Positions 1 through 64,000 of a stretch of DNA of 64,000 bases are shown in pieces. Position 1 is the stretch's first letter. Each line of letters begins with the position of its first letter. This DNA is from Candidatus Doudnabacteria bacterium (lineage in GTDB: Bacteria > Patescibacteriota > Doudnabacteria > UBA920): contig CAWINB010000004.1 of the NCBI GenBank assembly GCA_963837465.1, forward strand, positions 138,853-202,852, read 5' to 3'. Position numbers and translations under genes: made by a program. Below the pieces are notes generated by a model that made no database searches, had not been told where the DNA came from, and worked only from the letters and a program-made list of their open reading frames with translations.

Positions 1-125
1 GCGGGCAAGCCCCTGCAATTTAATACATTAATTTAAATATTTTAGTATTAAACGAGGAAGTTCTGAGCGATTGATTAGTATAACCGAGTTTCCTAAAACG
101 GTCAATCTAGTATAAAATAAGCTTA

Positions 126-524
126 ATGGACAACAAATACAGCTTAACCCTTAACGACATCCCGGCCTTTGCCAAACAGCTTGCCCAACAACTTAAAGGC
201 GGGGAAATTTTTGCCCTTGTTGGCCCTTTGGGAGCCGGCAAAACCACGCTGGTTAAAGCCGTAGCCAAAGAGATCAAAATTAAACACCGCCTTTCCAGCC
301 CGACTTTCGCCCTGATGCACCGGTTTGAAGCCAAGCTAAAATCCGGCAAAAAAATCCTGTTTTACCATTTGGATTTGTACCGGGTAAAAAACTTTAAGGA
401 AGCCGAAGCTCTGGGTTTGCGTGAATTTTGGGGCCGGCCCGATATCATAACTTTTATAGAGTGGGGCGATAAAATTAAAAAGCATCTGCCGGCCAAAACC
501 AGGCGGATTAAATTTATAAATTGA
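126..524 (+). CDS. tsaE: tRNA threonylcarbamoyladenosine biosynthesis protein TsaE (P-loop ATPase)
   Basis: 132 aa; Walker A motif GPLGAGKTT near the N-terminus; size and motif order typical of the YjeE/TsaE family. Confidence 0.8.
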   Translation: MDNKYSLTLNDIPAFAKQLAQQLKGGEIFALVGPLGAGKTTLVKAVAKEIKIKHRLSSPTFALMHRFEAKLKSGKKILFYHLDLYRVKNFKEAEALGLREFWGRPDIITFIEWGDKIKKHLPAKTRRIKFIN

Positions 525-1834
525 TGGCGAAAAGAACTCTTACCATTACGGCTTTTGTTGTCTTGACGGTTTTTACCCGCGCGCCCGGGGTTTTGGCGCA
601 AAGCGCGGGAACGGCGTTTGTCCCGTTAGAGAACACGACTGCTTCTGTAAATAATGCCAAAAATAATAGCGATCAAGCCAAACAAACCAATTCTCTAACG
701 GGGTTTGCTTTTACCTTTGGGCAAAAAACTTTTCCGGTAAGCCGGGCCGCGGTGGATTCCTGGCAGGACCAAACCGGAGATTCGTCGGATGTCAACTTAA
801 GCCCCCCTCCCCAAAATCTGGTGGATAGTTTGCTGGCCGCTCTGGGACAACTGGCGCCGGCGCAGGATATTTACAGCGCATCCGGTTCCGGTTCCAATTA
901 CAGGCTGGACTTGATTTATAACTATATTCAAACTTTAGCCCCGCAAATAAACCAGCCTGACATTGAACCGGTTCTGCGGATACAAAACAACCGGGTGACG
1001 GAATTCACGCCGCCGCAGGACGGGGAAACCCTGAACACTTACATGAGCGCCTGGGACGCTTTGACGGCCCTGAATTCCGGAGCATCTTCAGCCGCGCTTT
1101 CAGTAAGCCAGACCCAGCCGCAAACGCAGCTGAGCCAGACCAATAACCTGGGCATTAACCAGTTAATCGGCGAAGGCGTTTCCAGTTTTAAAGGCTCGCC
1201 CAACAACCGCCGCCACAACATTGCCGCGGGTATTACAAAATTCCAGGGGATAATTTTGCCCCAGGGCGCGACCTTTAGTTTTGATGATGATCTCGGGCCG
1301 GTTACGGCAACGGCCGGCTTTTTACCCGAACTGGTAATTGACGATGGCAACACCCTGCCCGAACTTGGCGGCGGTTTGTGCCAGGTTTCCACCACAACTT
1401 TCAGGGCGGCCATGGCCGCCGGTCTGCCCATTACCGACCGCCGCAACCACGCCTACGCCGTGGAATATTATTCGCCGCAGGGCACGGACGCCACAATTTA
1501 TCCCGACTCGGCGGATTTAAAATTCGTCAACGACACGCCGGGCGCGATTATGATCTGGCCGTACGAAAAAGACAGTAACACTTTGGTGTTTGATTTTTAC
1601 GGAACGAACGACGGACGGCAAGTCACTCTGGAAAAGCCAGTAGTCTACGACCGCCAGGCCGATGGCGCCATGAAAGCCACCTGGACCCGCCTTGTCACCA
1701 ACGCAGCCGGAGTGACCCGCACCGACATCTTTAATTCCAACTACCAACCGCCCGCCCTGTTCCATAAAACCGAAACCTTTGTAAGCGCCACCGGCGCGCA
1801 AACCAGCGGACTGGCAATGCCAAAGGGAAATTAA
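521..1834 (+). CDS. VanW-domain secreted protein
   Basis: 437 aa; N-terminal signal/TM segment; C-terminal block GGGLCQVSTTTFRAAMAAGLPI...YPDSADLKF resembles the VanW domain; 4 nt overlap with tsaE. Confidence 0.65.
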   Translation: MMAKRTLTITAFVVLTVFTRAPGVLAQSAGTAFVPLENTTASVNNAKNNSDQAKQTNSLTGFAFTFGQKTFPVSRAAVDSWQDQTGDSSDVNLSPPPQNLVDSLLAALGQLAPAQDIYSASGSGSNYRLDLIYNYIQTLAPQINQPDIEPVLRIQNNRVTEFTPPQDGETLNTYMSAWDALTALNSGASSAALSVSQTQPQTQLSQTNNLGINQLIGEGVSSFKGSPNNRRHNIAAGITKFQGIILPQGATFSFDDDLGPVTATAGFLPELVIDDGNTLPELGGGLCQVSTTTFRAAMAAGLPITDRRNHAYAVEYYSPQGTDATIYPDSADLKFVNDTPGAIMIWPYEKDSNTLVFDFYGTNDGRQVTLEKPVVYDRQADGAMKATWTRLVTNAAGVTRTDIFNSNYQPPALFHKTETFVSATGAQTSGLAMPKGN

Positions 1835-1848
1835 AACTGCTTGACAAT

Positions 1849-2175
1849 GTGGAGTTTAGTATATACAATATTGATATGACTGATCCCGAATTGCCAGAAC
1901 CCATAGCCTTTGAATGGGATGAGCATAACAGGACAAAAATTCGGCTTAGGCACAACATCACATTGGAAGAAGCCGAACAGGCTTTTTTTAACTCTCGAAA
2001 GATAATTGTTGACCAAAAACACAGCGCCGCGGAACAGAGATATCAATTATTGGGAATTAATAATGCGGACAAAATTTTATTCATTGTTTTTACTATTCGG
2101 CAGCGAAAAATCAGGATAATTTCGGCACGCAACGCCAGTAAAAAAGAAAGGGGCGGTTATGGCAAAAAAACTTAA
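1849..2175 (+). CDS. brnT: BrnT-family ribonuclease toxin (DUF497)
   Basis: 108 aa; FEWDEHN...RIISARNASKKE pattern of BrnT/DUF497; overlaps the downstream antitoxin gene by 17 nt. Confidence 0.75.
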   Translation: MEFSIYNIDMTDPELPEPIAFEWDEHNRTKIRLRHNITLEEAEQAFFNSRKIIVDQKHSAAEQRYQLLGINNADKILFIVFTIRQRKIRIISARNASKKERGGYGKKT

Positions 2176-2437
2176 AAAAATCCCAAAATTTAAAAACGAA
2201 GACGAAGAGGCGGAATTTTGGAACACTCACGACTCTACGGCTTATTTTGACTGGTCAAAAGCGCAAAATGTAATTTTTCCCAACCTCAAACCCACCTCAA
2301 CTTCCATCTCCATAAGGATACCCAACTACCTGTTGGCCCGGCTAAAACAACGCGCCAACTCGCTGAACATCCCCTACCAAACCTTAATGAAACAATCCAT
2401 AGCCAAAGAAGTCGCCAAAAAACCTTACGAGGCTTAA
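2159..2437 (+). CDS. brnA: BrnA-family antitoxin (CopG-like)
   Basis: 92 aa; C-terminal IRIPNYLLARLKQRANSLNIPYQTLMKQ block typical of BrnA; overlapping gene pair with BrnT. Confidence 0.7.
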   Translation: MAKKLKKIPKFKNEDEEAEFWNTHDSTAYFDWSKAQNVIFPNLKPTSTSISIRIPNYLLARLKQRANSLNIPYQTLMKQSIAKEVAKKPYEA

Positions 2438-2446
2438 TCAATTAAA

Positions 2447-2480
2447 CAGCCGCTGCAATTGCAGCGGCTGATGTTTTATC
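2447..2480. terminator. intrinsic terminator hairpin between convergent genes
   Basis: perfect 12 bp stem cagccgctgcaa/ttgcagcggctg followed by T-run; lies between the brnA stop and the stop of the minus-strand lipoprotein gene. Confidence 0.6.
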
Positions 2481-2486
2481 TGTCAA

Positions 2487-2888
2487 TTATTTTGCGAAGG
2501 GCCCATTGGATTGTCCGTTATCTGCCACAATATTTGCCAAATTAAAACTATTTTCCGTTCCCAAATAATCCACCAAAACTTTCTTGCCAACAAGCTGGCT
2601 GAAATCCTTTTGGGTTTTTATGTAGAGTCTATCGGGCTGGGTGGCGGACTTTGCGCCGGGCTGATTTACCAGCATCAAATTACCCTTGGCCAAATCATCG
2701 GAAACTTCCAAAGTCCCGCTATAAACAGGCAAATTTGGGGAAGTTACCGAAGGTAATTTGGCCTGGAGATTCATGCTTGTGCCGGATACCGACGAAGAAA
2801 CCGGCGCTTGGCTTGAACTACTGCCCTGTTTGCCGCACCCGGCGGCCAGCAAAGCGACAACCGGAAACGCAAATAGGAGTTTTTTCAT
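2487..2888 (-). CDS. lipoprotein (lipobox signal peptide)
   Basis: internal Met start gives MKKLLFAFPVVALLAAGC lipobox; upstream extension of the ORF judged non-coding. Confidence 0.55.
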   Translation of the reverse strand: MKKLLFAFPVVALLAAGCGKQGSSSSQAPVSSSVSGTSMNLQAKLPSVTSPNLPVYSGTLEVSDDLAKGNLMLVNQPGAKSATQPDRLYIKTQKDFSQLVGKKVLVDYLGTENSFNLANIVADNGQSNGPFAK

Positions 2889-2898
2889 AAAATATTTA

Positions 2899-3717
2899 CT
2901 ATTGAACCATATTAAAGAAGCCAGAAGTAGCTTGAGCAGTTCCATCGACTTCATTGATTGAAATTTTAAAAGTTTGCCCTGAAGGATTTAAAATACTTGT
3001 TCCATTAGGGTACATTTGGTTTTGTATCGTCCAAGAATAAGAACCCTGCGAAGCGGGCACACCGCCAATAGGAGTAATAGGTTCAGATGCCTCTTGTGCG
3101 CCATTGCTATTGTAGTAAGCAAGAGTAATATAAACATCTTTTACATCAGTTGAAGTCCATGTGATGTTATGTGTTTCGCCAATACGCCAGGTCTCTCCTC
3201 CAATAGGCGAAGTAATATTTATAGCAGATGTCGCTGACGTCTTGATGTTTATAGGTATGGATTTTGTTGCATAATTACCCTTATCATCTTTTACGATGAA
3301 ATTGACAGTGTAATTTAGACTGCGTTGATAAGAATGAGAAATAGTTGGGCTTTGGCTAGTAGCGAACTTCAATAACAACTTAGAGCAGTCAGTTCCGGGA
3401 GGGCCGCCACAACCAATTCCCTCGTCCCCAAAAATCGCACCATAGGATAGATTGCTGTTTACTGAATCACTTGCGTTAATTGTCCATGTTCCAGTTTGTC
3501 CTACGACTAAAGTTGTTGGTCCGGAAACACTATTTATTGTAAGCTCGGGGTTGGGTGTGGACGTGGCAGGTGATGTGGGCATCGGACCAGGTTGGGTTGG
3601 GAGTGTCTTTTGAACTACTGGGGCTTGAACGGGGGTTGAACCAGAGGCCTGCTGTGAGGAGTTACATCCAGCGGCTAATAAAGCGACAATAGGAAACGCG
3701 AATAATAGTTTTTTCAT
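2899..3717 (-). CDS. Ser/Thr-rich lipoprotein, paralog of the downstream lipoprotein
   Basis: 272 aa; N-terminus MKKLLFAFPIVALLAAGC is identical at protein level to the neighbouring gene but with many synonymous DNA differences. Confidence 0.6.
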   Translation of the reverse strand: MKKLLFAFPIVALLAAGCNSSQQASGSTPVQAPVVQKTLPTQPGPMPTSPATSTPNPELTINSVSGPTTLVVGQTGTWTINASDSVNSNLSYGAIFGDEGIGCGGPPGTDCSKLLLKFATSQSPTISHSYQRSLNYTVNFIVKDDKGNYATKSIPINIKTSATSAINITSPIGGETWRIGETHNITWTSTDVKDVYITLAYYNSNGAQEASEPITPIGGVPASQGSYSWTIQNQMYPNGTSILNPSGQTFKISINEVDGTAQATSGFFNMVQ

Positions 3718-3844
3718 GGATTGTTGATAATTAAGGATAGTAAGGATAGTATAATCCTTTTTATTTTAAATTACCACTAAACATTTTTTAATTCGCAAAT
3801 AGCCCTAAAATGTAGTAAAATGGCATATATAAACAAGTTCCAAA

Positions 3845-4897
3845 ATGATTAAATCAAACAATCAAAATCAGGATATTCCTCCGGCCGCGGCCGAAACCGT
3901 TGATGAAGATGAAGTTATTATAGAGCAGAGCCTGCGGCCGGATTTGCTGGATGAGTATATTGGGCAGGACGCGGTTAAGAAGAATTTGCAGATTATTATG
4001 CAGGCGGCCAAGGGGCGCGGGGAAATTTTGGAGCATCTGCTATTTTACGGCCCGCCGGGTTTGGGCAAAACCACTCTGGCTTTTATTGTGGCCAAAGAGA
4101 TGGGCGGCAGTATTAAGGTTACATCCGGGCCAGCAATAGAACGGGCCGGCGATTTGGCATCGCTTTTGACCAACTTAAGCGAAGGCGATGTGTTATTTAT
4201 AGACGAAATCCACCGCCTTAACAAAGCCGTGGAAGAAGTTTTGTATCCTGCAATGGAAGATGGTGTTCTGGATATTGTTTTGGGCAAAGGGCCGGGCGCC
4301 CGTTCAATAAGAATGGACTTGCCAAAGTTCACTCTAATTGGCGCCACAACCAGAGTAGGTATGATTTCCAGCCCTTTGCGCGACCGCTTTGGCGCCACTT
4401 ACCGGCTGGAGTATTATCCAGAAGAGGATTTGGAAAAGATTATTATCCGCAGCGGGGAAATTTTAAAAACTGTATTGGATAACCAAGCAGCCGGCGAACT
4501 GTCCCGCCGCAGCCGTTTTACGCCGCGTATTGCCAACCGCCTGCTTAAGCGCGTACGCGATTTTGCCCAAGTCCACGGCCATGATATAATTAATTTAGAT
4601 ATAGCCAAAAAGGCTTTGGAACTGCTGGAAATAGACGCCCAGGGCCTGGATAAAAACGACCGCCGCATTCTGGAAACACTAATCCATAAATTTTCCGGCG
4701 GACCGGTGGGCTTAAACACTTTAGCCGCGGCCACCAGCGAAGAAGAAGATACAATTACGGACGTCCACGAACCGTTTTTAATCCGCCTCGGGCTTTTAAC
4801 CAAAACCCCCAAAGGCCGGGTAGCCACGGAAGCCGCGTATCGGCATTTAGGAATTAATGTTCAGAGCTCAGATAATAAACAAAAAACCCTTCTGTAA
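3845..4897 (+). CDS. ruvB: Holliday junction branch migration ATPase RuvB
   Basis: 350 aa; [12 protein letters not shown]...[15 protein letters not shown] Walker A, AAA+ layout and C-terminal winged helix typical of RuvB. Confidence 0.95.
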
Positions 4898-4993
4898 TTT
4901 CAAATTCCAAATATCAAATTTCCAATAAAATCCCAATGCTTAAAGTTTAAAACCCTGGCATCCGACATTCATTTTAAATTTTTAATTTGATAT

Positions 4994-5221
4994 TTGAAAT
5001 TAATTTTTATGGATCCCTCAACCCCAGCCAACCTGCTTATTTCCGGCATCTATTACATCTTAACCGGACTGACAACTTTTTTTTCCATGTTTGGCGTTTA
5101 TATTTTGATCCGCTACGGCAGGACCAAATCCCTGGCTTTTTCCATTGCCATAATTTACGCCATATTTTTTTTAAAAATCCTGGCCGAAAGCTACGGAACA
5201 CTTCACGCATTGGTGTCCTAA
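4994..5221 (+). CDS. small hydrophobic protein (2 predicted TM helices), hypothetical
   Basis: 75 aa ORF with two hydrophobic stretches; no homology recognised; alternative frame overlaps a long ORF whose 5' part looks non-coding. Confidence 0.3.
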   Translation: MKLIFMDPSTPANLLISGIYYILTGLTTFFSMFGVYILIRYGRTKSLAFSIAIIYAIFFLKILAESYGTLHALVS

Positions 5222-5268
5222 ATTTTTGTCATTTTTATTATTTTTGCTCATTTTTGTCATTACTCTCT

Positions 5269-5817
5269 ATGCCCGAAAAACTTTTTCCAAGCCAGATGGA
5301 CAACGAGCAAATTTACCTCGTAGTGCGCGAGCACTGGGTACATTTGACGCTCAAACTTTTGGCTTGGGCCTTTTTCGCGGCTATACTGGTAATTTTTGAA
5401 CGCTGGGCCAATGCCAGCCTTCCGTCTCTGTTCCTGGGTACCTGGGGCGAAATCACTTTACTGTTTACGCAAATCTATACCCTGCTTTTGGTCATGGCGC
5501 TGTTTTTAATTATCGTTTTTCATTACCTGAATATTCAGGCCATCACCAATATTCGAGTGGTGGATATTACCCAGGAAGGCTTGTTTTCCCACACCATTTC
5601 CGAACTGCATATAGATAAAATAGAAGATGCCACCAGCCAGAGCAACGGGATTTTGGGCACGATTTTTGACTACGGCGATGTTTACGTGCAAACCGCGGGC
5701 ACGGCCGAACGCTTTGATTTTCACAACGTGCCCAACCCCGCCGGCATAGAAAAACTGGTACTGGATTTATACGAAAAAAATTCCAACGCCGCCAAGAACG
5801 CCGGCGCGGGAGCGTAA
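5269..5817 (+). CDS. membrane protein with bacterial PH-like (bPH_2/YdbT-like) domain
   Basis: internal ATG at 5269 follows an intergenic repeat array; two TM helices then a soluble domain (VVDITQEGLF...DYGDVYVQTAGT) like bPH_2. Confidence 0.5.
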   Translation: MPEKLFPSQMDNEQIYLVVREHWVHLTLKLLAWAFFAAILVIFERWANASLPSLFLGTWGEITLLFTQIYTLLLVMALFLIIVFHYLNIQAITNIRVVDITQEGLFSHTISELHIDKIEDATSQSNGILGTIFDYGDVYVQTAGTAERFDFHNVPNPAGIEKLVLDLYEKNSNAAKNAGAGA

Positions 5818-5847
5818 AATCCAGACAATTGACAATTAAGGTTAATC

Positions 5848-5883
5848 ATTTCCGCCAGAGGCGGATCCGCCTCTGGCGGAAAT
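5848..5883. repeat. perfect 36 bp palindrome centred on GGATCC (copy 1 of 2)
   Basis: atttccgccagaggcgga|tccgcctctggcggaaat; the left half is the exact reverse complement of the right half; second near-identical copy at 43111-43146. Confidence 0.9.
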
Positions 5884-5893
5884 CGTCAATCAT

Positions 5894-6328
5894 ATGAAAG
5901 TAGTAGCCATATCCGGAGGATTCGATCCTGTACATATAGGTCATGTGGAAATGATGAAGGAAGCCAAAGAACTTGGCGACAGACTGGTCGTGATTATAAA
6001 TAACGACAATTGGCTTACGCTAAAAAAAGGGTTCGTTTTTATGCCGGAGCAAGAGCGGGCCGAAATAATTAAAGCAATAAGGTACGTGGATGATGTAATA
6101 ATCACCAAGCACGAACCGGGCACCAAAGATATCTCTATTTGCAGAGAGTTGGAAGAGTTGAAACCCGACATCTTCGCCAACGGCGGCGACCGAAAGCCGG
6201 ACGGCGACCCTATCCCCGAAGTGGAGCTTTGCCAACGCTTAGGCATAGAGCTGGTTTACAACGTCGGCCACAGCGGCAAAATCCAAAGCTCCAGCGAACT
6301 GGTAAAAAAAGCCGCGAAAATGAAATAA
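5894..6328 (+). CDS. cytidylyl/adenylyltransferase-like nucleotidyltransferase (HldE domain II / TagD-like)
   Basis: 144 aa; N-terminal ISGGFDPVHIGH (HxGH nucleotidyltransferase motif). Confidence 0.65.
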   Translation: MKVVAISGGFDPVHIGHVEMMKEAKELGDRLVVIINNDNWLTLKKGFVFMPEQERAEIIKAIRYVDDVIITKHEPGTKDISICRELEELKPDIFANGGDRKPDGDPIPEVELCQRLGIELVYNVGHSGKIQSSSELVKKAAKMK

Positions 6329-6344
6329 CAGGCTTGTTAAGTTA

Positions 6345-6375
6345 AAATACCCTTATGTTTAAGGGTATTTTTGTT
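6345..6375 (+). terminator. intrinsic terminator
   Basis: hairpin aaataccctta-tgtt-taagggtattt followed by TTTTG, 17 nt after the stop at 6328. Confidence 0.65.
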
Positions 6376-6389
6376 AGAAAATTTAACTA

Positions 6390-6418
6390 TTGACAAACCA
6401 TATGCTTTGTAGTAATAT
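6390..6418 (+). promoter_or_regulatory. sigma70-like promoter (TTGACA-17-TAATAT)
   Basis: ttgaca at 6390-6395, 17 nt spacer, taatat at 6413-6418; would drive a ~170 nt leader before the brnT-like gene. Confidence 0.5.
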
Positions 6419-6424
6419 ATTTAT

Positions 6425-6586
6425 GGGCCTGTTGCCAAATGGGCTTTTGAGGTAAAAATTAAGAATTTTGAGGCAGTCGGTCAAAACAAATTTTGACGTT
6501 TAACTTTTAGTTAAGCTGATAAATTTTTTTGGTCGAATGACCAAAATTATGAATTTTTAACCAAAATGACATTTGGCAACAGGCCC
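6425..6586. repeat. structured leader element A bounded by a 17 bp perfect inverted repeat
   Basis: gggcctgttgccaaatg (6425-6441) and catttggcaacaggccc (6570-6586) flank a ~110 nt core homologous to 6860-7000; the 3' arm ends 5 nt before the ATG at 6592. Confidence 0.7.
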
Positions 6587-6591
6587 TTTAT

Positions 6592-6822
6592 ATGAAACCT
6601 TTTGCTTGGGACCAAAATAAAAACAATCTGCTTAAAACCACAAGAGGGGTAGGTTTTGAAGATGTCAGGACAGCGATTTTAGATAAAAAGGTTCTTGATG
6701 ACTTCCCTAATCCCCACCCCGGCAGATACCCGGGCCAGAGAATGACCGTAGTAGAAATTAATAACTACGCCTATTTAATCCCTTATGTTGAAAACGAGAA
6801 TATAATTTTTTTAAAACAATAA
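6592..6822 (+). CDS. BrnT-like toxin (DUF497), short form
   Basis: 76 aa; FAWDQNKNN...GVGFEDV...NIIFLK resembles the BrnT/DUF497 N-terminal and core blocks; C-terminus shorter than copy 1. Confidence 0.5.
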   Translation: MKPFAWDQNKNNLLKTTRGVGFEDVRTAILDKKVLDDFPNPHPGRYPGQRMTVVEINNYAYLIPYVENENIIFLKQ

Positions 6823-6859
6823 TCCCGAGCGGGAAAGCCACTAAAAAATATCTAAGAAG

Positions 6860-7000
6860 ATGTTTAAAAAGTGCTTTGAAGGCGAAATTTCAGAATTTTG
6901 AGTGGATTGGCAGAAATAATTTTTGACGTTTAGCCTAAAGCTAAGCGGATAAAATTTTTCTGACAAGACGCCAAAATTATGAAATTGCGGCCCAAATGAC
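6860..7000. repeat. structured leader element B (paralog of element A)
   Basis: ~75 percent identity to 6455-6575; conserved blocks gaattttgag, tttgacgttta, ccaaaattatgaa, aaatgac. Confidence 0.7.
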
Positions 7001-7035
7001 TTTTTAAACAGCTTCTAAGGAAAGGAGAATAATAT

Positions 7036-7407
7036 ATGGATCCTAAATACAAAAAAACTGATTTCGGTTACGAACTCGACGACTACGAAGCGGAGCTTGA
7101 GGAAGCTTTTGACAAAGGCGAGTTTAAACGTGCGCCCGATTTTGAGGAACAGAAAAGAAAGCTCATGGCTGCGGCCAGGGCAACTATGGAAAAAACAAAA
7201 AATATCAACATTCGCATTTCACAAGGCGATCTTTTTGATATCCAAGACAAAGCAAGGGAGCAGGGCATCCCTTACCAAACCCTAATATCTTCACTCATCC
7301 ACCAATATTCCAGAAATAAAATAGACTATAACGTTTTAAGGGAACCCGGCAAACCCTACCGGACTTTTACCCCAAAACCGGCCAAAACCAAAAAGAGCGG
7401 CAAATAG
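7036..7407 (+). CDS. BrnA-like antitoxin (CopG/RHH-like)
   Basis: 123 aa; NINIRISQGDLFDIQDKAREQGIPYQTLISSLIHQY matches the BrnA C-terminal block; paralog of brnA at 2159-2437; RBS aaaggag upstream. Confidence 0.6.
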   Translation: MDPKYKKTDFGYELDDYEAELEEAFDKGEFKRAPDFEEQKRKLMAAARATMEKTKNINIRISQGDLFDIQDKAREQGIPYQTLISSLIHQYSRNKIDYNVLREPGKPYRTFTPKPAKTKKSGK

Positions 7408-7420
7408 CCGCTCTTTTTGA
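7394..7420 (+). terminator. intrinsic terminator overlapping the brnA-like stop codon
   Basis: agagcggc-aaata-gccgctct then TTTTTG. Confidence 0.55.
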
Positions 7421-7563
7421 TTTGACTTAATTTTCGCAAAGCTGTACTTTTAAGTAAAGTTATGTCCTCAATTAAGTTAAGATATAAATTCATCAGCTCC
7501 GTGTGGTGGAACCTGCGCCTTTCGCAAAGCTGATTTGAACGTGTCTAAATTTTAAGATTTAGC

Positions 7564-7597
7564 GCCTTCTGCTGCTTCGCGGAAGGCTTTTTTGTTT
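7564..7597 (+). terminator. intrinsic terminator of an unannotated short transcript
   Basis: gccttc-tgctgcttcgcg-gaaggc then TTTTTTG; no recognised ORF upstream in the preceding 150 nt. Confidence 0.5.
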
Positions 7598-7707
7598 GTG
7601 CTGACGACTGGCGCAAGCTCTTTTGGGCATGCTGTGGTGGCCAGCACGGACAAGAAATTACATACGGCAAAGGGTGCTGGCTTTGCCAAACCAAGGAGGT
7701 TTTAAAA

Positions 7708-8150
7708 TGACGCATTTAAGCTTAAGTTTTGCCAGCGCCAAGGTTACTGGCGATGGCAGGATTACAGAGCAACTCAAATTTCCACAACACGGCTACCCGG
7801 ACACGACAGCTTGGTATTTTAAAAAGGGTGTCGTACAAATACCAATCCGCTATAAGCCCAAAGGCTTTACGGGAATAAGGCTGTCCTTTCACCGAACCGA
7901 GGTGGAATACATAAACCAGCAAAGCCAGGGAGCTTTCTTGGAACTTTGCGCCGATGGCCGGGATGACTGTTTTGTACAATTGGTCAACAAGCAAGAAGCG
8001 ATAACGGCCCTCCAAGCTTTGATTTCAAAGCTTCCCGAACGCATCGATAACTGGTTTTTCCTCTGGAAGCTGGAAGTACTGGTGGGTTACTGTATTTCCG
8101 CACTCGCCAAGCATAGGAGTCAAGCCATCCTGTTGGTTAGTCACGGATAA
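7708..8150 (+). CDS. hypothetical protein
   Basis: internal ATG at 7708 preceded by RBS aaggagg; 147 aa; no recognised domain. Confidence 0.45.
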
Positions 8151-8160
8151 GCGAAAAATA

Positions 8161-8193
8161 AAAGCCCTTGGGTGAAACCAAGGGCTTTGTTTT
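8161..8193. terminator. bidirectional intrinsic terminator
   Basis: aaagcccttgg-gtgaaa-ccaagggcttt flanked by A-run and T-run; between convergent genes (7708-8150 plus, infB minus). Confidence 0.7.
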
Positions 8194-8213
8194 AATTTAT
8201 TGTGTTGTTTTAG

Positions 8214-10142
8214 TTACAACGTCTTCTGCTTTATTTTTTCCTCAAAACTTTCTAAGACGTCCCCTGCTAAAATTTTAACGGAAGTTTTTAGTTTGATTCC
8301 GAATTCTTCCCCGGGGTTAACACTTTTGGAAGCGACTTTGCTTTGCTGAAGTTCCAGGATTTCGCCGCGGCCCAGTTCTGCGCCTTCGCGGAAGACCATT
8401 ATCTGGCTTTGGCGTTTTAGTTCGCCCTGCTCCACGCGGCCGCCGATTATCATTTGGCCTTTTTCGGTGCGGAAAATTGCCAGGACCTTGGCCGTGCCAA
8501 AGGCAATTTTCTCCAGCTCGGGGGTGAACATTTTTATAACGGCGGAAGTTATATCTTCTATCAACTCGTAAATAACTTCGTAGCTGTCTATAATTACGTT
8601 TTTTTGCTTGGCCAGGTTTACGGCCTTGGAGTTGACTTTGCTGTGGAAGCCAATAATAACGGCTTTGGAGTTGGAGGCCAAAAGCACGTCGCTCTCGTTA
8701 ATTTCGCCCACGCCCTCGGCTAAAATGGAAATTTTTACTTCATCATTTTTTAACTTGGCGATGGATTGTTTAATAGCTTCCAAAGATCCGGCGGCATCTG
8801 TTTTGATGATTAAATTCAGGGTCTTGTTCTGCAAATCGCCCACAATTGCCTGTTTGCCGGCCATTTTATGGCTCTGGTTTTTGCGCTGAGCCGAAAGCGC
8901 GATGCTTTTGGCCTGGTCAAGCGTTTCCACGGTTTGCAAAATATCGCCGGCTTGCGGGACTTCCGAAAAACCGGAAATTTGCGCCGGCTGCGAAGGCATG
9001 ACTTGCTTTAACTTACGCCCGGTTTCATCTTCCAAACTGCGCACTCGGCCAAAGGCCGCGCCGGCTGCTATGATATCGCCAACTTTAAGGCTACCGTTCT
9101 GTACTATTACGGTTGAGGTGGCGCCTTTGCCCTGGCTGATTTTGCTTTCTACGATAGTACCCACGGTTTTACCTGTAGGATTTGCGCGGAAGTTTTCAAT
9201 TTCCGCCGTCAGCAAAATCATTTCCAGCAAATTGTCTATGCCAATATTCTGCTTGGCGGAAATTTCCACAGCAATAGTTTTGCCGCCCCATTCTTCGGTC
9301 AATACTCCCTGCCCGGCCAGCTCCTGCTTAACTTTAATTATATTGGCCTCGGGTTTATCTACTTTATTAATGGCCACAAGCATGGGCGTGTTGGTAAATT
9401 TGGCGCGGTTGATGACTTCCAGGGTCTGCGGCCTGACGCCGTCGTCGGCGGCTACGACCAGGACAATTAAATCCGTAACGTTGGCCCCACGGGCGCGCAT
9501 TTCCGAAAAAGCTTCGTGTCCCGGAGTATCCAAAAATGTAATAAATTTGCCGTTCTTTTTTACCTGGTAGGCTCCAATGTGCTGGGTAATGCCACCGCTT
9601 TCGCCTTCGGCGACTTTGGTTTTGCGGATGGTGTCCAGTAGCGTGGTCTTGCCGTGGTCAACATGGCCCATAATGGCAACTATGGGCGGCCGGGGTTTTA
9701 AATTGTCCTCTTTTTCATCTTTCAATACCTGCTGCAAAAATCCCAAACCATACTCCGTTTGCGCCGTGTCGGCTTCGACCTCCACTTCAAACCCCAAATC
9801 CTGGGCCACAATGCTGGCAGTGTCAAAATCCACTTCCTGGTTGATGCTGGCCATAACCCCGTTGCCGATTAAACTTTTAATGACTGTGGTAACCGGCAAG
9901 CTTAAGACTACCGCGAAATCCCGGACTTTAATAAACCCCGGCAGTTTAACTTTTTTCTTTTCTACTGGTCCGGCGGGTTTTGCCGCGACCGGTTTTGGCG
10001 CCAAAGCTTCGGTGATTTTTCTGGCCAAAAAATTGTCCACCTTGTTGGCCCTGGGCGAAATAAAAAAACCTTTCTCCCTGGCCCTGGCCCGGAGATCCTG
10101 CACCGACATATTCAATTCGGAAGATAGAGAAGAAAGATTCAT
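8214..10142 (-). CDS. infB: translation initiation factor IF-2 (compact form)
   Basis: 642 aa; G-domain [27 protein letters not shown] motifs and IF-2 C-terminal beta-barrels. Confidence 0.95.
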
Positions 10143-10298
10143 TTTTTTATAAAAACTGTTTACCTGATTATTTCGTAACCAAAATCGCCTTTAAACAGGA
10201 CGTTTACGATTAAGTATAGGCTATTTTGCCCAATAAATCAAGGATTTTTGGGACAAAGTAGCCTTAAAATGTGTTATAATTACAACATAAAGTTTTGC

Positions 10299-11681
10299 AT
10301 GAAATCTTTTTCCAAAAAATCCAGAAACAAAAAAACAATCATAATTGTAGGAACGGGCATCAGCGGTCTTATGGATGCTTTTGCTTTGCATCAAGCCGGT
10401 TTTAAGATTGAAGTTTATACCAAAGGACCAGACCCAAGAAGCGGTAAAAAACAAGACTACTATTCTTCCACCAGGAACGGGGAGCTGGGGAGGTTTATAA
10501 GCCGGTTTGAAGGAGAGCATTATTTGGGCAGTTCGCCTATGTATCCGGATATGAAAAAGGCTTTTCAGGTCCGGGTAGAAGACGGCGGATGGCTCGGCAA
10601 GCACGGCAACGAATTAAATTCTTTTGATAAAACCTGGCTGCAAAAACGCTGGGAAGCTTGCAACAACGAACAACAAATGCGCGACACGGAAAAGTTTTAT
10701 GTTGGAGCCAATGGCAAAGCCATGGAATTATGGCAAGACATAATTTTGGAATTTCCAAATCTCTTTAAGAATGCGGACTTGCTTAATACAGGAATTCTAA
10801 GAATTTATGATAAAGCGATACTTTTTGACTGGGCCGTATACAGGCACAAAAAAGAAAGCGTTTTGGAAAGGGCATTATTCCCAAAAGATATAATTAATGA
10901 CTATCCATACTTTGCCGAAGCAGTGGAACTTGGCTATACAAGCGGTGCCGTAGAAGCTCCCGGATTTTCTTTTAATATCCATAAATTTACCGACAATTTA
11001 ATTGACTACCTGGAACAGGAAGGCTCAAAATTTCATTGGGAGAAATGCGTTTACCGTGTTAAATTTTCTGCGCAAAAATTAGTTGAGGGGTTAGTGACTG
11101 AAGATGGAATTATTAAAGCCGATGGTTACGCTTTAAGCCCAGGTGCCTATGCCGAAGAAAGCCTTTATAAAGGTACTCCTGCAGCAGGTAAAGTTGGGGG
11201 CGTAGCGGGCAGATGGATGTTTATGGCAGCACCAAAAAGTTTTAAACGTCCTGTAAAAATACACGGGGATATGCGCTCTGAGAACGGAAAAACTTTTCCA
11301 ATAGTTGACATAAACCTGACTCATTTTACCGCTGATGACGGCAATAAATGGCTCGCTGTAGGAGGAGGGTATGCGTATTTAGGCAAGCCGCCGTTTAAAA
11401 CCACCAGCGCGGCTTTTGACGCCATCGACGCAGAAAATGAAAGAACGGTAAGCAGATTTCTAGGCCCCACTTACAGACAGGCGAAAAAAGACGGATTGCT
11501 TCGAAAAAGTATTGCTACTTGCGTAAGGTCTTTTACCTACGACGATTTGCCTGTTATGGAAAGCATAAAAACAGTCAACAAAGGCCTGTTAAGGATTAAT
11601 GTTGGGACTAATACAGGAACAACGACAATCTCTCCTTTTACGGCTTTGGAAACAGTTAAAGATTTTAGCCGCTTGTTATAA
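10299..11681 (+). CDS. FAD/NAD(P)-binding oxidoreductase (amine-oxidase-like Rossmann fold), function unknown
   Basis: start moved to ATG 10299 (MKSFSKK); dinucleotide-binding motif IIIVGTGISGL; extended -10 TGtTATAAT at 10271-10279. Confidence 0.5.
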   Translation: MKSFSKKSRNKKTIIIVGTGISGLMDAFALHQAGFKIEVYTKGPDPRSGKKQDYYSSTRNGELGRFISRFEGEHYLGSSPMYPDMKKAFQVRVEDGGWLGKHGNELNSFDKTWLQKRWEACNNEQQMRDTEKFYVGANGKAMELWQDIILEFPNLFKNADLLNTGILRIYDKAILFDWAVYRHKKESVLERALFPKDIINDYPYFAEAVELGYTSGAVEAPGFSFNIHKFTDNLIDYLEQEGSKFHWEKCVYRVKFSAQKLVEGLVTEDGIIKADGYALSPGAYAEESLYKGTPAAGKVGGVAGRWMFMAAPKSFKRPVKIHGDMRSENGKTFPIVDINLTHFTADDGNKWLAVGGGYAYLGKPPFKTTSAAFDAIDAENERTVSRFLGPTYRQAKKDGLLRKSIATCVRSFTYDDLPVMESIKTVNKGLLRINVGTNTGTTTISPFTALETVKDFSRLL

Positions 11682-11749
11682 TATATAAATTTAAATCGGT
11701 TGGAAAAATCTTTGGAGGGAAACCACAGCACAAAGGTTTTTTTATTTCT

Positions 11750-12475
11750 ATGAAATTTGTCAAAGTTAAAACCCGCGCCTTGTTGCCGCCGAAAGATGAT
11801 ATTTTTGGGGTGGTTGATAAATACCTGCCCAAACTCAAAGAAGGCGATGTTTTGCTCATCGCGTCCAAGATTTTAGCAATCCATCAGGGAAGATGCGTTA
11901 GAATTGAAAGCATAAAAAAATCCGCTCTGGTAAAAAAAGAGGCGGATTTTAGTTTGCCGGGAAATATGGTGGCGGGAGCGGAAATTATTTTGACCATAAA
12001 AGATTACACTTTAATTCCTTCCGCCGGAATTGATGAAAGCAACGGCAACGACTACTATATTTTATGGCCAAAAAATACAAATCGTCTTTGTAAGGATATT
12101 TGCGACTATTTAAAAAGGAAACATAAAATAAAAAGACTGGCGGTTGTGGCGACCGACAGCCACACTACTCCTTTACGCTGGGGCACGCAGGGCGTATCAA
12201 TCGGATTTTTTGGTTTGGAGCCATTGTATGATTACCGCGGCAAAAATGATATTTTTGGCCGCAAATTAAAATATACCCAAAGCAACATTGTAGACGCGCT
12301 TTCGGTTACCGCCGTACTTTTAATGGGCGAAGGAGCGGAAAAAACACCAATGGTAATCTGCCGCGGCGCGGAATTTGTAAACTTCACCACCAAGCACACC
12401 CATAAAAAATTGGTGATTGAGCCGAAAAAGGATTTGTATTATCCGCTACTAAGACAATTTAAAAGATTTAAATAA
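11750..12475 (+). CDS. CofE-like gamma-glutamyl ligase family protein (F420-0:gamma-glutamyl ligase homolog)
   Basis: 241 aa; blocks IPSAGIDESNG, LAVVATDSHTTPLRWGTQGVSIGFFG typical of the F420_ligase/CofE fold. Confidence 0.55.
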   Translation: MKFVKVKTRALLPPKDDIFGVVDKYLPKLKEGDVLLIASKILAIHQGRCVRIESIKKSALVKKEADFSLPGNMVAGAEIILTIKDYTLIPSAGIDESNGNDYYILWPKNTNRLCKDICDYLKRKHKIKRLAVVATDSHTTPLRWGTQGVSIGFFGLEPLYDYRGKNDIFGRKLKYTQSNIVDALSVTAVLLMGEGAEKTPMVICRGAEFVNFTTKHTHKKLVIEPKKDLYYPLLRQFKRFK

Positions 12476-12512
12476 TTGACCAAAATTGACATAATTTAAC
12501 CGCAACCCATTC

Positions 12513-13061
12513 TTGTCATTCTTAGAATCTATTTTAAAATTTATGATTAATCCTAAATACATCGCCATTGCCGCCATAACCATAGATGGCAAAATCGCCA
12601 AAGGCTCGGGACATATGTCCGACTGGACCAGCAAAGAAGACAAAAACTTTCTGCGTAAAATGCTGGACAAGTCCGATGTTATAATTGTCGGCAATAACAC
12701 TTACAAAACCGCAATCAAGCCGTTGTCAAAACGGAACTGTATTGTGTTTAGCAGATCAGCCGGTCAGTTTAACAGCAGATCAGCCAACCTGATGTACATA
12801 AACCCAAACAAAACTGATATAAAAAAACTAATAAAAAATTTAGGTTACAAAAAAATTGCCGTTTTAGGCGGCGCGCAAACTTACAGCTACTTTTTGGAAA
12901 CTAATTTACTGAATGAAATTTATTTAACCATAGAACCCCTGGCCTTTGGCACCGGCATCAGCCTATTTTCCAACAAAAAACCCGGCGACTATAAATTTAA
13001 GCTCGTCTCCATAAAAAAATTGAACAAAAAGGGAAGCGTGCTTTTGAGATATAAAAAATAA
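12513..13061 (+). CDS. dihydrofolate reductase-like (RibD C-terminal domain) protein
   Basis: IAIAAITIDGKIA...VIIVGNNTY...VLGGAQTYSYFL pattern of the RibD_C/DHFR family; true start may be Met at 12543. Confidence 0.55.
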   Translation: MSFLESILKFMINPKYIAIAAITIDGKIAKGSGHMSDWTSKEDKNFLRKMLDKSDVIIVGNNTYKTAIKPLSKRNCIVFSRSAGQFNSRSANLMYINPNKTDIKKLIKNLGYKKIAVLGGAQTYSYFLETNLLNEIYLTIEPLAFGTGISLFSNKKPGDYKFKLVSIKKLNKKGSVLLRYKK

Positions 13062-13063
13062 AA

Positions 13064-13091
13064 GAGCAGGCGCACGAAGTCCTGCTCTTAA
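13064..13091 (-). terminator. intrinsic terminator for the minus-strand gene 13155-13628
   Basis: hairpin aagagcagg...cctgctctt; the minus strand reads T-run (tttatttttt) immediately after the stem. Confidence 0.5.
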
Positions 13092-13154
13092 ATGCGGGGA
13101 TGAGGCTCCCAGAGACGGCGTTTAACGCGCGCCAATCGATAATATCCCCCTATT

Positions 13155-13628
13155 TTATTTTGGCTCATTATCCACCCCGGCCGCTTCTTCGAGGGTCTTC
13201 CCCAAGTCAGAAAATAACAGCGCCTCTGGCTTAACCTTAAGCACTCCGGAGATTTTCATCAGGTTTGCCAGATTCCACCCTCCCAAGCCTATTGATTCGC
13301 CGCTGAGCACTCGCCCGGTAAAAGATGGGTTCATGGCCAATTTTTTGGCGAACTGGTTGATGCTCTTAATTCCCTGCAAAACCCACAACAAATAAATATT
13401 TTCCGTTACGCGACCGAGCACACCGGGACGCTGGATATAAATCCAGCACAGGGAATTAAATAACCTGAGGCTTTCCTGAAGTTCGGCCATTTGGTAGAGT
13501 ATGGCCATAGACAGAATGGGAAGCAATGTCCGCATTTGTGACTCCAAATCTGAGTCCTTAAGCGCATACAATTTTTCCTCATCCTTTAACGACAGGCAGC
13601 TCTTCCCTGCAATAATTCTTTTTTCCAT
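13155..13628 (-). CDS. XRE-like HTH protein (paralog 1 of 3)
   Basis: 157 aa; C-terminal half INQFAKKLAMNPSFTGRVLSGE...LKVKPEALLF shares HTH-plus-tail pattern with the two upstream genes. Confidence 0.45.
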   Translation of the reverse strand: MEKRIIAGKSCLSLKDEEKLYALKDSDLESQMRTLLPILSMAILYQMAELQESLRLFNSLCWIYIQRPGVLGRVTENIYLLWVLQGIKSINQFAKKLAMNPSFTGRVLSGESIGLGGWNLANLMKISGVLKVKPEALLFSDLGKTLEEAAGVDNEPK

Positions 13629-13767
13629 CTCTATTCCTCCTTATTTTAGGGTTTTACCCTTCTAAATTCACCAACGCTGACGAACTTAGAAGGCGGGACA
13701 AAGTTGCTTGTCCCGTTAGGGCGAGATGTCCTCGCAAAGTAAATTTCCTCCAAATATATTTTTTAGC

Positions 13768-14256
13768 TTATTCGCTAGGTTTAACCTCCGAAACGGACTT
13801 TAAAAGTTTTTCTCGAAGGTCAACACAGAGCAAGGTATAAACCGAAGCACCAAGCGCTTCGGCAATACCGACAAAGGTTAGAGGTCTTGTCTTCTCAAAA
13901 TTCTTTAACCGTAGGTCGAGCATTCGACTCATTGTGCTTTGCGAACATCCGGATAATTCAGCCAACTTATAAATGGACAATTCGTGCAAGCCCATGAGAA
14001 GATGGACGTTTCCCTTAAAGCGTTTATGCACGGCCGGGTCTTTCAGCAACCTTTCAAATTTTTCAGAAAGGAGGCGGAGAGACCTTAACAGCTGCAGAGA
14101 CATCTGCAGAGCTTTAAAGTCATCGGGGCTTAGGGGTTCCAGTGGTTCGGGAGTGCAGGTGCTTTCTGGGACCATCGCCTTTTTTCCTGTCCCTCTGGGA
14201 CGCCCACGCCTTTCTATTTGCTTCTTACTCATCACAATACTCCTTTTTGCACTCAA
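13768..14256 (-). CDS. XRE-like HTH protein with basic N-terminus (paralog 2 of 3)
   Basis: 162 aa; RGRPRGTGKK AT-hook-like segment; SIYKLAELSGCSQSTMSRMLD helix-turn-helix. Confidence 0.45.
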   Translation of the reverse strand: MSAKRSIVMSKKQIERRGRPRGTGKKAMVPESTCTPEPLEPLSPDDFKALQMSLQLLRSLRLLSEKFERLLKDPAVHKRFKGNVHLLMGLHELSIYKLAELSGCSQSTMSRMLDLRLKNFEKTRPLTFVGIAEALGASVYTLLCVDLREKLLKSVSEVKPSE

Positions 14257-14626
14257 TCTCTTTCAGCCGATTTTCAAATTCCTGTCGAAGGTCAGCCGTA
14301 AGCAATATGCTTGGTTTGACTCGTAAGGACAATGCTATCAGCCGTAGCGTTTCAACACTTGGGTTGAAGTTTGGAAAATCCTTCCTAAGTAGCCTACCAA
14401 CATAGCTTCTGTTTTTGCCTGACGCTACCGACAGCTCTTCTGCTCCCATATTACGAAGACCCATCAAGACTTGAATGTTGCTAATCAGGATGTCCTGATT
14501 TTGGGTGTCCACCAAGTGAACCGAAATCCCAGTGAGCAGTAACTTAAAAATTTGTTTCAAGCTGGCCATACTGGCACCCTGCAACACCAGGTTATCCAAA
14601 AATGCCGCCTGATCTTTGGTTAGCAT
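14225..14626 (-). CDS. XRE-like HTH protein (paralog 3 of 3)
   Basis: 133 aa; MGAEELSVASGKNRSYVGRLLR HTH; strong RBS agggggacta before ATG; 32 nt overlap with the downstream gene. Confidence 0.5.
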   Translation of the reverse strand: MLTKDQAAFLDNLVLQGASMASLKQIFKLLLTGISVHLVDTQNQDILISNIQVLMGLRNMGAEELSVASGKNRSYVGRLLRKDFPNFNPSVETLRLIALSLRVKPSILLTADLRQEFENRLKEIECKKEYCDE

Positions 14627-14793
14627 TAGTCCCCCTAAACTTTGACGTATTCATGCCCCGCCGGGTATTTTTATTTTGACTAAAGAATCTAACATAAATT
14701 ATTACTATTGTCAATAGATATTTACTTTGGCTAAGTTATTTTTAGCTATAATTAAAGGTTAAATTGGAAACTAAATAATTTTGTGAATAAATA

Positions 14794-14822
14794 TTGACAC
14801 AAATGTTAGGACAGGGTATAAT
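14794..14822 (+). promoter_or_regulatory. consensus sigma70 promoter TTGACA-17-TATAAT for trmB paralog 1
   Basis: ttgaca 14794-14799, 17 nt spacer, tataat 14817-14822, 25 nt before the ATG. Confidence 0.7.
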
Positions 14823-14847
14823 GATATTAGGATATTAATATACATTT

Positions 14848-15618
14848 ATGGCGGAAAATAATTTTGAATTACAAAAAGCGCTGCTTTCTTTAAATTTCAG
14901 TGAAAAAGAAGCAAATGTTTATTTGGCCCTTTTGGAATTGGGCCAGGGTAGCGTGTCGGAAATCGCGAGGAAGTCCAATATTAACCGGACACACGGGTAT
15001 AATGTGCTGGCCGCGCTTTCTTCGAGAGGATTGGTCAGTATTTCCGGCAAGGAGCCGAAGCAGGAATATGTGGCGGAGTCGCCGGATAAGATTAAAGATA
15101 TGCTTAGGGCGGAAATTAAAAAAAATGAGGGATTTTTAAAACAGGCTGACAATGTAATCCCTAAATTAAAATCCATCCGAACCGTCCGCGGCCGCCCTCA
15201 AGTACGGTTTTACGAAGGCAAAGAGGGATTGAAACAAATTTACGAAGACACACTAACTTCCCACGAAACAATTTTAGCCTATGCCAGCGTGGAAGATACG
15301 CAAAGTACCCTACCGGACTTTTTTCCAAGTTATTATTTTAGACGCGCCGACAAAAATATTCATATTCGGGCGGTGTTTCCTGACACTGCCGAAGCCCGCA
15401 AACTGGTTAAATCCAATAAAATCCAAAAAAGGGAAACGGTATTAGTACCGTCCCAAAAATATTCCTTTTCCCCGGAAATAAATATTTACGACAACAAAGT
15501 TATGATAGCATCGTGGCGGGAAAAGCTTGGTATAACCATAGAAAGCCATGAAATATCCGATGCCATGAAAAAAATATTTGAGTTGGCGTGGATTGGTGCT
15601 AAAAGTTTAGAAAAATAG
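14848..15618 (+). CDS. TrmB-family transcriptional regulator (paralog 1)
   Basis: 256 aa; N-terminal winged-helix EANVYLALLELGQGSVSEIA; C-terminal sugar-binding-like domain; close paralog of 17442-18239. Confidence 0.8.
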   Translation: MAENNFELQKALLSLNFSEKEANVYLALLELGQGSVSEIARKSNINRTHGYNVLAALSSRGLVSISGKEPKQEYVAESPDKIKDMLRAEIKKNEGFLKQADNVIPKLKSIRTVRGRPQVRFYEGKEGLKQIYEDTLTSHETILAYASVEDTQSTLPDFFPSYYFRRADKNIHIRAVFPDTAEARKLVKSNKIQKRETVLVPSQKYSFSPEINIYDNKVMIASWREKLGITIESHEISDAMKKIFELAWIGAKSLEK

Positions 15619-15677
15619 GCAAAAGAAAAAGGCAGCACCGGATGCTGCCTTTAAAGTTACGAGCGTAGTCAGCAAAA

Positions 15678-16061
15678 TTATTTTTTCCTTCGGCGCCTCC
15701 TCATTTTTTGCTCCAGCTTAGCTATGGCGGCGTCAATGGAAAACTTGCCCGAACCGGCCTCTTTAGCCAACAAAACCTGGTGGGATTGGTCGGCTTTAAA
15801 GTCAATAATAGTAAAAGCCTGTCCGGTTGTTTCCACTACTTCAGGTACTTGATTGACAAATTGCGAGCGGCAGCAGCGGCATTCCCAAAGGTCTTCGTCG
15901 TTTCTGTCGACCTGGTTTTGAGAACATACCGGACAACCAAGCCATTTCTGGCGGGACCGCAACTCCTCCAAGGCAACGGCTGGACAACCAGGCTTATGAC
16001 CCTCTGTTTGCCTGCAATGAGGACAGGGAATTGCAAACATTTGTCTCGATCCAATAAACAT
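15678..16061 (-). CDS. zinc-ribbon (multi-CxxC) protein with poly-basic C-terminus, hypothetical
   Basis: 127 aa; CPHC...CPVC...CRCCRSQF cysteine pairs; C-terminal KMRRRRRKK; RBS ggaaggagg. Confidence 0.5.
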   Translation of the reverse strand: MFIGSRQMFAIPCPHCRQTEGHKPGCPAVALEELRSRQKWLGCPVCSQNQVDRNDEDLWECRCCRSQFVNQVPEVVETTGQAFTIIDFKADQSHQVLLAKEAGSGKFSIDAAIAKLEQKMRRRRRKK

Positions 16062-16191
16062 AAAATCCTCCTTCCAGAGCCTTAGACTCTTCCAAAAAAA
16101 CTAAAAATAATTTTCTTGGAAGAACGGACGAGAGGGCAAGGCTCGTCCTAAAGCGTGATGATAAAACATCACAAATCTGGACATAACGCCG

Positions 16192-16770
16192 CTATGCGGT
16201 TAAGTCAATATATTTGGTCGGCACCAAATGGAGCATAAAATTGGTTTTTCCGGCCCCAAGCTCCAATCGTACCCCGCTTTTCATCTCCGCATTGCTGGTA
16301 TTATCGAGTATGTAGCCGACTAAGCAATCGGCGTTGCTATAAGTTACGTGTACAGGATTGCCAGCGGTGAACTCGACTCCGTCCAGCTGCTGAATTACTT
16401 CGACAGGAACGGGCTTCCGGTTGTCGTAACCTTCGTCGGCGAAGAGGTATACTTCCGGAAACCGGTGATAGGTGAGTGTCCATTGAAACCACTCGGCAAA
16501 TCTTAAATGGCTAATGGTTTCAGTTGGCTCGTCGCCCTTGTATTCCTCCAAAAAACTTAGGTAGTCATTAATGGCGCCTTGGCGAAGCGCGGACAGCGGA
16601 ATTCGTATGGGCATCTCATGATCACTGAACAGTTCCGGAAATGCCAAGTTGAACTTAGCGATGACTTCGTCATCGTCCACTCCCCAGCTAAGCCAAGTAA
16701 CCAAATACTTCAGCCACGGATCTTTGAGCTTGCAGACGTTTTCCCAATTGCGATGGTATTGAATTTTCAT
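16192..16770 (-). CDS. hypothetical protein (no recognised domain)
   Basis: 192 aa; RBS aaaggagg 6 nt before ATG; co-directional with the flanking Cys-rich genes. Confidence 0.5.
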   Translation of the reverse strand: MKIQYHRNWENVCKLKDPWLKYLVTWLSWGVDDDEVIAKFNLAFPELFSDHEMPIRIPLSALRQGAINDYLSFLEEYKGDEPTETISHLRFAEWFQWTLTYHRFPEVYLFADEGYDNRKPVPVEVIQQLDGVEFTAGNPVHVTYSNADCLVGYILDNTSNAEMKSGVRLELGAGKTNFMLHLVPTKYIDLTA

Positions 16771-16901
16771 TTACTGCCTCCTTTAAAATTAGAGCTTGTG
16801 CTCCTCTCAAAACACAAAATGTTAATGTTTTGGGAGGAGCGGATAAACTAAATTTATCCGCCAGTTTCTTCTAAATAACCCCCTTATCTTTGTAGTCGTT
16901 T

Positions 16902-17243
16902 TTAATCGCTTATTTTCTCATCGGCTTTCCATTGCCTGAGCACCCGAATTTCAGCGTCAAGAAATATCCGCATAAATTCGACTGGGTCAGAGCAAGGGAT
17001 TGGCGTGCCGGTCGGGCCGTTGAACCCAAAGCAGAGATAACCCGATGGCTCGACAGATTCGCGAAACCCAATATTGAAGTAGCGAAAACGGTTCTTTACG
17101 AACTCAATTCGCTGCTTGCAAGTCTCGCAGGGTGCGCTGGCCGGACATCCGCCAACATGAAAAAACATCTGTCCTTGGCCGCTGGAAAAGAAGCGTGGCT
17201 TGCTCCAGCCTGCAATCTGAATCTGGTAGTGAGTTAGGATCAT
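16902..17243 (-). CDS. Cys-containing hypothetical protein
   Basis: 113 aa; HVGGCPASAPCETCKQ cysteine cluster; RBS aaggag; first gene of a 3-gene minus-strand operon. Confidence 0.45.
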   Translation of the reverse strand: MILTHYQIQIAGWSKPRFFSSGQGQMFFHVGGCPASAPCETCKQRIEFVKNRFRYFNIGFRESVEPSGYLCFGFNGPTGTPIPCSDPVEFMRIFLDAEIRVLRQWKADEKISD

Positions 17244-17403
17244 GTTAATGTGCTCCTTGCGTAACCCCGCCGGGTATTTTTGATTTTAACTGTCAAAAAT
17301 AACATATATTCAAAATATTGTCAATAATTAACGTCAAATTAATCTTCTTTATTGGTTTTATTTAAGGTATTTTTAAGTATTTTATATATTTTGTGGATTT
17401 ATA

Positions 17404-17432
17404 TTGACACAATTTAAAACACGTCCTATAAT
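17404..17432 (+). promoter_or_regulatory. consensus sigma70 promoter TTGACA-17-TATAAT for trmB paralog 2
   Basis: ttgaca 17404-17409, 17 nt spacer, tataat 17427-17432. Confidence 0.7.
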
Positions 17433-17441
17433 TAAAGCGCT

Positions 17442-18239
17442 ATGATCAAAACCGATTCACCTCTATATAAAGGTTTAATTTTAATTGGCTTTTCGCAAAA
17501 AGAAGCCAGTGTGTATTTGGCTTTGCTGGAATTGGGCAAACGGACCGTTTCTCCAATTGCTCGGTCAGCCAATATTAACCGAACCACGGTTTACGATATT
17601 TTGGCTTCGTTAATAGCAAAAGGCTTGGTAAGCGTTTCGGGAAAAGAACCACTGCAAGAGTACGTGGCGGAGTCGCCGGAAAAAGTTTTAAGGCTAATAC
17701 AAAAGGAAGTGGAAGACAAACAAGAAAATTTAAAAATAGCAGGGGAGTTAGTTCCCCAGCTTAAATCTATTTATAATGTTTCAGATAGGCCCAAGGTAAG
17801 GTTTTACGAAGGCAAAGAAGGGCTTCAGCAAGTTTATGAAGATACTTTAACTTCCCACGAAACAATTTTGGCTTATGCCAACGTAAAAGAAATGCATAGC
17901 GCTTTACCGGATTATTTTCCCAAATATTACAAACGCAGGACTAACCACGGAGTGCGCATACGCGCGATCGTTCCATCAAATAAAGAGGGAGCCGAACGGA
18001 CCAGCAAAGACAATGAAGAAGCGCGCGAGTCCGCCCTTGTCCCTGAAGATAAAGTCTACTTCTCTCCCGAAATTAACATTTATGACAATAAGGTTATGAT
18101 TGCGTCATGGAAGGAAAAACTGGGAATCATTATAGAAAGCAAAGAAATATCGGACGCGATGAAAACTATTTATGAATTAGCCTGGAGCGAAGCCAAAAGA
18201 TTAGAAAAAAGCTTACCAGCTATTGCAAAAATTCCTTAG
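17442..18239 (+). CDS. TrmB-family transcriptional regulator (paralog 2)
   Basis: 265 aa; long identical blocks with paralog 1 (VRFYEGKEGL.QVYEDTLTSHETILAYA, FSPEINIYDNKVMIASW). Confidence 0.8.
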   Translation: MIKTDSPLYKGLILIGFSQKEASVYLALLELGKRTVSPIARSANINRTTVYDILASLIAKGLVSVSGKEPLQEYVAESPEKVLRLIQKEVEDKQENLKIAGELVPQLKSIYNVSDRPKVRFYEGKEGLQQVYEDTLTSHETILAYANVKEMHSALPDYFPKYYKRRTNHGVRIRAIVPSNKEGAERTSKDNEEARESALVPEDKVYFSPEINIYDNKVMIASWKEKLGIIIESKEISDAMKTIYELAWSEAKRLEKSLPAIAKIP

Positions 18240-18420
18240 ATCTGCTATACTAAGTATAGAAAAGTTAGTTCTTCATTCGAAGAAACCAAAATAAAAAACA
18301 AATCAATAGTTTTTAATTGCCTTATCGTGAGATAATGCTTATATTGCCCTTACTTTTAGGGCGACGGGTCGCAAGGTTTGCTTGCGGCTCACAAAAAACT
18401 TCTTTTGGCTTTTCGAGAAT

Positions 18421-18477
18421 AACCCCTTTTACCAAACAGGCCCGACGGCCTTGGTAAATTAAGGGGTTTTTCTTTTG
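18421..18477 (+). terminator. strong extended intrinsic terminator
   Basis: long imperfect hairpin aacccctttt-accaa...ttggtaaatt-aaggggtt then TTTTCTTTTG; 180 nt downstream of the trmB-2 stop. Confidence 0.6.
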
Positions 18478-18520
18478 TTGGATTTAGTGTAAAATAGGAA
18501 AGCTTAATAAATTTTATGCT

Positions 18521-18560
18521 GATTTACAGATTATCTGATTTTACAGATAATCTGTAAATC
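18521..18560. promoter_or_regulatory. 40 bp operator-like palindrome (17 bp arms, 6 bp spacer)
   Basis: gatttacagattatctg-atttta-cagataatctgtaaatc; arms are perfect reverse complements; 16 nt upstream of the ATG at 18576. Confidence 0.55.
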
Positions 18561-18575
18561 GGAATCAATATCTAT

Positions 18576-18854
18576 ATGGATCAAGACGATATCAAAACTT
18601 TGTTTGACGACAAATACAAAAAACTGCTTGGCCAGTCCTACGAGGAATGGTCGGAAAACGGCCCGCAAAACGAAACCGAAGCCTACGCGCGCCTGCAGGA
18701 AATTGACGACGAGTTAAGGGAAAGCCACGACGAATGGTATGAAGCCGAAGGCGATAAAAAAGAAGAGCTGGAAGAATACCGCGACAAGCTGAAAGCGGAA
18801 TATGATTTCATAGAAGCGGCTTTTGGGCTGGAGGCTCCGGATAAGAATTGGTAG
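18576..18854 (+). CDS. small acidic hypothetical protein
   Basis: 92 aa, strongly acidic, predicted helical; followed by a terminator. Confidence 0.45.
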   Translation: MDQDDIKTLFDDKYKKLLGQSYEEWSENGPQNETEAYARLQEIDDELRESHDEWYEAEGDKKEELEEYRDKLKAEYDFIEAAFGLEAPDKNW

Positions 18855-18889
18855 GTTAGTGACAAAAATGACATAATTGACAAAATTGA

Positions 18890-18936
18890 ACAAAATTTAG
18901 CTCCGGGGCTTTAGCTAAATTTTGTCAATTTTTTAA
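18890..18936 (+). terminator. intrinsic terminator embedded in a TGACAAAAT repeat array
   Basis: stem acaaaatttagct / agctaaattttgt with loop ccggggcttt then T-rich run. Confidence 0.6.
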
Positions 18937-18963
18937 ATCTTTTAAATTTTGTTCAATTAATTC

Positions 18964-19629
18964 ATGCTTTACGTAGTAGCGACGCCAATTGGTAATTTAG
19001 AAGATATAACTTTAAGGGCAATAAGCTCCCTAAAAAGTTGTGATTTTGTAATTGCCGAAAATCCGCTTTATTCCAAAAGGCTGATGGAGCATATCGGGGC
19101 GTGGCCAAAAGAAATGGTGCAGTTTGCCGAATTTAACGAACAGCAAATTGTAAAAGATTTAACCAGGCGGCTGGCAAAATCCGACGGGTGTTTTATAACC
19201 AATGCCGGCACGCCCGGAATTTCCGATCCTGGTTTTCGCCTGGTAAGGGAGTGCGTAAAAGAAAATGTCGCTGTAGTCCCAATCCCCGGCGCCAGCGCCG
19301 CCATTGCCGCTCTTTCCGCTTCCGGATTGCCAACAGATAAATTTTTATTTTTGGGATTTTTACAAAAGACCGCGGCCAAAACCGTGAGCGCGCTGCAAAG
19401 CGCGGCGGACGCGGAAGCCACGGCAATTTTTTACGAATCACCGGAGCGGATTTTAAAAACTTTAAATTACATTAGCAACGCTTTTCCAACCAGCCAAATC
19501 GTCGCCGCCCGCGAACTAACCAAACTGCATGAAGAATTCATCCGCGGCACGCCAATGCAGGTAATAGACTCGCTTAAAGACAGGGCTTCTATAAAGGGCG
19601 AGTTTACTATACTAGTATCATTTAAATAA
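18964..19629 (+). CDS. rsmI: 16S rRNA 2'-O-methyltransferase RsmI-like (tetrapyrrole methylase fold)
   Basis: 221 aa; MLYVVATPIGNLEDITLRA...ENPL N-terminal signature of RsmI. Confidence 0.8.
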   Translation: MLYVVATPIGNLEDITLRAISSLKSCDFVIAENPLYSKRLMEHIGAWPKEMVQFAEFNEQQIVKDLTRRLAKSDGCFITNAGTPGISDPGFRLVRECVKENVAVVPIPGASAAIAALSASGLPTDKFLFLGFLQKTAAKTVSALQSAADAEATAIFYESPERILKTLNYISNAFPTSQIVAARELTKLHEEFIRGTPMQVIDSLKDRASIKGEFTILVSFK

Positions 19630-19660
19630 TTGACCATAATTGTCAAAATTGACATAATTT

Positions 19661-19978
19661 ATGGACCACTTCGAGTTACAAAAACGAACCAAAATATTTG
19701 CAGTCAGAATAATTAAGTTAGTTAAGTCTCTACAAGGCGATCCTATTGGAAAAATTATCGGCAATTATCAATTACTCCGATCCGGAACAGCGATCGCCGC
19801 TAATTATAGGGCCGCTTGTAGATGCAAGTCGTCAAAGGATTTTGTATCTAAGATCGGTACTGTGGTAGAAGAGGCCGATGAAACCCAATTCTGGCTGGAA
19901 ATCTTAGTTGAGTCAGATGTAGTTAAAATTGATTTAATCAAAGATTTATTAAAAGAAGCTGGTGAAACACTGCGATAA
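19661..19978 (+). CDS. four-helix-bundle protein (23S rRNA intervening-sequence protein family)
   Basis: 105 aa; block TAIAANYRAACRCKSSKDFVSKIGTVVEEADETQFWLEIL matches the conserved core of this family. Confidence 0.65.
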   Translation: MDHFELQKRTKIFAVRIIKLVKSLQGDPIGKIIGNYQLLRSGTAIAANYRAACRCKSSKDFVSKIGTVVEEADETQFWLEILVESDVVKIDLIKDLLKEAGETLR

Positions 19979-20068
19979 TGACTGCGTCCAAAGCGACAGC
20001 AGTAAAAAATTTGGGCAGAAAATAATTATGTCATTTTTGTCAATTTTTTAAATTTTGTTCAATATTTT

Positions 20069-20785
20069 ATGTCCGGGCATTCCAAATGGTCACAAATTAA
20101 AAGAACCAAGGGCGTCCTTGACCAGAAACGGGGACTTTTGTTTTCCAAATTGGGCAAAAAAATTTCCATTGCCGTTAAAGAAGGCGGCAGTGGGGATCCG
20201 GCTGCTAATTTTAAATTAAAAAGCGCGGTTGAGTATGCCAAGGCCCAGGGTATGCCCAATGATAATATAGACAGGGCCATAAAAGCCGGGAGCGGGGAAG
20301 CCGCGGGTAATATTAAAGAGGTTATTTACGAAGGCTACGGCCCGTTTGGCACGGCATTTTTGGTGGAAGCCGCGACAGATAACAGCAACCGGACTTTTAA
20401 CAACATCCGCAAAATTTTTAACGAGCATAACGGCAGTATTGGCGCGCGGGGCAGCGTAGCCTGGCAGTTTAATACTAAAGGCCAAATTTTGGTGGAGCGG
20501 GACAGTAACATCGAAAATTTAGAAATGGCGGCGATTGACGCGGGCGCCCAAGATGTTCGCGAGTCAGCGGAGGGTTTGGAAGTTTATACCCAAGCCCAGG
20601 ATTTACAAAAAATAAAAGAAGCTCTGGCAAAAGCCGGCGCCAAAATCGCGCAGGCGGACATTATTAAAGAATCATCACAAGGTACGGATTTGGCCGAACG
20701 GCAAAAACCGAAAGTTGAGGCTTTGTTCGCGGCGCTTGAGAACGATGAAGACGTTATCGCGGTTCACACATCAGCAAATCTTTAA
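20069..20785 (+). CDS. yebC: YebC/PmpR-family DNA-binding regulator
   Basis: 238 aa; MSGHSKWSQIKRTKG N-terminus diagnostic of the YebC family. Confidence 0.9.
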   Translation: MSGHSKWSQIKRTKGVLDQKRGLLFSKLGKKISIAVKEGGSGDPAANFKLKSAVEYAKAQGMPNDNIDRAIKAGSGEAAGNIKEVIYEGYGPFGTAFLVEAATDNSNRTFNNIRKIFNEHNGSIGARGSVAWQFNTKGQILVERDSNIENLEMAAIDAGAQDVRESAEGLEVYTQAQDLQKIKEALAKAGAKIAQADIIKESSQGTDLAERQKPKVEALFAALENDEDVIAVHTSANL

Positions 20786-20892
20786 CCGAATCAGCTTCAG
20801 AGAACCATTCCGAAGCGAAGCTGGGGAATCCCTTACAATCGCGGGATGTTTCCATAAGGGATCCCTCGGATGCGCTCAAAACAAAGCAAGCC

Positions 20893-21381
20893 ATGATTAT
20901 CTTAGGAATTGACCCGGGCACAGCCACAACCGGATTCGGCGTTATAAATCAAAATAAAAGCCAGCCCGAGCTGGTCGATTTTGGCGTCGTAGCTACTGAT
21001 AAAACCCTTAGCGACGCGGAACGTCTGGGAATTTTAGCCGATGATTTAACATCAATAATAAAAAAATTCAAGCCCGAAGCCGTGGGCGTGGAAAAACTTT
21101 TTTTAACCACCAACCAAAAAACCGTAATGACGGTCAGCCAGGCGCGCGGCGTAGTTTTGCTGACCTGCCAAAAGCACAAACTCCGCGTTTTTGAATTCAC
21201 GCCTCTGCAAATCAAAAATTTTATCTGCGGCTACGGCAAAGCCGAAAAAAAACAGATACAGTACATGGTGCAAAAAACTTTTAAATTAAAAACCCCGCCC
21301 AAACCCGACGACGCGGCCGACGCCCTGGCCATTGCCCTGTGCGCCGGGCACCATTTTTTTAAAGCCAGCCGTATTAAGTAA
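20893..21381 (+). CDS. ruvC: crossover junction endodeoxyribonuclease RuvC
   Basis: 162 aa; IILGIDPGTATTGFGVI N-terminus and RNase-H fold acidic residues. Confidence 0.9.
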   Translation: MIILGIDPGTATTGFGVINQNKSQPELVDFGVVATDKTLSDAERLGILADDLTSIIKKFKPEAVGVEKLFLTTNQKTVMTVSQARGVVLLTCQKHKLRVFEFTPLQIKNFICGYGKAEKKQIQYMVQKTFKLKTPPKPDDAADALAIALCAGHHFFKASRIK

Positions 21382-21513
21382 CAAACCGAGAGCGGTTACT
21401 TTATCCACAACCGCACAAAACTGGACAAATTTAATTAATAGTTGTTATAATGCTCTTAAATAAGAGCTTTAATTATTACTCCTTGGGAGGGTTCCTAAGG
21501 GAAAGGGACAACA

Positions 21514-21618
21514 ATGCTTTTTGACGACGAAGACCCAGCAGTCAAAAAAGACGGCGGCACAGACGAAGAAGACAAGGATGAAGCTGATGACGAAGACGAT
21601 GACGATACCGATAAATAA
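21514..21618 (+). CDS. very small highly acidic peptide (34 aa), hypothetical
   Basis: MLFDDEDPAVKKDGGTDEEDKDEADDEDDDDTDK; preceded by extended -10 TGtTATAAT at ~21452 and an AAGGGA RBS; followed by a strong terminator. Confidence 0.35.
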   Translation: MLFDDEDPAVKKDGGTDEEDKDEADDEDDDDTDK

Positions 21619-21644
21619 ACTCGGCGCGTACTCTATCGTAAACT

Positions 21645-21676
21645 AAAACCCCTCCATACATAAAGGAGGGGTTTTA
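21645..21676 (+). terminator. intrinsic terminator
   Basis: perfect 10 bp stem aaacccctcc / ggaggggttt with loop atacataaa, then T-run. Confidence 0.6.
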
Positions 21677-21787
21677 GTTACTTAAGAGACACTTCATCGC
21701 GTTTCTAAGCGTAGGGGCCGAGATTGCTCGCCCGCGACTCCCGGGCGGCCAAAGCCAGCCCCTACAAAAGCCTCTTGATATGCCCGG

Positions 21788-22978
21788 TTATATTAATTTA
21801 GCCAGTTTTCTTTTTCCTACCTGAACTATACTTATTTGTTTTAAGTCAACCGGGCTATTTCTTTCCGTTATTTTTTTACCATCAATTTTAACCCCGCCCT
21901 GTTCAATATTTCTCCTGGCTTCGTTTTTACTGGACACCAGCTCCAAAGCAAGCAATAAATCTTCGGTAGTCTCGGCGCTGATTTTTGTCCTGGAAACTTC
22001 TTTAATACCTTCCGGCAGTTCGCCCTTGCTGAATTGGTTGATAAAAGACTGCTTGGCTTCCAGGGCTTTTTTGGGTCCATTATAAAGCTCGGTAATTTTT
22101 TCCGCCAAAATAAGTTTTTGATCGCGGGGATTCGGCAATTTCAGAATTTCCTCAATTTCACTAATTTCCACTCTCGTTGCCAAAACAAAATATTTTTTTA
22201 TTAAATCGTCACGTATAGACATTATTTTACCAAACATATCGTTGGGCTCATCACGCAAGCCAATGTAATTCCCCAAACTCTTACTCATTTTTTCTTTGCC
22301 ATCAAGGCCAATAAGAATAGGCACGAGCATAATATCCTGCGGAGGTTGGCCAAAGGCTTTTTGTAAATGCCGACCCATTAATACATTAAATTTTTGAGCC
22401 GGATCTCCTAATTCCAGATTCGATTTCACTGCCACAGAATCATAACCCTGCAATAAAGGATACAAGGCTTCGTGAAGCGCGAAGGGCAATTGTTCTTTTA
22501 TGCGTTTGCGAAAAGTTTCATGGGATAATAACTCACCCATAGAAACCAGTGAAGCTAATTTCATGATTTCAGACAACCCCATTTTTTCAAACCATTCACT
22601 CTGAAAATGAACTTCGGTACGCTTTGGATCCAAAATTAAATTTGCCTGTTTTACAAACTCTTTACTGTTTGCGTCAACTTGCTTGCGGCTTAAAGCCGGG
22701 CGAGTTTCGTCCTTGCCCGAAGGATCCCCAATCATTGCTGTCCAATCACCAATAATGAGCACGGCAGTGTGACCCAATGCTTGAAATTCTTTTAACTTTA
22801 AAAGGGGTACGGCATGGCCAATATGCAAGTCGGGGCGATTTGGATCAATTCCTAATTTTACGCGTAATTTTTTTTTGCCGTTTAAAGCCTGTTCTAAGTG
22901 GGCTTTATCTATAACTTCCTCAACGCCGCGGCTGAGAAGTTCGGTTATGGAATCGATGGATAAATTTTTCAGAGCCAT
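21788..22978 (-). CDS. tyrS: tyrosine--tRNA ligase
   Basis: 396 aa; HIGH motif (PDLHIGHAVP), KMSKS motif (KMSKSLGN), C-terminal S4-like domain. Confidence 0.95.
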   Translation of the reverse strand: MALKNLSIDSITELLSRGVEEVIDKAHLEQALNGKKKLRVKLGIDPNRPDLHIGHAVPLLKLKEFQALGHTAVLIIGDWTAMIGDPSGKDETRPALSRKQVDANSKEFVKQANLILDPKRTEVHFQSEWFEKMGLSEIMKLASLVSMGELLSHETFRKRIKEQLPFALHEALYPLLQGYDSVAVKSNLELGDPAQKFNVLMGRHLQKAFGQPPQDIMLVPILIGLDGKEKMSKSLGNYIGLRDEPNDMFGKIMSIRDDLIKKYFVLATRVEISEIEEILKLPNPRDQKLILAEKITELYNGPKKALEAKQSFINQFSKGELPEGIKEVSRTKISAETTEDLLLALELVSSKNEARRNIEQGGVKIDGKKITERNSPVDLKQISIVQVGKRKLAKLI

Positions 22979-22989
22979 AAATAACAGCG

Positions 22990-23310
22990 GATTATAATAT
23001 GATAGCTTGGTTGGTTAATAATTTTTCGCCCAAAATACGCTCTTTGGCCAAACCCTTGCTAAAAATTTTTCCGCTTAGCTTTAGTTAAACATCAAAATTT
23101 TTCAACCACTGTGCACTGGAAGCGCGCAGACTGCTCGCCGACTGGAAGTCGAGAACAGCGGAGGAATTATCTATTAATTTTTACTGAAGTGACCGCCTGA
23201 AGGCGTGGGAACTCACCGCCCCAAATGGAGGCCTTAGACCGCGGTTTTGTCTCAAATATCATATTTTGCATCAAAAAATTATTAACCAACCAAGCTATGC
23301 CATTATAGCA
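22990..23310. repeat. ~35 bp inverted repeat pair (26 bp perfect core) flanking ~250 bp
   Basis: tataat...atagcttggttggttaataattttt at 22993-23025; its reverse complement aaaaattattaaccaaccaagctat...attata at 23273-23310. Confidence 0.8.
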
Positions 23311-23369
23311 TTTTTCTTAAATCATAAAAACGGCTATAATTCATCGCAGGTAGATGCTTAACCAAAACC

Positions 23370-26228
23370 ATGCGCGTATACAGTTACAAAACCCCGCAAG
23401 TTGAATCCTCGTCAAAAAGTCCCAAAAAGAAATCCGGGCGGAAACTCAGTTTTAAGTTCGGCAAATTTACCTGGAAGAAATTTTTTACCTGGATATTCCG
23501 CCTGTTCGCCCTGGGCATTGTGCTGGTCGCAGTGCTGTTTTTGTATTACTCCAGGAACCTGCCCGACCCCGACAAACTGCTGACCAGGGACGTGCCGGAG
23601 TCCACCAAAATTTACGCGCGCGACGGCAGCCTGCTTTACGAAATCCACGGCGAATACAAACGCACCGAGATTAACCTAAACCAGGTGCCGCTGCTGGCCC
23701 AGGAAGCGACCATCGCGGTGGAAGACAAAAATTTTTATAAGGAAGGCGGCATTTCTCCCACCGGAATAGTCAGGGCCGCGCTGGCCGATATTTTAAGCCT
23801 GCACAAAAGCGAGGGCGCCAGTACCATTACCCAGCAATTTGTTAAAAACGCGATTTTAACCGACAATAAATCCTGGGACCGCAAAATCCGCGAAGCCATT
23901 TTAGCCATAGCCATAGACGCGCGTTTTTCCAAAAGCCAAATACTGCAGCTGTATTTAAACGAAATCCCTTACGGCCGTAACGCTTACGGCATTGAGGCGG
24001 CGGCTGAAACTTATTTTAATATTCCAGCCGGCAGTCTGGACTTGGCGCAGAGCGCTTACCTCTCGGCCTTAATCCAGGCGCCGACTTTTTACAGTCCTAC
24101 CGGACCCAACCGCGCGGCCCTGGACCAAAGAAAAAATACGGTGCTGGCTTTAATGCGGCAGCAAGGCTACATCACCGCTCTGCAGGAAAAGCAGGCGGCA
24201 AACGAAACTGTAACTTTTTCGGATATCACCAACGGGATTAAAGCCCCGCACTTTGTGCTGTGGGTGGAAAGCTACCTGGCTGCCAAATACGGCGAAGTAA
24301 CTTTGGAGCAGGGCGGTTTGCAGGTCTACACCACGCTCGACCCAAGGCTTCAGACAATTGCCGAAACTGTAGTTAAGGCGGATGTAGCCAAGGAAACAAA
24401 ATATAATGTCGGGAACGCGGCCCTGGTAGCCATAGACCCCAAAACCGGACAGGTGCTGGCCATGGTCGGCAGCAAAGATTACTTTGGCACACCCGAACCC
24501 GCCGGCTGCGTCCCGGGGAAAAATTGCGCCTTTGAACCCGATGTCAACGTCGCCCTTGCCCAGCGCCAGCCAGGATCCAGCTTTAAGCCTTACGTTTACG
24601 CCACCGCTTTTAAAAAAGGCTTTGGTTACGCTCCGGCTTCCATGCTCATGGACGTGGTCACGGATTTTGGCACCTACAACGGCAAAGATTACATTCCCCA
24701 CAATTACAGCGATGAAAGTTACGGGCCGGTCTCCATGCGGCAGGCTTTGGCCGGCAGTTTAAACGTACCCGCGGTTAAAACTCTGGCCTTGGTAGGCGTG
24801 GATAACGCGGTGCAGACAGCGCACGATTTGGGTATTACCAGTCCGCTGCAGGATTGCGGTTTGTCATTGGTTTTAGGCGGCTGCGAAGTGGATTTGCTGG
24901 ACCACGTAGCGGCTTACTCGGTCATTGCCAATGAAGGCGTCAAGAACCCTGAAACCGCGATTTTAAAAATTCTGGATAAAAACGGCAACGTCCTGGAACA
25001 ATACCAGCCCAATCCCCAGGAAGTTCTGGACCCGCAGGATGCCTACGAAATAATCAGCATCCTGACCGACAACAACGCCCGCGCCTTCGTGTTTGGCGCC
25101 AATTCCGCCATGTACATACCAGGCCGTACGGTGGCCGCCAAAACCGGCACCACCCAGAATTTCCGCGACGGCTGGACTTTGGGCTTTACCCCGTCGCTGG
25201 CCGCCGGAGTCTGGGCCGGCAACAACGATGGCGAATTGCTTAAGTCTGGATCCGACGGCGTAGTGGTGGCCGCGCCTATCTGGAAAGATTTTATGGAGCA
25301 GGCTCTGGCCAGCACCACGCCGGAAACTTTTGCCGTACCCCCAGGCATCCAGCAGGTTGTGGTGGATAGCGTTTCCGGCAAATTGCCGACCGACGCCACC
25401 CCCCAGACCAAAACCGAAACCTTTGCCGACTATTCCGTACCCACGGATTTTGACAACGTCCACCAAAAAATCGCTTTTGATGCCACCACCAATCTTCCGG
25501 CCACCAGCCTGACGCCTCCGGCCGACATCACCTATAAACTCTACACGGTGCTGCGCAGCGAAATGCCGAACAATCCCAACTGGGAAGACCCGGTGGAAGC
25601 CTGGGCTTTGGCGCACGGCTACAGTTACCCGCCCGGGGGGGCCGAAGTGGCGCAGCAAACTCCAGGCAACGGCCAGAGCGTTGCCGTGAACATTCTGGAC
25701 CCGTCCGACGGCGAAACAATTTCCCAGGTGCCTTTTGATGTTACGGTAAGCGCGGCCTTCGCCAGCGGCATTGCCCGCGTGGATTTGTCCATAGACGGCC
25801 AATACTACCAAAGCGAAACCTCGGAGCCGTTTGTGTTTACCGTCAACACACCTTTGGACAATGGTCCGCATACGTTGGCCGCGCACGCCGTGGACAACAG
25901 CGGGGCAACAGCCGACACCAGCGCCGGCATTACATTGGATACTGATTCGCCGCTGGTTTTAACCAGTCCGCCGGGCCAGAGCCTACTGCAGTTTCCCGCG
26001 ACTTTAATTGCCGAAGATGAAAAATATTTCAACGCGGTCAATTTTTATTATGAAACGCCGGGAGGTACTCCAACCCTAATCGGCCCGGCCAGCAATATTA
26101 ACCACAGCGAAAACGACTATAATTACAGCTTAACCTGGCAAACTCCGCCGCCTTCCGGCACCTACCAAATTTACGCCCAAAGCGACACGGGAGTTGCCAG
26201 CGTAAAAGTTCAGGTCAGCGTACCGTAA
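23370..26228 (+). CDS. mrcA: class A penicillin-binding protein (PBP1a-type transglycosylase/transpeptidase) with C-terminal Ig-like extension
   Basis: 952 aa; N-terminal TM; glycosyltransferase motifs (EDKNFY, RKIRE); transpeptidase SxxK/SxN/KTG (KTGTT); ~200 aa beta-rich C-terminal extension. Confidence 0.9.
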   Translation: MRVYSYKTPQVESSSKSPKKKSGRKLSFKFGKFTWKKFFTWIFRLFALGIVLVAVLFLYYSRNLPDPDKLLTRDVPESTKIYARDGSLLYEIHGEYKRTEINLNQVPLLAQEATIAVEDKNFYKEGGISPTGIVRAALADILSLHKSEGASTITQQFVKNAILTDNKSWDRKIREAILAIAIDARFSKSQILQLYLNEIPYGRNAYGIEAAAETYFNIPAGSLDLAQSAYLSALIQAPTFYSPTGPNRAALDQRKNTVLALMRQQGYITALQEKQAANETVTFSDITNGIKAPHFVLWVESYLAAKYGEVTLEQGGLQVYTTLDPRLQTIAETVVKADVAKETKYNVGNAALVAIDPKTGQVLAMVGSKDYFGTPEPAGCVPGKNCAFEPDVNVALAQRQPGSSFKPYVYATAFKKGFGYAPASMLMDVVTDFGTYNGKDYIPHNYSDESYGPVSMRQALAGSLNVPAVKTLALVGVDNAVQTAHDLGITSPLQDCGLSLVLGGCEVDLLDHVAAYSVIANEGVKNPETAILKILDKNGNVLEQYQPNPQEVLDPQDAYEIISILTDNNARAFVFGANSAMYIPGRTVAAKTGTTQNFRDGWTLGFTPSLAAGVWAGNNDGELLKSGSDGVVVAAPIWKDFMEQALASTTPETFAVPPGIQQVVVDSVSGKLPTDATPQTKTETFADYSVPTDFDNVHQKIAFDATTNLPATSLTPPADITYKLYTVLRSEMPNNPNWEDPVEAWALAHGYSYPPGGAEVAQQTPGNGQSVAVNILDPSDGETISQVPFDVTVSAAFASGIARVDLSIDGQYYQSETSEPFVFTVNTPLDNGPHTLAAHAVDNSGATADTSAGITLDTDSPLVLTSPPGQSLLQFPATLIAEDEKYFNAVNFYYETPGGTPTLIGPASNINHSENDYNYSLTWQTPPPSGTYQIYAQSDTGVASVKVQVSVP

Positions 26229-26342
26229 GGACTAATGACAAAAACGGCAATCTTTTAAATTTATCATAGTTGTCATCCCGAGTGCATCCGACTTGTCCGC
26301 CGTAGCCTTGGCGAAGGCAGAGGGATCCCTCGCTTCGTTTGG

Positions 26343-26366
26343 GACGGCATTAATGCCGTTTTTGTC
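26343..26366 (+). terminator. intrinsic terminator
   Basis: acggca-ttaa-tgccgt then TTTTTG. Confidence 0.45.
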
Positions 26367-26388
26367 AATTTTGTCATTTTTTTAATTT

Positions 26389-27609
26389 TTGTCATTACTA
26401 TTTATGGATTACCTCCTGCTTCTAACCTTCATCCTTGCCCCGGCCTACGTTATCAGGTTCAATTTCCTGGGTTTTCCCACGGATGTTTTGATGATGTGGA
26501 TATTTTTTGTCTGGTTGGTTTTCTACGGCTGGCTTATTGCGAAAAAAAGATTGGGTGAATTTTTCCGCTTTAAGGAACTTTTGGACCGGAAAGTTTCCGT
26601 CTGGGTCGGCTTATTTTTCCTGTCCGGGATTATTGCGTTACTGGTTGAACATCCAAACAGAGCCAACCTTGGCCAATTCATAGTTTTGTTCTTACAACCA
26701 ATCAGCCTGTTTTTTATCGCGGGTTTTATATTTAAGCAAAGCCCCAAAACCAAGTCCTGGCTACTTGCTACCAGCTACTCGCTACTGGCAATATCCGGTC
26801 TATACGCCATACTCCAGTACTTTACCCTAATCGGGCTGCCCGTAGCCTGGTGGGGCAACAGCGTAGAGCCCAAGCGGGCTTTGGCGTTTTTTGTCCATCC
26901 AAATTTTTACGCGCTATGGTGCGCGCCTTTGCTGGCTCTGCTACTACCGGACATAGGAACCAAGATCAAATCGTGGTCAGCCGTAAATCGTAAATCGTTA
27001 ATGGTTAATCGTTCCTCAGCCCTGGCCTGGCTGCTTGGAGCCATCGGATTATTGCTTTCTTTGTCCCGCTCCGGCTGGCTGGGCTTGTCCGCCGCTATTG
27101 TTGTCTACGTAATAATAGCCGCCGACGCCAAAGTCCGTAAAATTATTTTTGCGCTTGCCGTTGCCGCGGTTTTAATAGTAGCCGCCGTCCCCAACCTGCG
27201 CTGGCGGGTGTTGCTGCCGTTTTACGGGGAAAAGTCAGCCGACTCCAGAATTGAACTGTGGGACGATGGCTTTAAAGGCATAAAACAGTCGCCAATTTTT
27301 GGCATAGGACTCACCGGTTTTGCAAAAGAATACGCCACAATTAATATCGACCCCACTTTAGACCCACACAATTTTCCGCACAACATCTTTTTGGATTTCT
27401 GGGTGGAAACCGGACTGCTTGGCTTAATCAGTTTTGTAGGCCTAGCCTCCCTATTTATTTACCGCGGCCTAAAAAACCGCGGCAATCTCTTTGCCCTTGC
27501 CGTCTCCCTATTCCTAATAGCCCTACTAGCCCAAGGCCAAGTCGACAACCCCTACTTTAAAAACGATTTGGCTTTGGTGTTTTGGATGGTGCTGGCTTTA
27601 GTAATATAA
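26389..27609 (+). CDS. O-antigen ligase / Wzy-family polytopic membrane protein
   Basis: 406 aa, ~10 TM helices; periplasmic loop LSLSRSGWLGLSAAI typical of the Wzy_C domain. Confidence 0.7.
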   Translation: MSLLFMDYLLLLTFILAPAYVIRFNFLGFPTDVLMMWIFFVWLVFYGWLIAKKRLGEFFRFKELLDRKVSVWVGLFFLSGIIALLVEHPNRANLGQFIVLFLQPISLFFIAGFIFKQSPKTKSWLLATSYSLLAISGLYAILQYFTLIGLPVAWWGNSVEPKRALAFFVHPNFYALWCAPLLALLLPDIGTKIKSWSAVNRKSLMVNRSSALAWLLGAIGLLLSLSRSGWLGLSAAIVVYVIIAADAKVRKIIFALAVAAVLIVAAVPNLRWRVLLPFYGEKSADSRIELWDDGFKGIKQSPIFGIGLTGFAKEYATINIDPTLDPHNFPHNIFLDFWVETGLLGLISFVGLASLFIYRGLKNRGNLFALAVSLFLIALLAQGQVDNPYFKNDLALVFWMVLALVI

Positions 27610-27627
27610 TTATGCTATCATAAATTT

Positions 27628-27780
27628 ATGAATCAAAAGCCTCAAGAAAAATCCAATAAAATTAACTTTGAAAAGCTAAGAAAGTTGGCAAAAAAGATTC
27701 GGCAGCAAACGCAAGCAGAAGCAGTCAAATATCCCCAGCAAGAACAGTCCTTAATTTATGGAAACGGCTCTCAAAGATAA
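27628..27780 (+). CDS. small basic ORF overlapping the PIN gene start (candidate antitoxin)
   Basis: 50 aa; overlaps the downstream PIN-domain gene by 23 nt in a different frame; no homology recognised. Confidence 0.3.
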   Translation: MNQKPQEKSNKINFEKLRKLAKKIRQQTQAEAVKYPQQEQSLIYGNGSQR

Positions 27781-28276
27781 AATAGCCAATAAGTTCGTAT
27801 TACTTGATACGGGCGTAATTATTCGCGCATTTGAACACTTCGACAACTTCGAAGCGTTTTTTAAAATGCTGGAAGGTGCCAATTGTAAAAATGTTTATTT
27901 TCCCTTTGTTGAATTTGAATTTTTAAGAGGGGCTTATGAACCATCCCACAAAGTTGATCGTGAGGATTTCTTAAAAGAAATTTCAGGCATTAACTTAAAC
28001 GCTCCAACTCAGGCAATTATCAAAGACGCAATTGCCATAGCGAACTGTTATTCAGCCCGAAAGCATCACTCCGCGTCTTTAACTGACTGCTCAATAGCGG
28101 CCTATTTAAAATCTTATCCGCAAAACCTCTTTCTCGTAACTCTCAACCACAAAGACTTTCCCACCTATCTTTTTGACCGTGTAGGAATTTTTCCAATAGA
28201 CGCCCAAGTCGATATTTTTACCTTGGCCTTTTATACTTACAATAAAACAAAAGCTGAAAAGATTAATTTGAAATAA
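27758..28276 (+). CDS. PIN-domain nuclease (VapC-like toxin fold)
   Basis: 172 aa; acidic residues in LLDTGV, E, LTDCSIAAY, LNHKDF spaced as in PIN domains. Confidence 0.55.
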   Translation: METALKDKIANKFVLLDTGVIIRAFEHFDNFEAFFKMLEGANCKNVYFPFVEFEFLRGAYEPSHKVDREDFLKEISGINLNAPTQAIIKDAIAIANCYSARKHHSASLTDCSIAAYLKSYPQNLFLVTLNHKDFPTYLFDRVGIFPIDAQVDIFTLAFYTYNKTKAEKINLK

Positions 28277-28313
28277 GGACTAAAAAATCCTGGTATATTT
28301 TCTCTGTAAAGAC

Positions 28314-28346
28314 AGGGCGGACCGCATAAACGGTCCGCCCTTTTTG
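28314..28346. terminator. bidirectional intrinsic terminator
   Basis: perfect 11 bp stem agggcggaccg / cggtccgccct with loop cataaa, then TTTTTG. Confidence 0.7.
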
Positions 28347-28351
28347 CCGCA

Positions 28352-28645
28352 TCAAGTCGCCAGTTTGTGCGGGCGATGCAGGGGAGTCAAGTCCCAGACT
28401 GTACCATCGCCGACCCATTCATGGAACATCCCGGGCGGGACAATCCATAAAATAAGCCTGCGATCATCCACAGCTTCAATCGTTTGGCCTGCCTCAGAGC
28501 GCAAATTGAGCGCCTTTGTCAGGTAAAGCGAAAAGAAACTGTGCTTGTGACCGATTGTGGCCTTCGCTATATCTGTCTTACGATAAGCAAACGTAGACAG
28601 AAAGCGAGCAACCACATCGGACAAGACAAACTGCCGAAGTTGCAT
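28352..28645 (-). CDS. hypothetical protein
   Basis: 97 aa ORF bounded by terminators on both sides; no homology recognised. Confidence 0.35.
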   Translation of the reverse strand: MQLRQFVLSDVVARFLSTFAYRKTDIAKATIGHKHSFFSLYLTKALNLRSEAGQTIEAVDDRRLILWIVPPGMFHEWVGDGTVWDLTPLHRPHKLAT

Positions 28646-28797
28646 CTTTTTTCACCTCCTTCTATTGATTCTAAAATTATATACAGACAATTGTATTATG
28701 CCAATAACTTTGGCTAAATTTTTTGACATATTTGACAAAAAACCTCTAAATAAACTACCATAAGCCTATAATAAACCGCCAAAAAATACGTCATATT

Positions 28798-29529
28798 ATG
28801 GAAATTAGTTTAAAAAACCTGTTTAAAGAACTCGGGGTTAACGATGAACAAGCTAAGGTTTATTTGGCGGCTTTGGAGTTGGGACAGGCCAATATGAATG
28901 AGTTGGCTGAAAAGGCCGGGTTAAAAAGAACCAGTGTTTATAATTATGTAGATGAACTTATAGAAAAAAAGTTAATAACTACCGGTAAAAAAAGAAAGCG
29001 CACGGTTTATAGCGCCATTCATCCAAATATGCTTATGGAAATAGAAAAAGCCCGGCTCAGCGAGCTAGAAAGAAATCTGCCGGAACTTTTAGCTGTTTAT
29101 AACAAATCAAAAACCAAACCTAAAGTAACTTTTTATGAAGGCATAAACGGTATAAAAACTGTTTTACAGGATATGCTAAAAGAAAAACAAACAATATCCG
29201 CATTCAGCGATTTTAAACATATGGCCGCGGTATTCGGTGATTATTACTTTGATGTTTTTCCGCCTGAACGGGCCAAGCGGGGGATTGTTTCCCGCAACAT
29301 TGTTCCAGACACGCCAAAAGCCCGTGAGCTGGCAAAAAAAGACGCCCGATATTTGCGCCAAACAAAATTTTTACAAATTCCCGACTTAAAAACTGAAATA
29401 AATATTTACGCCAACAAAGTTGCTCTTAACAGCTACCAAAGTAGTCCGCCCTTTGGAGTAATTATTGAAGATCATGACATAGCGGAAACCCTACGCGCTG
29501 TCTGGCAACAGCTTTGGAATAGAATTTAA
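28798..29529 (+). CDS. TrmB-family transcriptional regulator (paralog 3)
   Basis: 243 aa; same architecture as the other TrmB paralogs (QAKVYLAALELGQANMNELA winged helix; C-terminal EINIYANKVAL). Confidence 0.75.
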   Translation: MEISLKNLFKELGVNDEQAKVYLAALELGQANMNELAEKAGLKRTSVYNYVDELIEKKLITTGKKRKRTVYSAIHPNMLMEIEKARLSELERNLPELLAVYNKSKTKPKVTFYEGINGIKTVLQDMLKEKQTISAFSDFKHMAAVFGDYYFDVFPPERAKRGIVSRNIVPDTPKARELAKKDARYLRQTKFLQIPDLKTEINIYANKVALNSYQSSPPFGVIIEDHDIAETLRAVWQQLWNRI

Positions 29530-29613
29530 TACTATCTAAGAGGCCATAAAGGTTCCTGCCACCTTTACTTTTCTGATATGGCTTTAACCATCTACTTATG
29601 TAAAAATATAAAT

Positions 29614-29877
29614 ATGACTCAAAAGTATTATAAAAGAATTATTATTGACCAAAAAGTTATGGTCGGCAAACCGGTTATTAAAGGCACCCGAATTACCGTG
29701 GAGTTAATTTTGCGTTTTTTGTCCCAGGGGCAAACCGTTACGGAGATTTTAAAAAATTATCCGCATTTGGAAGCCGAGGATGTTTACGCGGCCATTGAAT
29801 ACGCCACTGAACTGGTGGAAGAACAAACTGTTTTTCCGCTAAATCATACTTATGCAAAAACCAAAGCTGCTGCTTGA
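29614..29877 (+). CDS. DUF433-family protein
   Basis: start at Met 29614; KPVIKGTRITVELILRFLSQGQTVTEIL..YP.L..EDVYAAIEYA matches DUF433. Confidence 0.6.
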   Translation: MTQKYYKRIIIDQKVMVGKPVIKGTRITVELILRFLSQGQTVTEILKNYPHLEAEDVYAAIEYATELVEEQTVFPLNHTYAKTKAAA

Positions 29878-29953
29878 AATTTAATATTCAAACAGCACCG
29901 GGGAAAACTGAAAAACAAATTCGTCGCCGCCACAGAAACAAAAATCCGCCTGC

Positions 29954-30028
29954 GTTAATATCGCAAGGCCAAGTCGACAATCCTTACTTTAAAAATGATT
30001 TAGCGCTGGTATTTTGGATAGTTCCATC
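29954..30028 (+). pseudogene. duplicated 3'-terminal fragment of the O-antigen ligase gene (att-like direct repeat)
   Basis: ~80 percent identical over 75 nt to 27532-27609 (17-mer caaggccaagtcgacaa identical); encodes QGQVDNPYFKNDLALVFW like the end of the ligase. Confidence 0.7.
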
Positions 30029-30044
30029 TCTTGCATAATTTTTT

Positions 30045-30578
30045 ATGGAAGCTCAAGAATTTGACAAACTAAGCCAATTTCAAACTGCATCGTTTGCTCT
30101 TTGGGATCCTGAGGATATTACAAATATCGAATATATCAAATCTCTCATCTCCCAACTTAATTCTCGTTTTATTATTCTTGGATTAAATCCTTCTGGCAAA
30201 ATGGGTTTTTTAAAAAATTTTCATTACGGTAGATATGATATCTGGTACCAAGAAGTGTTTTCACAATCTCCATTTAAAGGATGCTATATGAGCGACTTCA
30301 TTTCCTATTCTGGGGTAAAGGCATCTCAAGTGATGAAAAAATGGAAAAAAGATGAAAAATTCAGAAATAAAAACATAAAAAATTTAAGAAAACAGTTTGG
30401 AATTCTGAAAATAAAAAAATCTGCGACATTTATATGTATTGGAAAAAGCACTTGGGATTTATTTCAAAAATCCTTTCCTTTATACATAAAAGTGTTTTAC
30501 CTAAAGCACCCAAATACCCCTGGAACAACGCGAGCGAATTTTATAAATGAAGTACATAAGATTACAAAAAAGTTATAA
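30045..30578 (+). CDS. hypothetical protein (AT-rich gene)
   Basis: 177 aa; visibly lower GC than flanking genes; no homology recognised. Confidence 0.4.
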   Translation: MEAQEFDKLSQFQTASFALWDPEDITNIEYIKSLISQLNSRFIILGLNPSGKMGFLKNFHYGRYDIWYQEVFSQSPFKGCYMSDFISYSGVKASQVMKKWKKDEKFRNKNIKNLRKQFGILKIKKSATFICIGKSTWDLFQKSFPLYIKVFYLKHPNTPGTTRANFINEVHKITKKL

Positions 30579-30608
30579 TAAAACACCTTTCGCTAGTTGA
30601 AGGGTGTT

Positions 30609-31079
30609 TTATGCTTTTGCTCTTATGACAACTTTCCTGTAGGGTTCGTTGCCGAGGCTGCTGCTTTCTATTTCTGGGTGGTTTTCCTGGAGGTAGGCGT
30701 GGATGAGGCGGCGTTCGTAGTTGGGCATTGGTTCTAAGGCTTGGGCGCGGCCGGTGTTTTTGGCTTTTTGGGCCGCGGCTTTGGCGGTTTCTTTTAAGAA
30801 CCATTCGCGCTTTCTTTTGTAATCATCCACGTCCAGGGTAAACCAAAACGGTTCCGGCGAGTTTAGCTTCTTGCCGGCCAAAGCCTGGACCAAAATCTGC
30901 AAAGCGTGCAGTGTGGCGCCTTGTTTGCCTATAAGTAAATAGGAATCGGGCGAACTGATATTAAACACCAACCCTTTGGTAATACTGTCTTCAAATTCCA
31001 CGCTGCCGGAAATACCGCACTGCTCCAGCAATTCGGTAACAACATTTTTTACTATTTCGATTTTGTTGTAGTCGGTCAT
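30609..31079 (-). CDS. jag: Jag/KhpB-like RNA-binding protein (Jag-N, KH, R3H)
   Basis: start at internal Met (MTDYNKIEIV); C-terminal R3H block RRLIHAYLQENHPEIESSSLGNEPYRKVVI; position downstream of yidC as in the conserved rpmH-rnpA-yidD-yidC-jag cluster. Confidence 0.75.
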   Translation of the reverse strand: MTDYNKIEIVKNVVTELLEQCGISGSVEFEDSITKGLVFNISSPDSYLLIGKQGATLHALQILVQALAGKKLNSPEPFWFTLDVDDYKRKREWFLKETAKAAAQKAKNTGRAQALEPMPNYERRLIHAYLQENHPEIESSSLGNEPYRKVVIRAKA

Positions 31080-31137
31080 TGGGTAAGGAAGGGGATAGGG
31101 ATTAGGGTATAGGGAGGGGGTAGTATGCAGGGGGCGC

Positions 31138-31875
31138 TTATGAGACAACCGTGACTTTCGGTTGCTGCCTTATTATATAGTACTGCTGGCCTACGGCAAA
31201 CAAAGTGGTAACAACCCAGTAAAGCGGCAAACCGGCCGGAAGCCTTAGGGCAATAACAATGCTGATTACGGGCAAAACATAAGTAGTCTGCATGGTTAAA
31301 GCCTTAACCGTAGCGTCCTGCTGGCCGCTGACTTTGGGCATAAGAAGTTTTGATTGCCAAAATTGCGCGAGACCCGCCAGCACAGCCAATATCCAGCTGG
31401 GGCTGGATAAATTAATAATCTTTAAGAAGTACGGACTGATGCTTTTGGGAGCCGGCACAAATTTGTACAAGCCCTGCAAGCGCTGGGCAATATTCAAAGC
31501 CGGATTCAGAGCCACCCTAAATGCCTGGTACAGGCCAATTAAGATTGGCAACTGTATAACCAGGGGCAGACAGGAAGCAAAGGGGTTGATCTTATTTTCT
31601 TTATAAAGCTCCATCATAGCCTTGGCCTGGCCTTCTTTATCATCTTTATATTTTTCCCGCACCGCGTTGAGCTTGGGCTGCAAATCATTCATAGCCCTCT
31701 GGCTTTTTATGGACCGGCTAAAACTGGGCGCCAAAACCAAACGGATTAAGATAGTCAAAAGAATAATAACTACCCCAATATCATGTCCCGGAATGATATT
31801 GTAAAAAAACACCAGCAAATTTAAAAGCGGGCGGTAAATGACGTCGTTATAAGCAATTACGATAGCGTGAAGCAT
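31138..31875 (-). CDS. yidC: membrane protein insertase YidC (short form)
   Basis: ~245 aa with 5 TM helices, conserved YidC C-terminal region; start chosen at second Met to avoid overlap with yidD. Confidence 0.8.
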   Translation of the reverse strand: MLHAIVIAYNDVIYRPLLNLLVFFYNIIPGHDIGVVIILLTILIRLVLAPSFSRSIKSQRAMNDLQPKLNAVREKYKDDKEGQAKAMMELYKENKINPFASCLPLVIQLPILIGLYQAFRVALNPALNIAQRLQGLYKFVPAPKSISPYFLKIINLSSPSWILAVLAGLAQFWQSKLLMPKVSGQQDATVKALTMQTTYVLPVISIVIALRLPAGLPLYWVVTTLFAVGQQYYIIRQQPKVTVVS

Positions 31876-31888
31876 AAAAATATGAGTT

Positions 31889-32164
31889 TCAGTTTGTGTA
31901 AAACTTACCGGGAACCGCGTCAACCTTAGGCTGGGACCAGGGATGGCAGCGCGACAGTCTCATAACAGCCAAAACCATTCCCTTAAAAGCCCCAAACCTT
32001 TCTATGGCCTCTGTGGCGTATTGGCTGCAGGAGGGATAAAAGCGGCAATAACCGTGGGGAAAGCGGTATTTAAGCCAGCTGTGATCGGGCGATAGCAATG
32101 TTTGATAGCTCATAATTAGCGCTACGAGCATTCTTTTGGGAAGGTTGGCAAAAAAATTCATCAT
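31889..32164 (-). CDS. yidD: membrane protein insertion efficiency factor YidD
   Basis: FYPSCSQYATEAIERFG core motif of YidD; 4 nt overlap with the rnpA stop. Confidence 0.8.
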   Translation of the reverse strand: MMNFFANLPKRMLVALIMSYQTLLSPDHSWLKYRFPHGYCRFYPSCSQYATEAIERFGAFKGMVLAVMRLSRCHPWSQPKVDAVPGKFYTN

Positions 32165-32505
32165 CTTATTTTATTTAAAAGCTGTAAAAAGTAGCTTAGC
32201 CTGTCAGCTTCGGGCAAACGCGAGACTTTTGGCTTGGCCATAATCATATAGTCGCCTTTTTTAAAATCTCCCATATTCTTGCGTAAATTTTCCCTGATTA
32301 TCCTCTTTAAGCGGTTTCTGGCCACCGCCGCTTTAAAGACTTTTGTTGAAACCACAACAGCAAAACGGGGAGACCCGGACGCCGAGGCCAAAAACTTGAT
32401 ATTGTAAAAAGGGTTAAAAAAAGTCCGCCCTCTGGCAAACGCAGTTTGAATGTCTTTGTCTTTGGCCAGGCGGTTTTTTTTGTGAAGCATAGCGAGAAAT
32501 GACAA
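32161..32505 (-). CDS. rnpA: ribonuclease P protein component
   Basis: 114 aa, basic; ARNRLKRIIRE motif; located between rpmH and yidD. Confidence 0.8.
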   Translation of the reverse strand: MSFLAMLHKKNRLAKDKDIQTAFARGRTFFNPFYNIKFLASASGSPRFAVVVSTKVFKAAVARNRLKRIIRENLRKNMGDFKKGDYMIMAKPKVSRLPEADRLSYFLQLLNKIR

Positions 32506-32596
32506 AAGTTAAAAAAATAATAAAAATGACAAAAATATCTGTTCCCACATTTTTTTAACTTTTATTATTTTTGCTCATTTTTGTCATGTCCTTAGG

Positions 32597-32731
32597 CTAT
32601 ACCGACAGCTTCTTCCGACCTTTGGCACGGCGGCGCGCCAGAACATTGCGGCCGGTCTTGGTTTCCATGCGCTTTAAAAAACCGTGGCGGCGCTTTCTTC
32701 TTTTAACTTTTGGCTGGTAAGTTCTTTTCAT
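32597..32731 (-). CDS. rpmH: 50S ribosomal protein L34
   Basis: 44 aa [44 protein letters not shown]; not in the ORF track (<60 aa). Confidence 0.9.
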
Positions 32732-32733
32732 AT

Positions 32734-33009
32734 TGACTAATTATAAAGAAACTCCTGCTTTTGGTCAACCCAAAAAATCTTTTAAAATTTTTTAAAAGCC
32801 TCTCCCACAACTTTTCCACAGTATATTAACAGGCTCTATAAAAACCTTTATAAACAAGGGGGTTATTGCCTAATTTACATGTTGATAAGTCCCTGCTAGA
32901 CTACAGAAACAATAAACTTCCCGGGAAAAACTGCGGAATTTTACAGTTTATTCCCGTAATGCAATTGTTTTTTGTGGTTTTCCGTGAATCCGCGCTAATT
33001 TTTTGCAGT
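32734..33009. promoter_or_regulatory. putative oriC / dnaA promoter region
   Basis: rpmH-dnaA divergent intergenic region; approximate DnaA boxes ttttccaca (32812-32820), tgttgataa (32880-32888); an 8/9 box ttatccact lies at 34477-34485 between dnaA and dnaN. Confidence 0.4.
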
Positions 33010-34365
33010 ATGAATAACCAGCAACTTTGGCAGGCCATTTTAGGAAATATGGAAGTCTCACTCAGCAAAGCCAACTTTAACACCTGGTTTAAAAACACCA
33101 GCATTGTGGAACGCGGCAGCGACTCCATGATTGTAGGGGTTCCCAGCGCTTTTAGCCGCGACTGGATTGCCAGCAAGTATCATCAGGAGATTTTAAAAGC
33201 CCTTAAAAGCCTGGCTCCGGAAATTAAGGAAATAAAATATCAGCTCGCCAGCCAGGCAAATACCGGCCAAAGCAAAGCGTCCGCCGTTAAGGAACCGCGC
33301 GAAGAAACGGCTCAAAAAGAGCTGGCCGCGCCCACACCTTCTTCCCGCAGCGGCCTTAATCCCAAATATACTTTTGAGACTCTGATTGTCGGCAAAAACA
33401 ACGAGCTGGCCCACGCGGCCGGCCAAGCCGTGGCCAAAAACCCCGGCACCCAATACAATCCTTTGTTTATTTACGGCGGGGTAGGTTTGGGCAAAACACA
33501 TCTTATGCACGCGGCCGGCCACAGGCTGATCCAAAACAATCCCAAAGCCCGGATACTTTACATTACCTCGGAAAAATTCGCCAATGATTATATAGATGCC
33601 ATCAAACAAAAACGCATGGAAGGGTTTAAAAAAGAATACCGGAGCGTGGATGCTTTACTGATTGATGATATTCAGTTTATGGCCGGCAAAGAAGGGTTCC
33701 AGGAAGAATTTTTCCACACTTTTAACGAACTGCGGGACAAAGGACGCCAGATTATAATTACTTCGGACCGGCCGCCGAAAGAAATTCCCGGGGTGGAACA
33801 GCGTTTGGTTTCCCGCTTTGAATGGGGGATGGTGGCTGACATCCAGGCTCCGGATTTGGAAACCCGTATGGCGATCCTGCGCACTAAAATGGAAAAAAAA
33901 GGCGTTGTTTTGGGCGAAGATATCCTGTTTTACATTGCTGAAAACGTTATCAGTAACATTCGGGAGCTGGAAGGCGCGCTTAACCGGCTGGCTGTTTACC
34001 AGCAAATGGAAAACCGCGGTTTGGTTTTGGACCAAGCCAAAACCATTTTGGCCAGCATTGTCGGGATAAAGAAAAGGGTAACATCGGCTAAAAAAATAGC
34101 GGAATCGGTGGCCGAGTTCTATAATATCAGCATGGAAGACCTGATTAAGCAATCGCGAAAAAAAGAATTCGTTAAGCCGCGCCAGGTAGCCATGTATTTA
34201 ATCAGAAAAGAATTGGATAATTCCTTCCCCTCCATTGGAGATTTCTTCGGCGGGCGCGACCACACTACGGTTATGCACGCGGTGGAAAAAATGACAAACC
34301 TTATTTCCCAAAAAGAAGATTTTAAGCAAGAAGTGGATTTAATTCTGGATAAACTGTTCATATAA
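33010..34365 (+). CDS. dnaA: chromosomal replication initiator protein DnaA
   Basis: start set at MNNQQLWQAILG; AAA+ Walker A GGVGLGKTHL; C-terminal DnaA box-binding domain. Confidence 0.95.
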   Translation: MNNQQLWQAILGNMEVSLSKANFNTWFKNTSIVERGSDSMIVGVPSAFSRDWIASKYHQEILKALKSLAPEIKEIKYQLASQANTGQSKASAVKEPREETAQKELAAPTPSSRSGLNPKYTFETLIVGKNNELAHAAGQAVAKNPGTQYNPLFIYGGVGLGKTHLMHAAGHRLIQNNPKARILYITSEKFANDYIDAIKQKRMEGFKKEYRSVDALLIDDIQFMAGKEGFQEEFFHTFNELRDKGRQIIITSDRPPKEIPGVEQRLVSRFEWGMVADIQAPDLETRMAILRTKMEKKGVVLGEDILFYIAENVISNIRELEGALNRLAVYQQMENRGLVLDQAKTILASIVGIKKRVTSAKKIAESVAEFYNISMEDLIKQSRKKEFVKPRQVAMYLIRKELDNSFPSIGDFFGGRDHTTVMHAVEKMTNLISQKEDFKQEVDLILDKLFI

Positions 34366-34544
34366 AATACCGGCGTGGCAGTTCTATAAACCCGCCCCCA
34401 AAAAACACCGGGGTTAGCAACAAAAATATCCCCAGGCAAAAACCGGTTTTACTGACAAAATATTGGCATTAAATGGTTATCCACTATTCAACAAGCCTTA
34501 TTGTTAATATTACTTGTTTAAACAAATAAATAATTTATAACCAC

Positions 34545-35645
34545 ATGAAAATAATTTGCACACAGGAAAATTTGAAAACCGCCTTGTCCGGAGTCGGCAG
34601 GATAGTATCCACTTCCAACACCTTGCCCATTCTCAGCAACCTTTTACTGAAAACTGAAAACGGCCTGTTAAAAATATCTTCCACGAATCTTGAAATAGCC
34701 ATTACCACACAAGCCAGGTGCAAAGTGGAACAGGATGGCGATGTTACCGTATCGGGCAAAGTTATTATGGATTTAATTAACAATATGCCCAACAAAAATA
34801 TTGTTCTGGAAACCCTGGGCGGCGAAATGAAAATAGAAGCTGAAAATTATCACACCGCCATAAAAACCCTGCCGGCCGAAGAATTCCCCTTGATCCCGCG
34901 AATAGAGGGTGGTGAAACCCTGGTCTTGGACGCGCGGGAACTCAAAAACTCTTTGGATAAGGTTGTTTTTGCCGCCTCGACCAACCAAACCCAGCCGGAA
35001 ATTTCGGGAGTAATGTTTGGTTTGGATAAAACGGAGTTAAGAATCGTGGCCACCGACCGCTATCGTCTGGCTGAAAAAAAAATAACATTGAAAAGCGCCG
35101 TAAAAAACGCGCAAGCGGTTATTATCCCCCAAAAAACCATGGTGGAACTGTCGCGGGTTATTGGCAGCCAGAGCGGGGATGTTGAAGTAAATTTAGGCGC
35201 GAACCAGATCGGGATGGTTTTTAAAGACATAAAAATAATCAGCCGCTTAATAGACGGCCAGTACCCGGATTATGAACAAATTATCCCGGAAAGCTTCGCC
35301 ACCACTTCCATTGTCCCGGCCCAGGCCCTGGTTAAGGCATTAAGAGCCGCGGCGGTTTTTAGCCAGAGTGGCAACAGTGTAAAGTTTGAATTTTCCCAAG
35401 AGCGGCAGATTCTGGTTGTTGCCGCCGAATCCCAGGAATTGGGCGGCGGGACGGTGGAAATACCGGCTGCCATAAACGGGCCCGGCGGACAGGTGATTTT
35501 TAATTACCATTATGTTTTGGATTGTTTAACCAGCCTGGAAAGCGATAATGTTAATTTTAAAATGATTAATGACGACTCTCCCGCCTTAATGGTTCCCGAA
35601 GGAGTCGGTGGTTATATTTATTTGGTAATGCCTATTAAGACTTAA
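34545..35645 (+). CDS. dnaN: DNA polymerase III beta sliding clamp
   Basis: 366 aa; three-domain clamp signature; position after dnaA. Confidence 0.95.
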   Translation: MKIICTQENLKTALSGVGRIVSTSNTLPILSNLLLKTENGLLKISSTNLEIAITTQARCKVEQDGDVTVSGKVIMDLINNMPNKNIVLETLGGEMKIEAENYHTAIKTLPAEEFPLIPRIEGGETLVLDARELKNSLDKVVFAASTNQTQPEISGVMFGLDKTELRIVATDRYRLAEKKITLKSAVKNAQAVIIPQKTMVELSRVIGSQSGDVEVNLGANQIGMVFKDIKIISRLIDGQYPDYEQIIPESFATTSIVPAQALVKALRAAAVFSQSGNSVKFEFSQERQILVVAAESQELGGGTVEIPAAINGPGGQVIFNYHYVLDCLTSLESDNVNFKMINDDSPALMVPEGVGGYIYLVMPIKT

Positions 35646-35648
35646 TAT

Positions 35649-36740
35649 ATGAGAATAAAAAATATTAAGATAAAAAACTTCCGTAATTATCCAAGTTTGG
35701 ATATCGAAATAAGCAGTGACACTGTGGTCTTAACCGGGCCTAACGCGGTTGGCAAGACCAACCTTTTGGAATCGGTCTATTTTGCCTCTTTGTTTAAGTC
35801 GTTCCGCGACGATACGGAATTTATTTTTCTGAAAGATTCAAAAAGCCTGGAGCTTAGGCTGGTTTTGGAAAAAGAAGGGGTTGCGCGCGAGCTGGGAATA
35901 TTTTTGGAAAAGCGCGATAAAATTTACGCCAATTTTGTTATTGACGGAGTTAAGAAAAAACGCCGCGAGGCCCAGGGTTTTATAAGCGTGGTTATTTTTG
36001 ATCCCACGGATGTTGATATGTTTACCAAGACTCCGGACTTCCGGCGCAAGTACCTTAACATGGTTCTGTCGCAAAAAAATCCGGAATACTTGGAAGCCTT
36101 GGCCAATTATAAAAAAGCCCTGTTCCAAAAAAACCGCCTGCTTTTGGAAATGAAGGTCGGCCGCAGCCAGGGTGAAGATTTGGCCTCCTGGAACGACCAG
36201 TTGGTAGCGTGGGGCAGCGCCATAATAGTGGAAAGAAAAAAATTTGTCGGTTTTTTAAACACCAGGGTCGCTGATATTTACACCACAATTTCAGGTTTCC
36301 ACCGCCCCGTGGAAGTTGTTTATGATACCTTAGCCGGCTCCGCGGCCGAAGAAATAGCCGAGAGTTTTAGCCAAAAATTGCAAAGCCTGCAGCGCAAAGA
36401 GGCTTTACTCGCCGCTTCCCTGGTTGGCCCGCACCGCGACGATTTTTCGTTAAAGAGCGACGGGCTGTATTTATCGCCTTTTTCTTCGCGCGGGGAATTG
36501 CGCAGCCAGGTTTTGGCCTTAAAAATTTTAGAGCTGGAATACCTCAGCCGCGGCGAAGAAAAACCGATTTTGCTTTTGGATGACGTACTGTCGGAACTGG
36601 ACGAGACGCGCCGGACATTTTTGCTCAAATTTTTACAGGGAAAGTTTCAGACTTTTATCACCACCACTCACCCACTGGAAATGCCGGCCCAGCACATTAC
36701 CTTGTCGCCAGCCGTGGAAGAACAGGAAATAAAAAATTAA
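35649..36740 (+). CDS. recF: DNA replication and repair protein RecF
   Basis: 363 aa; NFRNY...LTGPNAVGKTNLLE Walker A; SMC-like signature; follows dnaN. Confidence 0.9.
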   Translation: MRIKNIKIKNFRNYPSLDIEISSDTVVLTGPNAVGKTNLLESVYFASLFKSFRDDTEFIFLKDSKSLELRLVLEKEGVARELGIFLEKRDKIYANFVIDGVKKKRREAQGFISVVIFDPTDVDMFTKTPDFRRKYLNMVLSQKNPEYLEALANYKKALFQKNRLLLEMKVGRSQGEDLASWNDQLVAWGSAIIVERKKFVGFLNTRVADIYTTISGFHRPVEVVYDTLAGSAAEEIAESFSQKLQSLQRKEALLAASLVGPHRDDFSLKSDGLYLSPFSSRGELRSQVLALKILELEYLSRGEEKPILLLDDVLSELDETRRTFLLKFLQGKFQTFITTTHPLEMPAQHITLSPAVEEQEIKN

Positions 36741-36746
36741 AAACAA

Positions 36747-37055
36747 ATGTTAAAACATAATCAGGGGTTTGACAAGATAGATAAGATTTTACCCGGAGTC
36801 GCCAAAAGCCATAACCTGGAACAAGCGCTTTATCGGCACCAGGCCTTAAGGTATTGGCAGGAGGCCGCCTGCGCTTTTGTGGAAGAATGCCGGAACCTGA
36901 CCCGGGCGGTTGATTTAAAAAAAGGGGTGTTGATTGTCGCCTGTCTGTCACGACAGGCCGCTTATAAGATCAAGCTGCTGGCTGAAAAAATTATAGAGGT
37001 TTTAAACAAGCTGGTTGGCAGAAAGGTGGTTTTCGCCATTAGTATTGAATTATAG
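36747..37055 (+). CDS. DUF721-family protein (RemB/YaaB-like, follows recF)
   Basis: 102 aa; conserved position after recF and DUF721-like sequence. Confidence 0.65.
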   Translation: MLKHNQGFDKIDKILPGVAKSHNLEQALYRHQALRYWQEAACAFVEECRNLTRAVDLKKGVLIVACLSRQAAYKIKLLAEKIIEVLNKLVGRKVVFAISIEL

Positions 37056-37078
37056 GCTTAACTTCCGATTTTAGAAAC

Positions 37079-37669
37079 ATGATCATTTTACAGAATTTTG
37101 TCGCCGGTCTGTCCTACTATCGCTATGTGCTGGCGTTTTTTTTGGCCATTGTGGAAGGGCCGATGGTCATGGTGGCCAGCGGCATTTTGCTGCGCCTGCG
37201 GTTTTTTTATTTTTTACCCATTTATCTTTGCCTGATGCTGGGGGATTTTGTGGCCGATCTGGCTTGGTACGGCGTGGGATATTACGGCGGCCGCGGTTTT
37301 GTGGAGCGCTTTGGAAAATATTTCAGCCTGACTCCCGAAGTCTTGGAAAAAATCGAGCATTTTTTTAAAAAGCACCAGGATAAAATTTTATTTATTTCCA
37401 AAATTACCATGGGTTTTGGTTTTGCCCTGGCCACTTTGGTTACCGCGGGTTTGGTCAGGATAAATTTTAAAAAATACGCCCTGTTTAATTTTTTAGGGGG
37501 ATTTATCTGGACCGGCATCCTCGTTGGCCTGGGATATTTTTTTGGAAACCTTTACGCTTTGCTTAATAAAGGATTTAAAGCTGTTTTTATAATCGGCTTG
37601 GTGGTTTTTATGCTGGCGTTGCTTTATGGCGGCGGCCGTTATTTTAAGACTTTGTTATTAAAAAAGTAA
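37079..37669 (+). CDS. DedA/TVP38-family membrane protein
   Basis: 196 aa; 4-5 TM helices; FLAIVEGP..VMVASG block typical of DedA. Confidence 0.75.
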   Translation: MIILQNFVAGLSYYRYVLAFFLAIVEGPMVMVASGILLRLRFFYFLPIYLCLMLGDFVADLAWYGVGYYGGRGFVERFGKYFSLTPEVLEKIEHFFKKHQDKILFISKITMGFGFALATLVTAGLVRINFKKYALFNFLGGFIWTGILVGLGYFFGNLYALLNKGFKAVFIIGLVVFMLALLYGGGRYFKTLLLKK

Positions 37670-37672
37670 ACC

Positions 37673-38398
37673 ATGATTTCATTTATAATCCCGACGTTGC
37701 AGGAGGAAAAAGTCATGGAAAAGATTTTAAAAAATCTTAGGCAAATTTCCTCCTTTGATTATGAAATTATTGTTTCCGACGGCGGCAGTAAGGATAAAAC
37801 CCGGGAAATTGCTTCCGGCTATGCCGACAAAGTGGTTGTTTACAGCGGAACAAAGCGTCAAACCATTGGACAGGCCAAGAATTTAGGCGCGAAACAGGCG
37901 GCGGGAGAATTTTTGGTGTTTTTGGACGCGGATATTTATGTGCCGGAGCCGGATAAATTTTTTGCCCGCGCCCTTAAGCACTTTGAAGGCGACGGCAGGC
38001 TTGTGGCTTTAAGCGGCTGGCTGAGAGTTTTTCCGGAAATGGAAACCTTTGGCGACAAAATCGGTTACGGTATTTTGACCAATTGGTCGCTGGTGGTAAA
38101 TAACAATATTTTAAGAACCGGCGCCGGATGCGGCGAATTTGCCATGATACGAGCCAGGGACTTTAATAAAGTCGGCGGCTACAGGGAAGATTTGGCCGTG
38201 GACGAAGACCAGGACCTGCCCCGGCGTCTGGTTAAAATCGGCCGCACCAAAACCGATCCCCAGCTTTTGCTTTTTCATACCGGCCGCCGCCCCCACGCCA
38301 TAGGCTGGCCCAGGCTTTTGTGGCAATGGACCACCAACTGGCTGTCCCTGGTTTTATTGAATCACTCCGCGGATACGGAGTGGAAGGTTATAAGGTAG
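37673..38398 (+). CDS. family 2 glycosyltransferase
   Basis: 241 aa; ISFIIPTLQEE...YEIIVSDGGSKD...FLDAD (DxD) GT2 signature. Confidence 0.8.
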   Translation: MISFIIPTLQEEKVMEKILKNLRQISSFDYEIIVSDGGSKDKTREIASGYADKVVVYSGTKRQTIGQAKNLGAKQAAGEFLVFLDADIYVPEPDKFFARALKHFEGDGRLVALSGWLRVFPEMETFGDKIGYGILTNWSLVVNNNILRTGAGCGEFAMIRARDFNKVGGYREDLAVDEDQDLPRRLVKIGRTKTDPQLLLFHTGRRPHAIGWPRLLWQWTTNWLSLVLLNHSADTEWKVIR

Positions 38399-38484
38399 TC
38401 TCTGATCTTTATTGGCCAGCTAGAGAAACTTCGTTTTAATTTAGGCGCCTTTTGATATATTTGCTTTATTATTTCTTTACAAAA

Positions 38485-39906
38485 ATGCAAAACCAAACCA
38501 ACCATTCAGACAAGGTAAGCCAAATTTCCAAAGAAGTCGCCGAAGCATTTAATAAAAAACAGCGGCTATATATTTTCCATAATTCATCCAATACCACAAG
38601 AGAAATCAATTTTAAGAAAGGGGCTGTGGTGGATGTTAGCGACCTTAACAAGGTCTTAGAAATAAACTCCGAGGAACAATATGCTATTGTTGAACCTAAT
38701 GTTTCAATGGGTAAGCTAGTTTCGGAAACCTTAAAGAAAGGGCTCGTGCCACCTGTTGTTATGGAATTTCCCGCTATAACCGTTGGCGGGGCCATACAGG
38801 GTGGCGCGGTGGAAAGCAATTCTTATAAGCATGGTTCTATACACCATTGTTGCGATGAATATGAAGTCGTTTTGGGCAATGGCCGAATAGTTAAATTATC
38901 ACCCACTGACAATCCAGAGTTGTTTTGGGGCTTGGCTTGTAGTTATGGTTCATTGGCAATTATCACTAAAGTAAAATTACGGTTAGTTAGAGCAGCCAAG
39001 TTTGTAAAAATCAGGTACATATTTACAGAAAATACCGTCAAAACCATTGAAACAATCAGGCTTGAAAAAAACAACTCAAAAACAGATTTTCTTGACGCTA
39101 TTTTGTTTGGTCAAAATAGTGGAGTGGTAATGGCCGGTGAAATGACAGATGTTTGCGGCCCCAACCAAAAACCGCTTACTTTTTCCAAGCCCAGCGATAA
39201 CTGGTTTTACCTGCACGTTCAGAGCAAGGTTCAAAAACAGGATTTTTTAGAAGAGTTATTGCCTTTAACCGAATATCTGTTCCGCTATAACCGCGGCGCA
39301 TTTTGGATGAGTAAATTTTATTTTGATTATTTTAAACTGCCTTTTACCAAAATAACCCGCCGTATTTTAAATCGTTGGCTGGACGCGAAAAATCTTTACC
39401 GGGCTCCGCACGCCGCTAACTTATCACAAATTTATATATTACAGGATTTTGACTTACCTTATAACAAAGTTATTGAATTCTTAGAGTATGTAAACCAGAG
39501 CCTGCCAACATATCCTTTGTGGCTTTGCCCATTATTGCCAACGTCGGAAAATGACAGGCTTGCCCCCAATCACATAGAAACCGACTTGGTTATAAATGTT
39601 GGGATATATACACAAATAGGCAATAATTACGAAAAATTTATTAAATTAAACAGGAGCTTGGAAACGCTGGCGGAACAGCTAAAAGGCAGAAAGATGCTTT
39701 ACGCCCACCAATATTATCCGGTAAATGAATTTTGGCGGATTTATGATAAAAATTGGTATGACGGCTTGCGCGCTAAATGCTTTGCCGGAAACATTTTTCC
39801 CGACGTCTATGAAAAAACGTTTGTTGATAAAAAATATAAAAGCAGGTTTTGGAAAGGTGTTTTTGAGTTATTAAAGTCACCGGATAAGTTAACCGTTAAA
39901 GAATAG
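38485..39906 (+). CDS. FAD-binding (PCMH-type) oxidase, DprE1/alditol-oxidase-like
   Basis: ATG 38485 preferred over the upstream TTG; FAD_binding_4-like N-terminal domain (PAITVGGAIQGG). Confidence 0.6.
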   Translation: MQNQTNHSDKVSQISKEVAEAFNKKQRLYIFHNSSNTTREINFKKGAVVDVSDLNKVLEINSEEQYAIVEPNVSMGKLVSETLKKGLVPPVVMEFPAITVGGAIQGGAVESNSYKHGSIHHCCDEYEVVLGNGRIVKLSPTDNPELFWGLACSYGSLAIITKVKLRLVRAAKFVKIRYIFTENTVKTIETIRLEKNNSKTDFLDAILFGQNSGVVMAGEMTDVCGPNQKPLTFSKPSDNWFYLHVQSKVQKQDFLEELLPLTEYLFRYNRGAFWMSKFYFDYFKLPFTKITRRILNRWLDAKNLYRAPHAANLSQIYILQDFDLPYNKVIEFLEYVNQSLPTYPLWLCPLLPTSENDRLAPNHIETDLVINVGIYTQIGNNYEKFIKLNRSLETLAEQLKGRKMLYAHQYYPVNEFWRIYDKNWYDGLRAKCFAGNIFPDVYEKTFVDKKYKSRFWKGVFELLKSPDKLTVKE

Positions 39907-40060
39907 CCAAAACCTATCTTAAAACTTTGCAAAGATGCAGTTCCTGCTCCAACTCAGCCCAGTTAAAGTTCTAAACGGCTTCAATAAGGGCAGGCTTGCC
40001 AAAACGGCCAAAACCGATTACAATAGTTGGTCGCGACTAATAAATTATTATCCCAGTATT

Positions 40061-40378
40061 ATGAAACAGATAAAAAAAGACACCAACCGCATACCGAAAG
40101 TCAATTCCCTTATCGAACATCGGTTGGGGCCGGTTTTGCATGAGTTTTTGTCCGGAGAACAGGGTTTGGTAACGATTTCCAAAGTGGAAACCAGCCGCGA
40201 TATGAAGTGGGCAAAAATCTGGATTTCCATTTTGGGCGGCGATGACGAAAAACTCATCAAACACATTAACGCCCATATTTATGAAATCCAGGGAGCGCTG
40301 AATGAAACATTCGCCACTAAAATTATTCCAAGGATCAGCTTTTTTTGGACACCAGTCCCAGGTACGCGCAGCATATAA
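40061..40378 (+). CDS. rbfA: ribosome-binding factor A
   Basis: start at internal Met (MKQIKKD); RIPKVNSLIEHRLGPVL...VTISKVETSRDMKWAKIWISILG matches RbfA. Confidence 0.8.
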   Translation: MKQIKKDTNRIPKVNSLIEHRLGPVLHEFLSGEQGLVTISKVETSRDMKWAKIWISILGGDDEKLIKHINAHIYEIQGALNETFATKIIPRISFFWTPVPGTRSI

Positions 40379-40428
40379 GCGAGCTGATTGATAAAGTGCA
40401 TGGAGAAGAGTAGATTTACATAATACCC

Positions 40429-41379
40429 ATGCGTCACGAATTAGCCAAAGCCAAAAAGCTTATTGACGGCTCCAGTCGCGTACTGCTGGCCATGCACGAG
40501 CGCATGGACGGCGATGACGGCGGCGCGCTTTTGGCCGTGGCCGCGCATTTGGAAAAAATGGGTAAAATAGTCACGTGCGTTATAAAAAAAGGCGTCCCGC
40601 CGAACCTGGCCTTTCTGCCAGGCAGTCATAAAATAGCCGATGACATTGAGACAACTGATTTTGACCTGCTTATTACCTTTGGCTGCTCTTCCATCAGCCG
40701 CACAGGCAGTGAAAAAATTATGGGTTTAAAACTTCCCATTATAAATATTGACCACCATCCCGACAACGCGAACTTTGGCAGCGTTAATTTGGTGGATCCT
40801 AAAAAATCCTCGGTAGCCGAACTGGTTTATGATTTTTTTATTTCCTGCCGCTGGCCGATAACCAAAGACATTGCCACCTGCCTGCTAACCGGCATTGTAA
40901 CCGACACTGGTTCGTTTATGCACAGCAACACCCAGAGTTCCACTTTAAAAGCGGCTGCCTATCTTATGAGCAAAGGCGCGCGCATGGGAAAAATTATCAA
41001 GCAAACTTATAAAAGCAAAACGCCGCAAATTTTAAAAGCCTGGGGTAAGGCCATGGAAAATTCCTACTACGACCAAAAGCATAAAATAATTTATTCCGTA
41101 ATGACGGAAAAAGACTTGTCCGAGTTCCGTTCTCTGCCGCAGGCGGCTTTTGAAGGTTTTGCCGAAACTTTAAATACCGTTGCCGAGGCCAAGTTCGCGA
41201 TGTTTTTGCGCCAGGACGGTGAGATTATCAAGGGTAGTTTAAGGAGCGATATTTTTAAGGATATTGATGTTTCCAAAATCGCCCACATCTTCGGCGGCGG
41301 CGGCCACAAATTGGCGTCGGGTTTTTCCGTGGCCGGGAAACTGATGAAGGATGAACAGGGGAAGTGGCGCGTTGTGTAA
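40429..41379 (+). CDS. nrnA: DHH/DHHA1 phosphoesterase (NrnA-like oligoribonuclease/pAp phosphatase)
   Basis: 316 aa; DHH motifs (HERMDGDDGGA, INIDHHPDN) and a DHHA1 C-terminal GGGH block. Confidence 0.8.
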   Translation: MRHELAKAKKLIDGSSRVLLAMHERMDGDDGGALLAVAAHLEKMGKIVTCVIKKGVPPNLAFLPGSHKIADDIETTDFDLLITFGCSSISRTGSEKIMGLKLPIINIDHHPDNANFGSVNLVDPKKSSVAELVYDFFISCRWPITKDIATCLLTGIVTDTGSFMHSNTQSSTLKAAAYLMSKGARMGKIIKQTYKSKTPQILKAWGKAMENSYYDQKHKIIYSVMTEKDLSEFRSLPQAAFEGFAETLNTVAEAKFAMFLRQDGEIIKGSLRSDIFKDIDVSKIAHIFGGGGHKLASGFSVAGKLMKDEQGKWRVV

Positions 41380-41440
41380 GCCGCTGATTGGTCGCGGATT
41401 AGTACGCTGATATGACGCTGAATTTAAGTTGCGTCCATCC

Positions 41441-41535
41441 CTGAATTTTTTCGGCACCTCCGCCGAAGCCTTGCTCGCCCGCCGTAGCTTTAGCGAAGGA
41501 GGGGCGTAGGTGGAAGGGCTGTAAAAATTCAGGGA
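41441..41535. repeat. GC-rich element bounded by a 14 bp inverted repeat; member of a dispersed repeat family
   Basis: arms tccctgaatttttt / aaaaattcagggat; interior shares the 12-mer ttgctcgcccgc with 21738-21749 and cgccgtagc.tt.gcgaagg with 26300-26320. Confidence 0.7.
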
Positions 41536-41553
41536 TCCAGAAGCTAATGCCTA

Positions 41554-41586
41554 AAAAAATACCCGGGGTCTTCCGGGTATTTTTTG
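41554..41586. terminator. bidirectional intrinsic terminator
   Basis: aaaaaat-acccgg-ggtctt-ccgggt-atttttt between convergent genes. Confidence 0.7.
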
Positions 41587-41605
41587 TTCCTACTATATCT
41601 ATAGT

Positions 41606-42205
41606 CTACGGTAATTGAGCTCTTGGATATTGTTTCATTATTTCCGCGGATTTTATCAAACTCTGTAAAAATCCGTCAATTTTTTTATGGTAAGATTCGT
41701 CCAGTAGTTTGCCGCTGTCGTCAAAAGTATTCTGAACTGTGCCAAAGCCCACGGTTTCCCGTATGGAAAACATGGAAAAATTTTCCATTATGGGGCGGAG
41801 TTGTTCAATGGCCCGGCTGCCCGCGATTGTACCGGAAGACGTCCCGACCAAACCAACCGGCTTATGGTCAAATTCCAGGTACAGCCAGTCAAAAGCATTT
41901 TTTAGCACCGCTGAGTAGCCATGGTTGTATTCCGGGGCGATGACCACAAAAGCATCGGCTTTGTAAGCAACCCCGCTCCATTTTTGCACGTTAGGATACG
42001 GATACTTTCCCTTAAGCTGAACCGGCAACAGCGCGGAATCAAAAAACGGCAAAGGTAATTCCTTAAAATCCACCAACTCCGATGTATGTCCCAAAGCCGT
42101 GATTTTCTCCACCATCAACCTGGCCGGAAAAATACTTTTCCCGCCCTCACGCACGGAGCCCAGGATTACGGGGATGTTCAGCATAAGGCTATTTTGATCT
42201 TCCAT
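41606..42205 (-). CDS. NAD(P)H-dependent FMN reductase family (flavodoxin-like) protein
   Basis: 199 aa; IPVILGSVREG...APEYNHGYSAVLKNAFDW typical of FMN_red family. Confidence 0.7.
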   Translation of the reverse strand: MEDQNSLMLNIPVILGSVREGGKSIFPARLMVEKITALGHTSELVDFKELPLPFFDSALLPVQLKGKYPYPNVQKWSGVAYKADAFVVIAPEYNHGYSAVLKNAFDWLYLEFDHKPVGLVGTSSGTIAGSRAIEQLRPIMENFSMFSIRETVGFGTVQNTFDDSGKLLDESYHKKIDGFLQSLIKSAEIMKQYPRAQLP

Positions 42206-42542
42206 AAGACTGCTCGATGAGATTAAAAAAATAATTAATATCTTCGGCTTTATCTAAAATAAGTTCAGTTTCCCCAGTCCCAGAATGACCCAACTCTTTT
42301 ACATTACGTGATACACTTTTTGGATCATCAAGCTCTGACTTAGGAATGTTTATATGAATTTTAAGCTTGTCTTTTTGGAATTCAAAAGATACAAAATTTT
42401 TTCTTGTCCAATAGACGATGTAGTATTTACGAGGCCTTTCTTCCACGCCATCAAGTTGTGCAATTTTGTCTCTTAAAGGCAGAAAAAGATCTTTCGCCTT
42501 ATTACTTGCGCTGTCTAAAATCATGAAGTGGAAACTCTGCAC
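42189..42542 (-). CDS. hypothetical protein
   Basis: 117 aa ORF overlapping the upstream gene by 17 nt; no recognised domain. Confidence 0.35.
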   Translation of the reverse strand: MQSFHFMILDSASNKAKDLFLPLRDKIAQLDGVEERPRKYYIVYWTRKNFVSFEFQKDKLKIHINIPKSELDDPKSVSRNVKELGHSGTGETELILDKAEDINYFFNLIEQSYGRSK

Positions 42543-42682
42543 TTACAAGATTCAATCCAAACACTGTTTCCAAATTTAATTCTGTAAGTTTTTGAATATC
42601 TTTTTCAAGGCCAATATCCTTTCCCCGTACAGGAATCAGCTTTAAGTTTTTTATATCAAAAATCGCCATAGTATTATATAAA

Positions 42683-42768
42683 TGGTGCCCGGGAGAGGAA
42701 TCGAACCTCCATGTCCTTGCGGACGCTGCCACCTCAAGGCAGTGCGGCTGCCGTTACGCCACCCGGGC
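42683..42768 (-). tRNA. tRNA-Leu (anticodon GAG), type II with long variable arm, CCA encoded
   Basis: minus-strand GCCCGGGTGGCG...; anticodon stem-loop CTGCC-TTGAGGT-GGCAG; long variable arm; T-arm GGTTCGATTCC; 3' CCCGGGC-A-CCA. Confidence 0.85.
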
Positions 42769-42891
42769 TAAAATTAAATTAACTTATCAATTATAGCTAA
42801 AGAGGGCTTTATTTTCAAGTGGAGGGTCGTCTCGGTGTAGTTGCCCGATTTATCGGGCTTTGAGGCTCAATAAATTGAGCAACTACAAGCT

Positions 42892-43866
42892 TTGTTTCAA
42901 TGGTATCTCTTTACAAAATTCCCAAAACCCGCCAAACTTATAGATATGTTACTGGAAATTCCAAAAAATTTTTCGGACTTTGAGTTGATAGACACCGGCG
43001 ATGGTTACAGGCTGGAGCGCTGGGGGCAGGTTATTTTGGCGCGGCCGGATCCGCAAATTATTTGGCCACGATCACTACCGAGCGACCAGTGGAATTCCGC
43101 CTGGGCGGTTTTTTCCGCCGGAGGCGGATCCGCCTTTGGCGGAAAAAATAAAGCCGCCGGAGAAAAAGGCCGATGGGAAATAAAAAAACCAATGCCAAAC
43201 CCTTGGATTGTAAATTTTGATGATGTGAAATTTTTACTCAAGCTCTCTCCGTTTAAGCATACGGGCTTGTTCGCGGAGCAGGCCGCCCAATGGGAGTGGA
43301 TGTCGTTAAGGATAAAAGATTCCTCCTTCACTAAAGTTTCGGCGGACAAGAAAGGATTAAGGATACTAAACCTCTTTGCTTACACCGGCGGCGCGACAAT
43401 GGTTTTGGCCAAGGCCGGCTGGCGTGTTACGCATGTGGATGCTTCCAAGCCGGCTATAACCTGGGCCAATGAAAATCATAAATTAAATAACTTGCCGGCT
43501 GACTCTGTCCGCTGGATTTTGGACGACGCGGCAAAATTTGTCGGCCGGGAACTAAAAAGAGGTGCCAAGTATGATGCCATAATTATGGATCCTCCCGCTT
43601 TTGGTCATTCGCCCACAGGCAAGATTTGGAAATTTAACAATGACCTGCCGGGCTTGCTTGCCGACTGCGTTTCCCTGCTGTCGCCCGAAGCTAAATTTTT
43701 AATCATCAACGGCTACGCCACAAATTCCTCGGCCTTGTCTTTAAATAATTTATTGGAAGATGTAATTGCCGCCAAAGACGGTAAGATAGAATTTGGTGAG
43801 TTATGCCTAAAGCAACAATCCGAACGAATGATATCAACCGGAATATTCACCCGATGGAGTATTTAG
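42892..43866 (+). CDS. class I SAM-dependent rRNA methyltransferase (RlmI/RlmK-like)
   Basis: 324 aa; SAM-binding block NLFAYTGGATMVLAKAGWRVTHVDASK; IIMDPPAFG motif; contains an in-frame palindromic insertion (see repeat 43111-43146). Confidence 0.75.
   Translation: MFQWYLFTKFPKPAKLIDMLLEIPKNFSDFELIDTGDGYRLERWGQVILARPDPQIIWPRSLPSDQWNSAWAVFSAGGGSAFGGKNKAAGEKGRWEIKKPMPNPWIVNFDDVKFLLKLSPFKHTGLFAEQAAQWEWMSLRIKDSSFTKVSADKKGLRILNLFAYTGGATMVLAKAGWRVTHVDASKPAITWANENHKLNNLPADSVRWILDDAAKFVGRELKRGAKYDAIIMDPPAFGHSPTGKIWKFNNDLPGLLADCVSLLSPEAKFLIINGYATNSSALSLNNLLEDVIAAKDGKIEFGELCLKQQSERMISTGIFTRWSI
43111..43146. repeat. 36 bp GGATCC-centred palindrome (copy 2 of 2), inside the methyltransferase CDS
   Basis: ttttccgccggaggcgga|tccgcctttggcggaaaa; 32/36 identical to the 5848-5883 copy; encodes the Gly-rich segment FSAGGGSAFGGK in frame. 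Confidence 0.85.
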
Positions 43867-43927
43867 AAAAGCCTATCTTAAAAACAGCGCCGGTCTGGCC
43901 GGCGCTGTTTTATTATTAAAATTCCTG

Positions 43928-44473
43928 TTAGATTTCCGTGGGGTCTGCTATTGATCTTCCCAGGACTATCAAAAATAACAATGGCGCGATAAGCCAGATA
44001 AATCCGGCCGAAGGGGAAAGAAAAATAAATGTTATGAGGCTGGAAAAAGTTTTGCCCGAGGCGGCCAGGTAACCCAGCACGGTGTTAATAAGCAGGCCGA
44101 TCTGCAGGATGGAAAAGACAATGGCAAAAGGGATGGAAGCAAAGTGCCGGCCGTCGGCCGAGGTGCGGAAAGCGTAGCGCGACAGCAGCACAAACAGCAC
44201 AATAAAAATAAGCAAAAAACTCACCAGTTCCTGCAGTCCGGCCAGCGCTCCGGGCAGATTTTGATTTAAGGCCGAGGTCAGCCACGGCGCTTCCAGCACC
44301 AAAAGTTTGGCAATATATAAACTCATAAGCAGGCCGATAATCCGTCCCCTGCCCGCGGCAAAAGCGTAAAATACGCTGGCCACGAGCCAAAACAGCAAAA
44401 TAAACAAATCCCAGCTGGGAGCCCGCCAGTTAAAATTATTTATTATTTGATTGGCATCCGCGACGGAAACCAT
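43928..44473 (-). CDS. polytopic membrane protein, hypothetical
   Basis: 181 aa, ~5 TM helices; no recognised family. Confidence 0.45.
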   Translation of the reverse strand: MVSVADANQIINNFNWRAPSWDLFILLFWLVASVFYAFAAGRGRIIGLLMSLYIAKLLVLEAPWLTSALNQNLPGALAGLQELVSFLLIFIVLFVLLSRYAFRTSADGRHFASIPFAIVFSILQIGLLINTVLGYLAASGKTFSSLITFIFLSPSAGFIWLIAPLLFLIVLGRSIADPTEI

Positions 44474-44628
44474 GGCTGTATTTTTTTATTTCTTTACCCG
44501 CCAAAATTTTGCGTAAAAATTTAGGGAGTTTAACGGTAGATTTTATTTAAGTCATCAGGCCCCATAAACTTATTGGACAAAATTTAGGCGGGTTAATTTC
44601 CTTAATTATAGCATAAACGCTGGTGGCC

Positions 44629-45405
44629 TTAGCTTTTAATTTTTTCGGCCGGACAAAAATCCCAAATTAGGTTAAACCAGGTGCGGAAGGTATCGGCTAA
44701 TTGAGGATGCTTCATTACAAAAATAGTTACGTTCTCGCCGACGTTGCCAATATCCACGCTGGTAAAGGTAACTATGTAATCGCCGAACATATCGGTTACT
44801 CCGGGTGTGGGATATTTTTTTGGCAAAATTTTGTATTCGCCTCCGACATTCTTGATCGCTTCGGGGATGCGTTCTTTTACGCGGTAATCGTAAAGTGTAA
44901 AATATTTTTTGTTTTTACGCTTCATTGCGGCCTGAAAATCTTCCAGGTACTGTCTGTCTATGCTGGGCGTGAACCACAAAGCTTTGGCGCCTAAAAAATA
45001 AGTGTCTTCGGCCACACGAGTCATATCGCGCATATAATTTTTATAACCTTCCAGACCTTTATAAATGTAAGCCGCTTCTTGTAAAGGTGTGCTTTGGTAA
45101 AGTTTGTTTAAGTCCGGTAAAATTTGGAATAATTTTTTTTCCTTTTCTTCCAAAACCTCGGCAAGTTTGTTAGGCGTAACGGCCCTGAATTGGTTCTCCC
45201 CTTTTTGGAAAATCCGAAAAACCAATCCTTTTTCTATAAGCCGGTTTAAAGCATCATAAACATTCCGCCTATGCACATTGGCCTTAAGCGAAATATCCGA
45301 AACCCCGACTTCCCCGGCAGAAAGCAAAGTCTCATAAATCTTAGCCTCATTAGGACTAAGCCCAATTTCCTCAAAAACCTCTGTGTACATAAAGTTCGGT
45401 GTCAT
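44629..45405 (-). CDS. TrmB-family transcriptional regulator (paralog 4)
   Basis: 258 aa; NEAKIYETLLSAGEVGVSDIS winged helix plus TrmB-like C-terminal domain; true start may be the second Met. Confidence 0.75.
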   Translation of the reverse strand: MTPNFMYTEVFEEIGLSPNEAKIYETLLSAGEVGVSDISLKANVHRRNVYDALNRLIEKGLVFRIFQKGENQFRAVTPNKLAEVLEEKEKKLFQILPDLNKLYQSTPLQEAAYIYKGLEGYKNYMRDMTRVAEDTYFLGAKALWFTPSIDRQYLEDFQAAMKRKNKKYFTLYDYRVKERIPEAIKNVGGEYKILPKKYPTPGVTDMFGDYIVTFTSVDIGNVGENVTIFVMKHPQLADTFRTWFNLIWDFCPAEKIKS

Positions 45406-45620
45406 TGCGAGGAGGCCAGGGCTTTGGCTAACCGACGCGGCAATCTTTTTACACGATAAGATTGCTTCGGCTGCACTCGCAATGACTTATAATTAAGCCT
45501 GTTTTATATAATGGTGCTAACAATCACCCTATGGTGCTCTTGGCCACTCATAAAATATATCTTATGCTATTTGGTCACCATTGTCAAGCAAACGGCTTGG
45601 TAGGTGCGGGAGGAGGATGC

Positions 45621-46049
45621 ATGATTCTGAATTTTCGTATGGAGGTACCTGAGGGCCCGAGTTATGTAGATCCAGTTGAGTTACTAAATAAGACTGTCAG
45701 TAAACCGCTTAGTGAATTTGTCGCTAAATTTCAGTTAGGGAGTTTTAAAGATGTAGGCGAATGCCTCTTGTCAGATGACAAGACGGTCTGTGCTTTTTAC
45801 ATTCGAAGCTTCTATAGCTATATGAATTCAGTCATGTGCTACTTTGAAAAGGATGGGAGCGCAAGATTTGTCAGACTGACCACAGAGGGACACGCTAACA
45901 TATTGGCGGGGAGTTGGACTTTTGTAGTTTACATGATAATCCCATTCCTCCAAGAATTGGCGACCGCAAAACAAAAGATGAAAAAACAGAGCGATGTCTT
46001 GGAGATGGTTGCCGAGACTCTCAAGCAAGGAATGAGGGAGATTCTATGA
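45621..46049 (+). CDS. hypothetical protein
   Basis: start at ATG 45621 after RBS aggagg; 142 aa; stop overlaps the next start (ATGA). Confidence 0.4.
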   Translation: MILNFRMEVPEGPSYVDPVELLNKTVSKPLSEFVAKFQLGSFKDVGECLLSDDKTVCAFYIRSFYSYMNSVMCYFEKDGSARFVRLTTEGHANILAGSWTFVVYMIIPFLQELATAKQKMKKQSDVLEMVAETLKQGMREIL

Positions 46050-46840
46050 TTGCCAATTACTCTTTACAAGCGGTGGAAGCTCCACTCCGGAAGAAACAGC
46101 AAAGTGCACTTGTCCCAATCATAGACATCGTGCGCCATGGGGAGACGAAGCGAAAACAACATCGCTTAGGCGCCCTGCATAAAACGCTCGATGTTGGTGA
46201 TCACAATGCGGCTCTGGATGATGAAAACTTGGATTTGACCGATGAGGGTATAAGGACAATTCAGTTGTCCGCCGGCCAACTTCTGGGAAGGATCGCGAGG
46301 GATAAAGAAGTAATACTCATAGTCAGTTCTCGTTCGTGGCGGGCTCACAGTTCGGCTTTGGTTATAGAGGACATGCTTAGAAAAGCAGGCATAAGAATCC
46401 TTAACTTGCCTAGGCAATTCAAATTTTTCTGGGCTCTGAATGAGTTGCTGGCTCACGAAAAAAAGCTGGAGGCCATTCGTAACACCGGCGAGCTCATTCC
46501 GCTTGAGCAAACTTTTGCCATTGAAGCTTTGGGTTTTTACAGATTTCTTCGCCACATGAATAATATTTACAAGTGGTTAAAACCCGAAACGATGTTGATG
46601 CTAAAAGACAAGCGCTTGCGGATTATCTGTACAACTCATCAAGAAATCACTCTGAGAGTCATTGAAGATTGCTTCGGCTGGACGGCAGAGCCACAAGGTA
46701 AAGGGCAAATTTTAGAGATCGTCCCAACTTCACAACTCTGTTCCAATAGCAGTGTGGCTACAAGAGTAGAATTATTACCAAACAAGCAACGTCCCGTAAA
46801 ATGTGAAGCTAAGGTAATTTTAAGAAAATTTAGCCATTAA
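46046..46840 (+). CDS. histidine phosphatase superfamily protein (SixA/PGM-like)
   Basis: start MIANYSL coupled to the upstream stop; RHG catalytic motif in IVRHGETK; later SSRSWRAHSS segment at the position of the second conserved Arg/His. Confidence 0.55.
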   Translation: MIANYSLQAVEAPLRKKQQSALVPIIDIVRHGETKRKQHRLGALHKTLDVGDHNAALDDENLDLTDEGIRTIQLSAGQLLGRIARDKEVILIVSSRSWRAHSSALVIEDMLRKAGIRILNLPRQFKFFWALNELLAHEKKLEAIRNTGELIPLEQTFAIEALGFYRFLRHMNNIYKWLKPETMLMLKDKRLRIICTTHQEITLRVIEDCFGWTAEPQGKGQILEIVPTSQLCSNSSVATRVELLPNKQRPVKCEAKVILRKFSH

Positions 46841-46856
46841 GAATGGGGGAAACAAA

Positions 46857-47423
46857 GTGTCAATTTGGTTGAAGTATCTTGCGTTCTACTTAACTGGCGT
46901 GGCAATTGCTGTGGCCTCGCCTAAACCTCAACTCATTGAGTCCTTGGGAATTCTGGGGCCGGTAACGCTTACGGCGCTGTTCGCATCGTTGCTCGTGCCG
47001 TTTGCAGGACTTTCGGCGAACGAGCGAGTTCAGAAGTTCGCTCTACAATTTGCCATTGTGCCGCTGTTTGGGCTCTATACTGTTACATTGTGGTATACGG
47101 CGAACTTGGGCGGTATTGCGCTATTTGTATGCGCGGCGGGTGTCCATGTTTCTTACTGGACGACTAGCTACCATTCCCGGCAGTATCGGCTGGAACAGTG
47201 CCGGCTGGGCTTTGGACAAATGAAGGCGCTGCCATTACTTGTGGCACGCTTGAACGGCTCCGGCTTGGCGCATGTGGCAGACGAGGCTATCGTAGCGCCG
47301 CTGTTGACAGGACGGCCTCCGAATCTGAGTTTGGTGAAGAATATGTTGCCTAACTCGGGTAGGCTTGTGAAATTAGCCGAAGATGAGGTCTTACAAGTTT
47401 ACCAGCTTACGGCAGGCGTCTGA
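46857..47423 (+). CDS. membrane protein, hypothetical (GC-rich)
   Basis: 188 aa; 4 TM helices; local GC clearly above window average. Confidence 0.45.
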   Translation: MSIWLKYLAFYLTGVAIAVASPKPQLIESLGILGPVTLTALFASLLVPFAGLSANERVQKFALQFAIVPLFGLYTVTLWYTANLGGIALFVCAAGVHVSYWTTSYHSRQYRLEQCRLGFGQMKALPLLVARLNGSGLAHVADEAIVAPLLTGRPPNLSLVKNMLPNSGRLVKLAEDEVLQVYQLTAGV

Positions 47424-47475
47424 ACATTTAGATTCGGGGAAAAGGAGGAAAATTAACGACACGACAGAAACAATC

Positions 47476-47520
47476 AAAAAGGCGACGGATGGCCCATACT
47501 ACCGTCGCCTTTTACTTTTT
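47476..47520. terminator. bidirectional intrinsic terminator
   Basis: aaaaaggcgacgg-atggcccatacta-ccgtcgcctttt then T-run; between convergent genes. Confidence 0.7.
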
Positions 47521-47530
47521 ATATTTAGGA

Positions 47531-48685
47531 TCAAAAACTATCCTTAATACTCTCCCAAAACCCATGGTCAACTTCCACGGTTTCGCCGCGTTCTTCGGCT
47601 AGTTGTTTTAGGAGGCCTTTTTCTTTTTTGGAAAGTTTTTTGGGGATGACGACGCGGGCGGTTATTAGGAGGTCGCCGCGGGATTTGGGGTTGTTGATAT
47701 TGGGTACACCTTTGCCTGACGCGCGCAAAACCGTGCCGGATTGGGTGCCGGCAGGAATTTTTAATTCAATATCGCCGTCTAAAGTTTTTACAATCGGCTT
47801 GGCTCCCAATGCCGCCTGGGTAAAGCTAATAGGTAATTCCTTAAGAAGATTCATTCCGTCGCGCGTAAATTCCCTGTGCGCGCGGACTTTAACAGCCAGG
47901 TATAAATCGCCGGGCCTGGAGCCGCGGTAGCCAGCTTCGCCTTCGCCCGTAACGCGTATCCTTTGCCCGTCATCAATGCCGGCCGGAATTTTTACCATAA
48001 TGGTTTTTTCCTGTCTTAGTACGCCGGAGCCGTTGCAGGTATGGCAGGGACTTTCCGGAATTTTACCCATGCCGTTGCAGCGGTCGCAGGTGGTGGCCGA
48101 GGCGATGTTGCCAAAAATAGTCCGGCGCTGGGTGCGGATTTGCCCCTGGCCGTGGCACTTGGGGCAGGTCACTATTTTTGTCCCGGGTTCGGCGCCGGAG
48201 CCGGAGCAGGTTTTACAGACATCCTGTTTTTCCAGGGTCAGATTTTTTTCCACGCCAAATACGGCCTCCTCAAATTCTATAGTGATACCCATTTCCAAAT
48301 CCACGCCATGGTTAACACGCTGGCCCCGCTCCTGGCGGCCGCCAAAAATATCGCCAAAAATATCGCCCAAATCGAACTCCACGCCTTGGCCGAAATCGCC
48401 GCCAAAAGGATTGCCGCCAAAACCTGCGCCTGCCCCCGGAGCGCCCTGATAGCCGCCGCCGTTCCTGGCGGCTTGATCAAAGGTCTGGCCGTACTGGTCG
48501 TACTGCTGCCTTTTGGCGCTGTCGGACAGCACCTGGTAAGCTTCGTTGATTTCCTTGAATTTTTCCGCGTTGCCGCTGTCTTTATCCGGATGGTGTTCGT
48601 GGGCTTTTTTGCGGTAAGCCCGCTTGATTTCTTCGGCGGAAGCGGATTTGGAAATTCCTAAAATATCGTAGTAGTTGCTGGCCAT
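47531..48685 (-). CDS. dnaJ: molecular chaperone DnaJ
   Basis: 384 aa; J-domain HPD, G/F-rich region, four CxxCxGxG zinc-finger repeats. Confidence 0.95.
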
Positions 48686-48759
48686 AATAGTAGCGTTTAG
48701 TGATTAGCGTATAGGGTTTAGTACTAGACGCTAATCACTAAACGCTAAACGTTTATCTT

Positions 48760-49059
48760 TTATTCCATCTTAAACCCAATTTTCTGGTCCGATACTATGG
48801 CCAGGCTTATGGTGCCGAACTCATCCTCGTATTTATTAAGGTTGTCTTCCATGGCTTTGGTCAGGCGCTTGAAGTGTGACGGGGAAACAATCACCCGCGC
48901 GGCAACGGTGCCTCCGGGCGGAAACAAATTCATAAAATCCAAAACAAATTCTTCGGCCGTGTGGCCGACCTGAGCCATATTGGCGTAAACCCCTTTTAGG
49001 GTTTCGTCGGAAATTTTTACCTGCATTGGCTGCTGCGGCTGATTGTTTTGAGGGTTCAT
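48760..49059 (-). CDS. DUF3467-family protein
   Basis: start at internal Met MNPQNNQ; ~100 aa. Confidence 0.5.
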   Translation of the reverse strand: MNPQNNQPQQPMQVKISDETLKGVYANMAQVGHTAEEFVLDFMNLFPPGGTVAARVIVSPSHFKRLTKAMEDNLNKYEDEFGTISLAIVSDQKIGFKME

Positions 49060-49073
49060 AAAATATGTTCTGA

Positions 49074-49811
49074 TTAATATTTTAATTTTAAATTTTGGAT
49101 TTGGCTCTGTTCGGCCGGACAAAAATCCTGGGGTACGCTCTGTCCAACCGCTTCAAATGGCTGACCGTTTACTCCCACCGTACTGTCCATAACGCAACTT
49201 GGGTCGGTGTCGGCGCTTAAGCCGATTTGCTTTCCAAACCCCCGCAACATCCCGGCAAGCAGATAATTATCCGAATACTGGGGATAGTTTTGCGTAAATT
49301 GCTGGTTGGCGTTTAGAGACAGGACGATAGTTGATTCTTCGTAAGTGGTAAACTGTTCCTGCTGGGCCCTTGGTTGATAGTCGTCGGCGAATACCAGGTA
49401 CAAAACGCTGTCCCCCGAAGGTTTTTGCAGGCTCCTGAACACCAAATTGTTTAAGTCTTGAAGCTGAACAGTGCCGGTGGATACGGCTCCTCCAAAAAAA
49501 ACCTGGGTCTGCCTGCCGGTATATTTGCCGACTAAGTCGGCGAAACTTTGTATGGTAGTGGTGTCTACGTTATCGGTTTGCGGCTCCAGCCATTCAATAA
49601 CCAGAGGGCTTGGATTGCCCAGGTATTCGCCGCGCGCGTCGCCGGTGTTATGCAGGCCTATGATGGTGCGCAAGAAAGGGTGCTGCCCTAAATCGTAGCG
49701 GGTGGTTTGGTTAAAGCCGCTGTCCGGGTCCCCCGCAGCCTCGTATTTTAAGTACAAAAAAGTACCCAAAAGCAGAATTATGATTATAAAAAACAGGCTT
49801 TTAAAAGACAT
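49074..49811 (-). CDS. secreted/anchored hypothetical protein
   Basis: 245 aa with N-terminal signal-anchor (FFIIIILLLGTFLYL); no recognised domain. Confidence 0.5.
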   Translation of the reverse strand: MSFKSLFFIIIILLLGTFLYLKYEAAGDPDSGFNQTTRYDLGQHPFLRTIIGLHNTGDARGEYLGNPSPLVIEWLEPQTDNVDTTTIQSFADLVGKYTGRQTQVFFGGAVSTGTVQLQDLNNLVFRSLQKPSGDSVLYLVFADDYQPRAQQEQFTTYEESTIVLSLNANQQFTQNYPQYSDNYLLAGMLRGFGKQIGLSADTDPSCVMDSTVGVNGQPFEAVGQSVPQDFCPAEQSQIQNLKLKY

Positions 49812-49873
49812 AAATACTAATGAGCAAAAATGACAAAATTGACATAAATGAACAAAAATAATCGCACTTTAGT

Positions 49874-51770
49874 TTACGTCGTTTTATCGCTATCCTTTAC
49901 TTCCTTGAATTCCGCGTCTACCGGTCCTTGGTTGCCGGGATTTGGCCCGCTTGCTTGATTTTGGTCCGCTCCGACATTCTGATTACTCTGATTCTCCGAT
50001 TTCCCGGATTCATACATCGCGGCCCCCACTTTTTGCACGGCTTCGCTTAAAGCGTCCAAAGCTTTTTTTATGCCGTCCAAATCGTCTTTATCTTTTACAT
50101 CTTTAAGCGCCTTAATTTTTTCCTCAAGCGCGGTTTTGTCTTCGGGCTTGGCTTTGCCTTCGGCGTCTTTTAAAGTTTTTTCGGAAACGGAAATTAAAGT
50201 ATCGGCCTGGTTTCTCGTATCCACGGTTTCTTTGCGCTTGCGGTCTTCTTCGGCGTGGGTTTCCGCTTCTTTTTTCATGCGTTCCACATCTTCCTTGGAC
50301 AAATTGGAAGAGCCCTGAATGGTAATTTTTTGCTCCTTGCCGCTGGCTTTGTCTTTGGCTTTAACTGTTAAAATGCCGTTGGCGTCTATATCAAACGTCA
50401 CTTCCACCTGCGGCACGCCCCTGGGAGCCGGCGGCAGGCCGTCCAGAATAAAGTTGCCCAAAGATTTATTGTCTTTGGCGAATTCGCGCTCGCCCTGCAG
50501 CACGTGGATTTCCACCGAGGTTTGGTTGTCTCCGGCCGTGGAAAAGACCTGGCTTTTGGAGGCCGGTATGGTGGTGTTCCTGTCTATTAAAGGTGTCCTT
50601 ACGCCGCCCAAAGTTTCCAGGCCTAAAGTCAAAGGCGTAACGTCCAAAAGCAAAATTTCCTTGCCGCCGGCTTCGCCGCTTAACACGCCGGCCTGCACGG
50701 CCGCGCCTTTGGCCACGGCCTCCATCGGGTCAATGCCGCCTTCCACCTGTTTGCCAATGTAGGTTTCCACGAACTGTTTTACGGCCGGCATACGGGTTGG
50801 GCCGCCGATTAAAATAATTTTGTTGATGTCCCGCGGAGTCAGCTTGGCGTCATTAAGCGCCTGCTCCACTGGTTTTCTCATCCGTTCCACAATCGGCTTA
50901 ACCAGTTCTTCCAGCTTGGAGCGGGTAATTTTTATCTGCAGAATGCTTTGGTCCGCTGGCATCGGCGGTAATAAACGGCAGATTGATGTCGGTTTCCATT
51001 GTCGTGGACAGTTCTATCTTGGCTTTTTCCGCGGCTTCGCGCACGCGGTTCATGGCCATTTTGTCGGAGGAGATGTCCACCCCGCTGCTGGCTTTAAAAT
51101 CGCCCACAATGTAATTAATCAAAGCCGTGTCCATGTCTTTTCCGCCCAAAGCCGTATCGCCGGAAGTGGATTTGACTTCAAAGGTGGCCTGGTTGTCCAC
51201 TTCGGAAAAATCCATAATGGTTACGTCCAAAGTTCCGCCGCCCAAATCAAACACCAGGATTTTTTGGTCTTTGGACGAAGACTTGTCCAGGCCGTAGGCA
51301 AAGGCCGCGGCCGTGGGTTCGTTAATGACGCGCACCACTTCCAAACCCGCTATCTCGCCGGCGTTTTTGGTGGCCTGTCTTTGTGAGTCGTCAAAATAAG
51401 CCGGGACTGTAATAACCGCTTTTGAAACCGGGCCGCCCAAAAATGTTTCCGCGTCCTTTTTGATTTTTTGGAGGATGAAAGCGGAAATCTGTTCAGGCGA
51501 ATACTCCTTGCCATTGATGTTATAGCGGAAATTCGTGCCCATCTTTCTTTTTGCTTCAAAAATAGTGCCTTCCGGATTGGTTACTGCCTGTCTTCTGGCA
51601 GGCTCGCCAACCAAAAGCTGACCTTCCTTGGTAAAAGCCACATAAGACGGAAAAGCCTTCCCGCCCAAACTCGCGCCCTCCGCCGCCGGAATAATAGTCG
51701 CCTTCCCGCCCTCCATAACCGCCGCGGCGCTGTTAGATGTCCCTAAATCTATCCCTATAATTTTTGCCAT
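49874..51770 (-). CDS. dnaK: molecular chaperone DnaK (Hsp70), reading frame interrupted by a 1-nt insertion near 50942
   Basis: N-terminal ORF 50898-51770 ([14 protein letters not shown]...) and C-terminal ORF 49874-50962 (...[13 protein letters not shown]...) are contiguous DnaK in two frames; joining requires deleting one base in ggaccaaagcaTtctgcag. Confidence 0.85.
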
Positions 51771-51852
51771 AAATGTTCTCCTTGTTCCCCGTAGTACTCC
51801 TCTCCCTTGAAGGGAGAGGTTAGGTGAGGGTGCTTTGAATTAATCTTACGAT

Positions 51853-52353
51853 TTAAACACTTTTTTTAAAAACCGGTGAAGCCCAAGCATAATCAACAAA
51901 TAACACTGCGCTAATGTTTGGATTAATAGTTTTTAACTCTTGGCTGATTTTTTGGTAATTCTTCAATCGGTACCTATTCCTAAAAGCAACAAATTCTTGG
52001 CCGTCGGCTGTCACAGCAAGTCCGTAGCTATTACTTGATGCAGACTCGGGCTGGTATTGCCGCATGCTTTGCGCGCTATTAATATTCAGAGCCCATACTT
52101 TTTTAAAATTTTGGTAAAATGATAATTCCGATCCATTCAATTCCAAGTATGAAGCGTGGGCTACGGTTAAATAAACTGGTAAATAAATTAACAATGCTAA
52201 TATAATTAAAACCCAAATTGGGATAGTCGAGAGCAAATTAAGACTGTCAGCCGCTAAAAATAAGATGCCAAATACAATTAAAGCTGTAGCGTGGATGCCT
52301 CCGATACTTGCAGGATATTGTCCGCCAGATCTTTTAAAGAAAAATTTTTGCAT
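51853..52353 (-). CDS. membrane protein, hypothetical
   Basis: 166 aa, two TM helices; 4 nt from the upstream gene; RBS aaggag. Confidence 0.45.
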   Translation of the reverse strand: MQKFFFKRSGGQYPASIGGIHATALIVFGILFLAADSLNLLSTIPIWVLIILALLIYLPVYLTVAHASYLELNGSELSFYQNFKKVWALNINSAQSMRQYQPESASSNSYGLAVTADGQEFVAFRNRYRLKNYQKISQELKTINPNISAVLFVDYAWASPVFKKSV

Positions 52354-52357
52354 GGTA

Positions 52358-53194
52358 TTAATTTAATTTTTTAATTTCCCTCCTCGGTAAAAAATTCTGT
52401 CCGCTTACGACTTTTTTCCCGGTCTGTTGTTCTAAGGCTTTGCGGGCATTGCCGGAAATGCGGCCGCCTTTTTGGGCGGCGATGGCGTTTGGTGTGTAGC
52501 CTTTGGCTTGGTCGGTTTGGGCAATTTGCCTTGTGGAGAGTTCGGCGAGCGATGTAAATATCAGTTCCGCGTCTGTCATGTTGTCCCGCAGGTTGTGCTG
52601 TTTTAAACCTTTTAGTTTTTTATGCTGGCCGGTGGTCAGGCCGCTCCACTCCATATGGATTATGTCCGTCAGGCTGGCGTATTCCTGTCCTTCTTTTACC
52701 CCGGCTTCGCTCCAATAGTCCGTCAGCTTGTTTCTTATTTCCTGACCGCGCATCCGCATCTCAATCCACTTAGCCGATCTTCCCGCAGCGAGCCAGTGTT
52801 TGCGCGCGCGGTTTACGGCCAATTCGGGATTCACGGTTTCCTGTATTCGCTCGTAACCAACTTTAGCCAGCCATGTTTTAAAAGGTTCGGCTTTGGGGGA
52901 TGGAATGCTTTGAATAATTCGTAAAACGGACTCGGTATCCCCCATGTCCGTTGGTCGTTTTTTGCCGTCTTCGGCTATAATTTTCAACTGTACGATTTTT
53001 TCGTACAGTTCACTTCCCTCTTGCTTAAGCTTAATTTTAAGATCAGACCAATATCTTCTGGGAATAGAACTGTCTGTTAAAATCGCGACAATGTCAACTA
53101 CGCTAAAAAACCACTTTTCTTGTTTTCCATCCCAAACCCGCCGTACCGGCGCGTCTTGAAAATTTATTATGGATTTTGGGTCTTGGTTTGGCAT
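52358..53194 (-). CDS. DinD-like / Bro-N domain protein (DNA-damage-inducible protein D family)
   Basis: 278 aa; N-terminal INFQDAPVRRVWDGKQEKWFFSVVDIVAIL resembles the Bro-N fold; central KAEPFKTWLAKVGYERIQETVNPELAVNRA and C-terminal region resemble DinD. Confidence 0.5.
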   Translation of the reverse strand: MPNQDPKSIINFQDAPVRRVWDGKQEKWFFSVVDIVAILTDSSIPRRYWSDLKIKLKQEGSELYEKIVQLKIIAEDGKKRPTDMGDTESVLRIIQSIPSPKAEPFKTWLAKVGYERIQETVNPELAVNRARKHWLAAGRSAKWIEMRMRGQEIRNKLTDYWSEAGVKEGQEYASLTDIIHMEWSGLTTGQHKKLKGLKQHNLRDNMTDAELIFTSLAELSTRQIAQTDQAKGYTPNAIAAQKGGRISGNARKALEQQTGKKVVSGQNFLPRREIKKLN

Positions 53195-53347
53195 AAATCT
53201 ATTTTTCTGGATCCCGGATATTTTTACAGCCCTTCCGCCTTCGCTAAAGCTACGGCGGATGCGCCGGAAAATTCCGGGATGGGAGTTGTGCCGTAGTTTA
53301 CCGATAAATCCAGCTTCACCAAAGTTTCGTCTGACACGGTCGGCGCG

Positions 53348-53884
53348 CTAGACTTGGGATTTTTTGCTGATAACCACCTGGCTTGGCCGGATAACTTTCC
53401 CATTTAACTCAAATCCTGTTTGCATTTCATCAACAATAATTCCATTATCTTTATCCGATTCAGCTTCCCGCACGGCTTCATGGAAGTGGGGGTTGAATTT
53501 TTGGCCAAGGGCGCTGATTTTTTTTACGCCCAGTTCCTCCAGAGCTTTGTCCAGCTGCATGACAATTCCGTTCACGCCATTTTGCCAGTTTTTATATTTA
53601 TCAAAAAATTCCGGTTGGGTCGTTTTTAATTCGTCATTAGCCGGCGGTTGATGTTTTAGCGCCTGCTCCAAACTATCCAGCGTCGGCAGCAGCTTTGCCA
53701 CCGTGACTTCGCGCGCAAAGTCCACCAGTTCCTTATTTTCCCCTTCCTTGCGGCGTTTGTAATTTTCAAAATCCGCGGCGGTTCTTTTCCAGCCGTCCAG
53801 GTTTGTCTGCGCCTGGACTATGGCTTCCTCAAGTTCTTTTTGCAGCTGGTCTATGTTAGTTACGTTGCGCTGGTCGTCATCCAT
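53348..53884 (-). CDS. grpE: nucleotide exchange factor GrpE
   Basis: 178 aa; coiled-coil N-terminus with ADFENYKRR and C-terminal beta domain. Confidence 0.9.
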   Translation of the reverse strand: MDDDQRNVTNIDQLQKELEEAIVQAQTNLDGWKRTAADFENYKRRKEGENKELVDFAREVTVAKLLPTLDSLEQALKHQPPANDELKTTQPEFFDKYKNWQNGVNGIVMQLDKALEELGVKKISALGQKFNPHFHEAVREAESDKDNGIIVDEMQTGFELNGKVIRPSQVVISKKSQV

Positions 53885-53887
53885 AAA

Positions 53888-54649
53888 TTATTTAATCAAG
53901 TGCACCATTAAAATTAAAGCGCCGCCGCCCAAGAGTTTGGCAATATACTCCATCAGGCTGAGGTTTTTTTCGTACTTCATGCTCTTGGGGCCAATTAGGC
54001 CGATAACGCCTTTCTTGCCGGAAGGAAGCCGCAGGCCTGAGACTATCATGGAGTAATCCGATTTTTTACTGAGCTGGATTTCCTTGCCTATCATGGTCGC
54101 GGTGCCGCCGCCGGCATAGTCGCCGATCATTTTTTCCGCGTACTGGTCTATGTTGTCAAAAAACTGGGCAATCTCTTTGGCGTCTTCGGCAGGCAGGGCG
54201 GGATTGGAAAGCAGATTGGAAATGCCGACCGTGGAGACTTCTTCGGGAAACAGGGCGAACGACGCCTGCTGGGAATGTTCGGACAGCAGTTTGGCCAGCC
54301 GGCGGCTGACTTCGGCGTTGGCCAGCTGCAGCTTCATCAGTTCGGTTTTCAGCCTGTCCTGTTCTTTTAAAGTTAGCTTAACCCGGTCCATTAACTGATT
54401 TACAAAATAGCGGAAACCTTTGTCCGTGGGCACGCGTCCGGATGAAGTATGTGGTTGCTGGATATAGCCCATTTTTTCCAGAGCCTGCATTTCGTTCCGG
54501 ATGGTCGGGCTGGAAATATTAAAACTGTATTTCCCGGCCAAATCCCCGCTGGCCACAGGCTGGCCGTTTTCGCAATTTTCCTTAACGATAGCCGCTAAAA
54601 TCTTAGCCTGTCTGGATGTAATTTGAGCTTCCTGGTCGTTCATAAGCAA
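53888..54649 (-). CDS. hrcA: heat-inducible transcription repressor HrcA (short form)
   Basis: 253 aa; N-terminal wHTH (LTSRQAKILAAIVKENCENGQPVASGDLA); position at the head of the grpE-dnaK operon with a CIRCE element upstream. Confidence 0.85.
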   Translation of the reverse strand: MLMNDQEAQITSRQAKILAAIVKENCENGQPVASGDLAGKYSFNISSPTIRNEMQALEKMGYIQQPHTSSGRVPTDKGFRYFVNQLMDRVKLTLKEQDRLKTELMKLQLANAEVSRRLAKLLSEHSQQASFALFPEEVSTVGISNLLSNPALPAEDAKEIAQFFDNIDQYAEKMIGDYAGGGTATMIGKEIQLSKKSDYSMIVSGLRLPSGKKGVIGLIGPKSMKYEKNLSLMEYIAKLLGGGALILMVHLIK

Positions 54650-54691
54650 AAGGCACTTTTATTAAACAAGCTCTTAGGCAACCTTAAATTT

Positions 54692-54727
54692 ATGATACTA
54701 TTATCACTCAGGCGTGTCAAGTGATAA
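54692..54727 (-). promoter_or_regulatory. CIRCE-like operator (TTATCACTC-N9-AAGTGATAA) overlapping a TTGACA-17-TATCAT promoter for hrcA
   Basis: inverted repeat 54701-54709 / 54719-54727 with a 9 nt spacer; minus-strand -35 TTGACA (54715-54720) and -10 TATCAT (54692-54697). Confidence 0.75.
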
Positions 54728-54767
54728 TTAAATCAAATTAGAACCTGTTTTTTATGGTGGTTTAGTT

Positions 54768-55517
54768 TTATTTTATTTCGTAAGTCGTCGAAACAGAAGC
54801 CGTTACTTCTTGTGGATTTATAGCCATATCAGGGATGGCTACGTTAACACAGCCGTCCTCTTTCGGTGAGTAAGTTTCATCGCTGTCATCCGTAATTCCC
54901 ACCAATGGCCCCAGTTTAAAGCCTCCCAAATTCGCAAGCTGCTGGGCCTGAGCCTGAGCTTTTTGTAGGGCTTGCCGCAAGGCTGGCTTTAAGACTGCGT
55001 CTATATTTTGGAAGGTTAAACAGCTTTGAGTGGATTCGTTCGGCACCAAACCTTGCTTAGCCGCCCCGTTAAAAATCGCGTTGATTTTTTGGGACAAATC
55101 ATTACCGTCACTTACTTTAACGGTCAGGTCTTCGCTGCCGGTAAAGCCGGTCTCGTCCCCTTCGCCGGGAGGGGTAAAGGTTTGGCTGTTTACCGTTATG
55201 TTGCCCGGATTTATTCCTTGTGTGGATAACAATCGCGAAAAAGTTTGGAGACTTTTGTTTAGGTCGGTCTCGGCGCCGGTGTAATCGGAATCCCGCGAGC
55301 TGATTGTAAATTGCAGGTAAGCCAGGTCGGGCGTGGCCGTGATTTGAGCTTCTCCGTTGGCGTCAATTGTTTTTTGCGGCAGTGTGGCATGGCTAAAAGC
55401 CTCCACTGTATCATGGCCTTTAACCAGGACGGCAAAAATTAAGAATATTGCAAGCAAGCCCCCGACTGTAAAAGTCAGAATTTTAAAAGATTTATTACCG
55501 CACCAGTTGGATTCCAT
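54768..55517 (-). CDS. SIMPL-domain (DUF541) secreted protein
   Basis: 249 aa; N-terminal TM/signal; SIMPL-like C-terminal core. Confidence 0.6.
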   Translation of the reverse strand: MESNWCGNKSFKILTFTVGGLLAIFLIFAVLVKGHDTVEAFSHATLPQKTIDANGEAQITATPDLAYLQFTISSRDSDYTGAETDLNKSLQTFSRLLSTQGINPGNITVNSQTFTPPGEGDETGFTGSEDLTVKVSDGNDLSQKINAIFNGAAKQGLVPNESTQSCLTFQNIDAVLKPALRQALQKAQAQAQQLANLGGFKLGPLVGITDDSDETYSPKEDGCVNVAIPDMAINPQEVTASVSTTYEIK

Positions 55518-55792
55518 AAATTTATCTTAAAACCTGTTTTAAAAATACTTCGGGCCGCAATTTATTTTTTTAAACAGGTTTTTAATAATAATCTTTTCAT
55601 AGTATAGCACTTAAATAAAAGGAGAAAATTATTAAGTTATAAACAAGTATTATTTTATATCTTGTGGATAATTGGTTATAAATAAGCCAAAAGCTAATAA
55701 ATATGGCTTATTGACATATAGTGAACGTTCGTTTTATTATCAGAGTAAGGATTAATATTTATGGAAAACAAAATAATTAACAAGGATCTAAA

Positions 55793-56974
55793 ATGAAATC
55801 AAAACATTTTTTATTCGTGGCGGTTTTAATGATTATTGTGCCCAATATATCCCAGGCGCAAATTGTCTATCATTCCCGGATTTGTTCTTTGGCAAAAAAA
55901 CCCGGATTGGCCAGCTGCAACGCCCATGTGGTTGTCAATGCCAAAGGTACTCCATTGGTAAACAAAACCCCGGCCGGTTTTTCCCCGGCTGATTTGCGTT
56001 CCGCTTATAATTTAAGCGGTCGCGCCTCCGACAAAGAAGTTGTGGGTATTGTTGATGCTTACGATGACCCGACAATCAAAAACGATTTGGATGTTTACAG
56101 CCGCCAGTTTAATTTGCCGATTCTGCCGTTTTGCGCGATCGGCGCGGCAAAACCCGGTGTTCCCTGCCTGCAAAAAATTAACCAAAGCGGAGGCGTTGCC
56201 TTACCCGAGCCCAACAGCGCCTGGGCAGTGGAAATTTCTCTCGACGTGGAGGCGGTGCATGCTTTATGCGGAAATTGTTCGATTATTTTAGCCGAAGCGG
56301 TTTCGCCGAATATGAAAAATTTAACCGCAGCGGTGGACGCGGCGGTTAAAGCCGGGGCTAATGTAGTCTCCGGTTCCTATGGCGGCCCGGAATTTTCCGG
56401 GGAAACGGCCTTTGATTCACATTTTAACCATCCCGGCGTTGCTTTTACCGTCAGTTCCGGCGACAGCGGCTATGGTGTTCAGTATCCCGCGGCTTCACCT
56501 TTTGTAACCGCGGTCGGCGGGACGTCTTTGTATATGAACGGGAGTAAATACGAGGACGAAAACGCCTGGAGCGGTTCCGGCAGCGGCTGCTCGCGGTTTG
56601 AACCCAAACCTTCCTGGCAAACAGACGTTCAGTGTTCCGGCCGCACCGTGGCGGATGTTTCCGCGGTTGCCGATCCGGCTACTGGCTTTGCCGTTTATAC
56701 CACAACCAGTCCCAAAGGACAAAAAGGATGGTTTGCCGTGGGTGGAACCAGCTTAAGTTCTCCGCTGATTGCCGCGGTCTATGCCTTATCCGGCAATATT
56801 CCAAACGGTCGGCAATCCAATTCGCTACCATATATTTTAGGATCCCGCTTTGACCTCCATGACGTGGTCGGCGGCAGTAATGGTATTTGCGGCCAGGCCT
56901 ATTTATGCAGCGGCAAAACCAAATACGATGGGCCAACCGGTTTGGGCAGCCCAAACGGAACCGGAGCGTTTTAA
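55793..56974 (+). CDS. secreted S53 (sedolisin-like) serine peptidase
   Basis: 393 aa; signal peptide; pro-domain then catalytic domain with SGDSGYG and GGTSLSSP (S53 catalytic Ser motif). Confidence 0.6.
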   Translation: MKSKHFLFVAVLMIIVPNISQAQIVYHSRICSLAKKPGLASCNAHVVVNAKGTPLVNKTPAGFSPADLRSAYNLSGRASDKEVVGIVDAYDDPTIKNDLDVYSRQFNLPILPFCAIGAAKPGVPCLQKINQSGGVALPEPNSAWAVEISLDVEAVHALCGNCSIILAEAVSPNMKNLTAAVDAAVKAGANVVSGSYGGPEFSGETAFDSHFNHPGVAFTVSSGDSGYGVQYPAASPFVTAVGGTSLYMNGSKYEDENAWSGSGSGCSRFEPKPSWQTDVQCSGRTVADVSAVADPATGFAVYTTTSPKGQKGWFAVGGTSLSSPLIAAVYALSGNIPNGRQSNSLPYILGSRFDLHDVVGGSNGICGQAYLCSGKTKYDGPTGLGSPNGTGAF

Positions 56975-57013
56975 AATTGACACTAAAAAATAATTAAACT
57001 AAAATTAGAATCT

Positions 57014-57481
57014 ATGATAAAAAATAAAGATAAAAAAATTACATTATCTGGCTTAGGCAGGACTGTAGGCGGCTTACCCGCTACAGTAGGAAATTTGTCT
57101 ACTACCGTTGGGAGCTTATCTGCTACGGTAAGTAGTTTATCCTCCAAAGTGGATAAAATGGTTTCCGCCATGGAAACCGGTTTTAAGAAAGTAAATGAAA
57201 AAATGGACGGTGGCTTTAGCTCGGTCAGAAAAGAAATGGCTGAGGGTTTTGATAGAGCTGAAGAAAATTTTAATAAAGCCGAGGAAAATAGAGAATCTTT
57301 GGCCAGGATGGTTGCCGGCGGCTTTGAAAACGTAATTGGACGAATTGATAATTTAGAGCGGGGCCAGGAAAATATTAAGCTTAGCTTGGGTGGCTTGGCT
57401 CCCAAATTTGAAGTTACTCAAATTGAAAAACGCGTAAAGCACTTAGAACATAAAGCCGAAATTCCGCTACCTCAGCCATAA
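57014..57481 (+). CDS. coiled-coil protein with TVGxLxx tandem repeats, hypothetical
   Basis: 155 aa; repeated TVGGLPATVGNLSTTVGSLSATVSSL heptad-like units. Confidence 0.4.
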   Translation: MIKNKDKKITLSGLGRTVGGLPATVGNLSTTVGSLSATVSSLSSKVDKMVSAMETGFKKVNEKMDGGFSSVRKEMAEGFDRAEENFNKAEENRESLARMVAGGFENVIGRIDNLERGQENIKLSLGGLAPKFEVTQIEKRVKHLEHKAEIPLPQP

Positions 57482-57531
57482 AGGATTTTTAAAATAGGTT
57501 CCAGCAGATTTTTATATTCAGGATCCCTTTT

Positions 57532-57567
57532 AAAACCCGTCCCCCGATTTCGTCCGGGACGGTTTTT
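57532..57567 (+). terminator. intrinsic terminator
   Basis: aaaacccgtccc-ccgatttcgtcc-gggacggtttt then T-run. Confidence 0.6.
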
Positions 57568-57669
57568 AAAATTCTCAGCATCCGCGATTCGGATGAGTTT
57601 TGTGTAAAGTAGACTTGACACAAGTTTTTTGCCGGGATATTATCAAGTTATAATTATTTTGCAATAAAA

Positions 57670-59325
57670 ATGATACAAATATTGTTCGCGTTTTTGGCCG
57701 GTATATTAACCATTGCCGCGCCGTGCATTTTGCCAATGTTGCCTATTGTCTTGGGCGCGTCCGTGGGCCAAACAAACAAACGGCGGCCGTTGTTTATTGT
57801 GTTGGGGTTTATTATCAGCTTTGCCGCGGCCAGTTTGGCGCTGTCGCTAATTGTTACCCACCTGGGGCTTTCGCAAAACACAATACGTTACGCGGCGATT
57901 TATATTTTGCTCCTTTTTGGTGTTTTTATGATTTGGGCTTACCCTTTTGAATATTTTGCTTCTAAATTTTCTACCGTTTTTTACAAAGCAAGTCAAATTG
58001 GAAACAAAAAAGGCGATACCGGCGGCTTTTTGTTGGGTTTGGTTTTAGGTATTGTCTGGACCCCGTGCGCCGGCCCGGTTTTAGGCAGTATATTAACGTT
58101 AATTGCCACCCAGGGCACCACCGGCAAAGCTATAGTGCTGGTAATTTTTTACGCTTTAGGCGCCGGGATTCCAATGATGCTGATAGCCTACGGCAGCCAA
58201 TGGGTTACCACCAGGGTTCGTTCCATGGCAAAATATTCCCGAACGCTGCAGCAAGTTTTTGGCGTTTTAATTTTACTGCTGGCGGTCGCCATGTACTTTC
58301 AATATGACACCATTATAGAAAACCAATTAACGGCCTTTTTTCCGCAAAGCACTTTGGAAAATAAGTTAGTCGGACAGAACAGACAAAATGCCCCAATAGC
58401 CTCATCAACCGACCAAATAACAAACCCTATGGACACAGTACAACTGCAAAACTACGGCCAGGCGCCGGATTTTACCGGCATCACCAACTGGCTTAATTCC
58501 AGTCCGCTGACTATGCAGCAGTTAAGGGGCAAGGTTGTGCTGGTGGATTTTTGGACCTATTCCTGCGTTAACTGCATCCGCACCCTGCCGTATGTGACAA
58601 GGTGGTATAACACCTACAATAAAAACGGGCTGGTGGTTGTGGGCGTGCATACGCCGGAGTTCGCTTTTGAAAAAGTTACCTCAAACGTCCAGGATGCCAT
58701 CAACCGTTTTGGCATAAAGTATCCGGTGGCACAGGACAATAATTATGCCACCTGGGAGGCTTATAATAACGAATATTGGCCGGCGGAATATCTCATTAAT
58801 AAAGACGGGGAAATTGTCCACGAACATTTTGGCGAAGGCGAATATGATGTAACGGAAAACGCCATCCGCGAACTTTTGGGCCTTAATGCCACCAATACCC
58901 AGACTTCCGGCCTCGGCAACATAGAATCCCCGGAAATGTATTTTGAACCCGGCCGCCTGCAGTATCTGTCTTCAAACCAGGAGCCCAGCGCCCAGCCTGC
59001 CGGCTACCAATTGCCTTCCAGCCTGCCTTTAAATACTTTTGCCTTGGGCGGACAATGGCAGTTTGACCAGGATCACGCCCAGCTGACCGGAGGATCCGGC
59101 ACAATTTTACTGCATTTTTCTTCCGGGAAAGTTTTTATGGTGGCGGCCAGCCCGGGAGTTCCTGTTGCCTTAAAAATTACCGTTGATGGCCATCTCCAGC
59201 CGGATGTAACCGTGGAAGGTTCCCAGCTCTACACCTTGTTTAATTCAAACAGCTATACGGATCATACGATTGAGATAACAATTCCAAGTCCGGGTTTTCA
59301 GGCCTTTACTTTTACTTTTGGATAA
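57670..59325 (+). CDS. CcdA/DsbD-type thiol-disulfide transporter fused to a TlpA/ResA-like thioredoxin domain, plus ~220 aa C-terminal extension
   Basis: N-terminal 6-TM region with AAPC and TPCAGP cysteine motifs (CcdA); then VVLVDFWTYSCVNCIRTLP (CxxC thioredoxin fold). Confidence 0.7.
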   Translation: MIQILFAFLAGILTIAAPCILPMLPIVLGASVGQTNKRRPLFIVLGFIISFAAASLALSLIVTHLGLSQNTIRYAAIYILLLFGVFMIWAYPFEYFASKFSTVFYKASQIGNKKGDTGGFLLGLVLGIVWTPCAGPVLGSILTLIATQGTTGKAIVLVIFYALGAGIPMMLIAYGSQWVTTRVRSMAKYSRTLQQVFGVLILLLAVAMYFQYDTIIENQLTAFFPQSTLENKLVGQNRQNAPIASSTDQITNPMDTVQLQNYGQAPDFTGITNWLNSSPLTMQQLRGKVVLVDFWTYSCVNCIRTLPYVTRWYNTYNKNGLVVVGVHTPEFAFEKVTSNVQDAINRFGIKYPVAQDNNYATWEAYNNEYWPAEYLINKDGEIVHEHFGEGEYDVTENAIRELLGLNATNTQTSGLGNIESPEMYFEPGRLQYLSSNQEPSAQPAGYQLPSSLPLNTFALGGQWQFDQDHAQLTGGSGTILLHFSSGKVFMVAASPGVPVALKITVDGHLQPDVTVEGSQLYTLFNSNSYTDHTIEITIPSPGFQAFTFTFG

Positions 59326-59393
59326 GACCACAAATGCACAGATGGGGGCAGATTACACAGATAATGGACGCATTAACTGCCAGTAAAATTATG

Positions 59394-59585
59394 ATTACAA
59401 ATTCCATTAAAATTTACCGGGAAAAATCGGCAACAACCCAGGAAGAACTGGCGTCCGCCGTTGGTGTTTCCCGCCAAACGATAATCGCCATGGAAAAAGG
59501 CAATTATGAGCCGAGCCTGGGACTGGCTATAAAGCTGGCGCGCTTTTTTAAAGTGGCAGTGGAGCGACTATTCATGCTAAAATAA
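59394..59585 (+). CDS. XRE/Cro-type HTH transcriptional regulator (YozG-like)
   Basis: QEELASAVGVSRQTIIAMEKGNYEPSLGLAIKLARFF; start ambiguous (59334/59364/59394). Confidence 0.6.
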   Translation: MTNSIKIYREKSATTQEELASAVGVSRQTIIAMEKGNYEPSLGLAIKLARFFKVAVERLFMLK

Positions 59586-59604
59586 ATTCTATATAATCCG
59601 CAAT

Positions 59605-59967
59605 ATGAAAAGCATTATTTATTACCTTTTGTTATTGGTGTTTATGGCTCTGCTCTCGGGTTTTTTGATATTCGACAGGCAGCCGGCTATGTCCATGCCC
59701 CAAATGCTGGGAGTGTCCGCTTTTTTGGTTTTATACACCGTGGCCATGTCCTTGGTCGGAGAAACCGGCAACGTCGACGAGCGGGACATATCGCACAGGA
59801 ACCTGGCCAACCGCGCCGGACTTATCGCGGGTTTGGTAGTAATGTCCCTGGGGGTTCTGTATCAGTTGTTTGTCTCCCACCGGGTGGATTACTGGCTTTT
59901 GGGCGGATTGATTTTAATAAATTTAACAAAGATTGTCAGCTTGATTTATTTGGGCAGTCAAAAATAG
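59605..59967 (+). CDS. small membrane protein partnered with the HTH regulator
   Basis: 120 aa, 4 TM helices; gene pair arrangement typical of YozG-like regulators. Confidence 0.45.
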   Translation: MKSIIYYLLLLVFMALLSGFLIFDRQPAMSMPQMLGVSAFLVLYTVAMSLVGETGNVDERDISHRNLANRAGLIAGLVVMSLGVLYQLFVSHRVDYWLLGGLILINLTKIVSLIYLGSQK

Positions 59968-60053
59968 CGCTACGTCCGGCTTTTTAATTCCGGGTCAGGC
60001 AGCAAAAACCATCCTCAGAACAAGAGGATGGTTTTTCGCTTTTTAGGCCGCTG

Positions 60054-60560
60054 TTAACGTGTTAAGGTAATTGTGGCCGCGAGTTCGGCGTTCGGAGCCC
60101 AGACGGTGTATCGCCCGCCATTGTCCACGGAAACGTCGTATCTGGTGTCGTAGCTGCTCGAGCTGGTCCAGATTCCGCCGCTTGGGTCTACGGGCAGTTG
60201 GCTGGGTACGTAAGTCGGGGTAAGGCACGACAGGTCTATGTCGCCCGCGCCGCCGGCGCTGCTGATATCGTATGTGGTGCTGGTCGCCATGGGAGGGCAA
60301 TTATAAGGGGTGCTGTTGACGTTAAACGCGCCGGCAAATAATCCTTTATTTTCCGTCAGCCGTTGCCCGATGGCGTTTAAGATAGTGTTGACATTGCTGG
60401 TCCGTTGCGTGTTCCTTCCCTGGGCAAACTGGCGGGCCGGATTGATGGCTATTATTACAATAGTGGCTAAAATGGCTATCATGCCTATAACTACCAGAAT
60501 TTCTATTAAGGTGAACCCGGGATGTTTATTTAGTGTTTGTTGATTATTGTTTGATGGCAT
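60054..60560 (-). CDS. type IV pilin / pseudopilin (prepilin N-terminal methylation motif)
   Basis: start at internal Met; KHPGFTLIEILVVIGMIAILATIVI class III signal; promoter-like TTGCCA-17-TATATT upstream. Confidence 0.7.
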   Translation of the reverse strand: MPSNNNQQTLNKHPGFTLIEILVVIGMIAILATIVIIAINPARQFAQGRNTQRTSNVNTILNAIGQRLTENKGLFAGAFNVNSTPYNCPPMATSTTYDISSAGGAGDIDLSCLTPTYVPSQLPVDPSGGIWTSSSSYDTRYDVSVDNGGRYTVWAPNAELAATITLTR

Positions 60561-60667
60561 TAGTTTTAGTTTTGCTGATAAATATAAGCTTCGACCTTTA
60601 TTTAGGCTTATATAAAAGCAATATAACAAATAAATAAAAAATTGGCAAATTTAAGCCAAAAATTTAA

Positions 60668-60703
60668 AATAAGACTATAATCATTAACGATTATAGTCTT
60701 ATT
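60668..60703 (-). terminator. perfect 15 bp-stem hairpin terminator
   Basis: aataagactataatc-attaac-gattatagtcttatt; T-rich on the minus strand after the stem. Confidence 0.55.
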
Positions 60704-60735
60704 AAATAAACTCCGGCAGCCTAAAAAGATCCGGA

Positions 60736-60945
60736 TTATTTTTCGGCTGTTTTGACTTCCCTTAAGTTTTTATGGGAAGCTATCGCGTGTGTTGTAACTA
60801 CCGGGCCAATATTGGTATCGTTGGGGTCGCTTAAGACAATGTAGCTTACCAGAGAAACTCCGGTAACCACCAAAAAAACAATGGTCCAGATAAACCAGCG
60901 TGAATCGTAGCTGGCCTCCGGTGATTGAGAACTTGGGACGGGCAT
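60736..60945 (-). CDS. small membrane protein, hypothetical
   Basis: 69 aa with one TM helix; followed by a terminator. Confidence 0.35.
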   Translation of the reverse strand: MPVPSSQSPEASYDSRWFIWTIVFLVVTGVSLVSYIVLSDPNDTNIGPVVTTHAIASHKNLREVKTAEK

Positions 60946-61208
60946 AGTTATGTTTTTAATTTTTAAATAAAGGCTTGTTTAATAAATTATTTTTTGCAGC
61001 TCAATTCCTGAAATTGCGGCCAAAATAAATTTTAGATTTTTGTATCAGATCCTAAATGTACGGGATAAATTTACAAATAGTATAGCATATTTTATAAAGA
61101 AAGCGAAATTTTTTTGGCCACTTCAGGTATCGCTCAAGGTTGCCGGTTGATTGGCTGGCCTTATTTTAACAAGTTGGAACTGAATTAGCTAAAATTATAA
61201 GATAGTTG

Positions 61209-61907
61209 CTATTTGTTAAAAGCCAAATTATTTGGATTAATAAAATAGTCTTTTGCCTTTTTGCCTATTTGGTTTTGTGCTACCAGCTGTAAAGAATCCG
61301 GAGTTATGTTAGGAACGACATCGGCCATAGTCCTTAACACAGCACTTTCAATATCATCAGACATTCGGTTGTCCGGTAAATTTCCCATTCTTGAAGCCTC
61401 TAATTGAGCCGCCCAAATTCGGTTTGTAATATCTGTTAATGCGTTAGGTTGTAACTGTCTGCGCGCGAGGCTGGTTTTCAAATGGTCATTAAAAATTTCT
61501 TCCATTGTTCTGCCGCCTCTTGGCCGCCAGTTTTTTTGAGATAGAATAATCTCTTTTGTTGAGCCAATCCAAACATCTCTTAAAAATAAAGCCCTAACAC
61601 CGCTGAAAGATTTGCCTCGTTCGCCCAATTTTTGCATTTGTTGCTGATTAGGTTCTGCTGCTACTCCCACACCCTCGCCCATTTTCGCAACCATGTTTGG
61701 CAATTCTCTTCCATTAAACCATTCGGGATGCTGTTTTTGTAAAGTTTGTAGTTCCTGAGAAAGAGCGGCCACATGGGCCTTGTCCGTATAAACAATCAGC
61801 TTGTCCAGTCGGTTTATATTATCTGGGTTTGGTTTTTGAAAAGAATAATCTATGGTTTTAAAATACAGCGGAAATCTTTTGGCTTGTGCTAAATTACAAA
61901 GTTGCAT
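61209..61907 (-). CDS. hypothetical protein (232 aa)
   Basis: no recognised domain; flanked by long non-coding regions on both sides. Confidence 0.45.
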   Translation of the reverse strand: MQLCNLAQAKRFPLYFKTIDYSFQKPNPDNINRLDKLIVYTDKAHVAALSQELQTLQKQHPEWFNGRELPNMVAKMGEGVGVAAEPNQQQMQKLGERGKSFSGVRALFLRDVWIGSTKEIILSQKNWRPRGGRTMEEIFNDHLKTSLARRQLQPNALTDITNRIWAAQLEASRMGNLPDNRMSDDIESAVLRTMADVVPNITPDSLQLVAQNQIGKKAKDYFINPNNLAFNK

Positions 61908-62024
61908 GGATAATTGGGGAATAGCCGCAGATGGGCCAAAAACGGCTTACCCCTTGGGTATCTTTTTGCACTGGAAACCAGTGTAGCGTTCAGTATCATT
62001 TTTCATTGTACAACTCTGCCCCTT

Positions 62025-62052
62025 GAAATAATCGGGCGGATAGGGTATAATC
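62025..62052 (+). promoter_or_regulatory. sigma70-like promoter TTGAAA-16-TATAAT upstream of rpsA
   Basis: ttgaaa 62025-62030; tataat 62047-62052; gives a ~195 nt rpsA leader. Confidence 0.55.
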
Positions 62053-62249
62053 TTAATGCTTATTTGTAGAGAGTGCCGGTTCTTGCTTTTAGATGGCAGG
62101 GACAAACAAAAATAATTAACCCCAAATAAGCCTTTGAGTTCGGCGCTTTTTTAACAATTAATCACAGGTTTTTTATATTGCTTTTTACTTCGACTCGCAA
62201 TGGTCGATTTTTTATTCAAAAAATCTGGATTAAAGGAAGAAAATTAATT

Positions 62250-63431
62250 ATGACAGAAGACAACCAAAAAACCCAGGTTATCCCCGCCGCCGCCGCCACA
62301 GCCCAAACCATGGGTGATTTGCTGGACACCGGTGTGGAAATCAAGGTTTTAAAACAGGGCGATATGGTAGAGGGCAAGCTGTTGTCCGTGGGCAAAAATG
62401 AAGTTTATGTTGACCTGGAAGGTTATGGCGTAGGCGTGGTCCGTGGCCGCGAGCTTTACGACGACGAGGCCACTTTGGCCAGCTTAAAAGTCGGCGACAA
62501 AATTTTTGTGTCCGTGGTGGATCCGGAAAATAAAGAAGGGATAGTGGAACTGTCGCTTCGGCAAGCAGGTCAGGAGCGCGTCTGGCAGACGCTGAAGGAA
62601 AAAATGGAAAGCAAGGAAATTGTCCGCACCAAAATTTTGGAAGCTAACAAGGGCGGCCTTATGGTGGAGATAAACAACGTCCTGGGCTTTTTGCCGGTTT
62701 CCCAGCTGTCGCTTGAGCATTACCCGCGCGTGGAAGACGGCGATAAAAGCCGCATCCTTTCCGTCCTGCAAAGTTATATGGGCCAGTTGTTTGACGTACA
62801 GATAATTACCGCCGACAGCGAAGAAGAAAAGTTGATTGTCAGCGAAAAAGCCGTGTTTGAAAAAGAAATGGAAAACAAACTTGGCCAGCTGAAAATCGGC
62901 CTGGTGGTTGAGGGTACCATTACCGGAGTGGTTGACTTTGGGGCTTTTGTTAAGTTTGGCGAACTGGAAGGGCTGGTCCATATCAGCGAGCTGGCCTGGC
63001 AGAGAATAGATAACCCAAAGGATATTGTCAAAGTCGGACAAAAGGTTCAGGCTAAAGTTATTTCCATAGACAAGGGCCGGGTCAGCCTTTCCATTAAGCA
63101 ATTGCAGCAAGACCCCTGGCTGGAAGCGGTAAAAAAATATCAGATTGGCCAGACCGTTAAAGGCAAGGTGGTAAAAATTATGCCATTTGGCGTATTTGTG
63201 GAACTGGACAAGGATATTGCCGGACTGGCCCACCTTATGGAGCTGTCGGATAAGACGGTTAAAAATCCCGAAGAAATTTTAAAACCCGGACAGGAAAAAG
63301 AATTTAAGATTATTTCCATTGAGCCGGCGGAACATCGTTTGGGTTTGTCGCTTAAAGCCATGGAAGAAAGTGTTAAAAAACCTGAACAGGCTGAGGCTGT
63401 CGCTGAACCGGTTTTACCGACAGAATCTTAA
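62250..63431 (+). CDS. rpsA: 30S ribosomal protein S1 (four S1 domains)
   Basis: start at MTEDNQ after RBS aaaggaag; four repeats of the S1 OB-fold (GxV..G.VVDFGAFV-type blocks). Confidence 0.9.
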   Translation: MTEDNQKTQVIPAAAATAQTMGDLLDTGVEIKVLKQGDMVEGKLLSVGKNEVYVDLEGYGVGVVRGRELYDDEATLASLKVGDKIFVSVVDPENKEGIVELSLRQAGQERVWQTLKEKMESKEIVRTKILEANKGGLMVEINNVLGFLPVSQLSLEHYPRVEDGDKSRILSVLQSYMGQLFDVQIITADSEEEKLIVSEKAVFEKEMENKLGQLKIGLVVEGTITGVVDFGAFVKFGELEGLVHISELAWQRIDNPKDIVKVGQKVQAKVISIDKGRVSLSIKQLQQDPWLEAVKKYQIGQTVKGKVVKIMPFGVFVELDKDIAGLAHLMELSDKTVKNPEEILKPGQEKEFKIISIEPAEHRLGLSLKAMEESVKKPEQAEAVAEPVLPTES

Positions 63432-63452
63432 GTAGCAGTAATCAAGCAATTT

Positions 63453-63490
63453 AAAACTCTTCCCCCGGTTCGGGGGAAGAGTTTTATTTC
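63453..63490. terminator. bidirectional intrinsic terminator
   Basis: perfect stem aaactcttccccc-ggttc-gggggaagagttt then T-rich. Confidence 0.75.
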
Positions 63491-63516
63491 GGATGGGTAA
63501 TTCCCCAAGCCTAAAA

Positions 63517-63753
63517 TTACATTGAGGGTTTGGCCATGCCGGTAGCGGCGGGGTTGCACATTTTGCAGTTGTTTTTGTGGGTGAATAGTTCGTAGAGAGC
63601 GGAAAGGCCCACCAGTACGTAAATAATTTTGGAAATCGCGGCATCCATGCCGCCAAAAAGGTGCCCGATGTCCCAGCCGGATAAGCCAAAAACCAGCCAG
63701 TTAAGACCGCCGATAATTAGCAATACCCAGGCAATCATATGTAGAGTTTTCAT
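63517..63753 (-). CDS. DUF378-family small membrane protein
   Basis: start at internal Met MKTLHMIAWVLLIIGGLNWL; two TM helices typical of DUF378; RBS ggaagggggtga. Confidence 0.6.
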   Translation of the reverse strand: MKTLHMIAWVLLIIGGLNWLVFGLSGWDIGHLFGGMDAAISKIIYVLVGLSALYELFTHKNNCKMCNPAATGMAKPSM

Positions 63754-64000
63754 TTTGTTCACCCCCTTCCAAGGGTTCACCCGCCAAAACTTTGCGATAA
63801 TCAGTAAAAGTCTCCAACTATTATTTATTTGACCTTACTTGAATAGTCCAGCCTATAAACTTGCTGGGCAAAGTTTTGGCGGGTAAATTTTGTTTCAATT
63901 AGATTTTATTACCTATTTTATGATATCATTTTAAGCCGGAATTTTCAAAATTACTTATCCCCCAGGTTAGCGGTTAGCGTCCAGTGAATAGCGTTTAGGG

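What the first reader, a model, noticed from the sequence alone, without database searches (positions are those of the whole stretch)
27532..30028. ~2.4 kb insertion bounded by a direct repeat of the O-antigen-ligase 3' end, carrying a PIN toxin and regulators
The last ~78 nt of the ligase gene (27532-27609) are repeated at 29954-30028 (~80 percent identity, identical 17-mer caaggccaagtcgacaa). The repeat has an intact stop codon and encodes ...QGQVDNPYFKNDLALVFW. This is the classic scar of a site-specific integration into a gene's 3' end, where the element supplies a replacement gene terminus (attL/attR-like). The cargo is a small overlapping ORF, a PIN-domain nuclease, a hypothetical gene, TrmB paralog 3 and a DUF433 protein. 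No integrase is present, so this is a remnant or an element mobilised in trans.
Basis: seen in the sequence. Interest (0 to 1): 0.7.

Follow-up and report, generated by a model that had tools for sequence, protein, structure and literature searches.

The report
Displaced gene end in a recombination hot spot
A real second copy of the last 25 codons of a cell-envelope gene marks where foreign DNA was spliced into that gene's end in a tiny uncultured bacterium, but the DNA between the copies is a patchwork of separately moving toxin-antitoxin modules with no integrase, so this is an ordinary though instructive scar.

Summary
The repeat is real. Window 27524-27590 recurs at 29956-30022 (67 nt, 84%). 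It matches a profile of 85 ligase 3' ends at E=5e-22. The two copies differ at 8 synonymous and 1 non-synonymous site (pS 0.71, pN 0.02). They therefore come from two long-diverged functional ligase genes, not from an in-place duplication.

The window is the oriC region of a Candidatus Doudnabacteria genome, with a conserved order PBP1a, Wzy_C ligase, variable slot, jag, yidC, rnpA, dnaA. In 22 of 61 related loci the slot is empty. In the rest it holds unrelated cargo.

The "2.4 kb element" is not one unit:
- orf50-PIN is a two-gene module found elsewhere, and in a different order in relative L101.
- DUF433 plus a previously unnoticed deleted DUF5615 toxin plus the ligase fragment is shared with L060/L102/L103, where the other neighbours differ.
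- Two other species (L010, L015) carry displaced ligase ends with different breakpoints.

In L102/L103, L015 and L010 the displaced end still abuts the gene that neighbours the ligase in relatives.

No integrase was found in 99 slot ORFs or in 40 of the largest window ORFs.

Best reading: integrase-independent, homology-anchored insertion ("C-terminal displacement") in a recombination hot spot. Site-specific integration by a recombinase acting in trans remains possible, because of the identical 17-mer and the joint shared with L060.

The parts
26404..27609 (+). Wzy_C / O-antigen-ligase-like membrane protein gene, intact (an alternative TTG start lies at 26389)
   Evidence: Pfam Wzy_C E=6e-26. 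It is syntenic between PBP1a and jag in about 95 Doudnabacteria loci.
27532..27609 (+). Left copy of the repeat: the terminus now used by the ligase (QGQVDNPYFKNDLALVFWMVLALVI*)
   Evidence: The C-terminal motif is near-invariant across the family.
27532..27548 (+). 17-nt block identical to 29964-29980, at the inner edge of the repeat; candidate crossover or conversion tract
   Evidence: The block is shared by only 0.9% of all pairs, and 2.4% of pairs at 80-90% identity, among between-species ligase ends.
27628..27780 (+). orf50, a small upstream partner that overlaps the PIN gene by 23 nt (putative antitoxin)
   Evidence: A 47-55 aa overlapping ORF sits upstream of the PIN homologue in L098, L100 and L101; tblastn matches W's orf50 in L098, L099 and L101. 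No family hit.
27758..28276 (+). PIN-like protein (172 aa), putative toxin of the orf50-PIN pair
   Evidence: Pfam PIN E=2.9e-4, below the curated cut-off. NCBIfam VapC E=0.0027. 13 homologues, found in unrelated contexts.
28352..28645 (-). orf97, hypothetical. It has a strong promoter-like site (28704-28676, 11 of 12 matches) and a GGAGGTG ribosome-binding site upstream
   Evidence: No family hit. Absent from all fetched loci.
28798..29529 (+). TrmB-family winged-helix regulator, one of four paralogues in the window
   Evidence: Pfam TrmB E=8e-13. It is 87% identical over its C-terminal 89 codons to the TrmB of L101, where it precedes orf50-PIN.
29614..29877 (+). DUF433 (COG2442) protein, now an orphan antitoxin
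   Evidence: Pfam DUF433 E=5e-24. 84% nt identity to L060 3856-4116, with 23 of 28 four-fold sites identical.
29852..29958 (+). Remnant of the DUF5615 / PIN-like toxin gene. The start plus 10 codons are kept, about 246 nt are deleted, and the last 27 codons remain out of frame (..HRGKLKNKFVAATETKIRLR*)
   Evidence: blastn against L060, where the 117-aa gene is intact. DUF5615 E=3e-22 for the L060 protein.
29964..30038 (+). Displaced ligase 3' terminus (QGQVDNPYFKNDLALVFWIVPSLA*), 5 nt after the toxin stop codon
   Evidence: nhmmer E=5.4e-22. pS 0.71 and pN 0.02 against the terminus in use.
30045..30578 (+). ORF177, a divergent UDG-superfamily protein with GC about 0.30. It starts 6 nt after the stop of the displaced terminus
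   Evidence: Homologues carry PF03167. GC profile. Absent from all other ligase-jag slots.
30578..30612 (+). Terminator-like hairpin between the convergent genes ORF177 and jag
   Evidence: (I25).
30609..31148 (-). jag (KH plus R3H domains), the conserved right border of the variable slot
   Evidence: Pfam; synteny.

Best explanation
The interval between the Wzy_C ligase gene and jag, next to oriC, is a gene-insertion hot spot in Candidatus Doudnabacteria.

In this lineage, DNA from a diverged relative was recombined in using the highly conserved ligase 3' region as the homologous anchor. That DNA carried a ligase 3' end followed by cargo. The other end joined inside the recipient's last 25 codons. 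This could have happened by an illegitimate join, or equivalently by a single RecA-type crossover of a circularised fragment.

The result is a ligase with a new but equivalent terminus, then the cargo, and then the recipient's old terminus still attached to its old downstream neighbour.

Later exchanges reshuffled the cargo. What now lies between the copies is a mosaic: an orf50-PIN pair, orf97, a TrmB regulator, and a DUF433/DUF5615 toxin-antitoxin pair whose toxin has since been deleted.

Shown: the copies come from different functional ligase genes; the slot is variable; the cargo is mosaic; other species have displaced ends with different breakpoints; no recombinase was found.

Inferred: the enzymology (RecA-dependent and integrase-free) and the order of events.
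For: 1. The copies differ at 8 of about 11 synonymous sites but at only 1 of about 49 non-synonymous sites. An in-place duplication followed by decay of one copy is rejected (P=7e-4), and so is neutral drift of both copies (P=1e-5).
2. The last 60 nt of the ligase average 75% nt identity across species, against window medians of about 52-68% along the rest of the gene. This makes it the best available anchor right at the slot.
3. Slot length ranges from -20 to 3238 nt. 22 of 61 loci are empty, and the cargo in the others is unrelated: aldo-keto reductase, TrmB, UbiA, a restriction-modification pair and toxin-antitoxin pairs.
4. Displaced ligase ends also occur in L010 (profile positions 6-132), L015 (72-134) and L060/L102 (from 37), so there are three different breakpoints.
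5. In L102/L103 and L015 the displaced end keeps the junction to the gene that follows the ligase in relatives: the aldo-keto reductase in L102/L103 and UbiA in L015. In L010 it lies just before jag.
6. Mosaicism between W and L060: four-fold sites are 37% identical in the ligase but 82% identical in DUF433.
7. Mosaicism between L060 and L102: DUF433 is 98% identical, DUF5615 90%, and the fragment about 70%.
8. L101 has the order TrmB, orf50, PIN, jag, which differs from the window.
9. No integrase, recombinase or transposase family was detected in 99 slot ORFs or in 40 of the largest window ORFs.
10. No copy of the ligase end was found on viral contigs, and the region has no match in the phage or plasmid collections.
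11. Precedent exists for homology-facilitated illegitimate recombination leaving orphaned 3' ends in Rhs and T6SS loci (PMC5361080).
12. DNA uptake and competence genes are reported as common in Patescibacteria (PMC12455944).
Against: - No donor and no strain-level empty site were found, so the joint cannot be inspected for microhomology.
- The 17-nt identity at the inner edge of the repeat is unusual. A purely illegitimate join does not predict it.
- W and L060/L102 share the same joint, yet their fragments differ at 8 of about 11 synonymous sites and abut different downstream genes. Under this model that requires a second homologous exchange to have refreshed the fragment.
- Only 5 of about 39 filled slots show a detectable displaced end. 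Most cargo therefore probably entered by ordinary double crossover, or the scars have decayed beyond detection.
- A sliding-window comparison found no donor tract inside the ligase, but the relatives are too distant for this to be informative.
Confidence: 0.5

Rival explanations
1. Site-specific integration. A small integrase-less element ending in the DUF433/DUF5615 pair carries an attP containing a copy of the ligase terminus. A recombinase supplied in trans integrates it at a core within CAAGGCCAAGTCGACAA. The element supplies the new terminus (attL) and displaces the host's terminus (attR).
For: - The anatomy fits: unrelated sequence, then a 17-nt identical block, then diverged homologous sequence.
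- The identical block at that exact position is rare among between-species pairs, at 0.9-2.4%.
- W and L060/L102 have the same joint, with the toxin stop followed by 5 nt and then CAAGG. Their fragments nevertheless differ at synonymous sites, and each abuts a different downstream gene at close spacing (an aldo-keto reductase in L102, ORF177 in W). That is what independent integrations at one site would give.
- L101 shows a circular permutation of the cargo order.
Against: - No recombinase was found in the element, in any of 99 slot ORFs, or in 40 of the largest window ORFs.
- The left halves of the supposed elements in W and L060 are unrelated; their TrmB proteins are only 27% identical.
- The 5 nt on the element side of the core differ at 4 of 5 positions between W and L060, although the adjacent toxin end is 88% identical.
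- L060 has no identical core; only 12 of 17 positions match.
- L010 and L015 have other breakpoints, and in L015 the toxin-antitoxin pair is inverted.
- No free or phage-borne copy was found.
Confidence: 0.27
2. Relic of a second, tandem ligase gene. The genome once carried two ligase genes in a row, one of them a paralogue or a gene acquired from another lineage. An internal deletion removed all but the last 25 codons of the downstream copy.
For: The fragment derives from a functional, deeply diverged ligase gene. It also keeps a compact junction to its downstream gene.
Against: None of about 95 loci carries two full ligase genes in tandem. The fragment begins exactly at a toxin-antitoxin gene's stop codon, and the same joint occurs in L060/L102. 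In outcome this scenario is hard to distinguish from displacement.
Confidence: 0.08
3. Local duplication. The ligase end was duplicated in place, as a target-site duplication, a replication slip or a template switch during insertion, and the spare copy then decayed.
For: In L015 the displaced tail (VVFWMVLSLAI*) closely resembles that genome's own ligase tail (MVFWMVLSLSI*). A local origin is therefore possible there.
Against: In the window, 8 of the 9 differences are synonymous and the spare copy still encodes the family consensus. P=7e-4 under a model in which one copy is neutral and the other constrained. The two copies are no closer to each other (85%) than ligase ends from different species.
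Confidence: 0.03
4. Assembly artefact. A chimeric join of two strains' ligase ends was created during metagenome assembly.
For: The genome is a metagenome assembly, and repeats of about 70 nt can misjoin. Three related contigs (L104-L106) end right after the toxin gene.
Against: An independent Logan assembly of run ERR10755945 gives the identical 3.7 kb structure. The same architecture (TrmB, DUF433, DUF5615, ligase fragment) recurs in three other assemblies from other samples (L060, L102, L103).
Confidence: 0.02

Closest known systems
icd::e14 / phage 21 type integration into the 3' end of a protein-coding gene (E. coli)
   Same: There is a direct repeat of the gene's 3' end. The functional gene uses a replacement terminus. 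The two termini differ almost only at synonymous sites, and a short identical block sits at the inner edge (PMC4759930).
   Different: e14 encodes its own integrase and is a unitary prophage with a precise empty site. Here there is no recombinase, the content is mosaic, the exact empty site was not seen, and other species have other breakpoints.
C-terminal displacement at Rhs, CDI and T6SS effector-immunity loci, proposed to occur by homology-facilitated illegitimate recombination (PMC5361080 and the Jackson et al. 2009 reference cited there)
   Same: A conserved upstream coding region acts as the anchor. New 3' end plus cargo is inserted, and the old 3' end is pushed downstream and kept as an orphan. 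No integrase is involved. The arrays are later shuffled by ordinary homologous recombination.
   Different: The displaced part here is not a variable toxin domain with an immunity gene. It is the conserved tail of a Wzy_C envelope protein. The cargo is toxin-antitoxin pairs and regulators, the host is a Patescibacteria (candidate phyla radiation) genome of about 0.87 Mb, and the locus lies beside oriC.
PIN-COG2442 (DUF433) VapBC-type toxin-antitoxin systems, e.g. VapBC10 of Synechocystis (PMC3834315; Makarova et al. 2009, PMC2701414)
   Same: A DUF433 gene is followed by an overlapping PIN-like (DUF5615) gene. The pair is intact in L060, L102-L106, L019 and L015.
   Different: In the window the toxin is deleted and frameshifted, leaving an orphan antitoxin. 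No activity has been tested in any of these organisms.
Flexible genomic islets between conserved core genes, exchanged by homologous recombination
   Same: The flanks are conserved (PBP1a and ligase on one side; jag, yidC and dnaA on the other). Content varies from 0 to 3.2 kb. Sequence identity is mosaic between lineages.
   Different: Classical islets leave no duplicated gene end. Here at least three independent events did.

Membership tests
Integrase-mediated integrative element at a gene's 3' end (icd::e14 type) | Direct repeat of the target gene's 3' end bounding the insert, with the gene kept intact by a replacement terminus | tested here: met
Integrase-mediated integrative element at a gene's 3' end (icd::e14 type) | Identical core at the crossover point in both att sites | tested here: inconclusive
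   The 17-mer is identical in W and rare among between-species pairs (0.9-2.4%). In L060 the same joint has only 12 of 17 matches. No core is visible in L010 or L015.
Integrase-mediated integrative element at a gene's 3' end (icd::e14 type) | Element-encoded tyrosine or serine recombinase, or a remnant of one | tested here: not met
   No such Pfam or NCBIfam hit in the cargo, in 99 slot ORFs of related loci, or in 40 of the largest window ORFs.
Integrase-mediated integrative element at a gene's 3' end (icd::e14 type) | Unitary element: the same content between the repeats elsewhere, and an empty site lacking exactly that content | tested here: not met
   The left and right parts have different partners in L101 and in L060/L102. 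No locus has the ligase followed directly by ORF177.
Integrase-mediated integrative element at a gene's 3' end (icd::e14 type) | The same breakpoint in independent insertions | tested here: inconclusive
   W and L060/L102 share one breakpoint. L010 and L015 use others: profile positions 6, 37 and 72.
C-terminal displacement by homology-anchored (HFIR-like) recombination | A conserved anchor sequence immediately upstream of the variable region | tested here: met
   The last 60 nt of the ligase average 75% nt identity across about 98 ends. Gene-wide window medians are 52-68%.
C-terminal displacement by homology-anchored (HFIR-like) recombination | Old 3' end retained downstream as an orphan, still joined to its former neighbour | tested here: met
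   In L102 the fragment is followed after 4 nt by the aldo-keto reductase gene, as at the ligase-reductase junctions of L016, L022 and L063. In L015 the remnant abuts UbiA as in L007. In L010 the fragment abuts jag. In W the fragment is followed after 6 nt by ORF177.
C-terminal displacement by homology-anchored (HFIR-like) recombination | The old and new ends come from different lineages | tested here: met
   pS 0.71 and pN 0.02. The two copies are 85% identical, within the between-species range.
C-terminal displacement by homology-anchored (HFIR-like) recombination | Illegitimate joint with microhomology to the donor; donor identified | not testable with these tools
   No donor or near-identical relative was found. 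The best ligase identity is 68%.
Type II toxin-antitoxin modules (VapBC-like / PIN-COG2442) | Two small adjacent or overlapping co-oriented genes whose pairing is conserved across genomes | tested here: met
   orf50 and PIN overlap by 23 nt. A 47-55 aa overlapping ORF precedes the PIN homologue in L098, L100 and L101, and tblastn matches W's orf50 in L098, L099 and L101. DUF433-DUF5615 pairs occur in L015, L019, L060 and L102-L108.
Type II toxin-antitoxin modules (VapBC-like / PIN-COG2442) | Recognisable toxin domain | tested here: inconclusive
   For the 172-aa protein, PIN scores 21.9 bits against a cut-off of 23.6 and VapC gives E=0.0027. In the window the DUF5615 toxin is deleted and frameshifted.
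Type II toxin-antitoxin modules (VapBC-like / PIN-COG2442) | Toxicity that is neutralised by the partner protein | not testable with these tools
   This needs expression experiments. The precedent is VapBC10 (PMC3834315).

The most novel reading that the evidence does not exclude
A family of very small, recombinase-less cassettes ends in a DUF433/DUF5615 toxin-antitoxin pair. These cassettes insert repeatedly and site-specifically at one position (codon ~377, CAAGG...) of the Wzy_C ligase gene beside oriC in Doudnabacteria. Each brings a replacement gene terminus and is moved by a host recombinase in trans through a circular intermediate. Three observations fit this reading: the identical joint in W and L060/L102 despite fragments that differ at synonymous sites and have different downstream genes; the 17-nt identical core; and the circularly permuted gene order in L101.
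Probability: 0.2. Interest if true: 0.65.

Novelty: new member of a known kind. Interest (0 to 1): 0.35.

Why it matters
The finding shows, at single-nucleotide resolution, how streamlined genomes of the candidate phyla radiation (Patescibacteria) gain and reshuffle accessory genes without recognisable mobile-element machinery.

A conserved gene end beside the replication origin serves as the landing pad. Toxin-antitoxin pairs are the most frequent passengers, and the old gene ends are left behind as datable scars.

These scars offer a practical marker for tracing gene flow between uncultured lineages.

If the site-specific reading proved right, it would add an integrase-less integrative cassette to a phylum where mobile elements are poorly known. 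As it stands, this is an example of a known type of scar rather than a new system.

Tried and rejected
1. A possible third, older ligase-tail remnant just upstream of DUF433 (29563-29613). By eye it resembles the ligase-tail-plus-promoter of L019 and L104. nhmmer gives no hit in W and only E=1.3 in L102. Most of the similarity is the shared TGnTAnAAT promoter. Not claimed.

2. Chimerism inside the ligase. A sliding-window nearest-neighbour analysis against about 55 ligases gave no consistent switch. The relatives share at most 78% identity in any window. Uninformative.

3. RNA genes or riboswitches in the window, L060 or L010. There were no Rfam hits at gathering thresholds.

4. An element-borne copy of the ligase end. 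A degenerate pattern for DNPYFKNDL(A) found nothing in 2.9 million viral contigs. The DUF5615 toxin has no viral relatives. Region 27500-30100 has no match in the phage or plasmid collections.

5. Closer relatives. One genome scan and one metagenome scan found ligases at 68% identity at best. The contig of the closest PIN homologue (82%) had no DNA available.

6. Other DUF433 homologues at 66-72% identity (L107-L109) sit in unrelated contexts with no ligase fragment. The pairing with the ligase is therefore specific to Doudnabacteria.

7. The GC-rich palindromic element upstream of the ligase as a recombination site. The motif tested is single-copy in the window. Only its AT-rich TTTGTCA part recurs, at promoters. 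No link to the repeat was found.

Full report
**1. Observation.**
The repeat is real. Window 27524-27590 recurs at 29956-30022 (67 nt, 84% identity). It is the longest direct repeat in the surrounding 6 kb. Read in the ligase frame, codons 27532-27591 and 29964-30023 differ at 9 of 60 nt. Eight differences are synonymous and one changes Met to Ile. The first 17 nt are identical. The second copy ends in its own stop codon at 30036-30038. A profile of 85 ligase 3' ends hits 29952-30043 at E=5.4e-22. An independent Logan assembly (L001) reproduces the ligase, cargo and fragment.

**2. Genomic setting.**
The window is the oriC region of a Candidatus Doudnabacteria (Patescibacteria) genome. Its contig is 868 kb long. 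The gene order is tyrS, PBP1a (23370-26228), Wzy_C ligase (26404-27609), a 3.0 kb interval, jag (30609-31148, minus strand), yidC, yidD, rnpA, dnaA, dnaN.

One genome scan and one metagenome scan recovered about 95 related loci with the same flanks. The distance from the ligase stop to the jag stop ranges from -20 to 3238 nt. In 22 of the 61 loci that hold both genes, that distance is at most 120 nt.

The filled slots hold unrelated genes. These include aldo-keto reductases, a different TrmB type, UbiA-like proteins, a methylase-nuclease pair, an RHH/HigB pair and DUF433/DUF5615 pairs. The interval is therefore a variable slot. GC content drops from about 0.5 in the flanks to 0.30-0.43 from 27600 to 30600, which includes ORF177 to the right of the repeat.

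**3. What lies between the copies.**
- orf50 (27628-27780) overlaps a 172-aa PIN-like gene (27758-28276) by 23 nt. The PIN assignment is weak: 21.9 bits against a cut-off of 23.6, and VapC at E=0.0027.
- A small partner recurs with the PIN homologue. An overlapping ORF of 47-55 aa precedes it in L098, L100 and L101, and W's orf50 matches by tblastn in L098, L099 and L101. L098-L100 are unrelated contexts.
- orf97 (minus strand) has a strong promoter-like site and a ribosome-binding site, but no homologue in any fetched locus.
- The TrmB gene (28798-29529) is one of four paralogues in the window.
This is the start (29852-29884, MQKPKLLLEI*) and the out-of-frame last 27 codons (29878-29958) of a DUF5615/PIN-like toxin gene.
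- In L060 that toxin gene is intact at 117 aa (DUF5615 E=3e-22). The window lacks about 246 nt of it.
- PIN-COG2442 pairs are validated toxin-antitoxin systems in Synechocystis (PMC3834315). The window therefore keeps an orphan antitoxin.
- The displaced ligase end starts 5 nt after the toxin stop codon.

**4. The two copies come from different functional genes.**
By the Nei-Gojobori method there are 11.3 synonymous and 48.7 non-synonymous sites. Eight synonymous and one non-synonymous site differ, giving pS 0.71 and pN 0.02.

Two simple models fail. A local duplication with one copy decaying gives P=7e-4. Both copies drifting neutrally gives P=1e-5.

The ligase tail is extremely conserved in the family, with the motif QGxxDNPYFKNDLAxVFW. 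Its last 60 nt average 75% identity between species, and the 95th percentile is 87%. The window's two copies, at 85%, are no closer to each other than ends from two different species.

The spare copy still encodes the family consensus. It must therefore have been part of a working ligase gene until recently, or it has been refreshed since.

**5. The insert is a mosaic, not one element.**
- L060, whose ligase is 58% identical to the window's by tblastn, carries TrmB (27% identical to the window's), then DUF433, DUF5615 and a decayed ligase fragment. The joint is the same as in the window. The block is 81-84% identical at the nucleotide level.
- Four-fold degenerate sites between W and L060 are 37% identical in the ligase but 82% identical in DUF433. 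The toxin-antitoxin block was therefore exchanged long after the two hosts diverged.
- L102 and L103 are 91% identical to L060. In them the fragment is followed after 4 nt by an aldo-keto reductase gene. That junction matches the ligase-to-reductase junctions of L016, L022 and L063.
- Between L060 and L102, identity falls from 98% in DUF433 to 90% in the toxin and about 70% in the fragment. Recombination breakpoints therefore lie inside the block.
- The closest relative, L101 (jag 80%, TrmB 87%), has the order TrmB, orf50, PIN, jag. That is a different and circularly permuted order.

**6. Other displaced ends.**
The profile search found extra ligase ends only in W, L060 (and L102/L103), L010 and L015.
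- L010 keeps about 42 codons after a 95-aa ORF and just before jag.
- L015 keeps about 12-20 codons after an inverted DUF5615/DUF433 pair. This remnant abuts the UbiA gene, which in L007 follows the ligase directly.

That makes three breakpoints, at profile positions 6, 37 and 72. In L102/L103, L015 and L010 the orphan stays next to the gene that neighbours the ligase in relatives. In the window it sits 6 nt before ORF177, for which no relative offers a comparison.

**7. No recombinase.**
No integrase, recombinase or transposase family was hit in any of the following:
- the cargo;
- 99 slot ORFs from about 50 loci;
- 40 of the largest ORFs of the window.

No copy of the ligase end exists on 2.9 million viral contigs. 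The region has no match in the phage or plasmid collections.

**8. Mechanism.**
The best fit is integrase-independent, homology-anchored insertion.
- The conserved ligase 3' region anchors DNA from a relative that carries a ligase end plus cargo.
- The far end joins inside the recipient's last codons. This could be an illegitimate join, or a single crossover of a circularised fragment.
- The old end is pushed downstream.
- Ordinary homologous recombination later shuffles the array.

This is the "C-terminal displacement" model proposed for Rhs and T6SS effector-immunity loci (PMC5361080). Competence genes are reported as common in Patescibacteria (PMC12455944). I give this explanation 0.5.

**9. 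What keeps the site-specific model alive (0.27).**
- The 17-nt identity sits exactly at the inner edge of the repeat. Only 0.9-2.4% of between-species pairs share that 17-mer.
- The synonymous-difference signature equals that of icd::e14 (PMC4759930).
- W and L060/L102 share the joint. Yet their fragments differ at 8 of about 11 synonymous sites and abut different downstream genes.

Independent landings at one site would explain the third point directly. My preferred model needs a later exchange of the fragment-to-jag segment.

Four observations count against the site-specific model:
- No recombinase was found.
- The left halves of the supposed elements are unrelated.
- 4 of the 5 nt on the element side of the joint differ between W and L060.
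- Breakpoints and orientation differ in L010 and L015.

**10. Verdict.**
The finding is a new member of a known kind of scar and is of moderate interest.

Noticed in passing
window 29852-29958: Deleted and frameshifted DUF5615/PIN-like toxin gene next to an intact DUF433 gene, leaving an orphan antitoxin.
   Followed up: yes
window 49874-50962 and 50898-51770: dnaK is split into two overlapping ORFs, both matching HSP70. This is either a frameshift or a sequencing error in an essential chaperone gene.
   Followed up: no
window 52358-53194: An ORF with a BRO-N domain, a domain typical of phages, sits inside the hrcA-grpE-dnaK-dnaJ cluster between dnaK and grpE.
   Followed up: no
window 26236-26397; also 18864-18885, 32498-32535, 49826-49844, 28724-28741: A perfect 14-nt inverted repeat (26236-26249 / 26354-26367) encloses a GC-rich element of about 100 nt between PBP1a and the ligase. 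The adjacent TTTTGTCA..TTTGTCA motif recurs at other promoters, upstream of the ligase in L011 and L024, and inverted in the TrmB promoter. It may be an operator or a tandem -35 motif.
   Followed up: partly
window 14848-15618, 17442-18239, 28798-29529, 44629-45405: Four TrmB-family paralogues lie within 64 kb of a genome of about 0.87 Mb. TrmB genes also recur in the ligase-jag slot of 13 related loci.
   Followed up: partly
window 30045-30578: ORF177 is a divergent UDG-superfamily protein with very low GC (0.30). Only 7 homologues were found in 5.8 billion proteins, and it is absent from every other ligase-jag slot.
   Followed up: partly
L095:2-535: An inverted internal piece of PBP1a (residues 515-620) lies next to an isolated ligase 3' end, followed by jag. 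This is either a rearrangement or a chimeric contig.
   Followed up: no
L104, L105, L106 (contig ends): Three independent contigs carrying ligase, DUF433 and DUF5615 all stop within a few nt of the toxin stop codon. This is what would be expected if a near-identical ligase-end repeat follows and breaks the assembly.
   Followed up: no
L020:9177-9299, L062, L096: In these species the ligase ORF reads through its usual stop into a shared '..SPIHGE..' extension. This suggests a small element inserted at the ligase 3' end.
   Followed up: no
L064:7435-9011; L032:1186-1761: Other slot contents include an N6/N4 DNA methylase with a MutH/MvaI-like nuclease (a restriction-modification pair) and an RHH plus HigB-like pair placed directly after the ligase.
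   Followed up: partly
L003 and L006: Two contigs of one MAG (binchicken_co3_512) each carry a ligase-jag-yidC locus, with ligases 66% and 57% identical to the query. The bin is probably a mixture of two organisms.
   Followed up: no

What the first reader, a model, noticed from the sequence alone, without database searches (positions are those of the whole stretch)
43111..43146. Palindromic element inserted in-frame within an rRNA methyltransferase gene (RPE-like)
The second copy of the 36 bp GGATCC palindrome lies inside the RlmI-like CDS. It is translated as the Gly-rich loop FSAGGGSAFGGK without breaking the frame. In-frame palindromic insertions are known from Rickettsia palindromic elements, and this may be an analogous mobile palindrome.
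Basis: partly seen in the sequence, partly recalled or inferred. Interest (0 to 1): 0.6.

Follow-up and report, generated by a model that had tools for sequence, protein, structure and literature searches.

The report
Tiny double-hairpin repeat inserted in-frame
A 30-base GC-rich "double mini-hairpin" repeat sits in-frame inside a methyltransferase gene, adding ten harmless amino acids to a surface loop; the same tiny element turns up in many uncultured bacterial phyla, often inside essential genes, and I found no published description of it.

Summary
Window 43111-43146 is a 36-nt near-palindrome read in-frame as FSAGGGSAFGGK in a PF10672 (RlmI-like) methyltransferase. A perfect sister copy lies between genes at 5848-5883.

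Most orthologues lack the segment. Removing exactly 30 nt (43114-43143, SAGGGSAFGG) restores their loop length, and the flanking F and K codons pre-exist. The insert sits in a disordered surface loop.

The element is two head-to-head 15-nt mini-hairpins (T-CCGCC-NNN-GGCGG-A). Covariation supports the two local hairpins, not one long hairpin.

A half-anchored scan filled 120 metagenome loci. The core is almost absent from viral contigs and absent from plasmid and phage records.

About a third of copies lie deep inside ORFs. Of these, 55 of 65 use the one frame that encodes SAxGGSAxGG. Hosts include RpoB, RpoC, DnaE, DnaG and UvrB. In Doudnabacteria RpoB it is present or absent at three or more sites. 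Clean events are exactly 30 nt with no target duplication.

Best reading: a non-autonomous dispersed palindromic repeat. It is functionally analogous to Rickettsia RPEs and intragenic REPs but belongs to neither family. How it is mobilised is unknown.

The parts
43114..43143 (.). The inserted element proper: 30 nt, TCCGCCGGAGGCGGA|TCCGCCTTTGGCGGA, translated S75-A-G-G-G-S-A-F-G-G84.
   Evidence: Removing these 30 nt gives F-KNKAAGEK-GRW, the 8-residue loop length of most orthologues. Clean 30-nt insertions with the same ends occur in RpoB of P0159 and P0185.
43114..43128 (.). Mini-hairpin unit 1: 6-bp stem T-CCGCC/GGCGG-A with the purine loop GGA.
   Evidence: The loop consensus of unit 1 is nRA. 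Local-hairpin covariation is shown.
43129..43143 (.). Mini-hairpin unit 2: stem T-CCGCC/GGCGG-A with the pyrimidine loop TTT.
   Evidence: The loop consensus of unit 2 is TYn. P0191 carries a single unit of this type alone at an RpoB site.
43111..43113 (+). Left flank TTT (F74): pre-existing host codon and preferred T-rich target side.
   Evidence: F/Y is conserved at this position in orthologues without the insert. T is enriched at -1, -3 and -4 in both coding and non-coding copies, with no signal beyond 4 nt.
43144..43146 (+). Right flank AAA (K85): pre-existing host codon and preferred A-rich target side.
   Evidence: K is the commonest residue right after F in orthologues without the insert (AIFKS). 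A is enriched at +1, +3 and +4.
42946..43866 (+). Host gene: SAM-dependent methyltransferase (PF10672, RlmI-like, 2IGT family). The likely start is M19 (MLLEIPKNF). The mechanical ORF starts at 42892.
   Evidence: Pfam PF10672 scores 49 bits against a cut-off of 27. PDB 2IGT matches at E=7e-61. Orthologues start at MLLE. In the AF2 model the insert is in a loop with pLDDT below 50 (residues 78-90) between strands 72-75 and 94-97.
5851..5880 (.). Sister copy of the element, intergenic: TCCGCCAGAGGCGGA|TCCGCCTCTGGCGGA. With its flanks (5848..5883) it forms a perfect 36-nt palindrome.
   Evidence: It lies 34 nt after the stop of the bPH_2 membrane protein gene (ends 5817) and 14 nt before the ATG of the cytidylyltransferase gene (5894). 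It is not scored as terminator- or promoter-like.

Best explanation
The feature is one copy of a very small dispersed repeat. The element is 30 nt long and made of two head-to-head 15-nt mini-hairpins (T-CCGCC-nRA-GGCGG-A, then T-CCGCC-TYn-GGCGG-A). It was inserted precisely, with no target-site duplication, between a T-rich and an A-rich codon (TTT|AAA) in a surface beta-hairpin loop of an RlmI-like methyltransferase.

Shown: the element has no stop codon in any frame on either strand, so it is read through. In this frame, which is the same on both strands, it encodes the flexible peptide S-A-x-G-G-S-A-x-G-G, and that is why the gene survives.

Shown: insertion relative to orthologues; membership of a widespread repeat family; one-frame bias inside ORFs; conservation of the two local hairpins through compensatory changes.

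Inferred: the element is non-autonomous selfish DNA. Its copying depends on the mini-hairpins being recognised in single-stranded DNA or RNA, either by an unidentified trans-acting enzyme (an IS200/IS605- or RAYT-like HUH transposase is the obvious candidate class) or by hairpin-promoted template switching. Selection then removes copies that land in harmful frames or sites.
For: Insertion: 8 versus 18 loop residues relative to most of 42 orthologues. 2IGT is 9 residues shorter there. Excising 30 nt restores the loop length and the F|K junction. The loop is disordered in the AF2 model.

Repeat family: 2 copies in the window against 0 expected. 137 double units at exactly 15-nt spacing against 0 in shuffled sequence.

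Reading frame: 39 of 42 and 16 of 23 copies deep inside ORFs are in the SAxGGSAxGG frame, where one third is expected. The TCAGCC/GGCTGA variant, which creates a TGA in that frame, is never inside an ORF (0 of 11). Hosts are real housekeeping genes such as RpoB, RpoC, DnaE, DnaG, UvrB, Mfd, PheT, CysS and Asx-tRNA synthetases.

Presence/absence: Doudnabacteria RpoB orthologues 82-91% identical carry the element at three or more different sites. There are clean 30-nt events without target duplication, and one 15-nt single unit.

Hairpins: with one unit fixed, 27 of 87 non-canonical partner units are perfectly self-complementary variants, where about 0.1 is expected by chance. The two-hairpin model gives 97.7% of cells paired and 43 double-sided changes against 4.4 in shuffles (0 of 500). 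The one-long-hairpin model shows no covariation.
Against: No mobilising enzyme was found. No gene family recurs near the copies.

No pair of near-identical genomes with a filled and an empty site was obtained, so mobility rests on orthologues at most about 91% identical.

RpoB site A is not a clean event (net +24 nt).

Copy number per genome looks low: 2 in 64 kb here, and no more than about 4 per MAG in the truncated lists. That is unlike REP or MITE bursts.

Stem third-codon positions are more conserved than host synonymous sites (7 of 8 against 38%, P about 0.006). This could mean selection on the hairpin in place, i.e. a host function, and not selfish copying.

The cross-phylum spread of one 30-mer is not explained. 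Viral contigs, plasmids and phages almost never carry it.

The alignment used was pre-filtered for at least 4 of 5 local pairs.
Confidence: 0.75

Rival explanations
1. The double mini-hairpin is a host-beneficial structural signal, such as an mRNA-stabilising or RNase-processing hairpin, a protein-binding DNA palindrome or a cruciform. On this reading it is kept by selection where it sits and is not selfish DNA.
For: Compensatory changes keep each hairpin. Stems inside RpoB are more conserved than synonymous sites. The same sequence persists across phyla. The intergenic copy sits 14 nt upstream of a start codon. The loop types (nRA then TYn) and the order of the units are nearly invariant.
Against: Copies sit at unrelated positions: inside ORFs at different sites in orthologues, at C-terminal tails, and between genes. 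There is no consistent distance or orientation to genes. G.T/A.C asymmetries are not consistent by strand, which argues against a strand-specific RNA. There is no Rfam match. The copies are not terminator-like: an A-run, not a T-run, follows on both strands. Most orthologues do well without it.
Confidence: 0.15
2. No dedicated enzyme exists. Copies arise by replication template switching or gene conversion. A nascent strand ending in a T-run pairs with another copy's T-run, copies the stable hairpins, and returns at the A-run (microhomology-mediated templated insertion).
For: There is no target-site duplication, and flanks are always a T-run and an A-run limited to about 4 nt. There is no linked transposase. 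Copy number is low. Forms with one, two or more units (P0191, L026) suggest slippage. At RpoB site A, the GGAAAA at the element's right end (GGA AAA) resembles the GG(C/G) AA(G/A) (G-K) codons present at that position in the empty alleles.
Against: It does not explain why heterodimers of different stem variants are so common, why only one unit order occurs (about 95% or more), or how the element reaches different phyla. The left flank is AAG or GTG, not a T-run, in the clean RpoB events.
Confidence: 0.2
3. The segment is a local accident: a chance Gly-rich loop expansion, or an assembly, adapter or sequencing artefact in the MAG, and not a real genetic element.
For: All hits are MAGs or metagenome contigs and none is a cultured isolate, plasmid or phage record. 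The methyltransferase loop is hypervariable and carries other repeat expansions in other orthologues. Protein P0001 is known from a single contig.
Against: The same 28-30 nt recurs in hundreds of independent assemblies, including Mb-scale contigs of the MFD series. The strong reading-frame bias cannot be an artefact. RpoB orthologues from different samples share the insert but differ at loop and wobble positions. Both sides of the insert belong to the same gene, and the frame is kept.
Confidence: 0.02

Closest known systems
Rickettsia palindromic elements (RPE-1 to RPE-8)
   Same: Palindromic dispersed repeats inserted into pre-existing ORFs without breaking the frame. They sit in tolerated, surface positions of housekeeping proteins, including DNA polymerase III alpha and PheT (PMC3767692). 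Here the hosts include DnaE (L054) and PheT (L015).
   Different: RPEs are 100-150 bp and specific to Rickettsia and Wolbachia (PMC3767692). This element is 30 nt, GC-rich, made of two 15-nt mini-hairpins, and found in many phyla. RPE sequences end in CGTC (PMC3733652); this element does not.
REP sequences / REPINs mobilised by RAYT transposases
   Same: Short GC-rich palindromic units that commonly occur as inverted doublets thought to be the replicating entity (PMC3116915). Some REPs lie inside genes, often replication and repair genes (PMC3733652). Hairpins in single-stranded DNA are the recognised feature.
   Different: REPs carry a terminal GTAG or CGTC tag (PMC3733652); here GTAG is in 0 of 165 copies and CGTC is at background. 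[quoted passage not shown] They are described as mostly vertically inherited within lineages (abstract of bioRxiv 10.1101/2022.05.22.493013, seen). Here about one third of copies are inside ORFs, copy number looks low, the same sequence spans phyla, and no RAYT was seen nearby. The covariation here supports the two local hairpins, not a hairpin formed by the doublet as a whole.
Mitochondrial GC clusters (yeast GC42), double-hairpin elements (Allomyces), repetitive hairpin-forming elements (sponges)
   Same: Very short GC-rich hairpin-forming mobile repeats. Substitutions concentrate in the loops, which points to structural constraint (PMC4478555). Clusters merge and shuffle as modules (PMC4478555), which resembles the heterodimers seen here. 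The double-hairpin architecture is as I recall it from Paquin et al. 2000, which I did not read here.
   Different: Those are organellar, mostly intergenic, and GC42 has a duplicated AG target (PMC4478555). This element is bacterial, shows no target duplication, and is often translated in-frame.
Bacterial MITEs that create in-frame fusions (e.g. Coxiella QMITE)
   Same: Non-autonomous repeats that sometimes lie in-frame in ORFs or supply C-terminal residues (PMC5896051). Compare the RpoB tail copies and L120.
   Different: MITEs are typically 100 bp or more, with terminal inverted repeats and target-site duplications derived from an insertion sequence (my general knowledge, plus PMC10969869 from its abstract only). 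Neither a duplication nor a parent IS was found here.

Membership tests
Rickettsia palindromic elements (RPE) | Repeat unit of 100-150 bp homologous to an RPE consensus | tested here: not met
   The element is 30 nt. RPE length is taken from PMC3767692. No alignment to RPE consensus sequences was run, because the lengths are incompatible.
Rickettsia palindromic elements (RPE) | Inserted in pre-existing ORFs without breaking the frame, at tolerated positions | tested here: met
Rickettsia palindromic elements (RPE) | Restricted to Rickettsia/Wolbachia genomes | tested here: not met
   Hosts are Patescibacteria, Omnitrophota, PVC phyla, Ignavibacteriota, Chloroflexota and others.
REP / REPIN | Imperfect palindromic unit of 20-60 bp | tested here: met
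   15-nt units and a 30-nt doublet; 36 nt with flanks.
REP / REPIN | Conserved GTAG (or CGTC) tetranucleotide at one end | tested here: not met
   GTAG/CTAC within 8 nt of either end in 0 of 165 copies. CGTC in 4 and GACG in 3, which is background. The flank consensus is tTnT ... AnAa.
REP / REPIN | Predominantly extragenic | tested here: not met
   42 of 125 and 23 of 69 copies have at least 60 open codons on both sides. Pfam confirms that 18 of the 20 host ORFs tested are known protein families.
REP / REPIN | Inverted doublet that folds as one hairpin and is the replicating unit | tested here: inconclusive
   Doublets dominate (137 at 15-nt spacing against 0 in shuffles). Covariation supports two local hairpins, not the single long one.
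REP / REPIN | Cognate RAYT (IS200/IS605-type Y1 transposase) in the genome, flanked by the repeats | not testable with these tools
   No recurrent neighbour family was found within 8-kb loci. Whole genomes could not be scanned.
MITE | Target-site duplication flanking terminal inverted repeats | tested here: not met
   Clean 30-nt events have different bases on the two sides (GTG|AAA, AAG|AAA, TTT|AAA) and no duplicated bases.
MITE | Ends match those of an autonomous insertion sequence | not tested
   No full-length parent was seen. The Kiritimatiellae composite repeat carries the element together with other hairpin repeats but has no ORF.
Intrinsic (Rho-independent) terminator | GC-rich hairpin followed by a T-run on the transcribed strand | tested here: not met
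   A T-run precedes and an A-run follows on both strands. Neither window copy is called terminator-like.
Known structured RNA family (Rfam 15) | Match to a curated covariance model at gathering score | tested here: not met
   0 matches in the whole window.
Host gene: RlmI-like SAM-dependent methyltransferase (PF10672) | Pfam PF10672 domain above the curated cut-off | tested here: met
   49 bits against a cut-off of 27. 2IGT at E=7e-61 and RlmI/YccW 3C0K at E=1e-11 over the methyltransferase domain only. The RNA target was not tested.

The most novel reading that the evidence does not exclude
This is a previously undescribed class of ultra-small (30-nt) modular 'double mini-hairpin' element. 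It moves horizontally among very distant bacterial phyla and is copied by an unknown hairpin-recognising machinery without target duplication. Its hairpins are kept under selection even inside essential genes such as rpoB, rpoC and dnaE. That would make it one of the smallest mobile or self-propagating DNA elements known (a comparison made from memory, not checked here), and possibly one with a host-level role.
Probability: 0.35. Interest if true: 0.8.

Novelty: new variant of a known kind. Interest (0 to 1): 0.62.

Why it matters
In-frame palindromic 'selfish DNA' has been a curiosity of Rickettsia and a few REP families. This window suggests a much smaller element does the same thing across Patescibacteria and at least nine other named lineages, including inside RNA polymerase and replication genes.

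If that holds, four things follow:
- Many 'lineage-specific insertions' in proteins of uncultured bacteria would be repeat insertions, not adaptations.
- The peptide SAxGGSAxGG and the 30-mer become practical markers for annotation and for detecting horizontal exchange between co-occurring phyla.
- The element is a compact substrate for finding a new hairpin-specific DNA-processing enzyme.
- It shows directly how selection on the reading frame filters insertions of mobile DNA.

Tried and rejected
1. Strand-specific RNA hairpin tolerating G.U pairs. The asymmetric positions within a copy point to different strands as often as to the same one (37 mixed against 29 consistent).
2. One long 16-18-bp hairpin as the conserved structure. 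The window copies can fold that way, but there is no covariation, and variant copies fold only as two hairpins.
3. Known RNA family. Rfam gives no match.
4. Terminator or promoter. Neither is called.
5. Linked transposase or any recurrent neighbour. None found; the shared families are Mur ligase, response regulator, M23 peptidase and similar.
6. Phage or plasmid vector. 2 hits in 2.9 M viral contigs and none in PLSDB plasmids or GenBank phages.
7. A larger parent element. The Kiritimatiellae/Verrucomicrobia shared context is a composite of several hairpin repeats and has no ORF.
8. GTAG/CGTC tags. Absent.
9. Published description. Literal-sequence and keyword searches returned only cloning primers and papers on analogous elements.
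10. Exact insert boundaries from PDB homologues. They are too distant: RpoB shows a gap of 8 and the methyltransferase a gap of 9.
11. A census of the 868-kb source genome. This was not possible.

Full report
**Observation.** The sequence at 43111-43146 is TTTTCCGCCGGAGGCGGATCCGCCTTTGGCGGAAAA. It lies in ORF 42892-43866 on the + strand and is translated in frame as F74-SAGGGSAFGG-K85. It is a near-palindrome: 2 of its 18 symmetric pairs are G.T. A sister copy, ATTTCCGCCAGAGGCGGATCCGCCTCTGGCGGAAAT at 5848-5883, is a perfect palindrome. It lies between a bPH_2-domain membrane protein gene (ends 5817) and a cytidylyltransferase gene (starts 5894). No shuffle of the window gives a match to the 36-mer, and the 12-nt core occurs 3 times against 0.15 expected.

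**Host gene and the insertion test.** The ORF is a SAM-dependent methyltransferase: Pfam PF10672 at 49 bits against a cut-off of 27. Its best solved relative is 2IGT (E=7e-61), and RlmI/YccW matches only over the methyltransferase domain. Homologues are 62-75% identical and come from Patescibacteria, many labelled Doudnabacteria. The exact protein is on an 868-kb contig.

In an alignment of 43 sequences, most orthologues have 8 residues between the conserved F and GRW (AIFKS-GSSEEK-GRW). The window protein has 18. Removing exactly 30 nt (43114-43143, SAGGGSAFGG) leaves F-KNKAAGEK-GRW, which is the usual length. It also rejoins an F|K junction that many orthologues have. So the insert is 30 nt, and the TTT and AAA flanks are host sequence. 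2IGT is 9 residues shorter at this point.

An AlphaFold2 model (mean pLDDT 78) puts the insert in a loop with pLDDT below 50 (residues 78-90) between strands 72-75 and 94-97. The loop is hypervariable in general. Some orthologues carry CGCGGAA direct-repeat expansions there, and P0043 carries a different palindromic in-frame insert elsewhere in the gene.

**A widespread family.** All are MAGs. About two-thirds are Patescibacteria of many classes. The rest include Omnitrophota, Kiritimatiellae, Verrucomicrobia, Lentisphaerae, Planctomycetes, Ignavibacteriota (on 1.6-Mb contigs), Chloroflexota, a Desulfotomaculaceae MAG, Margulisiibacteriota, Auribacterota, Firestonebacteria and 'uncultured Gammaproteobacteria'. 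Many lie on contigs longer than 100 kb, which makes gross mis-binning unlikely. Host GC content ranges from 30% to 70%. The element is nearly absent from IMG/VR (2 contigs) and absent from PLSDB plasmids and GenBank phages.

The consensus is t-T-n-T CCGCC nRA GGCGG AT CCGCC TYn GGCGG A-n-A-a. There is no signal beyond 4 nt on either side. The flank signal is the same in coding and non-coding copies. The unit with the purine loop precedes the unit with the pyrimidine loop in about 95% or more of copies. That fixed order argues for common descent of the copies.

**Structure.** The two window copies can fold as one long hairpin, but the family does not conserve that fold. The loop triplets do not covary, and the G.T/A.C asymmetries do not agree on a strand.

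Of 137 matches, the partner was:
- canonical in 50;
- a different but perfectly self-complementary stem in 27 (TCAGCC/GGCTGA, TCTGCC/GGCAGA, TGCGCC/GGCGCA and others), where about 0.1 of 87 is expected by chance;
- paired through a G.T in 3;
- one mismatch short in 18;
- absent in 39 (single units).

On the alignment of 96 doublets, the two-hairpin model gives 97.7% of cells paired and 43 cells changed on both sides, against 4.4 +/- 1.9 in shuffles (0 of 500). The long-hairpin model gives 84.7% paired, equal to the shuffles, and no excess covariation. One caveat applies: rows were kept only if unit 1 had at least 4 of 5 local pairs, so the percentage paired is inflated. The count of 27 out of 87 does not depend on that filter.

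The unit is therefore a 15-nt mini-hairpin with a 6-bp stem and a 3-nt loop. The usual element is a head-to-head pair, and heterodimers of different stem types are common.

**Coding context.** Of 125 canonical copies, 42 have at least 60 open codons on both sides, and 39 of those are in the frame that reads SAxGGSAxGG. Because the element is a palindrome, that frame is the same on both strands. In the independent metagenome sample the count is 16 of 23, with 7 in the PPxADPPxAE frame and none in the Arg-rich frame. The TCAGCC variant, which has a TGA in the favoured frame, is never inside an ORF (0 of 11). In coding copies the right loop favours TCN (Ser).

Pfam identifies 18 of the 20 host ORFs tested. 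They include RpoC, RpoB, DnaE, HsdR, PheT, ArsA, Mfd, UvrB, DnaG, PolX, the E2 acyltransferase, GH57, AroA, two Asx/Lys-tRNA synthetases, CysS, a solute-binding protein and a C-terminal protease. No gene family recurs near the copies, and none of the few shared neighbours is a transposase.

**Presence and absence among orthologues.** I compared 82 Doudnabacteria RpoB proteins that are 80-100% identical to the L100 copy.
- *Site A.* P0121 and P0125, from different samples, carry the element. P0127 carries a stem variant, TCCGGC-AAA-GCCGGA TCCGGC-TCC-GCCGGA.
- *Site B.* P0159 has a clean 30-nt insert between GTG and AAA, TCCCGC-GGA-GCGGGA TCCGCC-TCT-GGCGGA, in which the stem of unit 1 is changed in a compensatory way. 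P0191 has only one 15-nt unit at the same place.
- *Site C, the Lys-rich C-terminal tail.* P0185 has a clean 30-nt insert between AAG and AAA. P0144 has a heterodimer. Six further proteins have diverged relatives.

None of the clean events shows a target-site duplication. Site A is not clean (net +24 nt).

Between P0121 and P0125, third positions of conserved four-fold-type codons are only 38% identical across the gene. In the stem codons of the element, 7 of 8 are identical (P about 0.006). Either the hairpin is under selection where it sits, or the copies were acquired or homogenised more recently than the genes diverged.

**Interpretation.** The best-supported reading is a non-autonomous dispersed palindromic repeat that is tolerated in ORFs. 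It contains no stop codon in any frame, and in one frame it encodes a flexible Ser/Ala/Gly linker. Selection then leaves copies mainly in that frame and in loops or tails.

The conserved local hairpins imply that propagation, or a function, depends on folding in single-stranded nucleic acid. The enzyme class that does this in known systems is the HUH/Y1 transposases of IS200/IS605 and RAYTs (PMC6006769, PMC3116915), but none was found here. Hairpin-promoted template switching at the T-run and A-run is a live alternative. A host function for the hairpins cannot be excluded, but the scattered positions argue against one. Artefact and chance are excluded.

**Comparison with known elements.** The element behaves like Rickettsia RPEs, which also insert in-frame in housekeeping genes (PMC3767692). 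It also resembles the minority of REPs found inside genes (PMC3733652). It fails the defining tests of both families: it is 30 nt and not 100-150 bp, it has no GTAG or CGTC tag, it is not predominantly extragenic, and it is not lineage-restricted. It lacks the target duplication of MITEs.

Structurally it most resembles mitochondrial GC clusters and double-hairpin elements (PMC4478555), but those are organellar. Seven literature searches, including literal sequence strings, found no description of it. The library does not cover most subscription journals.

**Verdict.** I class the element as a new variant of a known kind (in-frame palindromic repeats). Its unusual features are the very small size, the modular double mini-hairpin, the absence of a target duplication and the cross-phylum distribution.

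Noticed in passing
window 42836-42887: A 52-nt extended imperfect hairpin (GUAGUUGC...GCAACUAC closing an inner AU-rich stem) lies just upstream of the methyltransferase start and downstream of the divergent tRNA-Leu promoter-like site. Folded on 42826-42892 it gives MFE -26.8 kcal/mol, z = -4.4, with 0 of 200 shuffles as stable. Its function is unknown.
   Followed up: partly
window 45401-45488: An intergenic palindromic element of about 88 nt: GTCATTGCGAGGAGG...CGGCAATCTT ... AAGATTGCTTCGG...CTCGCAATGAC. Read on one strand it gives the spurious 'CHCEEARALANRRGNL' ORF listed at 45271-45459. From memory, this resembles GTCATTGCGAG-type hairpin repeats seen in many environmental bacteria. A related motif (gtcattccgagcg...cgaggaatctc) sits next to the 30-mer in Kiritimatiellae loci L003, L006 and L052.
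   Followed up: no
window 26274-26324 and 53231-53281: A 51-nt inverted pair, 73% complementary, containing GCTACGGCGGA(C/T). It is another GC-rich dispersed motif. A similar GGCGGACAAG string lies in the second variable loop of the methyltransferase (about 43340-43352, ...KVSADKK...), and many copies of the 30-mer are followed by ACAA.
   Followed up: no
window 5216-5260, 12447-12498, 18848-18965, 19601-19661, 20018-20071, 26359-26405, 32488-32587, 49818-49872: AT-rich intergenic arrays with 9-nt periodicity built on TTGACAAAA / TTTTGTCAA (repeat families D1, D2, D6, D7). They look like stacked -35-like hexamers. A similar string (AGTGACAAGTTAAAA, twice) is translated in-frame in the methyltransferase orthologue P0006 (L130).
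   Followed up: no
L128, L129, L130 (orthologues P0043, P0003, P0006), same loop as the window insert: Other methyltransferase orthologues carry 3-4 direct copies of CGCGGAA at this loop, read alternately as R-G and A-E. P0043 also has a GC-rich 'SAQGYGG' segment nested inside it, and a separate 72-nt in-frame insert after LERWG containing the arms CCCTGCAC...GTGCAGGG. The loop therefore collects several kinds of repeat.
   Followed up: partly
RpoB alignment of P0121-P0202, alignment columns 519-566: About half of the Doudnabacteria RpoB orthologues have a roughly 47-residue lineage-specific segment (KSAVGQ...ALGMIRI) that the others lack. It is unrelated to the palindrome.
   Followed up: no
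L003 4485, L006 4588 and 6409, L052 7326 (one Kiritimatiellae MAG); L028 676 (Verrucomicrobia): Here the 30-mer is embedded in a longer shared context (cataggaatttt[element]acaatccgt...). In the Kiritimatiellae MAG this continues for about 150 nt through other hairpin repeats. It is a composite repeat present in at least 3 near-identical copies.
   Followed up: partly
window 6425-6586 and 6437-6574 vs 6867-7004: A 138-nt direct repeat (71% identity) and a 44-nt inverted repeat flank two small ORFs (6592-6822 and 7036-7407) that look like a toxin-antitoxin-type pair. The repeat precedes each gene.
   Followed up: no
window 14906-15501, 17500-18095, 28847-29421; also 27524-27590 vs 29956-30022: Several direct repeats with constant offsets (2594 nt and 2432 nt), 76-96% identical over short stretches. 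They point to tandem paralogous genes in this region.
   Followed up: no
L120 391-418 (IMG/VR contig): In one of only two viral contigs with the element, it supplies the last residues of an ORF of more than 480 codons (...FVSALGGSASGGK, then stop). This parallels the RpoB C-terminal tail copies.
   Followed up: no
window 42683-42768: ARAGORN calls a tRNA-Leu(GAG) on the minus strand, but the Rfam gathering-threshold scan of the whole window returned no match at all, not even to the tRNA model.
   Followed up: no
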